The position numbers and the translations under genes are program-made. 32,000 nt of DNA from Cylindrospermopsis raciborskii Cr2010 (lineage in GTDB: Bacteria > Cyanobacteriota > Cyanobacteriia > Cyanobacteriales > Nostocaceae), in contig NZ_CP065936.1 of assembly GCF_003367075.2 (NCBI RefSeq), positions 2,280,001 through 2,312,000 on the forward strand, in the 5' to 3' direction. A model generated the notes under the pieces. It was given only the letters and a program-made list of their open reading frames with translations, did no database searches and had not been told where the DNA came from. Shown here one piece after another: positions 1 through 32,000 of this stretch (positions within the stretch are counted from its first letter, which is position 1; every line of letters starts with the position of its first letter).

Positions 1-536
1 CAGGTGTACTCATGGGCGCACCAAACCCGGGTGTTATCAGGTAAAGCTCTCAGTTGAGTCAAAGACTCCACCATTTGTGCTGGTGTACCTTCAAATAGAC
101 GACCACAACCACCAGCAAAAAGAGTGTCACCACAAAATAACTCTCCTGTGTCACCGGGTGTGACAGGGGGGAAATAATAGGCAATATGAGCACGAGTATG
201 ACCAGGTATAAATAATACTATTGCCTGGCGATCGCCAAATTTAACAATATCATTTGCTTGTAGGAACACCTGCTGTCCAGGAATTCTTCCTCGGTCTTGA
301 ATACCAGCATATATGGTCACCTGGGGAAATTTTTCAATTAATTTCTGATTACCTCCCACATGGTCATGATGATGATGGGTATTAAAAATAGCGACCAAAT
401 TGCATTGTAATTCTGTAAGTTTTTCCATAACCGGTTCTGGTTGAGCGGGATCGACAACAGCAGCAATATTATGATATGAATCGTATAGGAGAAATATATA
501 GTTATCAGACAGTGCTGATAATTGAATGATTTGCAT
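1..536 (-). CDS. gloB: Hydroxyacylglutathione hydrolase (glyoxalase II), 3' end truncated by window edge
   Basis: My own translation of the minus strand from the ATG (complement of 534-536) gives [17 protein letters not shown]...[12 protein letters not shown]...[11 protein letters not shown]...[17 protein letters not shown]...CAHEYT. It has the metallo-beta-lactamase HxHxDH motif and glyoxalase II blocks. It is absent from the ORF track because it runs off the window. Confidence 0.85.
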
Positions 537-570
537 TATTTTTACCTCATTTATATAAATAAAAATTATC

Positions 571-599
571 AAATCTCTCTACTTTAAGAAGAGAGATTT
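571..599 (-). terminator. Candidate stem-loop, possibly an intrinsic terminator for the upstream minus-strand gene
   Basis: Perfect 10-bp inverted repeat: aaatctctct (571-580) and agagagattt (590-599), with a 9-nt loop. On the minus strand it is followed by GATAATTTTTATTTAT. It lies only about 35 nt upstream of the gloB ATG, so it could instead be a 5' regulatory structure. Confidence 0.35.
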
Positions 600-619
600 A
601 ACAAAGATTCTTGAGTAAG

Positions 620-678
620 TGGGTGAGTGGAATTAAACATAAGATGAAGGTAGGTTGGGTTGAGGAACGAAACCCAAC
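620..678 (+). repeat. Short dispersed repeat, copy A, ending in a GTTGGGTT/AACCCAAC hairpin
   Basis: About 60 bp, tgggtgagtggaattaaacataagatgaaggtaggttgggttgaggaacgaaacccaac, matching 24019-24080 with a few substitutions and a 2-nt indel. The hairpin arms are 654-661 and 671-678. Confidence 0.8.
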
Positions 679-740
679 GCCCCCACGGGTTACCCTACCA
701 CTAAGCCATCCTACAAATAATTGTGCCTCCCTACTTACCT

Positions 741-1115
741 TCAAGACCAAGAATCTAAATCAAGAGATTGCATCCCACGATTACTAACAAACTCTAGTAA
801 ACTACCCAGTTGGAACCAGACAAACAAACAAGTTGCCAGACTCAATGGTAGACCTATACCCAAAGCGAGGGGGGAGGGAAAACCAAATATTTCCAATCCA
901 GAAGACATAAATAAACAAACGCCCCCTGTAATTCCTATAAATGGCAATAACAATTGTTTTAAAGAACCGGATGATTTAATGGGTTCTATCTGATTAGCTG
1001 GCCACTTCTGCACAATTACCTTTAAGGTACCAGACAAAGCAAAACCAGAAGTTAATGCGGCCAGAAAACCTACCAGTAGTAAAATATAAGGTGGTTGAAG
1101 AGGATAGTAATACAT
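741..1115 (-). CDS. Small hydrophobic membrane protein, function unknown
   Basis: The ORF track gives 741-1154 with a TTG start. I prefer the ATG at 1115 (MYYYPLQPP...) because AGGAG sits 5 nt upstream. The product has several hydrophobic helices and no recognisable motif. Confidence 0.55.
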   Translation of the reverse strand: MYYYPLQPPYILLLVGFLAALTSGFALSGTLKVIVQKWPANQIEPIKSSGSLKQLLLPFIGITGGVCLFMSSGLEIFGFPSPLALGIGLPLSLATCLFVWFQLGSLLEFVSNRGMQSLDLDSWS

Positions 1116-1163
1116 GAAAACTCCTGATTTTAAAAAACTAACCAACAAAAACAAAATAGGCTA

Positions 1164-2873
1164 TTATTCAGCTATAACAGAGGAAAGAAAAGAACCTGCT
1201 CTGGGTAAAATAGCTGCTACACTTTCCCGAGAGAACTCGGTCAACATATTGAGAGCTACGTTGAGTAAACGATTGGGGGGTAAATCATCTTTGACTAACT
1301 CCCATAATCTTTGTACCTCATCAGTATGCAAACGGTCGTCTTCAGTCAACGCTAAAACCAATTGACGACGCAAGAATTTACCCTCTTCAGAAAGTAAATA
1401 CTGTAAACCCATTTTCGCCGTGGGAACCATATCAAACTCCCCATCTGTACGAGCAATGGAAATCAAATTTTCCAACCTTTGCCATTGGAACTTACCATTT
1501 TTAAATAGCACGTTCAATAACCGTCTTCTTAACGCAGGTGATTCACCAGTGAGTAGACGACGTGCTATGTATGGATAGCCAACCTCCACAATTTTAAAAT
1601 TGCGGTTAAGACTCAACGCAATCCCTTCCTGGGTTACCAGGGAGCGAATAATCAAAGCAAATTTGGCAGGAACTCGGAAGGGGTAATCATACATTAATTC
1701 CGAAAATTCATCGGTGATAGTTTTAAAGTTAAAATCCCCAACATTCTTACCAATGGCATTCCCTAAAACCGCTTCTAACGCTGGAATAATAGGACTAATA
1801 TTTGTCCCGGGGGCTAAAAAACCCAAACTGACAAAATCTTCCGCTAGATCGGCGTAATCCTTATTCACAAGATGCACCAGCGCATCCACTAAAGTTTCCT
1901 TAGTAGTTTCCTCCAACTGATCCATCATGCCAAAGTCAATGTAAGCCATGCGACCATCATCCACCGCAAACAAATTACCCGGATGGGGATCCGCATGGAA
2001 AAAGCCATATTCTAATAGCTGTTGTAAACCAGAAGTAACCCCAATTTGAATCATACCTTCAGGATTTAAACCAGCTTGACGAATCCTTTCGGTATCCGTG
2101 AGTTTATAACCATTGATCCATTCCAGGGTTAAAACTCGATGACTACTATAACTCCAGTAAATAACTGGTACTTTTACCTGGGGGTTGTTGCGAAAATTGT
2201 GGGCGAATTTCTCTGCATTACGCCCTTCATTCATGTAGTCTATTTCTTCAAATAATTTGGTGCCAAATTCATCCACAATTAGTGTTAGGTCATGACCAAG
2301 ATTGAGAGGTAACCAGGGACTTAACCAAGTAGCTGCCCATCGCATTAAGTACAGGTCTTTTGTGATGATTGGTCTCAGGTTAGGGCGTTGTACTTTTACA
2401 GCGATTTCTTCACCTGTCACTAAAGTTCCCCTATATACCTGACCCAAACTAGCTGCTGCTACTGGTTGGGGTGATAGTTTGGTAAATATCTCATCAATGG
2501 ACCTATTGATCTCAGTTTCTATAATACTTAGGGCTATATCGTGGTCAAACGGTGGTAACTGGTCTTGCAGTTTTACCAGTTCCTCCAAAAAGTCCTTACG
2601 GATTAAGTCTGGTCGAGTGGATAGAGCTTGACCAACTTTGATGAATGTTGGACCTAGGTTGGTTAACAGTTTTCGCAACTGGGTGGCTCTTTTTCCCCTA
2701 TTTTGCTCAACCTGATTTCGCCATTCATCCCACTGAAGGCTGAATATAAAGACCGCAAAAGAAAATAGGATTCTCAACAGTCTTGCTAAAGCTAACCAGG
2801 GACGGTAACGATAATAACTTGCGATCGCTTCTGGATTGTACTGCTTTAATTGAGCAGGTTGGTAATGACCCAC
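1164..2873 (-). CDS. ABC1/UbiB (AarF) family atypical protein kinase
   Basis: 569 aa with a GTG start. It carries the ABC1 signature blocks LGPTFIKVGQALSTRPD, AAASLGQVY, EIAVKVQRP, HADPHPGNL and IDFGMM. Confidence 0.9.
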   Translation of the reverse strand: MGHYQPAQLKQYNPEAIASYYRYRPWLALARLLRILFSFAVFIFSLQWDEWRNQVEQNRGKRATQLRKLLTNLGPTFIKVGQALSTRPDLIRKDFLEELVKLQDQLPPFDHDIALSIIETEINRSIDEIFTKLSPQPVAAASLGQVYRGTLVTGEEIAVKVQRPNLRPIITKDLYLMRWAATWLSPWLPLNLGHDLTLIVDEFGTKLFEEIDYMNEGRNAEKFAHNFRNNPQVKVPVIYWSYSSHRVLTLEWINGYKLTDTERIRQAGLNPEGMIQIGVTSGLQQLLEYGFFHADPHPGNLFAVDDGRMAYIDFGMMDQLEETTKETLVDALVHLVNKDYADLAEDFVSLGFLAPGTNISPIIPALEAVLGNAIGKNVGDFNFKTITDEFSELMYDYPFRVPAKFALIIRSLVTQEGIALSLNRNFKIVEVGYPYIARRLLTGESPALRRRLLNVLFKNGKFQWQRLENLISIARTDGEFDMVPTAKMGLQYLLSEEGKFLRRQLVLALTEDDRLHTDEVQRLWELVKDDLPPNRLLNVALNMLTEFSRESVAAILPRAGSFLSSVIAE

Positions 2874-3153
2874 GTCTTTGCCTCTACAACTGGGAATTTG
2901 AGCTTTTATTTACTAACTGTTTACGTGGGTATATTGCCCCTTTTCATGGGATTTAGATATCCCATAAAATAATTGCCAATCACCCATTTCCAGGCAATAT
3001 TAGCCATCATAGGGCGGTTTTTATTACCTAGGTTAGTTTATCTTTTTGTTAATTATACTTTATAAAACTACAAACTTTGGTCTGATAGCAAGGGTATTTT
3101 ATCTTTTCTTAACTATTACCTGATTTTACCTTACGTGTAGACGTAGCCATCTG

Positions 3154-5454
3154 TTAAGAGCGATAAGCACCATAAACTAGCACAGGCACTCTTTTATATG
3201 CAGGTGTACCGCTATTTATATCAATTTCTGCTTTAAATAACAGATTTGCCTCTGGATAAAACATAAATGCCACGCCTTGACGAATTCTACCACAAATAAC
3301 TTCAATGCTATTTAGTTCCCCCGCATTACCTTTAACTGTGACCCGATCATTTTCTTTGAATCCTGCTGCGGCAATATCCTCAGCATTCATCAAAATACAA
3401 TGGCGATGGGGCATATTTCTATACTTATCTTCATCACGATATACCACGGTATTATGCTGACCATAACTGCGTCCAGTTCCCAGTATTAAAACAGTTCCCG
3501 GATGATTTTCTGGAACTCCAAAATAGGATTTATTTGGTAAAGATAATTGTGGTAGGGTTGTGACAAACATTTGTGCTTTACCATCGGGAGTATTAAATTT
3601 TGGTTCTGAAAAGACTCGCCCATCAATGGTAAATTCTTCTTGAGTTTGGTCAATCTGCCCAATTTTTTGATAACCGGGAATGGTTTTGGCGATAAGTTCT
3701 CTGATATAGATTGGATCTTGCAATTTACGCCAATTGATTGGACCTTCTTGATGGGAAATATGGGCAATTTCTGTAATTAACTCTACTTCTGAAATTAAAT
3801 CAGACTCCCGGGAAGATAGATGTGTTCTACCTGCATCATTTAATCGCACAAAATTGTTTCCCGATTCCGTAGTGGTCTGGTGGGGATTTTCAAATCTGTT
3901 AAAAACTGGTAAGATTAGGGTCTGAACCTTTGCCAATCCATGAAAATGTCCTAGATTGGGTTTTGTCCCCACATAAAATATAGTTTCTATTTCAGATAAT
4001 GCCTTTTTAGCCTGTTGTAAATCTGGATTAGCTGCATATAAATTGCCTCCCAAACAAAACAGGGTATCTACCCGACCTTTTTCTGCTGCTGTGATTAAAT
4101 CACGGGTATGATAGCCAGGGGTATTATTGAGGGGTTTTCCCAGCAATTGGGATAGTGCTTCCCTAACTTCTTCCCGCAAGTTTACAGTTACACCCATAGA
4201 GCCAAATCCTTGAACATTGGAATGGCCCCGAATGGGCATTGTTCCCGCTCCGATTTTACCAGCATTACCTGTCATCAAGGCAGTATTTGCAATGCTGAAT
4301 ATGTTCTCGACTGCGTTCTTATGTTGGGTTATACCCATTGCCCAGGCAAAAACTACGTTTTTTGATTTACCAATTAAATAAGCTGCTGCACTAATTTCTT
4401 CCTGAGATAATCCGCAGGTTTTAGTAATTTCTTCCCAAGATGTGTGTTGGGCATAATCTAGGATTTCTTGCCAATTTTTTGTGTGAGATTGTAGGTAGTT
4501 ATTTTGAATTAAATTTTGCTCAATTAGGGATTTTTGCAAACCAACAAATAGGGCAACATCACTACCAGGAATAGGCTGTAAATATAAAGTTGATATATCC
4601 GAACCACCAGTGAGTAGTAATTTGATGGGAAAAGCAGGAGAACCAAATTTGACCAAGCCAACTTCTATCTGGGGATTGATAATAATTATCTTACCTCCCC
4701 TGTCCCGTAATTTGATTAACTCGTTCATTAATCTTGGATGATTAGCAGGCGCATTAGATCCAACTAAAACTATGCAGTCACTGTGTTTTAAGCTCTCTAA
4801 ACTGACCATGGAAGTGCCAGAACCAAAAACTTGCTTTAACCCCACGGTTGAAGGAGCGTGACACAAATCTGAACAGTCAGCTAAATTATTACTCCCCAGC
4901 GATCGCATGAATAATTGCAACAGGTAAGCTGCTTCGTTAGAAGAACGCCCAGAGCTGTAACTGGCAATTCTCTGTGGTGTGATACTGAAAGATTTTCGAG
5001 CAATTTGATAAACCTCTGACCAGCTGATAGGTTGATAGTGGGATGCTCCAGATCTGAGAATAAGTGGATAGGTTAATCTACCCAATTTGTCGCATTGTTG
5101 GGAAGTAAGTTGTTGTAATTCGTTAATAGTGTACTGCTCAAAAAATTCTAGTTTGATTCCCGGTTGCAATTCAGCAGCGATCGCCTCTACACTTTTAGCA
5201 CAACGTTGTAAGTATTCTCCCGACTCATTAACAAATCCGCCTTTTTGTCCACCAGTTCCCCAGGCGCAGGATAAACAGGCACTTTTATGATTCAGGGTTT
5301 GCCATAATTTAGGTCCTTGGGGGGTGAGGGTTTTTTCTACCCAGTATTGAATTACAGGTATTCCTCCTCCGGAGGGAGATTTTGAATTTGCGGTTAAATC
5401 ATCCATAAAATCTAACTCAATTTCTTGACCTAAGTACCTTATAGTATAGGACAT
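3154..5454 (-). CDS. FdhF/YdeP-family molybdopterin oxidoreductase
   Basis: 766 aa. The N-terminal CxxC...GGQKGGF block (SACLSCAWGTGGQKGGFVNE) and the overall molybdopterin-oxidoreductase layout are typical of the YdeP subgroup. Confidence 0.8.
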   Translation of the reverse strand: MSYTIRYLGQEIELDFMDDLTANSKSPSGGGIPVIQYWVEKTLTPQGPKLWQTLNHKSACLSCAWGTGGQKGGFVNESGEYLQRCAKSVEAIAAELQPGIKLEFFEQYTINELQQLTSQQCDKLGRLTYPLILRSGASHYQPISWSEVYQIARKSFSITPQRIASYSSGRSSNEAAYLLQLFMRSLGSNNLADCSDLCHAPSTVGLKQVFGSGTSMVSLESLKHSDCIVLVGSNAPANHPRLMNELIKLRDRGGKIIIINPQIEVGLVKFGSPAFPIKLLLTGGSDISTLYLQPIPGSDVALFVGLQKSLIEQNLIQNNYLQSHTKNWQEILDYAQHTSWEEITKTCGLSQEEISAAAYLIGKSKNVVFAWAMGITQHKNAVENIFSIANTALMTGNAGKIGAGTMPIRGHSNVQGFGSMGVTVNLREEVREALSQLLGKPLNNTPGYHTRDLITAAEKGRVDTLFCLGGNLYAANPDLQQAKKALSEIETIFYVGTKPNLGHFHGLAKVQTLILPVFNRFENPHQTTTESGNNFVRLNDAGRTHLSSRESDLISEVELITEIAHISHQEGPINWRKLQDPIYIRELIAKTIPGYQKIGQIDQTQEEFTIDGRVFSEPKFNTPDGKAQMFVTTLPQLSLPNKSYFGVPENHPGTVLILGTGRSYGQHNTVVYRDEDKYRNMPHRHCILMNAEDIAAAGFKENDRVTVKGNAGELNSIEVICGRIRQGVAFMFYPEANLLFKAEIDINSGTPAYKRVPVLVYGAYRS

Positions 5455-5516
5455 TAAGTTGAATTCCGTTGACTAACAAGTAACTGCAAAAGAAGATTGT
5501 AGATAATATTAGGATT

Positions 5517-6443
5517 ATGGCGAAATTCTCGCGCTGGGTTGTTTTTGGAGTGACTTTGCTTTTTTTAGCCAAAACTCTCCAAGACCATTGGTTGGAAGTG
5601 AACTCTCTGAGTCTAGTTACAATTAAGTGGAAAACTTTGATTCTAGCCACCATAGTGACATTACTTGCACACACTTGGGCGGGGTGGGTATGGACATGGA
5701 TTCTGAAAGATTTAAATCAGTCTGTACCTACTGGTCTATTTATCCGAGTGTATTTAAAAACTAATGTCGCTAAATATTTGCCTGGAAATGTTTGGCATTA
5801 TTATGGAAGAATACTAACAGCTAAAAATACCAATATTCCCACACTGGTAGCCACCTTGAGTGTCCTGTTAGAACCCCTACTCATGGCTACAGCAGCTTTA
5901 TTTAATATTATTTTACTCCCTAATCAATTATTTCTTACCTTTAGGTACATTCCTCAAATTCTACAATTCATCAGTTTGTGTCTACTGCTAAGTGCCATGC
6001 ACCCAGCAGTCCTAAATCCTGGGCTGGATATACTATATCAGATAAAAAGCAAAGTTAAGTTCCCTGGAAAAACCTCCCCTACAGTAAATTCCCCGATTCA
6101 GCCCATTAATAATTTAATTCTTGACCACTATCCCCTATTACCTCTGGTGGGTGAACTCATATTTGTATACTTACGGGGAACAGGGTTTATTTTAACTATT
6201 TCTGCTGTTAGTAATGTGGATATCAACCAAATCCCCATATTAATGGGTGCTTTTAGTCTGGCCTGGGTTTTGGGTCTAGTCATCCCCGGTGCTCCAGGTG
6301 GTATAGGTGTATTTGAAGCCACTGCTATTCTGGTTCTAGACGATGTTTTCCCACCTGCTATCCTAATTAGCGCGATCGCACTGTATCGTCTTATCAGCAT
6401 TTTAGCGGAAACTATTGGTGCTGCTATTGGCTACTTACTCTAG
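5517..6443 (+). CDS. UPF0104 / lysylphosphatidylglycerol-synthase-TM-like (flippase-like) integral membrane protein
   Basis: 308 aa polytopic membrane protein with a C-terminal IPGAPGGIGVFEA motif characteristic of this family. Confidence 0.6.
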   Translation: MAKFSRWVVFGVTLLFLAKTLQDHWLEVNSLSLVTIKWKTLILATIVTLLAHTWAGWVWTWILKDLNQSVPTGLFIRVYLKTNVAKYLPGNVWHYYGRILTAKNTNIPTLVATLSVLLEPLLMATAALFNIILLPNQLFLTFRYIPQILQFISLCLLLSAMHPAVLNPGLDILYQIKSKVKFPGKTSPTVNSPIQPINNLILDHYPLLPLVGELIFVYLRGTGFILTISAVSNVDINQIPILMGAFSLAWVLGLVIPGAPGGIGVFEATAILVLDDVFPPAILISAIALYRLISILAETIGAAIGYLL

Positions 6444-6502
6444 TTTTTTGCTAAATTTGCCCATCTGGTGGTACTATGGTGCTGTTGCTAAATTCCTAAA
6501 TC

Positions 6503-6976
6503 ATGTCATATAAGTTACTTTTTGTCTGTCTTGGCAATATTTGTCGTTCTCCATCAGCGGAGAATATTATGAATTATCTAATCGATAAAGCAAATTTAAG
6601 TAATGAAATTCATTGCGATTCCGCTGGTACTTCCAACTATCACATTGGCAGTCCACCCGATAGAAGAATGAGCGCGGCCGCATCTGCTAAATTGGGTATT
6701 GACCTACTTGGAAAAGCCCGTCAGTTCCAAATATCTGACTTTGAGGATTTTGACTTGATTTTGGCTATGGATAAGGATAACTATCGAGATATTCTCTCTC
6801 TGGACTCTTCAGGAAGGTATCATCCCAAGGTTCGTCTTATGTGCGACTTTTGCTCTGAACACAGTTTCCAGGAAGTCCCTGATCCCTATTATGGAGGACC
6901 AGAGGGATTTAATCAAGTAATAGATTTACTTATGGATGCTTGTAATGGACTGTTAAAACATATAAAAAATCAATAA
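6503..6976 (+). CDS. Low-molecular-weight protein-tyrosine phosphatase
   Basis: 157 aa. It has an N-terminal CLGNICRSP (CX5R P-loop) and a C-terminal DPYYG motif. Confidence 0.9.
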   Translation: MSYKLLFVCLGNICRSPSAENIMNYLIDKANLSNEIHCDSAGTSNYHIGSPPDRRMSAAASAKLGIDLLGKARQFQISDFEDFDLILAMDKDNYRDILSLDSSGRYHPKVRLMCDFCSEHSFQEVPDPYYGGPEGFNQVIDLLMDACNGLLKHIKNQ

Positions 6977-6990
6977 TACTATTCCTCGAG

Positions 6991-7686
6991 CTAGTCTACT
7001 ATACCATGCTTTATAGCAAATCTTACCAGTTCAGCTCTGTTATTACTAGAAGTTTTTCTCAATAAGCTACTGACATATTTCTCTACTGTACGTGGACTCA
7101 AATATAATTTACTGCCAATTTCTGCATTGGATAGCCCATGAGTCAACAACTCCAGAACCTCTCGTTCTCTGGTACTTATGGACATGAGTATGTGAGAGTC
7201 GGGATGGTTTAAAGTCTCAGTCCTAGGAATAGATGGGGAAACAGGTCTGGTTTTGTCATCAGGGGGAAAACTGCCACTGATCTGACTGGATAAACAATAT
7301 TCCGATTGAATAATTTGCGATCGCTCTAACAAGTTACGAACAGCAGCGGATAACTCCTCTAGTTCAAAAGGCTTAGGTAAATATAAATCACATCCCGACT
7401 GATAACCGAGAATCCTCTCTTGAGTTTTGGTTCTAGCAGTCAAGAGAATAACAGGTAGCAAGCGAAACTCAATGTTTTGACGTACTCGACGGACCAACTC
7501 ATAACCGTTCATTCGTGGCATAATAATGTCCGTCACCATCAAATCCAGGTGTTCTTGTTGTATAATAGATAGGGCGTTTTCACCATCATCAGCTGTCAGT
7601 ACAGAATAACCACACAGTTCCAGATAATCACTAATCGAGAGACTAGTGCCAATGTCATCATCGACCACAAGGATTTTTAAGGGCAT
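6991..7686 (-). CDS. Response regulator, receiver domain plus LuxR/NarL-type HTH
   Basis: 231 aa. The receiver has VDDD...D...K residues (ILVVDDD, MVTDIIMP, LPKPF). A Ser/Pro-rich linker leads to a C-terminal TREREVLELLTHGLSNAEIGSKLYLSPRTVEKYV LuxR helix-turn-helix. No adjacent histidine kinase is present. Confidence 0.9.
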   Translation of the reverse strand: MPLKILVVDDDIGTSLSISDYLELCGYSVLTADDGENALSIIQQEHLDLMVTDIIMPRMNGYELVRRVRQNIEFRLLPVILLTARTKTQERILGYQSGCDLYLPKPFELEELSAAVRNLLERSQIIQSEYCLSSQISGSFPPDDKTRPVSPSIPRTETLNHPDSHILMSISTREREVLELLTHGLSNAEIGSKLYLSPRTVEKYVSSLLRKTSSNNRAELVRFAIKHGIVD

Positions 7687-8000
7687 TAAAACCAGATCCC
7701 CAGTATTTTTATTACGGAATATTTAAAAATAATAATTGAACAGTAATATATATCTAAACTTACCACTTTTAGGAAATTAATGCCATTCTCGAGAAAGACG
7801 CTGTAATAGCATATTCAAAGATATAATTACTTTACGCCAACACCATTTGAAAATATAATGAAACATTATGTTATATTGGTGGTTTAAACTCATATTGGTC
7901 TTACCAGGCAAATTAGGCAAATGAAAATTAAAAAAATGACCATTATTTACACATATTTGTCTAAGTATATTTTGTTTACAGTACAAAAGTAAAATTTTCA

Positions 8001-8468
8001 ATGAGTGACAAAAACGAAGGTTACAAGATTATTAGTGATAATAGACAAGCCCGTTATTTATATGAAATCCTAGAAACCTACGAAGCAGGAATTCAGCTCA
8101 CTGGTACGGAAGTGAAATCAATACGAGCGGGTAAAGTCAACTTACAGGATGGTTATGCTTTGTTGCGTGATGGAGAAGCATGGCTAATAAACGCTCATAT
8201 TTCCCCTTACACAGCCAGTGGACAATATTTCAATCATGAGCCCAGACGCACCCGAAAATTGCTTTTACACGGATTAGAAATTCGTAAGTTGATAGGTAAA
8301 GTGGAACAACAAGGTTTAACCTTGATTCCATTAAAAATGTACTTCAAAAGGGGCTGGGTAAAGATCAGCATTGGTTTATGCAGAGGGAAGAAAGTCCATG
8401 ATAAACGGGAAGATTTAAAGCGTCGTCAAGATCAGCGTGATATTCAGCGGGCGATGAAGAATTACTAA
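8001..8468 (+). CDS. smpB: SsrA-binding protein
   Basis: 155 aa with the typical SmpB sequence (NRQARYLYEILETYEAGIQLTGTEVKSIR...RTRKLLLH). No tmRNA gene was recognised nearby. Confidence 0.95.
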   Translation: MSDKNEGYKIISDNRQARYLYEILETYEAGIQLTGTEVKSIRAGKVNLQDGYALLRDGEAWLINAHISPYTASGQYFNHEPRRTRKLLLHGLEIRKLIGKVEQQGLTLIPLKMYFKRGWVKISIGLCRGKKVHDKREDLKRRQDQRDIQRAMKNY

Positions 8469-8507
8469 TTGTACTAATTGAGTGGATAGTTTTCCACCTT
8501 GTTTTTC

Positions 8508-8969
8508 TTATTGCCAATCTTGACTAGTATCGCACATAAATCCATGGGAAATCGCTTGTTCAAACTGGTAGGGACAAACTTGGGGAAAAGTTCTCAATGG
8601 TAGGTTAGTTTCTCGTAGAGCTAAATCAACTCCCCCTTCAAAAGCATCCTCCAAAGCGTAGGGGATACGGGATTTTAAGGTGGGATTACGTTGAAAATGA
8701 CGATGGATAGCACGGCGCTGTTCTCTAATAGTTAGAAACCAACTGCGACAACGATTCTCCGGTTGGTATTCCCACTTGAGCAGGTGTCCCAACAAAACCG
8801 TAAGACGACTAACTAGTTCCCGATATTCCTGTCTTCCCAACCCTTCTAACTCCGTCTGCAAATTTTCCCAGTCCAGTTGAGATACTTGTCTTTGGGAAAT
8901 TGCTCTGAGTTGCCATTGAATCCAACCATAAAAGTCTTGTTCGTATTTAGGAGGAACTTCAGAGTTCAT
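8508..8969 (-). CDS. DUF29 family protein
   Basis: 153 aa. The YEQDFYGWIQWQ...LDWENLQTELEGLGRQEYRELVSRLTVLLGHLLKWEYQP pattern is typical of cyanobacterial DUF29 proteins. Confidence 0.8.
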   Translation of the reverse strand: MNSEVPPKYEQDFYGWIQWQLRAISQRQVSQLDWENLQTELEGLGRQEYRELVSRLTVLLGHLLKWEYQPENRCRSWFLTIREQRRAIHRHFQRNPTLKSRIPYALEDAFEGGVDLALRETNLPLRTFPQVCPYQFEQAISHGFMCDTSQDWQ

Positions 8970-8987
8970 AAGTAGTTATGCTCCGTC

Positions 8988-10379
8988 CTAATTTATTTCT
9001 CCACGGTTTTCGGTCAAGGGATTCCAGTAGCTAGCCACTATGGCCACCATTAACCACCAAAGAGTATTCACTTCTGGACGATACCATACAGTATCTACAG
9101 TACCATGACCTAGCATACCAAATATAGCCGCGATCGCTCCTATTAACCAAAGTCCATCCTGATTTCTCACCTTGAGAAACTGGCGCATTTGAACCAGTCC
9201 TGAGTTGATAATGACAATAATCAACCAGATAAAACAAGACAAACCAACAAAACCACTTTCTACAGCTGTTTCTAGGAAAATTGAATAGGCACTCAAAGCA
9301 CTATAGCGGGGACGTTGGTAAAGGGGATAGATTTTATTAAAAGAATTATGTCCTGGACCAATACCAATAATTGGGCGATCGCGAATCATTTCCAAAACTG
9401 CATCCCAGACATTACGGCGAAAATTATTACTACTATCTTGACGGTCAGCAAAAATACTAACCAATCGCAATCTAACTGGCTCAACAAAAATTACTGCTAG
9501 CAGAAGAGCGCCGATAAAAGTTCCCAATATAATTGGCAATAACCAAGTGCGCCAAAATAGAGACAGTTGTACACTCCACCAATAAGCTAACAACACCATA
9601 GCAGCCAAAATAGCGATTAGCATACCAATCCAGCCACCGCGACTAAAAGTTAAAACCAAACAAGAAGCGTTTGCGGCTAACATAATTACAGCTAGAGACT
9701 TTCTAATCCAACCGTGCCAGGCGAAAATAGCCACTAAACTTAAAGCCACTGCGGGGATCAGATACCCAGCCAATAAGTTCGGATTACCTAGATAACTGTA
9801 GACCCTAGTGGTTTTAGATAGAGTTGATTCTGGATCAACCCAGGTAGCCAAGGCCTTAGCCCCGAAAAACCATTGTCGAATGCCATATACACTAACAAGG
9901 AGGGATACATGTAAGTACAGGGTAATTAACCAAGAGCGAACGCGGTGAATTCTCAGGGATCTAGCACACAGAGCAAAAAGTAGTAAATAGAGTGTTAAAG
10001 TTACCAAATCACTAAAAGCTGCCTTTTTGACAGGGGATAAGCCTGCTGAAACCACAGCAATAAACCAATAGAGCAGAACTACCAGATGAATTGGGGTAAA
10101 GGAAATTTTAGATAGATTAGTGTCATCTGATATAGTTAAGATTAACCATAATGCTGCAGCTGCTAGTAGCAATATTCCAGTTAAAGTGCTAGACACAAAG
10201 GGTGACAATCCGTAAATTAGGCTGATTAAAGCAGCAGAGAGCATATCTCCCCATTGCATCAGCCAGCTGGTTTGGCGCCAAGGACTTACAATACCCACCA
10301 ACCTATGTAGATAGCTAGTATTGACATATTCTTTTAGGGGTAAGGAGGATAGTGTAAATCTTTCCCAGAGTAAATTCAT
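8988..10379 (-). CDS. ictB: IctB-family protein (O-antigen-ligase-like polytopic membrane protein, putative inorganic carbon transport related)
   Basis: The ORF track start at 10397 is TTG, so I use the ATG at 10379 (MNLLWERFTL...). The N-terminal YLHRLVG...W...S...W and SPFVSS blocks and the ~460 aa multi-TM layout match my recollection of IctB. Confidence 0.75.
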   Translation of the reverse strand: MNLLWERFTLSSLPLKEYVNTSYLHRLVGIVSPWRQTSWLMQWGDMLSAALISLIYGLSPFVSSTLTGILLLAAAALWLILTISDDTNLSKISFTPIHLVVLLYWFIAVVSAGLSPVKKAAFSDLVTLTLYLLLFALCARSLRIHRVRSWLITLYLHVSLLVSVYGIRQWFFGAKALATWVDPESTLSKTTRVYSYLGNPNLLAGYLIPAVALSLVAIFAWHGWIRKSLAVIMLAANASCLVLTFSRGGWIGMLIAILAAMVLLAYWWSVQLSLFWRTWLLPIILGTFIGALLLAVIFVEPVRLRLVSIFADRQDSSNNFRRNVWDAVLEMIRDRPIIGIGPGHNSFNKIYPLYQRPRYSALSAYSIFLETAVESGFVGLSCFIWLIIVIINSGLVQMRQFLKVRNQDGLWLIGAIAAIFGMLGHGTVDTVWYRPEVNTLWWLMVAIVASYWNPLTENRGEIN

Positions 10380-10572
10380 AAATGGTGATACCCACAAAAT
10401 TAGGTTAAAACTGACGATCCCAAAGAAAATCTGTAATTTCTATGAATTTTGACATAGTGTCGCTTGCATAAACTAAAACTATGGTGGTAATAGTTCTAAT
10501 TGTAATTATAGCTTTAGCTATAACACTAAACAATGCAAACTGACAGCAATTAACATCATTTTAACTACAGCA

Positions 10573-12018
10573 ATGGAAGAACTCATCTCAGACACGGTAA
10601 CATTGTCACGAATACAGTTTGCACTAACCGCAATATTCCACATGCTCTGGCCAGTGCTAACAACTGGTATGGCCATATACTTAGTGGTAATCGAGGGATT
10701 GTGGTTAAAAACTCACAACCTAGAATACTACCACCACGCCCGCTTCTGGTCTAAATTATATGTTCTCAACTTTGGCATTGGTGTTGCATCTGGGTTACCG
10801 ATGGCATTCCAATTTGGTCTGAACTGGGCACCCTTCTCCGAGTCAGTGGGAGATTTTTTTGGTACCGTCCTGGGTTTTGAAGGCACAATGGCATTTATGC
10901 TAGAAGCTAGTTTCCTGGGCATTATGCTATTTGGCTGGGATCGAGTCCCACCAGTTATTCATTGGATATCCACCATTCTAGTGGCTTTTGGAGCTAATCT
11001 CTCCACCTTCTGGATTCTATCAGCAAATTCTTGGCTACAAACCCCAGCAGGCGGTGAATTTATCGCCGGTAAGTTTGTTGTTCAAGACTACTTCCAAGCG
11101 ATCGCCAATCCATTTATGGTGAATAGTTTTCTCCATACATTCTTTGCCACTTTAGAAACCTCCTTGTTTGTGATTGGTGGTATTAGTGCCTGGTATATTA
11201 TCAATCAACGTCGCACGGAATTCTTCCTCCGTTCCTTCAAAGTTATACTGGCGATCGCCATTGTAATTGCACCTCTACAAGTCTTTATAGGACACCTGAG
11301 TGCGGAACAAGTTTACCACTATCAACCGGCGAAACTTGCAGCAATGGAAGCTCAGTGGGAAACAGTTCCTGCGGGAGAACCTGCGGATTGGAGTCTGTTG
11401 GCTGTACCCAACAATAAAGTTGAGAAAAATGAGTGGGAAATCAAAGTTCCGGGGGCGTTGAGCTACCTATTAGAACTCAAATCTAAACTTGACCAACCGG
11501 TTAAGGGGCTCAAAGAATGGGAACCCAAAAATCGACCCCAAATGGTAGGACTGATCTACTATTCCTTCCGAATCATGGTAGGGATTGGACTATTTTTGGC
11601 TGGGTTAATGCTGATTACAGTTATACAATGGCTAAGTGGCAAACTATCCACCACAACCATCACCCAGCAAAAGTGGTTAATGAGAGCATGGATCTTTGCC
11701 GGTCCTCTGGGTTATATAGCGGTTGAAACCGGGTGGATTGTTCGTTGTGTAGGTAGACAGCCTTGGATTGTGTATGGGGAACTAAGAACCGTTGATGCTG
11801 CATCCCATATTCCCCCAGGAGAAGTTTTATTCTCTCTAGTAGGGTTGATGAGTATGTATGCGGTGTTTTTCGTTGCTGCCCTTTATTTTGGCAGTCGTAT
11901 TATTCGTAAGGGACCCAACTTAGAATTACCAGCACCGCGTACAATAATTAAACCAGCTATTGATATTGAGCCTGCTCAACATGGAGTAGATCGTCGTCCA
12001 GCAGAAGCACAACAGTAA
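10573..12018 (+). CDS. cydA: Cytochrome bd quinol oxidase subunit I
   Basis: 481 aa with a typical CydA N-terminus (LSRIQFALTAIFH), Q-loop region and C-terminal GWIVRCVGRQPW block. It is followed by cydB. Confidence 0.95.
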   Translation: MEELISDTVTLSRIQFALTAIFHMLWPVLTTGMAIYLVVIEGLWLKTHNLEYYHHARFWSKLYVLNFGIGVASGLPMAFQFGLNWAPFSESVGDFFGTVLGFEGTMAFMLEASFLGIMLFGWDRVPPVIHWISTILVAFGANLSTFWILSANSWLQTPAGGEFIAGKFVVQDYFQAIANPFMVNSFLHTFFATLETSLFVIGGISAWYIINQRRTEFFLRSFKVILAIAIVIAPLQVFIGHLSAEQVYHYQPAKLAAMEAQWETVPAGEPADWSLLAVPNNKVEKNEWEIKVPGALSYLLELKSKLDQPVKGLKEWEPKNRPQMVGLIYYSFRIMVGIGLFLAGLMLITVIQWLSGKLSTTTITQQKWLMRAWIFAGPLGYIAVETGWIVRCVGRQPWIVYGELRTVDAASHIPPGEVLFSLVGLMSMYAVFFVAALYFGSRIIRKGPNLELPAPRTIIKPAIDIEPAQHGVDRRPAEAQQ

Positions 12019-12045
12019 GAGGATAAGTTAGTAAGAAGGTATTTT

Positions 12046-13059
12046 ATGGAACCATTAGAGCCGTTACAACACTTTTTGCCTCAAGTTTGGTTTTTCATTT
12101 TAGGTCTGTTTTTGTTCCTTTATATTTTATTAGATGGATTTGATTTAGGAGTTGGCATTCTATCCCTAACCGCTTCTAGCGAGGAACGTCGTAGTATTTT
12201 GATGACCAGTTTAGGTAATGTTTGGGATGCCAACGAAACTTGGTTGATTTTAATGGGGGGTTCTCTATTTGGAGCTTTTCCCTTGGCATACGCCACCATT
12301 TTAAACGCCCTCTATCTACCTGCGGTAGTAATGGTTGTAGGTTTAATTCTCAGAGCAGTTTCCTTTGAGTTTAGAGAAAACGCTGATAACAAATTAGTTT
12401 GGAATATTGCCTTTGGTGTAGGCAGTTTTCTGGCCGCCCTAGGACAAGGATTTGCCTTGGGAAGTGTTTTTGAGGGTATCAAGGTTGACCAAGCTGGACA
12501 TTTTGCCGGTGGCGTTTGGGACTGGTTAACCTGGCGATCAGTAGTGGTTGCTCTAACTCTAATTCAAGGGTATGTTCTCATTGGATCTACTTATTTAATC
12601 TTGAAAACCACTGGAGATTTACAGAAAACTTACTACAAGACTGCCACCATAGCTACCTGGACAACTTTAGTGGGTGCACTATTTATTACTATTAGCACCC
12701 CTATAATTTCTGGGGAGGCACGAACCCAATTATTTGCAGCTCCCCTGATTTACATCTTTGGTTTAATACCCGTTTTGGGGATCCTATTCATAGGATTACT
12801 ATTGCGAAGTCTATACCAGCGTCAAGAAAATACTCCTTTGGTATACACATTCCTAGTTTTTTGTCTTTCCTTTATTGGGCTAGGTTTTGTAATTTTTCCG
12901 AACATCATTCCTCCCAGTGTGACCATTTATCAAGCAGCAGCAGCACCAAGTTCTTTGGTGTTTATGTTGACATTTATCGGTTTTCTTATCCCCGTAGTTT
13001 TATTTTACAACGTTTATAACTACGTAGTATTTCGAGGCAAAATTATTAACCAGGAGTAG
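12046..13059 (+). CDS. cydB: Cytochrome bd quinol oxidase subunit II
   Basis: 337 aa. It lies 27 nt downstream of cydA and shows a typical CydB pattern (LDGFDLGVGIL, WDANETWLI). Confidence 0.95.
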   Translation: MEPLEPLQHFLPQVWFFILGLFLFLYILLDGFDLGVGILSLTASSEERRSILMTSLGNVWDANETWLILMGGSLFGAFPLAYATILNALYLPAVVMVVGLILRAVSFEFRENADNKLVWNIAFGVGSFLAALGQGFALGSVFEGIKVDQAGHFAGGVWDWLTWRSVVVALTLIQGYVLIGSTYLILKTTGDLQKTYYKTATIATWTTLVGALFITISTPIISGEARTQLFAAPLIYIFGLIPVLGILFIGLLLRSLYQRQENTPLVYTFLVFCLSFIGLGFVIFPNIIPPSVTIYQAAAAPSSLVFMLTFIGFLIPVVLFYNVYNYVVFRGKIINQE

Positions 13060-13068
13060 TGATATAAT

Positions 13069-13115
13069 TGCTCATCATATAGATCTGCAAACTAGAGTAG
13101 TCTATATGATGAGCA
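13069..13115. repeat. 15-bp perfect inverted repeat (stem-loop) just downstream of cydB
   Basis: tgctcatcatataga (13069-13083) pairs with tctatatgatgagca (13101-13115) around a 17-nt loop. It starts 10 nt after the cydB stop. There is no adjoining U-tract on either strand, so it is not a canonical intrinsic terminator. Confidence 0.6.
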
Positions 13116-13164
13116 CAAAAAGCTTAGGCAATAATAGCGGTAAACTCCTGCGATTACATGTATT

Positions 13165-14250
13165 ATGAAACTTTACCTTTATCTTTTAGCTGGTATCAGT
13201 TCCGCTTTGCTGGGTTGGAATATAGGACAGTTTTTCATCACTGACCTAGGTTTGTTTCCCCAATATCCAGAAATTATTCTGTTTCCCTGTATAGCGGTTT
13301 CCCTTTCCTGTAGTATGGTGATGAACGAGATATTCATCAGTAATCCTACTAGAGTGAAACGCAGTTTTGAGACTGCTAAACAACCTCTATTAATTGCCAC
13401 CGGATTAGGTATTATTTCTGGCTTAGTGGCTGGCATTATATCGCAAATTCTGTTTTGGCCAGTGATTCGCGTACCTACTCCTATTGTTAGAACTCTAGGA
13501 TGGTTATTAATTGGAGTTTCCGTCGGTTTAGCGGAGGGTTTAACTTGGCGTTGGCACAGCATGGAAGCATCAGGAAAAAAACGCCTGCAACAAAGACTGA
13601 AAATTAGTGTTATTGCTGCAAGTGGAGCAAGTTTAATGGCAGCAGTTTTATTTGAAATACTTCGTTTGACTATCGGTAAAATGCCACCAGATTTGAAGAG
13701 TATAGAAGACATCATTGGTTTCAGCATTTTAGGCTTATTATTGGGTGCAGTTTTTAGTGTGACTAATTCTCCTAGTTATATTGCAGCTTTACGAGCAGGT
13801 AAGGGTTTTGAGTATAAAGACTTTAAAGAAGATACCCAAGATGTTCCTTCCTATCCATTGATTAATAGCCATCAACTGTCATTTGTTAACAATGTGGAAG
13901 AAACTAATGATATTAAGCCTAATGAGATTCAAGAAGGTTTATCTATTCAACTACCTGCTAGAGGAAAAATCAGAATAGGATCTGATAGCATTAATACAGA
14001 TATTACCATTCCTGGATTACCTCCCCACATTGCCGATATTGAAATACAAAAAAGAGCTGCTAACTTGATTCCTGATAGTGAATTTTTCCACGCGATCGCA
14101 GTTAATGGGGTTACCCTCAGGCACAATCGCCAAGTTGCTCTAAGGCATAATTATTTATTGACTTTATACACATTTAATAAAGCAGGTGTCAAAGAAGAAA
14201 AATATTATCGTTTTGTCTACTACAATCGTTTTCTTGATCCCCAGGCATAA
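13165..14250 (+). CDS. Polytopic membrane protein with a possible degenerate FHA-like C-terminal domain
   Basis: 361 aa. The N-terminal ~200 aa contain about 6 hydrophobic helices. The C-terminal segment GKIRIGSDSINTDITIP...HIADIEI...AVNGVTL...L loosely follows the FHA pattern (G-[RS]...D...H...NG). The FHA assignment is weak. Confidence 0.5.
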   Translation: MKLYLYLLAGISSALLGWNIGQFFITDLGLFPQYPEIILFPCIAVSLSCSMVMNEIFISNPTRVKRSFETAKQPLLIATGLGIISGLVAGIISQILFWPVIRVPTPIVRTLGWLLIGVSVGLAEGLTWRWHSMEASGKKRLQQRLKISVIAASGASLMAAVLFEILRLTIGKMPPDLKSIEDIIGFSILGLLLGAVFSVTNSPSYIAALRAGKGFEYKDFKEDTQDVPSYPLINSHQLSFVNNVEETNDIKPNEIQEGLSIQLPARGKIRIGSDSINTDITIPGLPPHIADIEIQKRAANLIPDSEFFHAIAVNGVTLRHNRQVALRHNYLLTLYTFNKAGVKEEKYYRFVYYNRFLDPQA

Positions 14251-14322
14251 TATAGCTGTAGCCAAGTTAATTAGGACGCTAGTTACTTGAGAACGATTTC
14301 CATATCAACAATCACCCACTTC

Positions 14323-14344
14323 TCTCAATATATTCTCAATATAT
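14323..14344 (+). promoter_or_regulatory. Tandem 11-bp direct repeat (tctcaatatat x2), candidate operator upstream of the RHH-like ORF
   Basis: Exact repeat at 14323-14333 and 14334-14344. A third CTCAATA core lies at 14355-14361 inside an imperfect palindrome (14356-14383). The repeats sit about 135-155 nt upstream of the ATG at 14480. Confidence 0.3.
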
Positions 14345-14479
14345 AAGGTGAAAACTCAATAAGGAATATAATACCTTTATTGATAGGCTAAGAAGTTTGT
14401 CATTAGAGAAGCAAACTAGTTAAAATAATTGGGAAGTGGGGAGTTTCAATTTAATCCCAAAACTAACAAGGATAAAAAT

Positions 14480-15016
14480 ATGGCTAGACCTGGTGGAAAC
14501 CCTGAACTCAAAAAATATCAATTTTCTAGTGAAGGGGAACCTAATAATGCTCAACTTCGCTTGTGGGTTACTAAATCTCTTTTGACTAGGCTTAACAATA
14601 CCTTCGGAGCGAATAGAAATAAGTGGATTAGAGAAACTCTAACCAAAGCATTAGATGAAATTGATGAAAATCATATGAAACATGATATGAAGAACTTTGA
14701 GGAAGAAACAAAGATGCCACTATTAACTAATATCGAGTTAAAAGGAATAGAAACTGGTAAGGAAATTGGTAAGGAAATTGGCAAGGAAATTGGCACATTA
14801 GAAAAAGCTCATGATTATGTGAAACTGGTGTTGAAAACCCGATTGGGTGACATACCAGAGACAATTGCCAAAGGGGTGGACACAATATCAGTATTACCAA
14901 TTTTGGATGAGCTACTAAAGTTGGCAATCAAAGTTGATTGTTTTGAAGATTTTCACCAATCCTTATTAAAATTATCTCCCAAAAAGTTTGAGTCAAATGA
15001 GTCGGATAAGAGCTAA
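14480..15016 (+). CDS. Chimeric protein: ribbon-helix-helix-like N-terminus fused to the C-terminal (DUF4351-like) module of the downstream Rpn-like genes
   Basis: The ORF track start at 14429 is TTG. I use the ATG at 14480, which has AAGGA 7 nt upstream. Residues ~20-60 (AQLRLWVTKSLLTRLNNTFGANRNKWIRETLTKALDE) fit a beta-strand/helix/helix RHH pattern. From KNFEEETKMPLL onward the sequence is the repeat-unit C-terminal module, nearly identical at nucleotide level to 15690-16001. Confidence 0.7.
   Translation: MARPGGNPELKKYQFSSEGEPNNAQLRLWVTKSLLTRLNNTFGANRNKWIRETLTKALDEIDENHMKHDMKNFEEETKMPLLTNIELKGIETGKEIGKEIGKEIGTLEKAHDYVKLVLKTRLGDIPETIAKGVDTISVLPILDELLKLAIKVDCFEDFHQSLLKLSPKKFESNESDKS
14756..14791 (+). 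repeat. 12-bp in-frame tandem repeat GG(T/C)AAGGAAATT x3, encoding (GKEI)3
   Basis: Counted directly. The third-position pattern of the Gly codon is T-T-C. Confidence 0.95.
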
Positions 15017-16001
15017 TTATGACGAACCATGGAAAGAAGCACTAACGGAGTATTTTGAACAATTTCTGCTTTTCTTCTTTCCGGGAATTCACCAATTAAT
15101 TGATTGGGGAAAAACACCAGAGTCTCTAGATAAAGAACTGCAAAGAATTACAGCCTTATCAAAAACGAAAAGGCGCTTTGCAGATAAATTGTATAAAGTC
15201 TGGTTAGTTAGTGGGGAAGAAATCTGGGTGTTGATTCACATTGAAATTCAAAGTCAATATGAGGAAGAATTCCAAAAGAGGATGTATATTTATAATTACC
15301 GTGCTTTTGACCTATATCAAAAACCGGTGATTAGTCTAGCAATTTTGGGAGATGAAAAAGCTGATTGGAAACCAGAAAGTTATAATTATAGCTTAGGAGG
15401 GTGTGAGGTAAGTCTGAAATTTCCCGTGGTGAAACTACTCAGCTATGAGGAAAAATGGTCAGAACTGGAAGAAAGTAATAATCCTTTTGCTATAGTGGTA
15501 ATGGCACATCTAAAAACAAAAGCAACTAAGGGAAAACCAGAGGAGAGAGAAAAATGGAAATGGATTTTAATCCGAGGACTATATAACGGGGGGTTAGATA
15601 GAAACCAGATAGTTCGATTGCTGGGAATCATTGATACAATGATGAAGCTACCTAAAAAATCACAGGAAAGTTTGGAGAATAAGATAAAGAACTTTGAAGA
15701 GGAAACAAAGATGCCACTGTTAACTAATATCGAGTTAAAAGGAATAGAAACTGGTAAGGAAATTGGCAAGGAAATTGGCACATTAGAAAAAGCTCATGAT
15801 TATGTGAAACTGGTGTTGAAAACCCGATTGGGTGACATACCAGAGACAATTGCCAAAGGGGTGGACACAATATCAGTATTACCAATTTTGGATGAGCTAC
15901 TAAAGTTGGCAATCAAAGTTGATTGTTTTGAAGATTTTCACCAATCCTTATTAAAATTATCTCCCAAAAAGTTTGAGTCAAATGAGTCGGATAAGAGCTA
16001 A
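14997..16001 (+). CDS. Rpn/YhgA-like PD-(D/E)XK nuclease family protein (putative transposase family) with DUF4351-like C-terminal domain, copy 1
   Basis: The ORF track start at 14988 is TTG. The ATG at 14997 gives MSRIRANYDEPWKEALTEYFEQFLLFFFP... The core FADKLYKVW...WVLIHIEIQSQ...RMYIYNY matches the D...ExQ nuclease core of the YhgA/Rpn (Transposase_31-like) family. The C-terminal (GKEI)n plus LVLKTRLGDIPE...L..LLKLAI..D.FEDF resembles DUF4351. The ATG lies 20 nt inside the upstream ORF. Confidence 0.75.
   Translation: MSRIRANYDEPWKEALTEYFEQFLLFFFPGIHQLIDWGKTPESLDKELQRITALSKTKRRFADKLYKVWLVSGEEIWVLIHIEIQSQYEEEFQKRMYIYNYRAFDLYQKPVISLAILGDEKADWKPESYNYSLGGCEVSLKFPVVKLLSYEEKWSELEESNNPFAIVVMAHLKTKATKGKPEEREKWKWILIRGLYNGGLDRNQIVRLLGIIDTMMKLPKKSQESLENKIKNFEEETKMPLLTNIELKGIETGKEIGKEIGTLEKAHDYVKLVLKTRLGDIPETIAKGVDTISVLPILDELLKLAIKVDCFEDFHQSLLKLSPKKFESNESDKS
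15753..15776 (+). repeat. 12-bp in-frame tandem repeat x2, encoding (GKEI)2
   Basis: Counted directly. The pattern is T-C. Confidence 0.95.
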
Positions 16002-17046
16002 TTATGACGAACCATGGAAAGAAGCACTAACGGAGTATTTTGAACAATTTCTGCTTTTCTTCTTTCCGGGAATTCACCAATTAATTGATTGGGGAAAAAC
16101 ACCAGAGTCTCTAGATAAAGAACTGCAAAGAATTACAGCCTTATCAAAAACGAAAAGGCGCTTTGCAGATAAATTGTATAAAGTCTGGTTAGTTAGTGGG
16201 GAAGAAATCTGGGTGTTGATTCACATTGAAATTCAAAGTCAATATGAGGAAGAATTCCAAAAGAGGATGTATATTTATAATTACCGTGCTTTTGACCTAT
16301 ATCAAAAACCGGTGATTAGTCTAGCAATTTTGGGAGATGAAAAAGCTGATTGGAAACCAGAAAGTTATAATTATAGCTTAGGAGGGTGTGAGGTAAGTCT
16401 GAAATTTCCCGTGGTGAAACTACTCAGCTATGAGGAAAAATGGTCAGAACTGGAAGAAAGTAATAATCCTTTTGCTATAGTGGTAATGGCACATCTAAAA
16501 ACAAAAGCAACTAAGGGAAAACCAGAGGAGAGAGAAAAATGGAAATGGATTTTAATCCGAGGACTATATAACGGGGGGTTAGATAGAAACCAGATAGTTC
16601 GATTGCTGGGAATCATTGATACAATGATGAAGCTACCTAAAAAATCACAGGAAAGTTTGGAGAATAAGATAAAGAACTTTGAAGAGGAAACAAAGATGCC
16701 ACTGTTAACTAATATCGAGTTAAAAGGAATAGAAACTGGTAAGGAAATTGGTAAGGAAATTGGTAAGGAAATTGGCAAGGAAATTGGTAAGGAAATTGGC
16801 AAGGAAATTGGCAAGGAAATTGGCACATTAGAAAAAGCTCATGATTATGTGAAACTGGTGTTGAAAACCCGATTGGGTGACATACCAGAGACAATTGCCA
16901 AAGGGGTGGACACAATATCAGTATTACCAATTTTGGATGAGCTACTAAAGTTGGCAATCAAAGTTGATTGTTTTGAAGATTTTCACCAATCCTTATTAAA
17001 ATTATCTCCCAAAAAGTTTGAGTCAAATGAGTCGGATAAGAGCTAA
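15982..17046 (+). CDS. Rpn/YhgA-like PD-(D/E)XK nuclease family protein, copy 2
   Basis: Protein identical to copy 1 except that it has 7 rather than 2 GKEI units. It shows the same 20-nt start/stop overlap with copy 1. Confidence 0.75.
   Translation: MSRIRANYDEPWKEALTEYFEQFLLFFFPGIHQLIDWGKTPESLDKELQRITALSKTKRRFADKLYKVWLVSGEEIWVLIHIEIQSQYEEEFQKRMYIYNYRAFDLYQKPVISLAILGDEKADWKPESYNYSLGGCEVSLKFPVVKLLSYEEKWSELEESNNPFAIVVMAHLKTKATKGKPEEREKWKWILIRGLYNGGLDRNQIVRLLGIIDTMMKLPKKSQESLENKIKNFEEETKMPLLTNIELKGIETGKEIGKEIGKEIGKEIGKEIGKEIGKEIGTLEKAHDYVKLVLKTRLGDIPETIAKGVDTISVLPILDELLKLAIKVDCFEDFHQSLLKLSPKKFESNESDKS
16738..16821 (+). repeat. 12-bp in-frame tandem repeat x7, encoding (GKEI)7
   Basis: Counted directly. 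The pattern is T-T-T-C-T-C-C. Confidence 0.95.
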
Positions 17047-18055
17047 TTATGACGAACCATGGAAAGAAGCACTAACGGAGTATTTTGAACAATTTCTGCT
17101 TTTCTTCTTTCCGGGAATTCACCAATTAATTGATTGGGGAAAAACACCAGAGTCTCTAGATAAAGAACTGCAAAGAATTACAGCCTTATCAAAAACGAAA
17201 AGGCGCTTTGCAGATAAATTGTATAAAGTCTGGTTAGTTAGTGGGGAAGAAATCTGGGTGTTGATTCACATTGAAATTCAAAGTCAATATGAGGAAGAAT
17301 TCCAAAAGAGGATGTATATTTATAATTACCGTGCTTTTGACCTATATCAAAAACCGGTGATTAGTCTAGCAATTTTGGGAGATGAAAAAGCTGATTGGAA
17401 ACCAGAAAGTTATAATTATAGCTTAGGAGGGTGTGAGGTAAGTCTGAAATTTCCCGTGGTGAAACTACTCAGCTATGAGGAAAAATGGTCAGAACTGGAA
17501 GAAAGTAATAATCCTTTTGCTATAGTGATAATGGCACATCTAAAAACAAAAGCAACTAGGGGGAAACCAGGGGAGAGAGAAAAATGGAAATGGATTTTAA
17601 TCCGAGGACTATATAACGGGGGGTTAGATAAAAACCAGATAGTTAGATTGCTGGGAATCATTGATACAATGATGACGCTACCTAAAAAATCACAGGAAAG
17701 TTTGGAGAATAAGATAAAGAGCTTTGAGGAGGAAACAAAAATGCCACTATTAACTAATATCGAGTTAAAAGGAATAGAAACTGGTAAGGAAATTGGTAAG
17801 GAAATTGGCAAGGAAATTGGCAAGGAAATTGGCACATTAGAAAAAGCTCATGATTATGTGAAACTGGTGTTGAAAACCCGATTAGGTGACATACCAGAGA
17901 CAATTGCCAAAGAGGTAGACACAATATCAGTATTACCAATTTTGGATGAGCTACTAAAGTTGGCAATCAAAGTTGATTGTTTTGAAGATTTTCACCAATC
18001 CTTATTAAAATTATCTCCCAAAAAGTTTGAGTCAAATAAGTCGGATAAAAGCTAA
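17027..18055 (+). CDS. Rpn/YhgA-like PD-(D/E)XK nuclease family protein, copy 3 (diverged C-terminal half)
   Basis: The first ~500 nt are identical to copies 1 and 2. From 17528 onward there are 8 amino-acid substitutions (V->I, K->R, E->G, R->K, K->T, N->S, G->E, E->K) and 4 GKEI units. Confidence 0.75.
   Translation: MSRIRANYDEPWKEALTEYFEQFLLFFFPGIHQLIDWGKTPESLDKELQRITALSKTKRRFADKLYKVWLVSGEEIWVLIHIEIQSQYEEEFQKRMYIYNYRAFDLYQKPVISLAILGDEKADWKPESYNYSLGGCEVSLKFPVVKLLSYEEKWSELEESNNPFAIVIMAHLKTKATRGKPGEREKWKWILIRGLYNGGLDKNQIVRLLGIIDTMMTLPKKSQESLENKIKSFEEETKMPLLTNIELKGIETGKEIGKEIGKEIGKEIGTLEKAHDYVKLVLKTRLGDIPETIAKEVDTISVLPILDELLKLAIKVDCFEDFHQSLLKLSPKKFESNKSDKS
17783..17830 (+). repeat. 12-bp in-frame tandem repeat x4, encoding (GKEI)4
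   Basis: Counted directly. The pattern is T-T-C-C. Confidence 0.95.
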
Positions 18056-18095
18056 TTATAATAAGCCATGGAAAGAAGCACTAACCCAATATTAG
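18036..18095 (+). pseudogene. Decayed 5' stub of a fourth Rpn-like copy
   Basis: The position equivalent to the start codon reads ATA instead of ATG. The next 19 codons (ISRIKANYNKPWKEALTQY) parallel MSRIRANYDEPWKEALTEY, then a TAG follows at 18093-18095 and homology is lost. Confidence 0.8.
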
Positions 18096-18104
18096 GAGGT
18101 AGAA

Positions 18105-19400
18105 ATGTTGAATGTAGTTAAAAAAAATTACACATTGAGTTATTTTCGTTTAAAAACTTGTTTAATTGGCAAATCTCTGACCCTATCTTTGTTTTTAATG
18201 AGCAGTTTAATTAGTCCCACTTTAGCGGGAATTAAAAAGGCTGAGATTGTGGATAGTCCTACTATTAAAGATGATAGGGTTACCATTAAAATCAAAGTGT
18301 TAGGAGAAGAAAGTAGACCAGTGATGGGTTTAGAGAGAAATAATTTTGAGTTAAAACTGGATGGCAAAAAATTCAAATTTAAACCCAAGGACTGGAAAAG
18401 TCCAGAAGAAACAGTACCGCCCCCAGCGTGGATTATTGTTTTACTAGATTTTAGTGGTAGCATGAATCAAACGGATAGCGGTGGTAGTAAGAAAATCACA
18501 GGTGCAATTAATGCAATTGGGCAATTTGCTAAAGTTTCTAGTGAGAGGGGAGGAGATACGCAAATCTCCATAGTTCCCTTTGGTGAAGCAGGGAAAAATT
18601 GTCCAGAATACCCTGTAGATAAGGATACATTGGACAAATTTATATCAGCTAGTGATTTTAAACTGCAAAATAGTTTGGAATATTTATCTACTTTGAATCC
18701 TTGTGGATCTACCAATTTATATCAACCTTTAAAGAAGTCCTTGCAGTTTTTAGGTAATCCAGAAGATCCACGTTTTACCCTACCAGAAAATTCGTCAGAT
18801 CCCCAACCAAGACTATCAATCATCCTGTTATCTGATGGCTATCACAATGCTATGAATGAATATCGAGATTTTAGTGAGTTAAAATCCCTGTTGAAAGATT
18901 ATGAAAATATTACTGTACACACTTTAGGATATGGATTAACACCAGAACAATTGGGAGTAAAATATGGACTCAACCGTCCAGCTACCCGTCAAGATGTTAA
19001 TGCAAATAAGGTTCCTGAAGCAGAATTTGTCGATAAAACAAGATTGGCAGAAATTGCTAATTTGACCGGTGGAATTGCAGAGTTTTCTGGAGATGAGAAA
19101 GCAATAGCAGAGAATTTACAATTGTTTCTCAACGCTCTATTAGGAGAATACCAAATTAGCTATATCCAACCCAATGCAGAACGAGGAACTTTACATAAAG
19201 TCCAGGTACGAGTCAAGGATGAAAACAGTCAAGGTGAGTCAAAGTTGGTAGAATATATCATGCCTGTATTTGGGCGATCGCTCCCTTTGGCAAATCGTTT
19301 ATTTATGGTTATATCCATACTGTTCGTTGTAATAGTTGGGGGAATAATTCCCTTTTACTACTGGGGAGAATATCTCAAACGTGAGGTACAAGCGAATTAG
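18105..19400 (+). CDS. von Willebrand factor A (vWA) domain protein with N-terminal signal/anchor and C-terminal TM helix
   Basis: 431 aa. The MIDAS-type motif is in IIVLLDFSGSMNQ, and further vWA blocks are ISIVPFG and ILLSDGYHN. It has a hydrophobic N-terminus (LTLSLFLMSSLISPTLAG) and a C-terminal helix (LFMVISILFVVIVGGIIPFYYW). A strong SD, AGGAGG (18094-18099), lies 5 nt before the ATG. Confidence 0.85.
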   Translation: MLNVVKKNYTLSYFRLKTCLIGKSLTLSLFLMSSLISPTLAGIKKAEIVDSPTIKDDRVTIKIKVLGEESRPVMGLERNNFELKLDGKKFKFKPKDWKSPEETVPPPAWIIVLLDFSGSMNQTDSGGSKKITGAINAIGQFAKVSSERGGDTQISIVPFGEAGKNCPEYPVDKDTLDKFISASDFKLQNSLEYLSTLNPCGSTNLYQPLKKSLQFLGNPEDPRFTLPENSSDPQPRLSIILLSDGYHNAMNEYRDFSELKSLLKDYENITVHTLGYGLTPEQLGVKYGLNRPATRQDVNANKVPEAEFVDKTRLAEIANLTGGIAEFSGDEKAIAENLQLFLNALLGEYQISYIQPNAERGTLHKVQVRVKDENSQGESKLVEYIMPVFGRSLPLANRLFMVISILFVVIVGGIIPFYYWGEYLKREVQAN

Positions 19401-19420
19401 TGCTAGTTTGGTTGTTTTTC

Positions 19421-19699
19421 CTAACTGCCAATATAGTCCTTACAACCAATAGCTGCTTCGGTACTAGCTGTGTAAGGATTAACCGTGCATTTGAGACGAT
19501 AATTGTTGGTAAAGAACTGACAATTAGGACAGGGGATCTGGTGCATTTTTTGGGCAATTTGTACAGTATCCTTAGTTGCAGTCCACAAATTTACTACCAA
19601 TAGGGTAATTATACTCCATGCCATCACAAAGCAGATAGGGATTAATAATGGTTGTAGATTGTTAATTATGTGAATCAGAACAGAAAAGAAATTTAACAT
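19421..19699 (-). CDS. Small membrane-anchored protein with Cys-rich (CPNC...C...C) zinc-ribbon-like tail
   Basis: 92 aa with an ATG start, one or two N-terminal hydrophobic helices, then HQIPCPNCQFFTNNYRLKCTVNP...IGCKDY. The family is not named with confidence. Confidence 0.5.
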   Translation of the reverse strand: MLNFFSVLIHIINNLQPLLIPICFVMAWSIITLLVVNLWTATKDTVQIAQKMHQIPCPNCQFFTNNYRLKCTVNPYTASTEAAIGCKDYIGS

Positions 19700-19730
19700 G
19701 GTAAAAATTCAAGTAAGGTAGGTTTTAAGA

Positions 19731-20321
19731 ATGAATCAGTTAGCGATACCCTGTCTACTATTTCGCAGTGGAACATCCCGTGGACCATTTTTTTTGTCTG
19801 GAGATCTACCTGATGACCATACCACCCGGGACAAAATAATTTTGGCAACTATGGGTTCACCAGATGAAAGACAAATAGATGGTATAGGGGGTGCAACAAC
19901 ATTAACTAGTAAGGTTGTGATTTTCTCTCCATCTCATCACGATTGGGCAGATATAGATTTTCTTTTTGGACAGGTTAGCATTAATCAGAATTTGATTGAC
20001 TGGAGCCCATCCTGTGGTAACATGACCGCCGCAGTTGCTCATGCTGCTATTAAAAGAGGTTTGGTCTCAGCGTTAGATCCCATAACCAAGGTGAAAATTC
20101 GCAACTTAAACACCAATTCATTAGTTGAAACTGTAGTACAAACTCCCCAATCTGAAATTATGTATGATGGTAACACGTCTATTGACGGAGTACCAGGAGC
20201 AGCAGCACCAGTTGTGATGAATTTTATGGAGGTTGTGGGATCTAAAACCGGTCAGTTGTTACCAACGGGCCATTGTCGGGAAGAAATCGAGGGAATTGAG
20301 GTTACCTGTCAGGAATATTAG
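19731..20321 (+). pseudogene. PrpF / 4-oxalomesaconate tautomerase family gene, truncated to about the N-terminal half
   Basis: 196 aa. IPCLLFRSGTSRGPFFL...MGSPDERQIDGIGGATTLTSKVVI...SPSCGNM match PrpF-family N-terminal blocks. Family members as I recall them are roughly twice this length. The ORF ends at a TAG at 20319-20321, exactly where permease homology begins. Confidence 0.7.
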
Positions 20322-21478
20322 GAGCTTGTAATAGTGTTAATCTAGCTCAACTGGCTGTTAGCCATCCGGTTAGTGGTGGTATTTATGAATATGGTTATAA
20401 ATACTTAACTCCTTGGTTAGGTTTTACAGGAGGTTGGATCTATCTTCTAAGTAAAACTGCTGTAGCCGCCACAGCGGCTTTGGGATTTTCTGGTTATCTT
20501 TTAAACAATATTGGTCTTGCTGATGCAGGTATTTTAATCCCCGTAGCGGAAATAGCTGTAGTTATTATTACGTTGATTGTGTTTGGTGGTATGCGCAGTT
20601 CCCAGATATCAACGATTGTAGTGGTCTTAATCACTATGGCTTCTTTACTGGGTTTAATTACTGCAGGTCTATTCTTCTGCTTTTCCCATGGTTGGGGAAA
20701 ATTAACATTTTCGGGAATAAACTCTTATCAGGGAGCAACTAGTTTCTTGCAATCGGTAGCTCTGATGTTTGTTTCTTATAATGGTGCTGCTCGGATTTCT
20801 ATGGTCAGCGAAGAAATTGTTGACCCTAAAAAAAGTATACCAAGGGCAATTATTTTCACCGTGGTGACAACAATGGTTCTGTACATTGGTGTTTCACTGG
20901 TTAGTTTAGGTTCCATTGGGGCAGAATCATTTGCTGCTGCGACAAGAACAAACGCTGCTCCATTAAAGGCTGTAGCTGATAGTTTTGGTATTCCTTTAGT
21001 CTCTAACCTATTGGCTTTAGGTGCAATTACTTCCATGTTAAGTATATTGCTAACAACTGTTTTAGGCGTTTCTCGATTACTTTTAGCCATGGGAAGAAGG
21101 GGAGATATGCCTAAATTGTTTGCCAAACTGAACACTGCAGGAACAACACCAGAATTTGCCGTTATCTTTGTGGGTATTGCAATTGCGGTTTTAGTATTAA
21201 TTGGTGATGTAAGGGTAACATGGTCTTTTGGCACTTTTGGTGCACTATACCGCAGTTTTATTACCAGTTTGTCAGCATTACAAATTGGGGATCAAGAAAG
21301 ATTATATCCAAAGTGGATATCTTGGTTTTCTTTGTGCAGTTCAGTAGTGTTAGCCTTCTGTATTGAATGGTATTATTGGACAATTGGTTTAGGATTAGTC
21401 ATTGTGGGATTAATCTGGCGTTTTATATTCCGTCAGCTTTATACCTCGGAGAATATTCAGTTAATAACCAAGGACTAA
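20300..21478 (+). pseudogene. APC-superfamily amino acid permease lacking its 5' end and start codon
   Basis: The reading frame is open from 20300 and the ORF track calls only 20480 (TTG). My upstream translation, ...ACNSVNLAQLAVSHPVSGGIYEYGYKYLTPWLGFTGGWIYLL, is the conserved (A)ELA..P.SGG.Y.Y block that normally follows about 50 or more N-terminal residues including TM1. There is no ATG or GTG in frame before 20480. Confidence 0.7.
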
Positions 21479-21480
21479 TA

Positions 21481-22527
21481 TCACATAACACCTCCCCCAT
21501 GGCCCAGTGCTAGACCAGTAACTAGCATTCCCAAAACTAGAAACGGTTGAGCACTGGCCTGGTATTTCACATCATTACCGATAGGATCTCTTAGGAAATA
21601 CATATCCTGGAAAGTAATTTGGGGAATGATTAATAATGCCAAAATTGCCGCATATAGATTTTCATGAATGCTGACTAGATAACCTGCTACTAAACCTTGG
21701 AATACATCTATCATCACCACACAAATTAGAGCCGCAGTTTGAATGCCAAACATCACCGGTAATGAATTTAAACCTAACTGGCGATCGCCTTCCACACTTT
21801 TAAAGTCATTGACAATAGCAATCCCCAAACCAGCCAAACTGTAAAATAGGGTAAGAACCACAATTTTCCAATTTAATTCACCAAATAAAGCATGACCCGC
21901 CCACCAAGGTAAGGCAATATAACTAGCACCTAAAGCATAGTTACCCAACCAACCATTTTGTTTTAATTTTAATGGAGGAGCTGAATAAATATAGGCAACG
22001 AAAGAGCCAAAAACCGACAGCATCAAAACATTAGGGAATGTGTGACCCGCCCATATATCTAAAATATAAGCAACTCCATAGCCCAATAATAATAAAATTA
22101 CAAACTGACTAACTACTTGTTTTTCAGAAATTGCTCCGGAAGGAATTGGGCGGTAAGGTTCATTGATAGCATCTATTTCTCGGTCATAATAATCATTAAT
22201 GGTTTGGGTGTAACCAGTTAGTAAGGGACCTGAAAGTAACATACAAAGTGCTGCTTTCAAAACATTTTCTAAGCTCCAGCTGTAGTTACCAGAAGAAGCT
22301 GCACCACAGACCACGCCCCAAATTAAGGGAATCCAGGTAATAGGTTTCATCAACTGTAACCGAATTTTCCAGATGGATGTTTCTCCGGATGCTGCACCTT
22401 TCATTCCTAAAAGTTGACGAGTTTTAGATGTGCGTTCTCCTGAATTTTCTGTATCTATGGATTCTTGATTTATGGATTCCACTGTTGGGGGCTGAGAATT
22501 GTGATTTATAGGGGCGGATTCAGACAT
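21481..22527 (-). CDS. chlG: Chlorophyll synthase (UbiA prenyltransferase family)
   Basis: 348 aa. It has the NDYYDREIDAINEPYRPIPSG motif and overall ChlG-like sequence in a photosynthetic genome context. Confidence 0.9.
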   Translation of the reverse strand: MSESAPINHNSQPPTVESINQESIDTENSGERTSKTRQLLGMKGAASGETSIWKIRLQLMKPITWIPLIWGVVCGAASSGNYSWSLENVLKAALCMLLSGPLLTGYTQTINDYYDREIDAINEPYRPIPSGAISEKQVVSQFVILLLLGYGVAYILDIWAGHTFPNVLMLSVFGSFVAYIYSAPPLKLKQNGWLGNYALGASYIALPWWAGHALFGELNWKIVVLTLFYSLAGLGIAIVNDFKSVEGDRQLGLNSLPVMFGIQTAALICVVMIDVFQGLVAGYLVSIHENLYAAILALLIIPQITFQDMYFLRDPIGNDVKYQASAQPFLVLGMLVTGLALGHGGGVM

Positions 22528-22545
22528 AAGACCTACTTAATCTTT

Positions 22546-23646
22546 TTAAAAAGAAATAATCAAATAACTATTTTGAAACTTAGCTCCGGTAATGGGTTTA
22601 CCACTAAGTGCTGGGGGTAAAAAGATATTGCGGCGATGGTCTCCTGCTTCTATCGTCACCTCCGGACCAGATTGAGTTAGTTTCACCTGTTTTTTGTCAA
22701 ATCCTGGTAAAAACAGTCGTACCTGTTTATTATGTACGTCTATTTCTATCGGCTTAGGAGCCTTAGCTGCATGTTCAACAAAGTTTGGTAAAGCATCAAT
22801 CATTGGTTGCCAGTTTCCCGAGCATATATCGGGAACCATACTAACGGGTAAGGGAGCAAACTCTGTGGATAAATTATTGCTTGTATCGGCATATAAGAGA
22901 ATTATTCCCCCAACAGTTAAACCAACTTGTTGGGCAGTCCCCCAAAGATAACGGGCATTGGCTACATCAATAGAGTCTGCTGTTGTCACTAAAAAGCCAC
23001 AGACACGAGTAGGATCAGCTAAGGCTGCTTTCCCCTGATCAAGAAAGTTATTGATTTGGTTAGCTGGCTGAGCAAAATTTTCAGCAGTCCAATTCACATT
23101 AAACAGGCTAGTAATTACCGGTTGAATCAGGGGTGACTCAGAAATTGCCCTACCTAAATCAGAATTGGCTAACAACTGACGAAAACGTCGAATATACCAG
23201 CTAAGAGATTCAGGCATTCCCAGCATCCTCAAGGTAAAAATATCGCCAGTACCATCATAGATAATTACGTCATATTTACCACTGGCATCATATTCACGAA
23301 TAGCATTGAGCGCTAGAGCATTGTCCATACCTGGCAATACTACCAATTCCTGTCCGTACACGTCTTGAATAATGGGCGTACGTAGATATTGTGCCTCTAG
23401 CTTTTTTACCTCTTCCCAATTTCGCTCTAGCATAACAGAGACCTGAAACTGCACTGCTTCTAAATTAGGAGCAATTTGTTCAGGATCCGCAGATAGACTA
23501 GTTCCTAATAAAATCGGTAGTGTGGGATCCGCTAGTCCTGCTAGAAGTACCCGTTTTCCCTGACTTGCCAAAAACCGGGCCGCAGCGATCGCTATTTTGC
23601 TGCGACCAATACCGTTTTTACCTAAAAATGTTAGTATCAATGCCAT
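22546..23646 (-). CDS. ArsA/Get3-like ATPase-fold protein with degenerate Walker A and an HSP20/CS-like C-terminal domain
   Basis: The ORF track start at 23670 is TTG. I use the ATG at 23646 (MALILTFLGKNGIGRS...). The P-loop reads GKNGIGRS rather than the canonical GKGGVGKT. The C-terminus (IEIDVHNKQVRLFLPGFDKKQVKLTQSG...ITGAKFQNSYLIISF) looks like an alpha-crystallin/CS beta-sandwich. It lies 18 nt upstream of chlG on the same strand. Confidence 0.7.
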   Translation of the reverse strand: MALILTFLGKNGIGRSKIAIAAARFLASQGKRVLLAGLADPTLPILLGTSLSADPEQIAPNLEAVQFQVSVMLERNWEEVKKLEAQYLRTPIIQDVYGQELVVLPGMDNALALNAIREYDASGKYDVIIYDGTGDIFTLRMLGMPESLSWYIRRFRQLLANSDLGRAISESPLIQPVITSLFNVNWTAENFAQPANQINNFLDQGKAALADPTRVCGFLVTTADSIDVANARYLWGTAQQVGLTVGGIILLYADTSNNLSTEFAPLPVSMVPDICSGNWQPMIDALPNFVEHAAKAPKPIEIDVHNKQVRLFLPGFDKKQVKLTQSGPEVTIEAGDHRRNIFLPPALSGKPITGAKFQNSYLIISF

Positions 23647-23720
23647 CGCGTAATTTCCAAATACTGTCAACTCCAGTTTAACACTAACTAGGGAATTTTA
23701 GCTTATGCTTTGAAGTATAT

Positions 23721-23915
23721 TTAAGAGACTGGTTTGAGTTCATCCTCAAAAAACCAAGTGCTGCTCTTATCCTCAAATTTAACTACAAAACCCACGCCAT
23801 TACCATCGGTTATTTTATAATCCTCGATGACACCAACCTTGCCTAATTTTTCAGCTATAGCAGAGGATACGCGATCGCGCAAACGAAACACTTTTACTTC
23901 CTGTCCAACTTTCAT
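23721..23915 (-). CDS. petP: DUF2862 / PetP-like small SH3-fold protein (cytochrome b6f-associated in other cyanobacteria)
   Basis: The ORF track start at 23924 is GTG. The ATG at 23915 gives MKVGQEVKVFRLRDRVS...LGKVGVIEDYKITDGNGVGFVVKF...STWFFEDELKPV, which matches my recollection of the PetP/DUF2862 pattern. Confidence 0.55.
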   Translation of the reverse strand: MKVGQEVKVFRLRDRVSSAIAEKLGKVGVIEDYKITDGNGVGFVVKFEDKSSTWFFEDELKPVS

Positions 23916-24018
23916 AGGTGACACTCCAATAGTCCAGACTTCATTTTACCCGAATCTAGTACCTTATTTACAGACAGCATTTTCGTGAAAATTTTTAGAG
24001 GTTCCAGAAGGCAATAAT

Positions 24019-24080
24019 TGGGTGGGTGGAATTAAATATAAGATGAACGTAGGTTGTTGGGTTGAAGTATGAAACCCAAT
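24019..24080 (+). repeat. Short dispersed repeat, copy B, with a TTGGGTT/AACCCAA hairpin
   Basis: tgggtgggtggaattaaatataagatgaacgtaggttgttgggttgaagtatgaaacccaat aligns with 620-678. Confidence 0.8.
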
Positions 24081-24164
24081 AGAATGGTAAGGATATCAAT
24101 CGGGTTTCAGACATATTTGGAAAAACTGGCAATGGTGTTCAGAACGCCTACCCAACTGTGTCAA

Positions 24165-24401
24165 TCACCATTCCCAACTGCCTTGTATTGTCGCAGTCAT
24201 GCTTTTTTCACCCATTTCAAAGACAATTTTAGTATTCTTGTGTTGATACATTGCCTCTATAGATGCTTTCCACTGACCATGATCTAAGTCAGTGTAAAGT
24301 TCTCCATTCTCAGCTTTAGCGCTGATAGTAAACTGATGGGTTTTTTTGTGGCGAGGGTCAGTAATGTCCTCATGATTGTTGAACAAGTCTTTGGCTGTCA
24401 T
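24165..24401 (-). CDS. Hypothetical small soluble protein (78 aa)
   Basis: The ORF track extends to 24491. I prefer the internal ATG at 24401 (MTAKDLFNNHEDITDPRHKK...), because the upstream extension is low-complexity AT-rich sequence. No motif was recognised. Confidence 0.4.
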   Translation of the reverse strand: MTAKDLFNNHEDITDPRHKKTHQFTISAKAENGELYTDLDHGQWKASIEAMYQHKNTKIVFEMGEKSMTATIQGSWEW

Positions 24402-24520
24402 AGATTTAACCTTTTCTCTGGTATTAATAAAACCATAATATATCAAATACTTAATTCTTGAACTAAAATATGAACCGGAAAAATCAAGCACCTACAAATG
24501 ATCCAGAAAATGCTGGTTGG

Positions 24521-25669
24521 TTAATATTTCAACAATCTATGTAAGATTTGCTGCAAGACTACAACAGTCCAATCAATATCCGCTACTGTGGTTTCTTTCC
24601 CTATCGTTAATCTAATTCCCCCTAAAGCCAATCTCCCACCGTAACCCATAGCCACTAACACTGGACTGGGAGTTAATTTGCCGCTATTACAAGCTGCACC
24701 CGCACTAATACCAATACCAGCTAAATTTAACTGACGTACTAGAGTCTTACCACTGATTCTTTCTCCGTCTGCGTAGTCTATACAAAAACTAACATGGTGT
24801 GGCAATCTTTCCACCATGTCCCCCGTGGGAATTAAACCCGGAGTATGTGCTAACTTACTAAATAGGCGATCGCGCAACTGAATTAATCGTGGTCTTTCCA
24901 TTTCCAGTTCTTGACCTGCCAATTTTGCAGCTACCCCAAAACCTGCTATAGCTGGTAGTGCTTGTGTACCAGAGCGGAGATTATTCTCTTGACCTCCTCC
25001 ACCTAGTAGGGGTATTAACTGCACCCCTGGACGAACATATAAAGCACCTGCACCCAAGGGACCATAAATTTTATGACTAGATAAGCTTAATAGATCTACT
25101 GGTAGACTATTGACATCTAATGGTAATCTTCCGCCAACTTGTACGGCATCAGTATGAAATAAAACATTGTTTGACTTAGTTATTTTAGCCAGGTCTAGTA
25201 TGGGTTGTACCGTACCCACTTCACTTTGTCCATAAATGATAGATACTAGAACAGTGTTATCCCTAAAAGCTAACTTTAGATCTTCCGGATTGACCCTAGC
25301 TTTTCTATCCACTTGTAAACGGGTAATCTGCCAACCCCAACTTTCCAGCATGCTTATGGGTGCGGAAATTGCCGAGTGTTCTACACTGGAAATAATGATA
25401 TGTTGAGGTTGGTGATAATATTGTGCCACGCCCATAATTGCTAAATTGTCTGATTCAGTTCCCCCCGAAGTAAAAATGATAGATTCTGGAACAGCATTGA
25501 TTAACCCTGCTACTTGTATTCTGGCAGTTTCCAAAATTAATGCTGCACGATTACCCCATTGGTGCAAGCTGGAGGGGTTACCCCATTGTTCTTTTAGCAC
25601 TGATTCCATTATGGCAATGGCTTCTGGGCGGGTTGGAGTAGTTGCACTGTAATCTAAATAAATTTGCAT
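24521..25669 (-). CDS. Cysteine desulfurase (class V aminotransferase, NifS/IscS-like)
   Basis: 382 aa. It has IYLDYSATTP, SGGTESDN, the PLP-lysine block LSLSSHKIYGP, and SAGAACNSG with the catalytic Cys. Confidence 0.9.
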   Translation of the reverse strand: MQIYLDYSATTPTRPEAIAIMESVLKEQWGNPSSLHQWGNRAALILETARIQVAGLINAVPESIIFTSGGTESDNLAIMGVAQYYHQPQHIIISSVEHSAISAPISMLESWGWQITRLQVDRKARVNPEDLKLAFRDNTVLVSIIYGQSEVGTVQPILDLAKITKSNNVLFHTDAVQVGGRLPLDVNSLPVDLLSLSSHKIYGPLGAGALYVRPGVQLIPLLGGGGQENNLRSGTQALPAIAGFGVAAKLAGQELEMERPRLIQLRDRLFSKLAHTPGLIPTGDMVERLPHHVSFCIDYADGERISGKTLVRQLNLAGIGISAGAACNSGKLTPSPVLVAMGYGGRLALGGIRLTIGKETTVADIDWTVVVLQQILHRLLKY

Positions 25670-25802
25670 AGCATTAGCATTAATAGTGGGGGGAAAGGTG
25701 GCCAGAAGTGCTGCGTTGTCTTATAATAAGATATTGTATAACAGTGTTGCTTGTTTTTAAAAATGGCTTTAGGAATGTTTTTAAAAATTTTATCAGCTGA
25801 CT

Positions 25803-27236
25803 ATGTGCATACCATCTAAGTTGAAAAATTCGTTTTATATCCTCTTATTTTTTTCCACCATCAGTGGTTGTCAAAAAATACCATCCTCCCGTCAGCTTTT
25901 ACCACCCCTACCCCAGGATCCATTGATTCAAGTTTACTTCAATCATGCCCAATCTTCAGAATATCAAGAAAGCTACCGTTTGCAAACCCGTTTAGGGGAT
26001 GATTTAGAAAAACAAATCATCCATAGCATTTTACAAGCAAAATCCACCATAGATGTAGCTGTGCAGGAATTAAGATTACCAAAAATTGCCCAAGCATTAA
26101 TAGAAAAACAACGAGCTGGTGTGGAAATTAGGTTAATCTTAGAAAACCAGTATTCTCTTCCTTGGCAAGATCTAAACTCTAGGATGGTGCAAAACTTACC
26201 TTGGAGAGAGAAGAACAAACAGCAAACCTTGAGATCCCTTATAGATATTAATAAGGACGGGAAAATTACCTCTGAAGAAATTAAACAACGAGATGCCATA
26301 GCCATGATTCAAAATAGCCAAATTCCTTGGATAGATGATACTGCTGATGGTTCTAAAGGTAGTGGTTTAATGCACCATAAGTTTATGGTTATAGATAGTA
26401 AATTGGTAATTATTAGTTCTGCCAATTTCACCCCTAGTGATACTTTTGGAGATGTGAATAATCTCCAGAGTTTAGGGAATGCTAATAACTTAGTGAAAAT
26501 TGACAGTCCAGAATTGGCCAATTTATTCACCCAAGAATTTAACATTATGTGGGACGATGGACCAGGAGGTAAATTAGATAGTAAATTCGGACTACAAAAA
26601 CCTCAACGTCCGTGGCAAAAGATTACCGCAGGTAATAGCCAAATAACCGTAAAGTTTTCCCCTCTTTCCCGTACCCAAATCTGGAGTAAGTCTACTAATG
26701 GATTAATTGGTAAAACTCTCAATATGGCAGTGGAAAATATAGATATGGCATTATTTGTTTTTTCTGACCAAAAAATTGCCAACATCTTGGAAAATCGCCA
26801 TAATCAAAATGTTAAGATCCGAGCTTTAATAGATGCTCAATTTGCTCACCGCTACTACAGTGAAGCTTTAGATATGATGGGTATATCTATTAGTGATAAC
26901 TGTAAATATGAAAAGGATAATCGCCCCTGGCAAAATCCTATTACCACAGTAGGAGTACCCAGTTTATTACCAGGAGACGTACTACACCACAAGTTTGCGG
27001 TTATTGACCACCAAATTGTAATTACTGGTTCTCATAACTGGTCAGAAGCTGCAAATCATAATAATGATGAAAGTTTAATTATTGTGGAAAATCCCACGGT
27101 AGCAGCACATTTTCAAAGGGAATTCCATCGTCTTTACCAAACTATTAAGCTAGAATTACCTTCCACAATCAAAGCTAAAATAGACCAGGAAATACAAGAA
27201 TGTTTGCCAGTAGAAACACAAGGTAAAAATCTTTAA
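25803..27236 (+). CDS. Phospholipase D-family (two HKD motifs) lipoprotein with an embedded EF-hand-type loop
   Basis: 477 aa. It has a signal peptide with a lipobox-like ISGC and HKD motifs HHKFMVIDSKLVIISSANFT and HHKFAVIDHQIVITGSHNWS. A canonical 12-residue EF-hand loop, DINKDGKITSEE, precedes the first HKD. Confidence 0.85.
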   Translation: MCIPSKLKNSFYILLFFSTISGCQKIPSSRQLLPPLPQDPLIQVYFNHAQSSEYQESYRLQTRLGDDLEKQIIHSILQAKSTIDVAVQELRLPKIAQALIEKQRAGVEIRLILENQYSLPWQDLNSRMVQNLPWREKNKQQTLRSLIDINKDGKITSEEIKQRDAIAMIQNSQIPWIDDTADGSKGSGLMHHKFMVIDSKLVIISSANFTPSDTFGDVNNLQSLGNANNLVKIDSPELANLFTQEFNIMWDDGPGGKLDSKFGLQKPQRPWQKITAGNSQITVKFSPLSRTQIWSKSTNGLIGKTLNMAVENIDMALFVFSDQKIANILENRHNQNVKIRALIDAQFAHRYYSEALDMMGISISDNCKYEKDNRPWQNPITTVGVPSLLPGDVLHHKFAVIDHQIVITGSHNWSEAANHNNDESLIIVENPTVAAHFQREFHRLYQTIKLELPSTIKAKIDQEIQECLPVETQGKNL

Positions 27237-27244
27237 CAAAAAAA

Positions 27245-27273
27245 ATCTCTATCTTGTTGATAAAGATAGAGAT
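27245..27273 (-). terminator. Intrinsic terminator for psbD (hairpin plus U-tract on minus strand); may also serve the convergent PLD gene
   Basis: Perfect 11-bp inverted repeat atctctatctt (27245-27255) and aagatagagat (27263-27273) with a 7-nt loop. An A-run at about 27237-27245 gives a U-tract after the hairpin in the minus-strand transcript. It lies between the convergent stops at 27236 and 27310. Confidence 0.7.
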
Positions 27274-27309
27274 GGAGTTTATTGAATAGATTATTGAATT
27301 ATGAACATC

Positions 27310-28365
27310 TTACAGAGCATTACCACGTGGCAATACTTCCTCTGGGAAGACAAACTGTTCATGAGGTTGGTCTTGAGGCGCCATCCAAGCTCGGATACCC
27401 TCGTTTAATAAAATGTTCTTGGTATAGAATGTTTCAAACTCTGGGTCTTCTGCTGCCCGTAATTCTTGGGATACGAAGTCATAAGCTCGCAGGTTTAATG
27501 CTAAACCTACAATCCCTACAGCACTCATCCACAATCCGGTAACGGGTACAAACAACATGAAGAAGTGTAACCAGCGCTTGTTGGAAAAAGCAATCCCGAA
27601 AATCTGTGACCAGAAACGGTTTGCTGTCACCATGGAGTAGGTTTCTTCTGATTGGGTAGGATTGAATGCGGGGAAGGTGTTGGAACCTTCGCCATCTTCA
27701 AATAGGGTGTTTTCTACTGTTGCACCATGGATAGCACATAGTAAAGCTCCACCTAAGATTCCTGCTACACCCATCATGTGGAAGGGGTTTAAGGTCCAGT
27801 TGTGGAAACCTTGGAGGAATAATAGGAACCGGAATATGGCTGCTACGCCAAAACTAGGTGCAAAGAACCAGCTGGATTGTCCCAAGGGGTACATCAAGAA
27901 AACGCTGACAAATACGGCAATCGGACCGGAAAATGCCAGAGCATTATAAGGACGAATACCTACTAGTCTAGCAATTTCAAATTGACGCAACATGAAGCCA
28001 ATTAGTCCAAAGGCACCATGTAAAGCAACAAAGGGCCACAAACCACCTAGTTGACACCAGCGGGTAAAGTCACCTTGAGCTTCTGGACCCCATAGAAATA
28101 ATAGGGAGTGTCCCATACTGTCTGCAGGGGTGGATACTGCTACTGTCAAGAAGTTAGCTCCTTCTAAGTAGGAGGAGGCTAAACCATGGGTATACCAAGA
28201 TGTAACGAAAGTAGTACCGGTTAACCAACCGCCTAATGCTAGGAAGGCACAGGGGAATAGTAATACTCCTGACCAACCTACAAATACAAAGCGATCGCGC
28301 TTCAACCAGTCATCTAATACGTCAAACCACCCTCTGGAAGGGGCGCGTCCAACTGCAATAGTCAT
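27310..28365 (-). CDS. psbD: Photosystem II D2 reaction-centre protein
   Basis: 351 aa with an unmistakable D2 sequence ([33 protein letters not shown]...). Confidence 0.99.
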
Positions 28366-28535
28366 GGAAAATCTCCGTATTTTATAATTACGATTCTAGA
28401 AAGCCCGTAGAAGCGTGCAGATAGTTATCATACAACCTTCCCCAAGCAGACTTTTAACTGAGCTGTCCAGTTTACAATTTTTTACTGTCTGTAAATTATC
28501 ATAAGTGCAAATCTCTAATTTTTCTAGGGGTAATA

Positions 28536-28595
28536 AGTTTTTTTTAGTTTTTTTTAATTTTTTTTAATTTTCCTTAATTTTTTTTAATTTTTCCC
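28536..28595. promoter_or_regulatory. Six consecutive 10-bp units A(A/G)T8 (phased A/T tracts), predicted intrinsically bent DNA in the divergent psbD / 28672 intergenic region
   Basis: AG/AA dinucleotides fall at 28536, 28546, 28556, 28566, 28576 and 28586. Each is followed by T8, with one unit reading ttttcctt and the last run shortened to T5. That gives an exact 10-bp period over 60 bp. Confidence 0.7.
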
Positions 28596-28671
28596 CTGAC
28601 AGAAGAGCGGTAGGATGGCTCTGAACAGGTTAGAATAGTTCCTACGATCAGTCAAATTTAATTATTTGTAA

Positions 28672-28959
28672 ATGTTTACTATCGACATAAGCATTAGAAA
28701 CACCGCCTTCTCTATGTCAGTACAGCGTAAATCAGCGGAAGATGCTGAAGCTGTTTACCAACTGATTTTGGCGGCTATGGGATCTGGCAGTCCCGCTATT
28801 GTGGAACTTAAGTGTGAGGGCAAAACTGAAAAGAAAATTGCTGTCCTAGCCAGTGAAATTTCGGGAGTACAAATCCTCCAAAAGGATGGTGTTGCTAGTA
28901 GTAGTGGTAAGCTTCCCGGGTTTGCCGCCTTTACCGTTAAGGAGGAAACTCAGGTATAA
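28672..28959 (+). CDS. Conserved-looking small hypothetical protein (95 aa)
   Basis: It has an ATG start and non-repetitive composition. Its stop (28957-28959) lies 1 nt before the next ATG (28961), suggesting translational coupling with the ABC ATPase. Confidence 0.5.
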   Translation: MFTIDISIRNTAFSMSVQRKSAEDAEAVYQLILAAMGSGSPAIVELKCEGKTEKKIAVLASEISGVQILQKDGVASSSGKLPGFAAFTVKEETQV

Positions 28960-28960
28960 G

Positions 28961-29626
28961 ATGACATCATCAGGCATCGAAGTTGAACATTTAAACTTCT
29001 TTTGGCCTAATGGAGAGCAGGCAATTAAATCTTGCTCTCTTACTGTCCCTAAAGGTGAATTTTGGATGCTTTTAGGGACTAATGGTAGTGGGAAGTCAAC
29101 TCTTTTGAGGTTAATTGCCGGTCTATTAGTTCCACAATCCGGTAGGATTGACATTTTATCTCCTCTGGGTTTTGTCTTCCAAAATCCCGATCACCAGTTA
29201 GTTATGCCTACTGTGGGAGCTGATGTGGCTTTTGGACTGGTTCCGGAAAAACTTTCTACTTCTATGGTTAAGGCCAGAGTAGAGGAGGCTTTGCAAGCTG
29301 TTAATTTGCTATCTGTGCAACGCAGACCTATTTATGCCCTTTCTGGTGGACAGAAACAGCGTGTGGCTATTGCTGGAGCGATCGCTCGTCACTGTGAAGT
29401 TTTATTATTGGATGAACCCACCGCTTTATTAGACCCTGATAGTCAATTAGAGTTGGTGACGACTGTGCGTCAATTAGTCAAAACTCGGTCTATTGCCGCT
29501 CTGTGGGTTACCCATAGACTAGAGGAGTTAAATTATTGTGATGGTGCTTTTTTATTGGAGCAGGGGGTTTTAGTAGCAGCTGGGGATCCGGAACTCCTGA
29601 AACAGCGGTTAACCGGATCCCAATGA
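28961..29626 (+). CDS. ABC transporter ATP-binding protein, ECF/CbiO-like
   Basis: The ORF track start at 28853 overlaps the previous gene, so I use the ATG at 28961 (MTSSGIEVEHLNFFWPNGEQ). It has Walker A GTNGSGKST, signature LSGGQKQR and Walker B LLLDEP. Confidence 0.85.
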   Translation: MTSSGIEVEHLNFFWPNGEQAIKSCSLTVPKGEFWMLLGTNGSGKSTLLRLIAGLLVPQSGRIDILSPLGFVFQNPDHQLVMPTVGADVAFGLVPEKLSTSMVKARVEEALQAVNLLSVQRRPIYALSGGQKQRVAIAGAIARHCEVLLLDEPTALLDPDSQLELVTTVRQLVKTRSIAALWVTHRLEELNYCDGAFLLEQGVLVAAGDPELLKQRLTGSQ

Positions 29627-29740
29627 AAGCAGATTTTTTTGTTCTCTGTAGCATGGTGTAATCAGCATTGCTTCAATTCTTCAATTACTATGAATCTTAT
29701 GGATGATTTTTGTCTATTTTAGTAATTGTGATTAGAAACC

Positions 29741-30289
29741 ATGCCCCCTTCTACTATTCCATCCATTCTACTGGTGGATGGCTACAACATTATAGGCTCA
29801 TGGCCTTGTCTCAAAAAAACCCGTGATGATTCTAGTATGGAAGCAGCTCGCGACCATTTGGTGGAACTAATCACCAACTACAGCGCGTTTGAAGGATATG
29901 AGTCTCATATAGTTTTTGACGCCCATTATCAGAACACCCCTAGCAATAGGGAAATGATTACTGATTTCCTCACTGTCCACTATACAGAGTTTGGACAAAC
30001 TGCTGATACTTATATCGAAAAGGTTTGTGCGGGTCTACGTCACCAAGTTGCACAATGTTTAGTTTCTCGCGTAATTGTAGCCACTTCAGACCGGGCTCAA
30101 CAGTTAGTAGTTCAAGGCTATGGTGCGGAGTGGTTATCAGCCAGACAATTATGTAACCAGGTAGAAGCAAAGGTTTGTCAGATGCGTAATCAACACCAAT
30201 CACAAAAAAAATCTAAGGGTAGATTTTTATCCCATTCTATAAATGATGAAGCTAGACAAAAGTTAATTCGTCTAAGAATGGGTCTCTAG
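29741..30289 (+). CDS. NYN-domain protein (YacP/Rae1-like predicted ribonuclease)
   Basis: 182 aa. LLVDGYNIIGSW...AR..L...ITNYSAF.G....VFDA...V.YT....TAD..IE is the typical YacP-like pattern. Confidence 0.75.
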   Translation: MPPSTIPSILLVDGYNIIGSWPCLKKTRDDSSMEAARDHLVELITNYSAFEGYESHIVFDAHYQNTPSNREMITDFLTVHYTEFGQTADTYIEKVCAGLRHQVAQCLVSRVIVATSDRAQQLVVQGYGAEWLSARQLCNQVEAKVCQMRNQHQSQKKSKGRFLSHSINDEARQKLIRLRMGL

Positions 30290-30350
30290 GCCTGGTTGGT
30301 GGTCCAAAAACAAAATTGGCAAATCAATGAAAAAATTCTCGCCGAGGTAC

Positions 30351-30379
30351 TTGACATTGTCTGAATGTTGGTTTAATAT
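30351..30379 (+). promoter_or_regulatory. Sigma70-type promoter for tRNA-Asn (TTGACA - 17 nt - TAATAT)
   Basis: TTGACA at 30351-30356, a 17-nt spacer, and TAATAT at 30374-30379. The mature tRNA 5' end is 20 nt downstream. Confidence 0.6.
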
Positions 30380-30398
30380 TATTAAAGATGATGAGTTT

Positions 30399-30470
<72 letters not shown>

Positions 30471-31529
30471 TTATTCCTGGTTTTCTGTATACCAATGGTG
30501 GAGGTTCTGTACCTGCACCCTACGGGAAACCCGTCGATATTTCTTGCTTTCTAGTTTTGGCTCGTAGTGATTCTCACCCTGACCTTTAGTCTTTAATTTT
30601 AGGGTGGACTCAGGGTCAGACTGCTGTTGACAAATGGTTTGGTAGGCGATCGCCTCTTGCAAAAATTCCAGGTAGTATTCATATCTTTCCCAATCATTGT
30701 TGACTATACAACCTGGTTCGTCTCGATGTAAACAATCACTAAATCGACAACTCCCCTTCTCTAAGAATTTTCTACCTTCGGGAAAATAGTAGATTAACTC
30801 TTCTGGAGCAAAACCTAAATCTGGTTGATTAAACCCTGGTGTGTCTGCTAGTAAACCACCATTGGGTAACTCAAACAATTCTACGTGACGAGTGGTATGA
30901 CGACCACGGGCCAACTTACCAGAAACCTTTCCCACCCTCAAGTTTCCCTGGGGAATTAATTGGTTAATCAAACTGGACTTCCCCACACCAGAAGGACCAG
31001 CAATTACCGTGATTTTATTTTTTAAATATTCCCTAGCTTCCTCAATATTCATACCCTCTTGGACGCTCAAAAAAATTGGCTTGTATCCCCAACTCTCTAA
31101 GCGATCGCTAATTGCTCTTCTTTCATCCTCTTTGATTAAGTCACATTTATTTAAACATAACCGAAGATCTATACCTGTAGACTCGCCCTTAATTAAAAAT
31201 CTACTTAACTGCACAGGTTCCAAAGGAGGATCCGCAAGTGCAAAAACTAAGAGAATTTGATTTACATTGGCGATCGCTGGTCTATCCAATTCAGTTTTTC
31301 GTGGTAAAACATCAGCGATCGCACCTCTTCCCCCCATCCAGTCAGGTTCTTCCACCAGTACCTGATCTCCCACCATTACCTGCTGACCAATTTTCTTCAA
31401 TCTGGTTCTGCGAGTGCACAGGAGAGTGGGAATTAGTCCCCCCTGTAACTGCACACGGTAAAAATTGGCCTGCACAGCCAACACCGTACCCACCAATTCT
31501 TGATTGGTAGCAATCCTATCTCCTGTCAT
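30471..31529 (-). CDS. rsgA: Ribosome small-subunit-dependent GTPase A
   Basis: 352 aa. It has an N-terminal OB fold, circularly permuted GTPase motifs (LNKCDL, GPSGVGKSSLIN, DTPGF) and a C-terminal zinc knuckle (CRFSDCLHRDEPGC). Confidence 0.9.
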   Translation of the reverse strand: MTGDRIATNQELVGTVLAVQANFYRVQLQGGLIPTLLCTRRTRLKKIGQQVMVGDQVLVEEPDWMGGRGAIADVLPRKTELDRPAIANVNQILLVFALADPPLEPVQLSRFLIKGESTGIDLRLCLNKCDLIKEDERRAISDRLESWGYKPIFLSVQEGMNIEEAREYLKNKITVIAGPSGVGKSSLINQLIPQGNLRVGKVSGKLARGRHTTRHVELFELPNGGLLADTPGFNQPDLGFAPEELIYYFPEGRKFLEKGSCRFSDCLHRDEPGCIVNNDWERYEYYLEFLQEAIAYQTICQQQSDPESTLKLKTKGQGENHYEPKLESKKYRRVSRRVQVQNLHHWYTENQE

Positions 31530-31554
31530 AATCTCATAAAGTTTAATGATATCA

Positions 31555-31797
31555 TCAGACTAGGGGACGACGTACTAATAAGGAAAAATACTCAGATTTG
31601 TCAGTAATATTTTCTACATGAAACCCAGCCATGGTCAGGCTGTCGGGAACCTGCTCAATTGGTTCACCCGGATCCAGCCAAACCTCGAGTAAACTGCCAT
31701 CAGACATTTGTTCTAGGCACAACTTCGTCCGTACAAAATTAATAGGACAAGGGGTTCCACGTAAATCTAATTGGTCATCAGGGGTAGACAAGCTCAT
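31555..31797 (-). CDS. TusA/SirA-family sulfurtransferase-like protein
   Basis: The ORF track start at 31803 is GTG. The ATG at 31797 has GAGG upstream. LDLRGTPCPINFVRTKL carries the conserved TusA-type Cys, and the size is about 80 aa. Confidence 0.75.
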   Translation of the reverse strand: MSLSTPDDQLDLRGTPCPINFVRTKLCLEQMSDGSLLEVWLDPGEPIEQVPDSLTMAGFHVENITDKSEYFSLLVRRPLV

Positions 31798-31806
31798 GTT
31801 CACACC

Positions 31807-32000
31807 TCATGCTTTAAATAGATTACCTAAGAAACCTTCTAAACCACCCTTACCGGTGCGGTCTCCCTTAATCTTAGCCAATTTTTCCAGTAGTTCTCGT
31901 TCCTCGGGAGTGACCTTGGTAGGAATATCAATTAACACTGTCAGCAGATGATCCCCTCGACTTACCGCATTACCCAACCGAGGTACTCCCCGATTTTCAA
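31807..32000 (-). CDS. dnaJ: Molecular chaperone DnaJ, C-terminal end only (5' part outside window)
   Basis: My translation of the minus strand gives [63 protein letters not shown], a typical DnaJ C-terminus. It is absent from the ORF track because it is truncated. Confidence 0.85.

What the first reader, a model, noticed from the sequence alone, without database searches (positions are those of the whole stretch)
14480..18095. Chain of four overlapping ORFs: RHH-like/C-terminal-module chimera followed by three Rpn-like nucleases, a candidate amplified toxin-antitoxin-style locus
**Seen in sequence:**
- The first ORF (14480-15016) joins a unique N-terminus with a ribbon-helix-helix-like pattern (LRLWVTKSLLTRL...WIRETLTKALDE) to the same C-terminal module carried by each downstream Rpn/YhgA-like nuclease gene.
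- Its last 20 nt contain the ATG of nuclease copy 1, and the same overlap links copies 1-2 and 2-3.
- All four ORFs therefore form one overlapping, probably translationally coupled chain, in frames 2, 0, 1, 2.
- In every copy an in-frame ATG preceded by GAGGAA with a 6-nt spacer sits at the start of the C-terminal module (14714, 15711, 16696, 17741).
- Left-end homology of the orphan module begins only about 25 nt upstream of that SD/ATG. The duplicated block thus corresponds to a potentially self-contained small ORF of 96-116 aa.

**Established knowledge:** RHH DNA-binding domain plus toxin-binding tail is the classic type II antitoxin architecture. Published work on E. coli Rpn proteins reports that short proteins translated from internal starts (the C-terminal domain alone) neutralise the full-length toxic nuclease, and that these loci act in phage defence with variable C-termini.

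**Inference:** This locus may be an Rpn-type toxin/intragenic-antitoxin system that has been tandemly amplified. It may have acquired a dedicated RHH-fused antitoxin/autoregulator as the first gene. I am not aware of that arrangement having been described.
Basis: partly seen in the sequence, partly recalled or inferred. Interest (0 to 1): 0.85.

Follow-up and report, generated by a model that had tools for sequence, protein, structure and literature searches.

The report
Rpn-like nuclease array with plasmid-gene chimera
A cyanobacterial chromosome carries a strain-variable tandem array of Rpn-like nuclease genes with the sequence hallmarks of the known "toxin with an antitoxin inside it" phage-defence genes, and the odd first gene is a junction product in which a plasmid-derived DNA-binding gene became fused to a spare copy of the antitoxin part.

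Summary
ORF1 (14480-15016) and three near-identical 334-354 aa genes overlap by 20 nt. Each carries an in-frame internal ATG and a variable (GKEI)n repeat.

- **The genes.** They are divergent Rpn/YhgA-like PD-(D/E)XK proteins. Pfam and NCBIfam scores are below the curated cut-offs. All five residues shown to be essential in E. coli RpnA are invariant here. The invariant internal Met, the Glu codons upstream of it and the tetrapeptide repeat starting 11-15 residues after it match the published Rpn hallmarks.
- **Already known.** Tandem rpn arrays, repeat-number variation and separate antitoxin-domain genes were described by Zhong et al. 2023.
- **ORF1.** A 331-bp fragment, 90% identical to a Cylindrospermopsis plasmid, supplies an RHH-family gene lacking only about 8 codons. 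It is joined in frame to an orphan C-module. RHH relatives elsewhere are stand-alone plasmid genes and are never next to Rpn genes. The chimera's repeat number (3) matches no full-length copy here (2, 7, 4).
- **Persistence.** The same junction occurs in four sources, and array size ranges from 3 to at least 8 copies.

The Rpn reading is supported. The "dedicated RHH antitoxin" reading is possible, but a recombination by-product fits better. Moderate interest.

The parts
14358..14688 (+). Fragment of plasmid origin. It holds the last ~65 nt of a Rad52-family gene, the intergenic region, and the first 69-70 codons of a small RHH-family gene.
   Evidence: It is 90% identical to C. curvispora plasmid NZ_CP060823.1 138038-138363. 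The same module occurs in metagenome contigs L003 and L005. Homology stops exactly where repeat-unit homology begins.
14397..14426 (+). Best sigma-70-like promoter match upstream of ORF1 (TTGTCA-18-TAAAAT, 10/12). It lies inside the plasmid-derived fragment.
   Evidence: The site is conserved in L003 and partly in L005 and L017. It is a consensus match only, and function is inferred.
14480..15016 (+). ORF1, a 178-aa chimera. Residues 1-~69 are an RHH-family small protein. A short junction is followed by an orphan Rpn C-terminal module (14689-15016), with an internal ATG at 14714 and (GKEI)3 within the TRF array at 14750-14793.
   Evidence: The chimera is intact in CP073250 (n=7) and G7 (n=8), and open as far as contig L034 reaches (n=1).
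14997..16001 (+). Rpn-like copy 1 (334 aa). It has an N-terminal PD-(D/E)XK domain (D9, D63, E83, Q85, R95), an internal ATG at 15711 and (GKEI)2 within the TRF array at 15747-15780.
   Evidence: The protein is identical to a G7 array member.
15982..17046 (+). Rpn-like copy 2 (354 aa), with an internal ATG at 16696 and (GKEI)7 within the TRF array at 16732-16823. It is identical to copy 1 outside the repeat.
17027..18055 (+). Rpn-like copy 3 (342 aa), with an internal ATG at 17741 and (GKEI)4 within the TRF array at 17777-17834. It differs from copies 1 and 2 at 16 nt.
18056..18084 (+). Degenerate beginning of a further repeat unit, marking the right boundary of the array. The RBS and ATG (18105) of the flanking vWA gene follow directly.
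   Evidence: The right junction is identical in three strains.

Best explanation
**What the locus is**
- The locus is a tandemly amplified array of divergent Rpn-like (YhgA/COG5464-type) PD-(D/E)XK nuclease genes in Cylindrospermopsis raciborskii.
- By analogy with E. coli Rpn, each gene would encode a long toxic nuclease (RpnL-like). A short C-terminal protein (RpnS-like, 96-116 aa) would be translated from the conserved in-frame Met, dimerise with the same domain of the long form, and hold it inactive until phage infection.

**How it varies**
- The 12-nt (GKEI)n repeat lies in the helix just after that Met and changes by slippage. Copies that are otherwise identical therefore differ in repeat number and presumably in long/short pairing specificity.
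- Unequal recombination between ~1-kb units changes copy number between strains (3 here, at least 8 elsewhere).
- The 20-nt gene overlaps follow from the geometry of the duplication. The unit is 20 nt shorter than the gene, so each ORF reads into the start of the next unit. This also creates the lineage-specific tail PKKFESNESDKS.

**What ORF1 is**
- ORF1 is the left junction of the array. Illegitimate recombination at a GATA microhomology joined a 331-bp piece of a Cylindrospermopsis plasmid to a unit truncated just upstream of its internal Met.
- The plasmid piece holds the Rad52-gene end, the intergenic region and an RHH gene lacking its last ~8 codons.
- ORF1 most likely yields, at most, an orphan RpnS-like module, either fused to RHH or free from ATG 14714. 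It is not a dedicated regulator.

**Shown versus inferred**
- Shown: sequence anatomy, homologies, strain variation, and the plasmid origin of the RHH fragment.
- Inferred: translation from the internal ATG, toxicity, neutralisation and a phage-defence role.
For: **Anatomy**
- Anatomy and repeats.

**Rpn relationship**
- TIGR01784 is the top NCBIfam hit in 35 of 38 homologues (best E-value 1.8e-6). PF04754 hits 18 of 38.
- RefSeq names homologues of 42-65% identity 'Rpn family recombination-promoting nuclease', 'RpnC/YadD family' or 'DUF4351 domain-containing'.
- The residues essential in RpnA are D11, D63, E82, Q84 and R94 (PMC5350276). Their invariant counterparts here are D9, D63, E83, Q85 and R95. 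hhalign puts the core motifs in register.

**Antitoxin hallmarks**
- The internal Met is invariant in 38/38 and 22/22 homologues and is preceded by near-invariant Glu codons. This parallels E241/M244 of E. coli Rpn.
- The repeat has one hydrophobic residue plus charged residues or Gly and starts 11-15 residues after the Met. Published RpnS repeats start 8-20 residues after it, and the RpnC repeat is KGIE.
- 14 of 22 C-module homologues give weak DUF4351 hits.

**Variation between strains**
- The chimera carries n = 3, 7, 8 or 1. Arrays read 2,7,4 versus 6,2,9,3,1,7,5,4.
- Arrays made by tandem duplication and separate rpnSs genes are published.

**ORF1 as a junction product**
- Homology to the plasmid is limited to 14358-14688.
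- RHH homologues are stand-alone proteins of 60-96 aa in Rad52/ERF/methylase/ParA/ArdA contexts.
- No other RHH-C-module fusion was found in 5.8 billion proteins.
Against: - The window proteins score below the curated cut-offs: PF04754 15 bits against 21, and TIGR01784 21 bits against 52.
- Profile-profile comparison with E. coli Rpn is not significant, either for the full length (E-value 0.12) or for the C-terminal domain (E-value 0.04).
- The window C-module has no DUF4351 hit of its own, and no structural match to RpnAS could be tested.
- No synonymous-site constraint was seen around the internal ATG in a comparison of the two array types.
- PADLOC gives no hit and the neighbours are housekeeping genes, not a defence island.
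- Against 'mere by-product': the chimeric ORF is intact in every source seen. The RHH core shows dN/dS of 0.04-0.12 against the plasmid-type homologues, although that mostly predates the fusion. Between the window and L034, which share the junction, the RHH part differs at only 2 positions, both nonsynonymous.
Confidence: 0.6

Rival explanations
1. ORF1 is a functional type II-like antitoxin and autoregulator. The RHH domain binds an operator at the promoter that came with it. The fused RpnS module binds the nucleases. This puts the whole overlapping chain under one autoregulated, translationally coupled operon.
For: - The full RHH core is retained and only the unconserved tail is replaced.
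- The fusion is in frame and intact in four independent sources.
- A promoter-like site came in with the fragment.
- ORF1 overlaps copy 1 exactly as the copies overlap each other.
- The architecture resembles RHH antitoxins.
- In CP073250 the chimera's n = 7 equals that of one full-length copy.
Against: - The fusion is confined to one species lineage.
- RHH homologues are never linked to Rpn genes.
- The repeat number is 3 here against 2, 7, 4, and 8 in G7 against 6, 2, 9, 3, 1. In E. coli RpnC a mismatch of one repeat abolishes neutralisation.
- An in-frame join has a 1-in-3 chance probability.
- The only two post-fusion substitutions in the RHH part are nonsynonymous.
- The RHH fold was not confirmed by modelling.
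- No exact match to the 178-aa product is on record as a called gene in the collection.
Confidence: 0.2
2. The array is a neutral or decaying by-product of recombination-prone repeats, or of a selfish 'putative transposase'-type element. It has no current cellular function. The internal Met and the repeat are features of the protein only.
For: - Several units are frameshifted in CP073250, and five units in the second array type carry an 82-nt deletion.
- Copy number is highly unstable.
- Repeat numbers recur within the L002 array, so there is no rule that copies must differ.
- There is no defence-island context.
Against: - All three copies here and at least six in G7 are intact, with invariant catalytic residues.
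- The family is under clear purifying selection across genera: 55-68% identity with about 90 invariant columns.
- Zhong et al. found no transposon ends for rpn genes. The left and right ends of the array here are unrelated sequences.
- The CP073250 frameshifts lie in an A5 run and are absent from the same units in G7, so they may be sequencing errors.
Confidence: 0.15
3. The repeat acts as a molecular ruler for the nuclease, setting target spacing as the TAEL repeats do in EcoR124I/II. It would not set antitoxin specificity, and there would be no separately translated short protein.
For: - The repeat lengthens a predicted helix in 4-residue steps.
- Zhong et al. themselves cite the EcoR124 precedent.
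- There is no direct evidence for internal initiation in cyanobacteria, and no synonymous constraint.
Against: - The Met is invariant, sits 11-15 residues before the repeat and is preceded by Glu codons.
- N-terminally truncated or stand-alone C-module genes persist in Microcystis and Cylindrospermopsis.
- RpnA is reported to have little sequence specificity.
Confidence: 0.05

Closest known systems
E. coli RpnA-E and plasmid RpnP2 toxin/intragenic-antitoxin phage-defence systems (Zhong et al. 2023, PMC10400941; Kingston et al. 2017, PMC5350276)
   Same: - Similar size (~300-350 aa).
- An N-terminal PD-(D/E)XK core with the same five essential residues in the same order and spacing.
- An invariant in-frame Met about 50-100 codons before the stop, preceded by Glu codons that form an SD-like motif.
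- A tetrapeptide repeat of G/K/E/I composition (RpnC: KGIE; here: GKEI) shortly after that Met, whose number varies between strains.
- Arrays formed by tandem direct duplication.
   Different: - Sequence similarity is remote, below the Pfam and TIGRFAM cut-offs (hhalign E-value 0.12).
- The short form would be about twice as long (96-116 aa against ~50-60 aa).
- Copies overlap by 20 nt and are otherwise identical.
- Nothing has been tested experimentally in cyanobacteria.
Separate rpnSs genes (E. coli ypaA/rpnESs and rpnCSs; proteins annotated DUF4351)
   Same: - An extra copy of only the C-terminal (antitoxin) module is encoded next to a full-length rpn gene and is derived from it by duplication.
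   Different: - Here the extra module lies upstream, not downstream.
- It is fused in frame to a foreign RHH gene.
- Its repeat number differs from that of the adjacent full-length copies.
Type II toxin-antitoxin antitoxins with an N-terminal RHH domain (CopG/Arc/MetJ type, e.g. ParD, CcdA, RelB, FitA)
   Same: - ORF1 has an N-terminal RHH-family module followed by a segment expected to bind the neighbouring toxin.
- It is the first gene and overlaps the toxin gene.
   Different: - The RHH part derives from a plasmid gene that is not part of a toxin-antitoxin pair anywhere else.
- The 'toxin-binding' part is a copy of the toxin's own C-terminus.
- Neither DNA binding nor neutralisation has been tested.
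- The architecture is not conserved beyond one lineage.
Small RHH-family proteins of cyanobacterial plasmids (the Rad52 - RHH - cytosine methyltransferase - ERF module, e.g. WP_187707557.1 on p-r.curvispora1)
   Same: - ORF1 residues 1-69 and 122 nt upstream of the ATG are 90% identical to this gene and its 5' flank.
   Different: - The plasmid gene is stand-alone (77-90 aa) with its own short tail.
- In the window only this 331-bp piece of the plasmid module is present.

Membership tests
Rpn / YhgA-like recombination-promoting nuclease (PF04754, TIGR01784, COG5464) | Score above the curated cut-off of the family profile | tested here: not met
   PF04754 scores 15.1 bits against a cut-off of 21. 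TIGR01784 scores 21 bits against 52.1. Rpn is still the only consistent hit across homologues: 35/38 for TIGR01784 (best E-value 1.8e-6) and 18/38 for PF04754. RefSeq names homologues of 42-65% identity as Rpn family. I therefore file it as a divergent Rpn-like clade, not as a member by the curated thresholds.
Rpn / YhgA-like recombination-promoting nuclease (PF04754, TIGR01784, COG5464) | PD-(D/E)XK core with the residues shown to be essential in RpnA (D11, D63, E82, Q84, R94) | tested here: met
   D9, D63, E83, Q85 and R95 are invariant in 38 homologues. The order and spacing match E. coli. hhalign aligns the ExQ and R motifs in register and the D63 motif one position out. The mutational data come from PMC5350276.
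Rpn toxin / intragenic antitoxin system (RpnL/RpnS) | In-frame internal start codon with an RBS-like motif at the start of the C-terminal domain | tested here: met
   The sequence feature is present. The Met is invariant (38/38 and 22/22) and near-invariant Glu codons precede it, giving GAGGA 6-9 nt upstream. Actual initiation cannot be tested with these tools, and no synonymous constraint was detected.
Rpn toxin / intragenic antitoxin system (RpnL/RpnS) | Four-residue repeat (one hydrophobic residue plus charged residues or Gly) starting 8-20 residues after the internal Met, with number varying among strains | tested here: met
   (GKEI)n starts at residue 15 (KGIE at residue 10-11) after the Met. 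n ranges from 1 to 9 across copies and strains.
Rpn toxin / intragenic antitoxin system (RpnL/RpnS) | C-terminal domain is DUF4351 / an RpnAS-like three-helix dimer | tested here: inconclusive
   14 of 22 C-module homologues hit PF14261 weakly (best E-value 8.7e-4), but the window sequence does not. hhalign against E. coli RpnS gives E-value 0.04. The PDB sequence search gave no relevant hit. No confident model of the domain was obtained.
Rpn toxin / intragenic antitoxin system (RpnL/RpnS) | The long form is a toxic nuclease, the short form neutralises it, and the pair protects against phage | not testable with these tools
   This needs expression, toxicity and plaque assays.
Ribbon-helix-helix (CopG/Arc/MetJ, PF01402) | Profile match | tested here: inconclusive
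   ORF1 residues 1-78 give no Pfam hit. At family level RHH_1 is by far the commonest hit: 24 of 100 members, best E-value 3.7e-6. P0220 scores 21.5 bits against a cut-off of 20.5 over the whole profile. Precomputed PF01402 hits exist for P0226, P0229 and P0233. hhalign against CopG gives E-value 0.013 with the strand and helix A in register.
Ribbon-helix-helix (CopG/Arc/MetJ, PF01402) | Strand-helix-helix fold | tested here: inconclusive
   AlphaFold2 with 100 homologues gave mean pLDDT 78. It modelled an extended segment followed by one continuous helix (32-69), as a monomer. Foldseek against the PDB found nothing below E-value 5. Family indels at residues 43-47 suggest a loop there.
Type II toxin-antitoxin operon with an RHH antitoxin | The antitoxin is cognate to the adjacent toxin; here, the same repeat number as a full-length copy | tested here: not met
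   Window: chimera n=3 against 2, 7, 4. G7: n=8 against 6, 2, 9, 3, 1. Only CP073250 shows a coincidence (7 and 7). The repeat-matching rule itself has been shown only for E. coli RpnC.
Type II toxin-antitoxin operon with an RHH antitoxin | The gene pair or architecture is conserved in other taxa | tested here: not met
   More than 500 RHH-family homologues are 60-155 aa and stand-alone. None of the contexts examined holds an Rpn gene. No other fusion appears among the C-module hits.

The most novel reading that the evidence does not exclude
The RHH-RpnS chimera is a working protein. It would be a DNA-binding antitoxin or regulator created by capture of a plasmid RHH gene and its promoter. That would convert a gene-within-gene Rpn system into a classical autoregulated, translationally coupled toxin-antitoxin-type operon heading a variable array of orthogonal nuclease/antitoxin pairs.
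Probability: 0.2. Interest if true: 0.65.

Novelty: new member of a known kind. Interest (0 to 1): 0.4.

Why it matters
- If the inference holds, the Rpn "antitoxin inside the toxin" logic extends to bloom-forming cyanobacteria. That includes the invariant internal start and the tetrapeptide repeat taken to set long/short pairing specificity. All experimental work so far is in E. coli, with one C. difficile gene expressed in E. coli.
- The locus is close to a natural experiment. Copies 1 and 2 are identical apart from repeat number (2 and 7), and copy 3 (n=4) differs from them at only 16 nt. Strains differ in copy number (3 to at least 8) and in repeat numbers. This directly addresses the question raised in the PNAS commentary of whether repeat variation keeps multiple copies orthogonal.
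- The chimera shows how array boundaries can create new fusion genes from plasmid DNA. If it is functional, it would be a first RHH-linked RpnS. If it is not, it is a warning that an in-frame, RHH-plus-tail architecture can arise as a junction accident.

Tried and rejected
- **AlphaFold2 of ORF1 without an alignment.** Mean pLDDT was 46, so the model is uninformative.
- **One alignment covering both halves of ORF1 for modelling.** MAFFT twice misaligned the RHH family onto the C-module, so I dropped it. The last structure job went to the RHH part only.
- **PDB sequence searches.** Searches with the RHH, C-module and full-length profiles gave only spurious hits, such as alphaRep repeat proteins and ribosomal protein eL27.
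- **hhalign of the cyanobacterial family against E. coli.** The comparisons with RpnA/B/C/E and with RpnS were in register but not significant.
- **Phage origin of the RHH gene.** ERF and Rad52 neighbours suggested it, but there are no relatives in IMG/VR and an exact context match lies on a Cylindrospermopsis plasmid. I now call it plasmid-derived.
- **'Copies in one array must all differ in repeat number'.** The 8 distinct values in CP073250 suggested this. The second array type reads 8,2,9,2,8,6,2,9,6,5, so I rejected it.
- **Synonymous-site constraint around the internal ATG.** None was detected.
- **Conserved inverted-repeat operator at the ORF1 promoter-like site.** The arms are not conserved in L005 and L017.
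- **Junction search in metagenomes.** One of the two hits (L033) was a chance match.
- **Other tools.** PADLOC gave no hit. The afdb50 fold library was unavailable.
- **Source of the window.** I first assumed strain G7. G7 has a different array, so the window comes from another strain.

Full report
**Observation**

The four ORFs are present as described.
- ORF1 is 14480-15016 (178 aa from the ATG). This is the start shared by all homologues of its N-terminal part.
- The three larger genes are 14997-16001, 15982-17046 and 17027-18055.
- Each gene's first 20 nt are the last 20 nt of the preceding ORF, and the frames are 2, 0, 1, 2.
- In-frame ATGs at 14714, 15711, 16696 and 17741 open ORFs of 100, 96, 116 and 104 aa.
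- The only length differences between units come from a 12-nt repeat encoding (GKEI)n, with n = 3 in ORF1 and 2, 7, 4 in the copies.
- With the repeat removed, copies 1 and 2 are identical and copy 3 differs at 16 of 984 nt.
- Unit homology begins at ~14688-14690 and ends at ~18084 with a decayed start of a further unit.
- One detail needs correcting. GAGGAA sits 6 nt before the ATG in the three copies but 9 nt before it in ORF1. The motif is the Glu-Glu-Glu codons.

**Organism and reality of the array**

Copy 1 is 100% identical to a protein of Cylindrospermopsis raciborskii G7. The window is nevertheless a different strain.

| Source | Chimera n | Copies in order |
|---|---|---|
| Window | 3 | 2, 7, 4 |
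| G7 (CP195152) | 8 | 6, 2, 9, 3, 1, ... |
| CP073250 | 7 | 6, 2, 9, 3, 1, 7, 5, 4 (three frameshifted) |
| Metagenome contig L034 | 1 | contig ends in the array |

- Two of the CP073250 frameshifts lie in an A5 run. The units with n = 3 and n = 1 that are frameshifted there are intact in G7.
- L034 carries the same junction.
- Draft assemblies break inside the array.
- A second array type, 81% identical in protein, has at least 10 units in another strain.
- The array is therefore real, old within the lineage, and highly unstable in copy number and repeat number.

**What the genes are**

- Pfam PF04754 (15 bits, cut-off 21) and NCBIfam TIGR01784 (21 bits, cut-off 52) are hit only below threshold.
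- Across 38 homologues of 55-68% identity, Rpn is the only recurrent family: 35/38 for TIGR01784 (best E-value 1.8e-6) and 18/38 for PF04754.
- RefSeq and UniRef name homologues 'Rpn family recombination-promoting nuclease/putative transposase', 'RpnC/YadD family', 'YhgA-like' or 'DUF4351 domain-containing'.
- A profile-profile comparison with E. coli RpnA/B/C/E is not significant (E-value 0.12), yet it places the core motifs in register.
- Mutations at D11, D63, E82 and Q84 (Q84K) abolished all RpnA phenotypes, and R94A abolished its recombination activity (PMC5350276). The invariant counterparts here are D9, D63, E83, Q85 and R95.
- I conclude that this is a divergent Rpn-like PD-(D/E)XK clade. 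It is a relative by motif and by consistent weak profile signal, not a member by the curated thresholds.

**The C-terminal module**

Zhong et al. 2023 (PMC10400941) established several points for E. coli Rpn.
- A short protein, RpnS, is translated from an internal start and neutralises the long nuclease.
- Its first helix carries a four-residue repeat of one hydrophobic residue plus charged residues or Gly.
- The repeat begins 8-20 residues after the initiating Met, and its number varies among strains.
- In RpnC (repeat KGIE), the short form must have the same repeat number as the long form to neutralise it.
- rpn arrays arise by tandem direct duplication.
- RpnS can also be encoded by a separate gene (DUF4351; ypaA).

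The same hallmarks appear at this locus.
- The Met is invariant in 38/38 full-length homologues and 22/22 C-module homologues, with near-invariant Glu codons before it. This parallels the invariant E241 and M244 of E. coli Rpn.
- The sequence reads MPLLTNIELKGIETGKEIGKEI..., so the repeat starts 11-15 residues after the Met and has the same G/K/E/I composition.
- Repeat number varies from 1 to 9 among copies and strains.

Direct evidence for DUF4351 or RpnS homology is weak.
- 14 of 22 homologues hit PF14261 (best E-value 8.7e-4), but the window sequence does not.
- hhalign against E. coli RpnS gives E-value 0.04.
- I saw no synonymous-site constraint near the internal ATG.
- The commentary PMC10400984 already proposes that repeat variation keeps multiple rpn copies orthogonal.

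**ORF1**

Its first ~69 residues belong to a family of more than 500 small (60-96 aa), almost exclusively stand-alone cyanobacterial proteins with the N-terminal motif MxRPGGNPxLKKxQF.

The RHH assignment holds at family level only.
- RHH_1 is by far the commonest Pfam hit: 24 of 100 members, best E-value 3.7e-6.
- One member exceeds the cut-off over the full profile.
- Three others have PF01402 hits on record, and a source names one of them an Arc/MetJ-type RHH regulator.
- The window sequence has no hit.
- AlphaFold2 with 100 homologues (pLDDT 78) modelled the monomer as an extended segment plus one long helix, and Foldseek found nothing significant.
- I treat the fold as likely but unconfirmed.

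At the DNA level the origin is clear.
- Window 14358-14688 is 90% identical to plasmid p-r.curvispora1 of C. curvispora. The match runs from the last ~65 nt of a Rad52-family gene, through the intergenic region, to codon ~69 of a 77-aa hypothetical gene. On the plasmid that gene is followed by a cytosine methyltransferase and an ERF recombinase.
- The same module occurs in metagenome contigs with ParA-McdB or ArdA genes nearby. In Raphidiopsis brookii D9 the homologue is stand-alone beside RAMP-like genes.
- None of these contexts contains an Rpn gene. IMG/VR holds no relatives.
- Homology to the plasmid gene ends at ...CATGATAT, exactly where homology to the repeat unit (...AAGATAAAGAAC...) begins. 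GATA is a possible microhomology.
- Only the last ~8 unconserved codons of the RHH gene are lost.
- No other protein combining the two modules was found.

**Is the chimera functional?**

For:
- It is intact in every source seen.
- The complete RHH core is kept.
- The best promoter-like site of the region (14397-14426, 10/12) came in with the fragment.
- dN/dS of the RHH core against the plasmid-type genes is 0.04-0.12.

Against:
- That constraint mostly predates the fusion. Between the window and L034, which share the junction, the RHH part differs at only two positions, both nonsynonymous.
- An in-frame join has a one-in-three chance probability.
- The fusion is confined to one lineage.
- The chimera's repeat number (3 here, 8 in G7) matches none of the full-length copies in those strains. 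Only in CP073250 does 7 coincide with a copy.
- Under the only tested rule (E. coli RpnC), it would therefore be a non-cognate, orphan module.

I rate the by-product reading as more likely and keep the functional reading at about 0.2.

**Mechanism proposed**

- Shown: the anatomy, the homologies, the strain variation and the plasmid origin of the fragment.
- Inferred: each unit makes a long nuclease and, from the internal Met, a short C-terminal protein that pairs with it through the repeat-bearing helix.
- Inferred: slippage of the 12-nt repeat resets pairing specificity, and unequal crossing-over changes unit number.
- Inferred from sequence geometry: the 20-nt overlaps, and the lineage-specific tail PKKFESNESDKS absent from Microcystis homologues, arise because the unit is 20 nt shorter than the gene. 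Translational coupling is possible but need not have been selected.
- Neighbours are housekeeping genes: cytochrome bd subunit II, a membrane protein, a vWA protein and PrpF. PADLOC has no model that hits.

**Novelty and score**

- Already published: Rpn toxin/intragenic antitoxin systems, tandem arrays, tetrapeptide-repeat variation and separate RpnS genes.
- New here: a remote cyanobacterial clade showing all these hallmarks.
- New here: an unusually clean array whose copies differ essentially only in repeat number.
- New here: a plasmid-RHH/RpnS junction gene.
- I class the locus as a new member of a known kind, with moderate interest (0.4). The RHH-antitoxin reading is the most novel case not excluded (probability about 0.2).

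Noticed in passing
window 14323-14344: An 11-nt tandem duplication, TCTCAATATAT x2, lies just left of the plasmid-derived fragment. It is single-copy in metagenome contig L034.
   Followed up: partly
window ~20310 (between ORFs 19731-20321 and 20480-21478): The window has a 684-bp deletion relative to strain GCA_002893265.1 (L032 3247-3930). It removes the 3' half of the PrpF gene and the 5' end of the amino-acid permease gene. Identity to L032 drops from 99.7% to 97.4% across this point, which suggests a recombination boundary.
   Followed up: partly
L002 (GCA_051062915.1, JBPFSD010000001.1 477496-490218): This is a second Rpn-like array type (81% protein identity) with at least 10 units and repeat numbers 8,2,9,2,8,6,2,9,6,5. 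Five units carry the same 82-nt internal deletion but keep an intact C-module ORF.
   Followed up: partly
L036 (C. raciborskii G7, CP195152.1) 1-1161: In G7 an IS4-type DDE transposase gene and a shortened (199 aa) upstream gene precede the chimera. In the window the upstream membrane-protein gene is intact at 361 aa.
   Followed up: no
L017 (Raphidiopsis brookii D9, ACYB01000023.1) 467-6500: The stand-alone RHH homologue lies beside a cluster of large minus-strand genes that look like RAMP/type III CRISPR-Cas proteins from their sequences. I did not run profiles on them.
   Followed up: no
alignments A3 and A5 (ORF1 residues 20-65 against C-module residues 1-50): MAFFT twice aligned the RHH family onto the first half of the Rpn C-module (EPNNAQLRLWV...NKWIRETLTKALDEI against MPLLTNIELKG...AHDYVKLVLKTRLGDI). 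This is probably a superficial pattern similarity between amphipathic helices. It was not tested.
   Followed up: no
window 15443-15781, 16428-16826, 17473-17835 (minus strand): Antisense ORFs of 112-132 aa begin with (PISL)n. They are the reverse-complement reading of the GKEI repeat and recur in every unit. I take them as a by-product of the repeat, not as genes.
   Followed up: no
proteins P0127, P0152, P0156 and related (Microcystis genomes): There are many ~150-aa Microcystis proteins annotated DUF4351. They are N-terminally truncated versions of the same family, start at an internal Met (MAHLKTKAT...) and also vary in the tetrapeptide repeat. They may be stand-alone antitoxin-type genes or remnants.
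   Followed up: partly

What the first reader, a model, noticed from the sequence alone, without database searches (positions are those of the whole stretch)
14688..18095. Head-to-tail tandem amplification of a ~1 kb nuclease gene with identical 20-nt start/stop overlaps
There are three complete units, a 5' partial unit (C-terminal module only) and a 3' 60-nt stub. The periods are 985 and 1045 bp. The sequence ATGAGTCGGATAAGAGCTAA is both the first 20 nt and the last 20 nt of the gene, so each stop codon lies inside the next gene. A single ancestral gene flanked by this direct repeat would be an ideal substrate for unequal crossing-over. Copies 1 and 2 appear nucleotide-identical outside the 12-bp tract, which points to very recent duplication or ongoing gene conversion. 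Members of this family are usually scattered as single paralogues, so a phased, overlapping tandem array is unusual. I saw no terminal inverted repeats or target-site duplications, which argues against a classical IS.
Basis: seen in the sequence. Interest (0 to 1): 0.8.

Follow-up and report, generated by a model that had tools for sequence, protein, structure and literature searches.

The report
Tandem Rpn-like toxin-antitoxin gene array
A cyanobacterial chromosome carries three head-to-tail copies of a roughly 1 kb nuclease-like gene that differ almost only in how many times a four-amino-acid motif is repeated. This matches the known behaviour of Rpn toxin/antitoxin phage-defence genes, so it is a tidy new example rather than a new kind of system.

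Summary
Window 14688-18095 holds a 5' partial unit, three complete units (985, 1045 and 1009 bp) and a degenerate 60-nt stub. Units 1 and 2 are identical outside a 12-bp in-frame tract.

The gene is a divergent member of the Rpn/YhgA-like (DUF4351-bearing) PD-(D/E)XK family. It has an invariant D63/E83/Q85 motif and an invariant internal Met239 preceded by GAGGA. A (GKEI)n tetrapeptide repeat starts 14 residues after that Met, which is the RpnL/RpnS "antitoxin within toxin" layout of Zhong et al. 2023. Repeat numbers are 3 (5' S-only module), then 2, 7 and 4.

The array is not peculiar to this genome. At least four other Cylindrospermopsis raciborskii assemblies carry it at the same locus with 4, 5, 8 and at least 5 units. 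A diverged array of about 13 units with the same overlap junction sits at another locus (dS about 0.75, dN/dS about 0.13). Microcystis relatives also form short arrays.

The tandem state is therefore old, kept similar by concerted evolution, and variable in copy number. Tandem rpn arrays and repeat-number specificity are already published. The verdict is a new member of a known kind, of moderate interest as a natural isogenic series differing only in repeat number.

The parts
14480..15016 (+). Chimeric ORF of 178 aa. The first 70 aa (14480-14689) belong to a small protein family found on plasmid- or phage-like contigs, and they are fused in frame to the C-terminal (S) module of the repeat unit.
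   Evidence: ORF list. Homologues of 67-92 aa end a few codons after the junction. Their contexts carry ParA/McdB, Rad52-like, ERF and ArdA genes. In strain L005 the N-terminal part is frameshifted, so the fusion itself may not be under selection.
14688..14996 (+). 5' partial unit holding the C-terminal module only. It contains an S-only ORF at 14714-15016 (100 aa) with (GKEI)3 at 14759-14794.
   Evidence: Alignment to full units. Internal ATG at 14714 preceded by GAAGAAACAAAG.
14997..16001 (+). Copy 1 of the Rpn-like gene (334 aa). Its nested S-ORF is 15711-16001 (96 aa), with (GKEI)2 at 15756-15779.
   Evidence: The start at ATG 14997 matches the homologue N-termini.
15982..17046 (+). Copy 2 (354 aa). 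Its nested S-ORF is 16696-17046 (116 aa), with (GKEI)7 at 16741-16824. It is identical to copy 1 outside the tract.
   Evidence: The tract fingerprint TTCTCCC is identical to a unit in strain L005.
17027..18055 (+). Copy 3 (342 aa). Its nested S-ORF is 17741-18055 (104 aa), with (GKEI)4 at 17786-17833. It has 14 substitutions against copies 1 and 2, all in the 3' half.
   Evidence: It is orthologous to the terminal unit of L007 and L002, differing by 1 substitution and sharing the fingerprint TCCC.
18036..18095 (+). Degenerate 3' stub made of the first ~55 nt of a further unit. Its ATG is mutated to ATA. It abuts the ribosome-binding site of the downstream vWA gene (18105-19400).
   Evidence: The identical stub is present in all other strains at this locus.
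14397..14426 (+). Best promoter-like site upstream of the array (TTGTCA-18-TAAAAT, 10 of 12 matches). Weaker 9 of 12 sites recur in each unit about 50 nt before the internal ATG and about 25 nt before the next unit's ATG.
   Evidence: Consensus scan only. This is not evidence of function.

Best explanation
The region is a tandem array of a divergent Rpn-like (YhgA-like PD-(D/E)XK nuclease plus DUF4351-like C-terminal domain) gene. By analogy with E. coli Rpn, each unit would encode two products. The first is a full-length toxic DNA endonuclease (L). The second is a small C-terminal protein (S, 96-116 aa) made from an invariant internal start, which binds and blocks its own L.

The in-frame 12-bp tract lengthens the first helix of the S domain by GKEI units. 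In Rpn proteins only an S with the same repeat number inhibits a given L. On that basis the three copies (n = 2, 7, 4) would be three mutually insulated toxin-antitoxin or phage-defence modules that are otherwise nearly identical. The 5' S-only module (n = 3) would be an orphan antitoxin.

The array arose by tandem direct duplication and is maintained and resized by unequal crossing-over and gene conversion between the ~1 kb units. This gives concerted evolution, diverged edge units and copy-number polymorphism among strains. The 20-nt start/stop overlap is a by-product of a junction in which the upstream gene reads through a very short spacer into the next start.

Shown: the array anatomy, the homology, the conserved motifs, the conserved internal Met, the repeat position, the comparative variation and purifying selection. 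Inferred: nuclease activity, S translation, repeat-number specificity and a defence role.

Family assignment:
- The unit protein matches a Microcystis neighbour protein by BLASTP at E = 6e-18. That protein passes PF14261 DUF4351 (2.8e-21) and PF04754 (21.1 bits against a cutoff of 21).
- The profile-profile comparison gives 98.5% probability, E = 1.5e-15, over 287 collinear columns.
- D63/E83/Q85 are invariant in 30 homologues and align with RpnC D62/E81/Q83.
- Plasmid homologues of 42-57% identity are annotated as DUF4351 or Rpn family.

S module:
- M239-P240 are invariant and preceded by conserved EE codons, with GAGGA 7 nt upstream of the ATG.
- GKEI repeats begin 14 residues after that Met. 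They have one hydrophobic residue plus three charged or Gly residues, as described for RpnS (PMC10400941).
- The AF2 model puts the repeats in a long first helix followed by short helices.
- The S-ORF is intact in every unit examined across six arrays, although many L-ORFs are broken in other strains.

Selection and age:
- dN/dS is 0.12-0.16 and dS is 0.72-0.78 against a second array that shares the junction.

Concerted evolution and copy-number polymorphism:
- Units within an array differ by 0-19 substitutions, against 160-190 between the two arrays.
- Arrays of 3, 4, 5, 8 and at least 5 units occur at the same locus in different strains.
- Orthologous units keep their tract fingerprints across strains.
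- Short-read assemblies break at the array.

Precedent:
- Literature describes tandem rpn arrays, standalone RpnS genes and repeat-matched inhibition.
- Related arrays with S-only modules occur in Microcystis and other genera.
Against: - The unit protein itself fails the curated thresholds. PF04754 scores 15.1 bits against 21, TIGR01784 scores 21 against 52.1, and there is no PADLOC hit.
- Direct comparison with E. coli RpnC aligns only the catalytic core (E = 0.029, probability 1.7%).
- Fold searches gave no significant match. The top hits for the full-length model were PD-(D/E)XK enzymes at E about 0.1, and nothing was found for the S model.
- The locus is not in a defence island, since its neighbours are housekeeping genes.
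- Within-genome distinctness of repeat numbers is not absolute. L095 has two intact units of equal length, and L007 and L002 have duplicates that involve broken or S-only units.
- The strains share ancestry, so no valid statistic could be computed for that distinctness.
- There are no expression or activity data.
Confidence: 0.65

Rival explanations
1. The array is a neutral or selfish macrosatellite. On this reading it is a by-product of unequal crossing-over plus slippage in the 12-bp tract, with no benefit from multiple copies or from differing repeat numbers, and the genes are on their way to decay.
For: Copy number varies freely among strains. Many L-ORFs are disrupted in other strains: 3 of 8 in L002, 1 of 5 in L005, 1 of 4 in L007 and 8 of 13 in L095. 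There is no defence-island context. The chimeric 5' ORF is frameshifted in one strain.
Against: Purifying selection acts on both domains across dS of about 0.75 (dN/dS 0.12-0.16). All three L-ORFs in the window are intact. Every S-ORF examined is intact. Tract fingerprints are stably inherited between strains rather than hypermutating. Some apparent 1-bp frameshifts elsewhere could be long-read errors; the n=3 unit broken in L002 is intact in G7.
Confidence: 0.2
2. The unit is a mobile element, following the 'putative transposase' annotation of the family, and multiplied by repeated insertion next to itself.
For: Relatives carry the family annotation 'putative transposase'. A second array sits at a different locus in another genome. 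The left flank derives from a plasmid- or phage-like element.
Against: There are no terminal inverted repeats or target-site duplications. The units are perfectly phased with an identical junction. The array edges fall inside the unit at different phases, at about nt 688 on the left and about nt 55 on the right. PD-(D/E)XK proteins are not known as autonomous transposases, and rpn arrays are attributed to tandem duplication (PMC10400941).
Confidence: 0.04
3. The array is an assembly artefact, meaning a single gene has been inflated into several copies.
For: Short-read assemblies cannot resolve the locus and break there. The copy number in any one assembly could be off.
Against: The three copies are distinguishable by tract lengths of 2, 7 and 4, and copy 3 by 14 substitutions. 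The same unit types with the same tract fingerprints recur in independent chromosome-scale assemblies.
Confidence: 0.03

Closest known systems
E. coli Rpn proteins (RpnA-E, RpnP2): the RpnL toxin / RpnS intragenic antitoxin phage-defence system (Zhong et al. 2023, PMC10400941)
   Same: Both have an N-terminal PD-(D/E)XK core with D...E-x-Q. Both have an internal in-frame Met preceded by a purine-rich RBS inside codons. Tetrapeptide repeats (KGIE in RpnC, GKEI here) start 8-20 residues after that Met in a long helix. Repeat number is variable, standalone S-only genes lie next to full genes, tandem duplication occurs, and TIR/TSD are absent.
   Different: Sequence similarity to E. coli Rpn is confined to the catalytic core, and the curated HMM thresholds are not reached. 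The copies here are near-identical and differ essentially only in repeat number. Adjacent genes overlap by 20 nt. No activity, expression or defence data exist for this subfamily.
Cyanobacterial DUF4351 / YhgA-like proteins (for example the Microcystis L019:4970-5950 protein with (GIEQ/GIER)n repeats)
   Same: Homology is full-length and collinear (hhalign 98.5%). The domain order is the same, and a tetrapeptide repeat sits at the same place.
   Different: Identity is only about 24%. The window subfamily (N-terminus ANYDExWKEAL, repeat GKEI) is not captured by PF14261 or PF04754 at their thresholds.
Tandem rpn gene arrays reported in other bacteria (Zhong et al. 2023, main text and SI Fig. S1B; commentary PMC10400984)
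   Same: These are arrays made by tandem direct duplication. The commentary already proposes that repeat variation prevents inhibition in trans among copies.
   Different: I could not see the SI figure. Features specific to this locus are up to 8-13 units, strain-level copy-number polymorphism at a fixed chromosomal locus, overlapping junctions and amplified S-only (L-broken) units. I do not know whether these have been described before.
EcoR124I/EcoR124II HsdS TAEL repeats
   Same: The copy number of an in-frame 12-bp (4-aa) repeat in a helix changes specificity by changing helix length.
   Different: There the repeat sets the DNA target spacing of a type I restriction enzyme. Here it would set protein-protein pairing.

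Membership tests
Rpn / YhgA-like family (PF04754, TIGR01784, COG5464) | Match to the family HMM above its curated cutoff | tested here: not met
   PF04754 scores 15.1 bits against a cutoff of 21 (17 of 30 homologues give sub-threshold hits, best E = 0.0023). TIGR01784 scores 21 bits against 52.1.
Rpn / YhgA-like family (PF04754, TIGR01784, COG5464) | Demonstrable homology to bona fide members | tested here: met
   The link is transitive. BLASTP gives 6e-18 and hhalign gives 98.5% (E = 1.5e-15, 287 columns) to Microcystis proteins that pass PF14261 (2.8e-21) and PF04754 (21.1 against 21). The direct link to E. coli RpnC is weak.
Rpn / YhgA-like family (PF04754, TIGR01784, COG5464) | PD-(D/E)XK catalytic motif (D ... 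E-x-Q/K) on a beta-hairpin | tested here: met
   D63, E83 and Q85 are invariant in 30 sequences and align to RpnC D62/E81/Q83. The AF2 model places them on strands 62-70 and 75-83. The fold search was not significant, with PD-(D/E)XK enzymes as top hits at E about 0.1.
RpnL/RpnS toxin-antitoxin (gene within gene) | Internal in-frame start with an RBS that yields the C-terminal domain as a separate protein | tested here: inconclusive
   The sequence features are present. M239-P240 are invariant, E234/E235 are conserved, and GAGGA lies 7 nt upstream of the ATG. Translation could not be tested.
RpnL/RpnS toxin-antitoxin (gene within gene) | Four-amino-acid repeats (one hydrophobic plus three charged or Gly) starting 8-20 residues after the S Met, variable in number | tested here: met
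   GKEI starts 14 residues after M239. The number is 2, 7, 4 and 3 in the window and 1-10 in other strains and units. The criterion is taken from PMC10400941.
RpnL/RpnS toxin-antitoxin (gene within gene) | C-terminal domain is a DUF4351-like helical bundle with a long first helix | tested here: inconclusive
   PF14261 is hit by only 2 of 30 homologues (best E = 4.7e-4). hhalign extends through the DUF4351 region. The AF2 S model has helices at 6-40, 45-53, 57-69 and 73-83. Foldseek against PDB found no match.
RpnL/RpnS toxin-antitoxin (gene within gene) | L is a toxic DNA endonuclease, S binds and inhibits only the repeat-matched L, and the system protects against phage | not testable with these tools
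   This needs expression, biochemistry and phage assays.
Insertion sequence / transposon | Terminal inverted repeats and target-site duplications around the unit | tested here: not met
   The only inverted repeat found is an 18-nt palindrome internal to each unit. Unit junctions are seamless.
Tandem gene array under concerted evolution | Units are more alike within an array than between arrays, edge units are more diverged, and copy number is polymorphic | tested here: met
   Substitutions number 0-19 within arrays against 160-190 between them. Unit 3's 3' half and the stub are diverged. Arrays have 3 to about 13 units among assemblies.

The most novel reading that the evidence does not exclude
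The array works as a cassette store for specificity alleles. Units with broken L-ORFs but intact S modules, such as the amplified deletion-variant units of the second array, and the 5' S-only module are retained as donors. Gene conversion and unequal crossing-over shuffle repeat-length variants into the intact toxin genes. The cell can then rapidly re-key its toxin-antitoxin pairs, for example to escape a phage factor that mimics or targets one S length. This would be a prokaryotic defence analogue of antigenic-variation cassette systems.
Probability: 0.1. Interest if true: 0.75.

Novelty: new member of a known kind. Interest (0 to 1): 0.42.

Why it matters
The array extends the Rpn "antitoxin within toxin" architecture to a cyanobacterial subfamily that current Pfam, NCBIfam and PADLOC models miss. 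This subfamily is widespread in bloom-forming genera (Cylindrospermopsis, Microcystis, Dolichospermum). Copies 1 and 2 differ by nothing except five GKEI repeats. That makes them a natural isogenic pair for testing whether repeat number alone insulates toxin-antitoxin pairs, and what drives that diversification. The commentary on the Rpn discovery explicitly left this question open. On the practical side, the locus breaks short-read assemblies and is a strain-typing marker (unit count plus tract fingerprint) for C. raciborskii.

Tried and rejected
- Direct family scans of the unit protein found nothing above threshold in Pfam, NCBIfam or PADLOC.
- Sequence and profile searches of PDB gave only spurious hits.
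- Foldseek against PDB with the full-length AF2 model and with the S-module model gave no significant match, and the RpnA-S structure was not retrieved.
- hhalign of the family against single-sequence E. coli RpnC found only the catalytic core.
- The PCC 7120 plasmid homologue annotated as 'Rpn family' is itself sub-threshold in both HMM libraries, so its name was not used as evidence.
- I looked for phage-borne copies or S-mimics and found none in IMG/VR (N-domain patterns) or in GenBank phages.
- Origin by integration of an excised unit circle was considered and rejected. It predicts equal phases at the two array edges, whereas they are about nt 688 and about nt 55.
- The idea that the window is strain G7 was rejected. 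Copy 1's protein is 100% identical to a G7 protein, but G7's array reads S8|6|2|9|3|1....
- A statistic for 'all repeat numbers distinct within a genome' was not computed, because the strains are not independent.
- The bias of L-ORF disruptions towards the N-terminal part is not significant (about 6 events, P about 0.13 by my estimate).


Full report
**1. Observation**

- The 20-mer ATGAGTCGGATAAGAGCTAA occurs exactly at 14997, 15982 and 17027, and with two mismatches at 18036. The unit lengths are 985, 1045 and 1009 bp.
- The length differences come entirely from a 12-bp tract, AAGGAAATTGG(C/T). It is present 2, 7 and 4 times in the three full units and 3 times in the 5' partial unit.
- With the tract removed, units 1 and 2 are identical. 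Unit 3 has 14 substitutions, all in unit positions 502-867.
- Homology to the unit starts at about 14683-14688, just before the C-terminal module. It ends at about 18090 after a degenerate 55-60-nt copy of the gene start.
- Each ORF (334, 354 and 342 aa from the ATG) stops at a TAA 17 nt beyond the next ATG, in another frame.
- There are no inverted terminal repeats. The only inverted repeat is an 18-nt palindrome inside each unit.

**2. What the unit encodes**

The protein gets no Pfam hit at E <= 0.01 and only a sub-threshold TIGR01784 (Rpn family) hit. PADLOC and PDB sequence searches found nothing.

It has more than 1,200 relatives, almost all cyanobacterial (Microcystis, Dolichospermum/Anabaena, Snowella and others). 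Most are annotated as hypothetical and a few as Rpn family, RpnC/YadD or YhgA-like.

Several results connect this subfamily to DUF4351-bearing YhgA-like proteins.
- In an alignment of 30 homologues, D63, E83 and Q85 are invariant. They align with D62/E81/Q83 of E. coli RpnC.
- A Microcystis gene next to one homologue passes PF14261 DUF4351 (2.8e-21) and just passes PF04754 (21.1 against 21 bits).
- That gene matches the window protein at BLASTP E = 6e-18.
- The profile-profile comparison gives 98.5% probability over 287 collinear columns, covering both the nuclease and the DUF4351 regions.
- Plasmid-borne homologues (42-57% identity) carry the same PGAP names. At least one of them is itself sub-threshold, so I do not lean on the names.

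The AF2 model (pLDDT 78) has a beta-hairpin carrying D63 and E83 and a helical C-terminal part. Foldseek against PDB gave only non-significant hits, led by the PD-(D/E)XK enzymes Cap4, Kpn2I and EcoO109I. I conclude that this is a divergent branch of the Rpn/YhgA-like superfamily. Nuclease activity is inferred, not shown.

**3. The 12-bp tract and the nested ORF**

Zhong et al. 2023 (PMC10400941) established the following for rpn genes.
- They encode a toxic endonuclease (RpnL).
- From an internal start, they also encode the C-terminal domain as a separate antitoxin (RpnS).
- Repeat number varies among strains.
- Only an RpnS with the same repeat number blocks a given RpnL.
- Standalone RpnS (DUF4351) genes occur beside rpn genes.
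- rpn arrays arise by tandem direct duplication.

The window unit shows the sequence-level counterparts.
- M239-P240 are invariant in the family and preceded by conserved Glu codons, which form GAGGA 7 nt upstream of the ATG.
- The GKEI repeats begin 14 residues later and are of the described composition.
- The S-ORFs are 96, 116 and 104 aa.
- The AF2 model of the S module is a long helix (6-40) containing the repeats, followed by three short helices. Foldseek did not retrieve any Rpn structure, so the fold test is inconclusive.
- The 5' partial unit begins about 25 nt before the internal ATG, so it is an S-only module with n = 3.

That partial unit is fused in frame to the first 70 codons of a small gene. 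The intact homologues of this gene (67-92 aa) lie in plasmid- or phage-like contigs with ParA/McdB, Rad52-like, ERF and ArdA genes.

**4. Comparative evidence**

The window is a Cylindrospermopsis raciborskii chromosome. Copy 1's protein is 100% identical to a protein of strain G7, but G7's array differs, so the window is another strain. The same locus, between the 361-aa membrane-protein gene and the 431-aa vWA gene, holds arrays of different composition in other chromosome-scale assemblies. In the table, S marks the 5' S-only module, numbers are repeat counts, and x marks a disrupted L-ORF.

| Assembly | Array composition |
|---|---|
| window | S3, 2, 7, 4 |
| CP091284 | S3, 5, 2, 4, 4x |
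| VHLJ01 | S3, 5, 2, 4, 7x, 6 |
| CP073250 | S7, 6, 2, 9, 3x, 1x, 7, 5, 4x |
| G7 (CP195152) | S8, 6, 2, 9, 3, 1, ... |

- Orthologous units keep their C/T tract fingerprints. For example, TTCTCCC occurs in the window and in VHLJ01, CC in all strains, and TCCC in the terminal unit of three strains. The units are therefore real and stably inherited, and the arrays differ mainly by gain and loss of whole units.
- Draft short-read assemblies end inside the array.
- One strain has an ISL3 element next to a remnant of the array.

A second array of about 13 units sits at a different locus (QueA ... fatty-acid hydroxylase/NRPS) in GCA_051062915.1.
- Its units are 16-19% divergent from the window's, but only 2-10 substitutions apart within subtypes.
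- It shares the 20-nt junction with one mismatch, and the read-through tail.
- Against the window it gives dS of 0.72-0.78 and dN/dS of 0.12-0.16 for both the nuclease and the S parts.
- The overlapping tandem arrangement is therefore old, the genes are under purifying selection, and the identity among neighbours reflects concerted evolution rather than a recent first duplication.
- In that array a deletion variant with a broken L-ORF but an intact S-ORF has itself been amplified.

The S-ORF is intact in every unit I examined.

Outside the genus, about 18 of 80 loci of the closest relatives have an adjacent second copy or an S-only module. Microcystis ichthyoblabe has three near-identical tandem copies plus a downstream S-only gene. 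These are separated by a 21-nt spacer and differ in the repeat region.

**5. Mechanism**

The best-supported reading is a tandem array of Rpn-like toxin/antitoxin modules whose S/L pairing is keyed by repeat number. The array was generated by tandem duplication and is continually remodelled by unequal crossing-over and gene conversion.

The 20-nt overlap needs no special role. Homologues end 10-15 codons earlier. In this lineage the stop was evidently lost, so translation runs through the short spacer into the next start. Once two units exist, the whole 1 kb unit is the recombination substrate.

In all four fully retrieved arrays at the vWA locus, the intact L genes of a genome carry different repeat numbers. 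This fits the published suggestion that repeat variation prevents inhibition in trans among multiple rpn copies (PMC10400984). However, the strains are related, the second-locus array has two intact units of equal length, and I could not compute a valid statistic.

Unit-internal promoter-like sites exist, but only at consensus level. The locus is not in a defence island, and no phage-borne homologues were found.

**6. Rival explanations**

- A neutral macrosatellite is the main rival. Many L-ORFs are broken in other strains and copy number drifts. It is weakened by the low dN/dS, the universally intact S-ORFs and the stable tract fingerprints.
- Transposition is contradicted by the absence of TIR/TSD and by the phased, seamless junctions.
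- An assembly artefact is contradicted by the distinguishable units that recur in independent assemblies.

**7. Unexplained**

- The array edges fall inside the unit at different phases (about nt 688 on the left and about nt 55 on the right here; about nt 257 and about nt 680 in the second array). A simple duplication of one segment, or integration of an excised circle, does not account for them. Edge deletions or illegitimate recombination are needed.
- How the array, or a fragment of it, reached a second locus is unknown.

**8. Novelty**

Tandem rpn arrays, standalone S genes, tetrapeptide-repeat variation and its role in specificity are all published. New here are the cyanobacterial subfamily that current models miss, the large and strain-variable arrays at a fixed locus, the overlapping junction, and copies that differ only in repeat number. 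This is a new member of a known kind, and it is useful as a natural test-bed.

Noticed in passing
window 19731-21478 (breakpoint about 20309): Relative to strain LYXA01 (L006), the window lacks 684 bp. This truncates the PrpF-like gene (196 aa against 360 aa) and the amino-acid permease gene (332 aa against 442 aa). The same short forms occur in L005, L007 and L014.
   Followed up: partly
window 14250-14690; loci L096-L101: The small ORF at the array's left edge belongs to a 67-92 aa family found in plasmid- or phage-like contigs of Nostocales with ParA/McdB, Rad52-like, ERF, ArdA and SNase genes. The left flank of the array therefore looks like a mobile-element remnant.
   Followed up: partly
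L095 1163-15364 (JBPFSD010000001.1 473496-494218): A second array of about 13 units lies at a different locus (QueA ... FA hydroxylase/NRPS). It has two unit subtypes. One carries an internal deletion that breaks the L-ORF at codon 35 but keeps the S-ORF, and it has been amplified to about 8 copies with repeat numbers 1-10.
   Followed up: partly
L006 7831-9951 (LYXA01000001.1) and L103 1-1161 (G7, CP195152.1): IS elements abut the array in two strains. An ISL3 transposase lies next to a 235-aa array remnant with different upstream synteny. A DDE_Tnp_1 IS interrupts the upstream membrane-protein gene in G7.
   Followed up: no
L019 4970-5950 and 7564-8505 (Microcystis sp. BLCC-F210): Two copies of a classical DUF4351/YhgA-like gene flank a homologue of the window gene. 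They carry (GIEQ/GIER)n tetrapeptide repeats of different length, roughly 7 and 11 copies. This shows the same within-locus repeat-number diversification in a sister subfamily.
   Followed up: no
window 15377-15394, 16362-16379, 17407-17424: An 18-nt near-palindrome, AAGTTATAATTATAGCTT, lies inside the coding sequence of every unit. Its significance is unknown.
   Followed up: no
window 28538-28592 and 31348-31382: Two short tandem repeats lie elsewhere in the window. One is a T-rich 10-mer with 5.5 copies and the other an 18-mer with 1.9 copies.
   Followed up: no
window 14727-14927, 15443-15912, 16428-16957, 17473-17966 (minus strand): Antisense ORFs of 62-132 aa with (PISL)n or (QFPC/QFPY)n run through the 12-bp tracts. 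They are mirror images of the repeat and are probably not genes.
   Followed up: no

Follow-up and report, generated by a model that had tools for sequence, protein, structure and literature searches.

The Rpn proteins of Escherichia coli are toxic PD-(D/E)XK nucleases whose genes also encode an antitoxin internally (Zhong et al., 2023, PNAS; PMC10400941). The first helix of this antitoxin contains a repeat, starting 8 to 20 residues past the internal Met, whose four-residue unit combines one hydrophobic residue with three charged or glycine residues and whose number differs among strains within one species (PMC10400941). The long form of RpnC was neutralised only by a small protein of matching repeat number, and one extra unit abolished neutralisation (PMC10400941). 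Zhong et al. further reported that Rpn gene arrays arise through tandem duplication, identified stand-alone DUF4351 proteins as separately encoded homologues of the Rpn small protein, and cited an analogy to EcoR124 together with HTH-like features of the small protein (PMC10400941).

We analysed a window of 32,000 nucleotides from Cylindrospermopsis raciborskii Cr2010 (NZ_CP065936.1:2280001-2312000), in which an in-frame 12-bp repeat recurs in a tandem gene array. In the type I restriction systems EcoR124I and EcoR124II, two or three copies of the TAEL repeat of HsdS give helices of different length, and thereby different specificity. The window repeat likewise has an in-frame 12-bp unit that encodes four residues of a helix, but the TAEL repeat spaces the DNA target and belongs to another protein family, with no toxin/antitoxin pairing. 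The GX3 (deca-GX3) motif of Yae1/Lto1 (Pfam Yae1_N), which serves helix–helix pairing, also spaces its glycines four residues apart in a helix, and of 111 window-protein homologues, 5 matched Yae1_N through their repeats. Yae1/Lto1 is, however, a eukaryotic Fe–S adaptor, the resemblance is in the motif only, and we know of no length variation in this motif. Simple-sequence contingency loci (slipped-strand mispairing) share with the window a perfect short intragenic repeat and fast copy-number change between close strains; the window unit, in contrast, is a multiple of three and changes protein length rather than causing an on/off frameshift. A phase-variable on/off switch was ruled out: all four tracts in the window and all those parsed elsewhere, in other C. 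raciborskii genomes, keep the reading frame, as the initial annotation had held.

The tandem array and its repeat tracts

The array spans positions 14687–18100, with the tracts at an equivalent position in each module (Table 1). The repeat unit, GG(T/C)AAGGAAATT, is present in 3, 2, 7 and 4 copies in four tracts, as determined by pattern parsing and Tandem Repeats Finder; the coordinates and copy numbers of the initial annotation proved exact, and its GGT/GGC orders were reproduced by parsing. A two-unit pattern had 12 matches in the window, none of them outside the four tracts, and 0 matches in 100 dinucleotide-preserving shuffles (a chance expectation of zero). The tracts lie in frame within ORFs on the + strand and encode (GKEI)n.

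Array unit lengths are 985, 1045 and 1009 bp, and the tracts account for the whole of the difference. The 961-bp segments between tracts 1 and 2 and between tracts 2 and 3 are 100% identical; the full-length genes 1 and 2 therefore differ in repeat number alone (2 versus 7). An earlier statement that copies 1 and 2 differ only in the repeat thus holds for these full-length genes but not strictly for C-terminal modules 1 and 2, which have three synonymous differences directly upstream of the tract. Gene 3 differs by 14 substitutions, with 11 in the final 250 bp upstream of its tract and three downstream of it. The first ORF of the array is without a nuclease domain and is therefore regarded as an orphan small-antitoxin-like copy, of the same kind as the stand-alone DUF4351 (PF14261) proteins; array homology starts only about 30 nt upstream of its internal ATG at 14714.

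The locus resembles the E. coli Rpn genes (RpnA–E and RpnP2) in its tandem arrangement and in the additional stand-alone small-protein copy beside full-length genes. It departs from them in the 20-nt head-to-tail overlap of adjacent genes, in the identity of genes 1 and 2 save for repeat number (set beside the 14 substitutions of gene 3), in the upstream position of the stand-alone copy and its fusion to an unrelated 70-aa protein, and in its location outside a defence island. PADLOC returned no match among the array genes and the genes that flank them, and no defence-island association was found at the locus; the neighbours are housekeeping genes (cytochrome bd oxidase, membrane protein, VWA protein, PrpF, permease and chlorophyll synthase). 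A defence-island setting is a tendency of the Rpn family and no strict requirement.

Table 1. Features of the array, in window coordinates.
Feature	Position	Strand	Description	Method or signal
Promoter match	14397–14426	+	Best sigma-70-like match upstream of array, TTGTCA-18-TAAAAT, 10/12	Consensus match only
Array ORF 1	14480–15016	+	178 aa from ATG; ~70-aa protein fused in frame to C-terminal module	
Orphan module, predicted small ORF	14714–15016	+	100 aa	GAGGA 14699–14703
Tract 1	14756–14791	+	3 units, TTC, (GKEI)3, orphan first module	Parsing, Tandem Repeats Finder
Gene 1	14997–16001	+	Full-length Rpn-like, 334 aa, 2 units	
Gene 1, predicted small protein	15711–16001	+	96 aa	GAGGA 15699–15703, ATG 7 nt downstream
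Tract 2	15753–15776	+	2 units, TC, gene 1	Parsing, Tandem Repeats Finder
Gene 2	15982–17046	+	Full-length Rpn-like, 354 aa, 7 units; tract aside, identical to gene 1	
Gene 2, predicted small protein	16696–17046	+	116 aa	GAGGA 16684–16688
Tract 3	16738–16821	+	7 units, TTTCTCC, gene 2	Parsing, Tandem Repeats Finder
Gene 3	17027–18055	+	Full-length Rpn-like, 342 aa, 4 units	
Gene 3, predicted small protein	17741–18055	+	104 aa	GGAGGA 17727–17732
Tract 4	17783–17830	+	4 units, TTCC, gene 3	Parsing, Tandem Repeats Finder
Array right end	18036–18100	+	Decayed 5' remnant of another gene copy, start ATG changed to ATA	

Family assignment, structure models and predicted internal start

The best matches of the window protein were C. 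raciborskii proteins (1040 word-index matches and 5605 representative clusters), and some relatives at about 65% identity carry the source names Rpn family, YhgA-like or RpnC/YadD. Whole window proteins had no Pfam match at E ≤ 0.01. The score against PF04754 was 15.8 bits (E = 0.011; cut-off 21) and that against TIGR01784 was 16.7 bits (E = 0.0049; cut-off 52.1), both below the cut-off, and the C-terminal module fell below significance against PF14261 (DUF4351), a point of difference from the stand-alone DUF4351 proteins. Among 111 homologues, PF14261 was matched by 26, in their C-terminal part (best E = 1.1e-19), and PF04754 (YhgA-like) by 12 (best E = 3.6e-07), each of the 12 matching the window protein at E ≤ 1e-56.

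In the gene 1 protein, the N-terminal domain is of PD-(D/E)XK type (D63, H81, E83 and Q85) and the C-terminal domain is helical, an arrangement shared with the D...ExQ nuclease core and small helical C-terminal domain of E. coli Rpn. D63 is invariant in the 111 homologues, and H81, E83 and Q85 are each at least 90% conserved. Using hhalign, the D...IEhQ...RM core of the family profile was aligned with RpnC (E = 2.8e-4) and RpnA (E = 0.013); the C-terminal profile matched the KGIE-bearing helix of the RpnC small protein in register (probability 85%, E = 6.5e-6), and its alignment with the RpnA small protein was not significant. The window protein is very divergent from E. coli Rpn, and the two are connected only by intermediates and profile comparison. 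These comparisons support a predicted assignment of the genes to distant Rpn/YhgA-like PD-(D/E)XK nucleases whose helical C-terminal domain is of the DUF4351 type.

The full-length model (pLDDT 93.5) places the repeat inside helix 244–278, and the C-terminal domain was modelled as one long helix followed by three short helices. In the model of the seven-unit small protein from gene 2, residues 6–60 form the first helix, which at 55 residues is 20 residues longer. As modelled, the repeat lengthens the C-terminal domain's first long helix. The initial annotation had treated it as a spacer between the core and the C-terminal domain, whereas the models place it within one continuous helix. Foldseek searches of the PDB with both models gave no significant match and did not recover RpnA-S (7TH0); the weak top matches, below significance, were PD-(D/E)XK nucleases. 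RpnA-S (7TH0) was also not found in sequence searches of the PDB.

An internal ATG and its GAGGA ribosome-binding site are both conserved in the array, as are the corresponding elements of E. coli Rpn, although here the start is predicted from the sequence. The (GKEI)n repeat begins 14 codons downstream of this ATG, within the range of 8 to 20 residues found in E. coli Rpn, and its number is likewise strain-variable. An ATG (GTG in one gene) with GAGGA or GGAGG 8 to 13 nt upstream was present in 76 of 76 genes, comprising those of the window plus more than 60 cyanobacterial loci and read at the DNA level only. The Glu codon at the Shine–Dalgarno position is GAG almost everywhere, though GAA accounts for 74% of the Glu codons in these genes; the GGAGGA of gene 3 falls inside the codons GAG GAG GAA at 17726–17734. 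The orphan first module retains the exact internal start signal at the left array boundary.

The Rpn-type reading of the initial annotation is supported by the Pfam matches of the homologues, the RpnC profile alignments and the internal start signal in all 76 genes. The observations match those of Zhong et al. (2023; PMC10400941), and the phenomenon is therefore already known: the GKEI repeat is the cyanobacterial version of the four-residue repeat published in 2023 for Rpn genes. The novelty is modest and consists of a cyanobacterial clade missed by curated models and of two tandem genes distinct in repeat number alone.

Repeat number among strains and relatives

A survey of homologues for repeats at the equivalent position, as the initial annotation had proposed, found four-residue glycine repeats across cyanobacteria, with up to 14 units in distant family members and (GKEI) runs of up to eight units in Microcystis. 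At the same locus, other C. raciborskii genomes have 2 to 9 modules and 1 to 9 units. The orthologous first module has seven units (TCCCTCT), eight units (TCCCTCTC) and nine units (TCCCCTCTC) in three related strains; for the orphan module, one lineage has counts of 7, 8, 8 and 9 and another has 3. The flanks of the eight- and nine-unit strains (G7 and JBPFSD01) are 99.98% identical although their arrays differ by units and whole genes, and the seven-unit strain CP073250 is approximately 98.4% identical over the 2.9 kb compared. The terminal module, beside the VWA gene, has 1, 2, 4 or 6 units depending on the strain. The independent expansion and contraction that had been read from the window is shown directly by these two orthologous modules, and tract lengths are therefore not fixed across strains. 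In other strains, several copies within the array carry disruptions, which fits partial decay as well as function.

Within every C. raciborskii genome examined, the intact full-length genes all have different repeat numbers. The per-genome sets are {2,7,4}, {5,2,4,6}, {5,2,4}, {6,2,9,7,5}, {6,2,9,3,1,7,5} and {6,2,9,3,1,7}, from strains that represent approximately two independent lineages only; wherever a number occurs twice in a genome, at least one carrier is either disrupted or the orphan module without a nuclease domain. Under a uniform model, the chance of seven distinct values out of nine is only about 0.04. Neighbours with identical numbers would, in addition, be preferentially lost by recombination or by assembly collapse.

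Alternative explanations and proposed mechanism

It is highly improbable that the array and its tract lengths derive from mis-assembly of a repeated region. Draft assemblies do break at the array, with contigs ending within it, and one long contig (L108) has many fragmentary genes. Tract patterns nevertheless recur in independent assemblies, including complete genomes: TTTCTCC is found in the window and VHLJ01, and the window shares TTCC beside the VWA gene with CP091284, CP073250 and JAGWYQ01. G7 and JBPFSD01 have the run 6-2-9-3-1-7-5 in common, and CP073250 has it too, with disruptions in its 3- and 1-unit genes. Differences are always whole 12-bp units. The tracts could instead be a neutral minisatellite in a length-tolerant helix, with no effect on pairing or activity, in an array that is a partly decaying selfish or duplicated cluster. 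The many disrupted modules in other strains would fit such a history, as would the gain and loss of whole genes between nearly identical strains, the lack of a defence context and of a PADLOC match at the locus, and the equal unit number of two tandem paralogues in Anabaena sp. FACHB-1237 (L066). We nonetheless consider neutrality unlikely: four-residue glycine repeats are held at exactly the equivalent site across thousands of clusters while the unit sequences differ, high-confidence models show the repeat as an ordered helix, neutralisation in E. coli RpnC was lost when one unit was added (PMC10400941), and the intact full-length genes of each genome all differ in number.

A further reading treats the helix as a molecular ruler, its length setting how far apart, or at what rotation, nuclease subunits or DNA-binding elements lie and hence the DNA target or cleavage spacing, as for the TAEL repeat of EcoR124. 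The helix does connect the nuclease domain and the C-terminal bundle in the full-length model, and the EcoR124 analogy and HTH-like features of the small protein were raised by Zhong et al. (PMC10400941). No DNA-binding motif was detected, however, the sole Rpn repeat experiment affected neutralisation and not target choice (PMC10400941), and the repeat is also present in the orphan small module, without a nuclease domain; a ruler of this kind appears quite improbable.

We regard it as probable that the window array comprises distant Rpn-family genes with putative internal antitoxins in which helix length sets pairing. As in E. coli Rpn, each gene probably yields two products: the full-length nuclease, a putative toxin, and a predicted C-terminal protein of 96 to 116 aa from the internal ATG, a putative antitoxin. 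Each GKEI unit would add four helical residues, or approximately 6 Å by standard helix geometry. Single units would be gained or lost within a tract, most simply by slipped-strand mispairing between perfect 12-mers, and whole modules would be reshuffled, deleted or duplicated by unequal recombination between gene units of approximately 1 kb. By analogy with RpnC, helix length would decide which small protein pairs with and silences which long protein, and paralogues of unequal repeat number would be insulated from one another. By homology to RpnC, we infer that repeat number sets toxin/antitoxin pairing here; translation of the small proteins, toxicity, neutralisation, specificity set by the repeat and a role in phage defence are likewise suggested by the relationship to Rpn.

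The distinct repeat numbers among the intact genes of a genome hint at insulated pairs. Tentatively, the array may represent length-coded, mutually insulated toxin/antitoxin pairs that derive their orthogonality from the number of GKEI units alone, and slippage and unequal crossing-over would then continually generate new 'addresses'.

Repeat tracts and layout of the array

The initial annotation described an in-frame 12 bp repeat with three, two, seven and four copies, and all four tracts were recovered with exact coordinates. The two-unit pattern has 12 matches in the window, all inside the four tracts, and none in 100 shuffles. Plus-strand ORFs contain all tracts in frame, and the encoded peptide is (GKEI)n. 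Minus-strand ORFs across the tracts (PISLPISL...) were taken as by-products of the repeat.

Features of the array and its surroundings in the window
Feature	Position	Strand	Description
Orphan module	14480–15016	+	First array ORF; C-terminal module, no nuclease domain
N-terminal segment	14480–14713		~70 aa (MARPGGNPELKKYQF...), fused in frame to the C-terminal module
Tract 1	14756–14791	+	3 units GG(T/C)AAGGAAATT, wobble order TTC
Gene 1	14997–16001	+	334 aa
Tract 2	15753–15776	+	2 units GG(T/C)AAGGAAATT, wobble order TC
Gene 2	15982–17046	+	354 aa
Tract 3	16738–16821	+	7 units GG(T/C)AAGGAAATT, wobble order TTTCTCC
Gene 3	17027–18055	+	342 aa
Tract 4	17783–17830	+	4 units GG(T/C)AAGGAAATT, wobble order TTCC
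σ70-like matches	15631–15660, 16616–16645, 17661–17690		TTGATA-18-AAAAAT, weak (9 of 12), one per unit
Right array boundary	18036–18100		Decayed 5' remnant of a further gene copy, directly before the VWA gene
PrpF-like ORF	19731–20321		196 aa
Amino-acid permease ORF	20480–21478		332 aa
T-rich tandem repeat	28538–28592		10 bp unit TTTTTTTTAA, 5.5 copies; unrelated

The tracts occupy the equivalent position in every unit of a head-to-tail array (approximately 14687–18100) and alone account for the differences between unit lengths of 985, 1045 and 1009 bp. The first and second inter-tract stretches are identical at 961 bp each; the third carries 11 substitutions, all within its last 250 bp. Genes 1 and 2 therefore differ only in repeat number (two versus seven units), in agreement with the annotation. 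Each of the three intact genes overlaps the end of the preceding gene by 20 nt. The left end of the array is a C-terminal module only, with homology starting approximately 30 nt upstream of the internal ATG at 14714. In the right-end remnant the start ATG has become ATA and TTATGACGAACC has become TTATAATAAGCC.

The N-terminal segment of the first ORF has homologues among free-standing proteins that are 67 to 92 aa long; it matched no Pfam family and is fused to the C-terminal module in all strains checked. In Dolichospermum its free-standing homologues lie in an ArdA/Rad52-like/SNase mobile-element setting unrelated to Rpn, and the idea that the segment is a dedicated regulator of the system was therefore dropped.

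Variation among C. raciborskii strains

Other C. raciborskii assemblies yielded the same locus, bordered by the cytochrome bd genes plus a 361-aa membrane protein at one end and by the VWA gene at the other. The array is a site of breaks in draft assemblies.

Unit counts in array order; the orphan stands first in every array, and disrupted genes are prefixed with x
Assembly	Array
Window	3-2-7-4
VHLJ01	3-5-2-4-x7-6
CP091284	3-5-2-4-x4
CP073250	7-6-2-9-x3-x1-7-5-x4
JBPFSD01	9-6-2-9-3-1-7-5-x3
G7 (CP195152)	8-6-2-9-3-1-7-x5-x3
JAGWYQ01	8-4

Wobble patterns serve as barcodes of the tracts. The TTTCTCC tract is common to the window and VHLJ01, and the TTCC tract adjoins the VWA gene in four assemblies. 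Three related strains have orphan tracts with the patterns TCCCTCT, TCCCTCTC and TCCCCTCTC, variants explained by derivation from the 8-unit form through loss of the last unit or duplication of one C unit. JBPFSD01 and G7 share flanks at 99.98% identity (2 differences in 11.6 kb), as do the window and CP091284, and within each pair the arrays are unlike; tracts and modules therefore turn over far more quickly than point substitutions accumulate. The proposed independent expansion and contraction of the tracts is thus seen directly, in single-unit steps at the orphan module and in lengths that are not fixed across strains. The perfect 12-mers are gained or lost one unit at a time, and the approximately 1 kb units recombine; slipped-strand mispairing and unequal crossing-over would generate these unit and module changes. 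Phase variation was ruled out because the repeat unit is a multiple of three.

Several other differences were observed at the locus. In G7 the array is separated from the cytochrome bd genes by an IS (DDE_Tnp_1; 2269–3468 of the recovered locus). Most of the LYXA01 array has given way to an ISL3 transposase (7831–9051 of that locus) and unrelated genes; what is left is one truncated single-unit module. In JAZGLX010000001 the gene calls across the array are numerous, short and fragmentary, with only four recognisable tracts; the cause is either extensive decay or frameshifts in a noisy long-read assembly. The PrpF-like and permease ORFs of the window are truncated relative to the 360 and 442 aa of C. 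raciborskii loci L005 (LYXA01), L008 and L009; loci L004 and L013 have comparably short calls (PrpF-like, 196 aa; permease, 387 and 390 aa). The pattern suggests lineage-specific deletion or pseudogenisation.

Family assignment, predicted internal start and structure

The nearest proteins are from C. raciborskii, and relatives with 50 to 70% identity occur widely among cyanobacteria, including Microcystis, Dolichospermum and Anabaena, some bearing the source names Rpn family, YhgA-like or RpnC/YadD. An exhaustive search gave 5605 representative clusters (50% identity). The window proteins scored below the cut-offs in Pfam (PF04754, 15.8 bits against 21) and NCBIfam (TIGR01784, 16.7 against 52.1), and PADLOC returned nothing above threshold; assignment was therefore made through homologues and profile comparison. 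DUF4351 (PF14261) was matched by 26 of 111 homologues and YhgA-like PF04754 by 12 of 111. In the family alignment D63 is invariant and H81, E83 and Q85 are near-invariant. Using hhalign, the nuclease core matched Escherichia coli RpnC (E = 2.8e-4) and RpnA (E = 0.013), and the C-terminal profile aligned in register with the RpnC small-protein helix (MMTLAQWFEEKGIEKGIQQG...; probability 85%, E = 6.5e-6). Searches of the PDB by single sequence and profile gave low-complexity or spurious matches only, without the RpnA-S structure (PDB entry 7TH0); Foldseek gave weak PD-(D/E)XK matches for the full-length model, again without 7TH0, and no match for the C-terminal model. We conclude that the window genes represent a divergent branch of the Rpn superfamily in cyanobacteria. 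Pfam Yae1_N, a eukaryotic GX3 glycine-repeat motif, was matched by 5 of the 111 aligned homologues through four-residue glycine repeats, which suggests common helix-pairing geometry rather than homology.

The putative internal start was surveyed in 76 genes from the window and more than 60 loci of many genera. The Met codon 14 residues before the repeat is ATG in the genes surveyed (GTG in one), and GAGGA or GGAGG lies 8 to 13 nt upstream in 76 of 76. The Glu codon at this putative ribosome-binding site is GAG nearly throughout, against a background in which GAA makes up 74% of Glu codons; such synonymous-site conservation among proteins 50–70% identical is the pattern expected of a ribosome-binding site. 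Inspection of the start of the full-length genes revealed no comparable signal. The orphan module retains exactly the internal-start signal and the predicted small ORF. In E. coli rpn genes, internal promoters drive a short transcript. The σ70-like matches found by a promoter scan of the array units, approximately 50 nt upstream of the internal ATG, are weak consensus matches in AT-rich DNA and were given no weight.

A survey for repeats at the equivalent site, proposed in the annotation, found four-residue units across cyanobacteria. Relatives from Microcystis, Dolichospermum, Snowella, Crocosphaera and Synechocystis have (GKEI)n of 0 to 8 units, and more distant members carry up to 14 (EQGL), (EGRQ), (GIQQ) or (GRAE/GKAE) units. 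Unit numbers in neighbouring Microcystis paralogues are 1 and 8 in one case and 3 and 2 in another; two tandem paralogues of Anabaena sp. FACHB-1237 have equal numbers.

The full-length model with two units (pLDDT 93.5, pTM 0.81) places the repeat inside a continuous helix (residues 244–278), the first after the internal Met and followed by three short helices. In the small-protein model with seven units the helix spans residues 6–60 and is exactly 20 residues longer. The models thus predict a helix extender, not a flexible spacer, and the annotated spacer before a helical C-terminal domain gives way to part of one continuous helix.

Comparison with the E. coli Rpn system and significance

Zhong et al. 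(2023; PMC10400941) reported that each of the five E. coli rpn genes has an internal start, and that the small antitoxin made from it blocks the full-length nuclease, which is toxic. The same study describes a four-residue repeat of one hydrophobic residue with charged or glycine residues, which starts 8 to 20 residues past the internal Met in the first helix and is predicted to lengthen it. An extra KGIE unit in the RpnC small protein or long form abolished neutralisation unless both carried it; rpn arrays arose by tandem duplication, and stand-alone small copies (DUF4351) adjoin some rpn genes (PMC10400941). The window array shows every sequence-level feature reported there. The variable repeat is real and its earlier interpretation correct, and its kind is already known; a literature search found no paper that treats the cyanobacterial Rpn-like clade or tandem paralogues differing in repeat number.

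By analogy, helix length would determine how small and long proteins are matched in pairs, and differing repeat numbers may insulate paralogues from one another. Among intact full-length genes the repeat numbers are all different within each genome, and every duplicated number involves a disrupted gene or the orphan. Under a uniform model, 7 distinct values out of 9 have a chance of approximately 0.04, and the genomes represent only about two independent lineages. These distinct numbers fit insulation as a statistically weak hint; they could also come from loss or collapse of identical neighbours.

With this locus, the Rpn 'gene within a gene' type of toxin/antitoxin and its length-variable pairing helix would reach into a large clade of cyanobacteria, with 5605 clusters at 50% identity, that standard family models miss. 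For assembly quality, it matters as the break point of drafts. Its value is that of a clean natural system for a mechanistic question, not a new principle: adjacent genes identical save for 2 versus 7 units, and strains with near-identical flanks differing by single units, form a natural experiment. Zhong et al. (PMC10400941) did not settle by what route the dodecamers grow and shrink or what purpose the variation serves; in bloom-forming Cylindrospermopsis the locus could be used to measure both.
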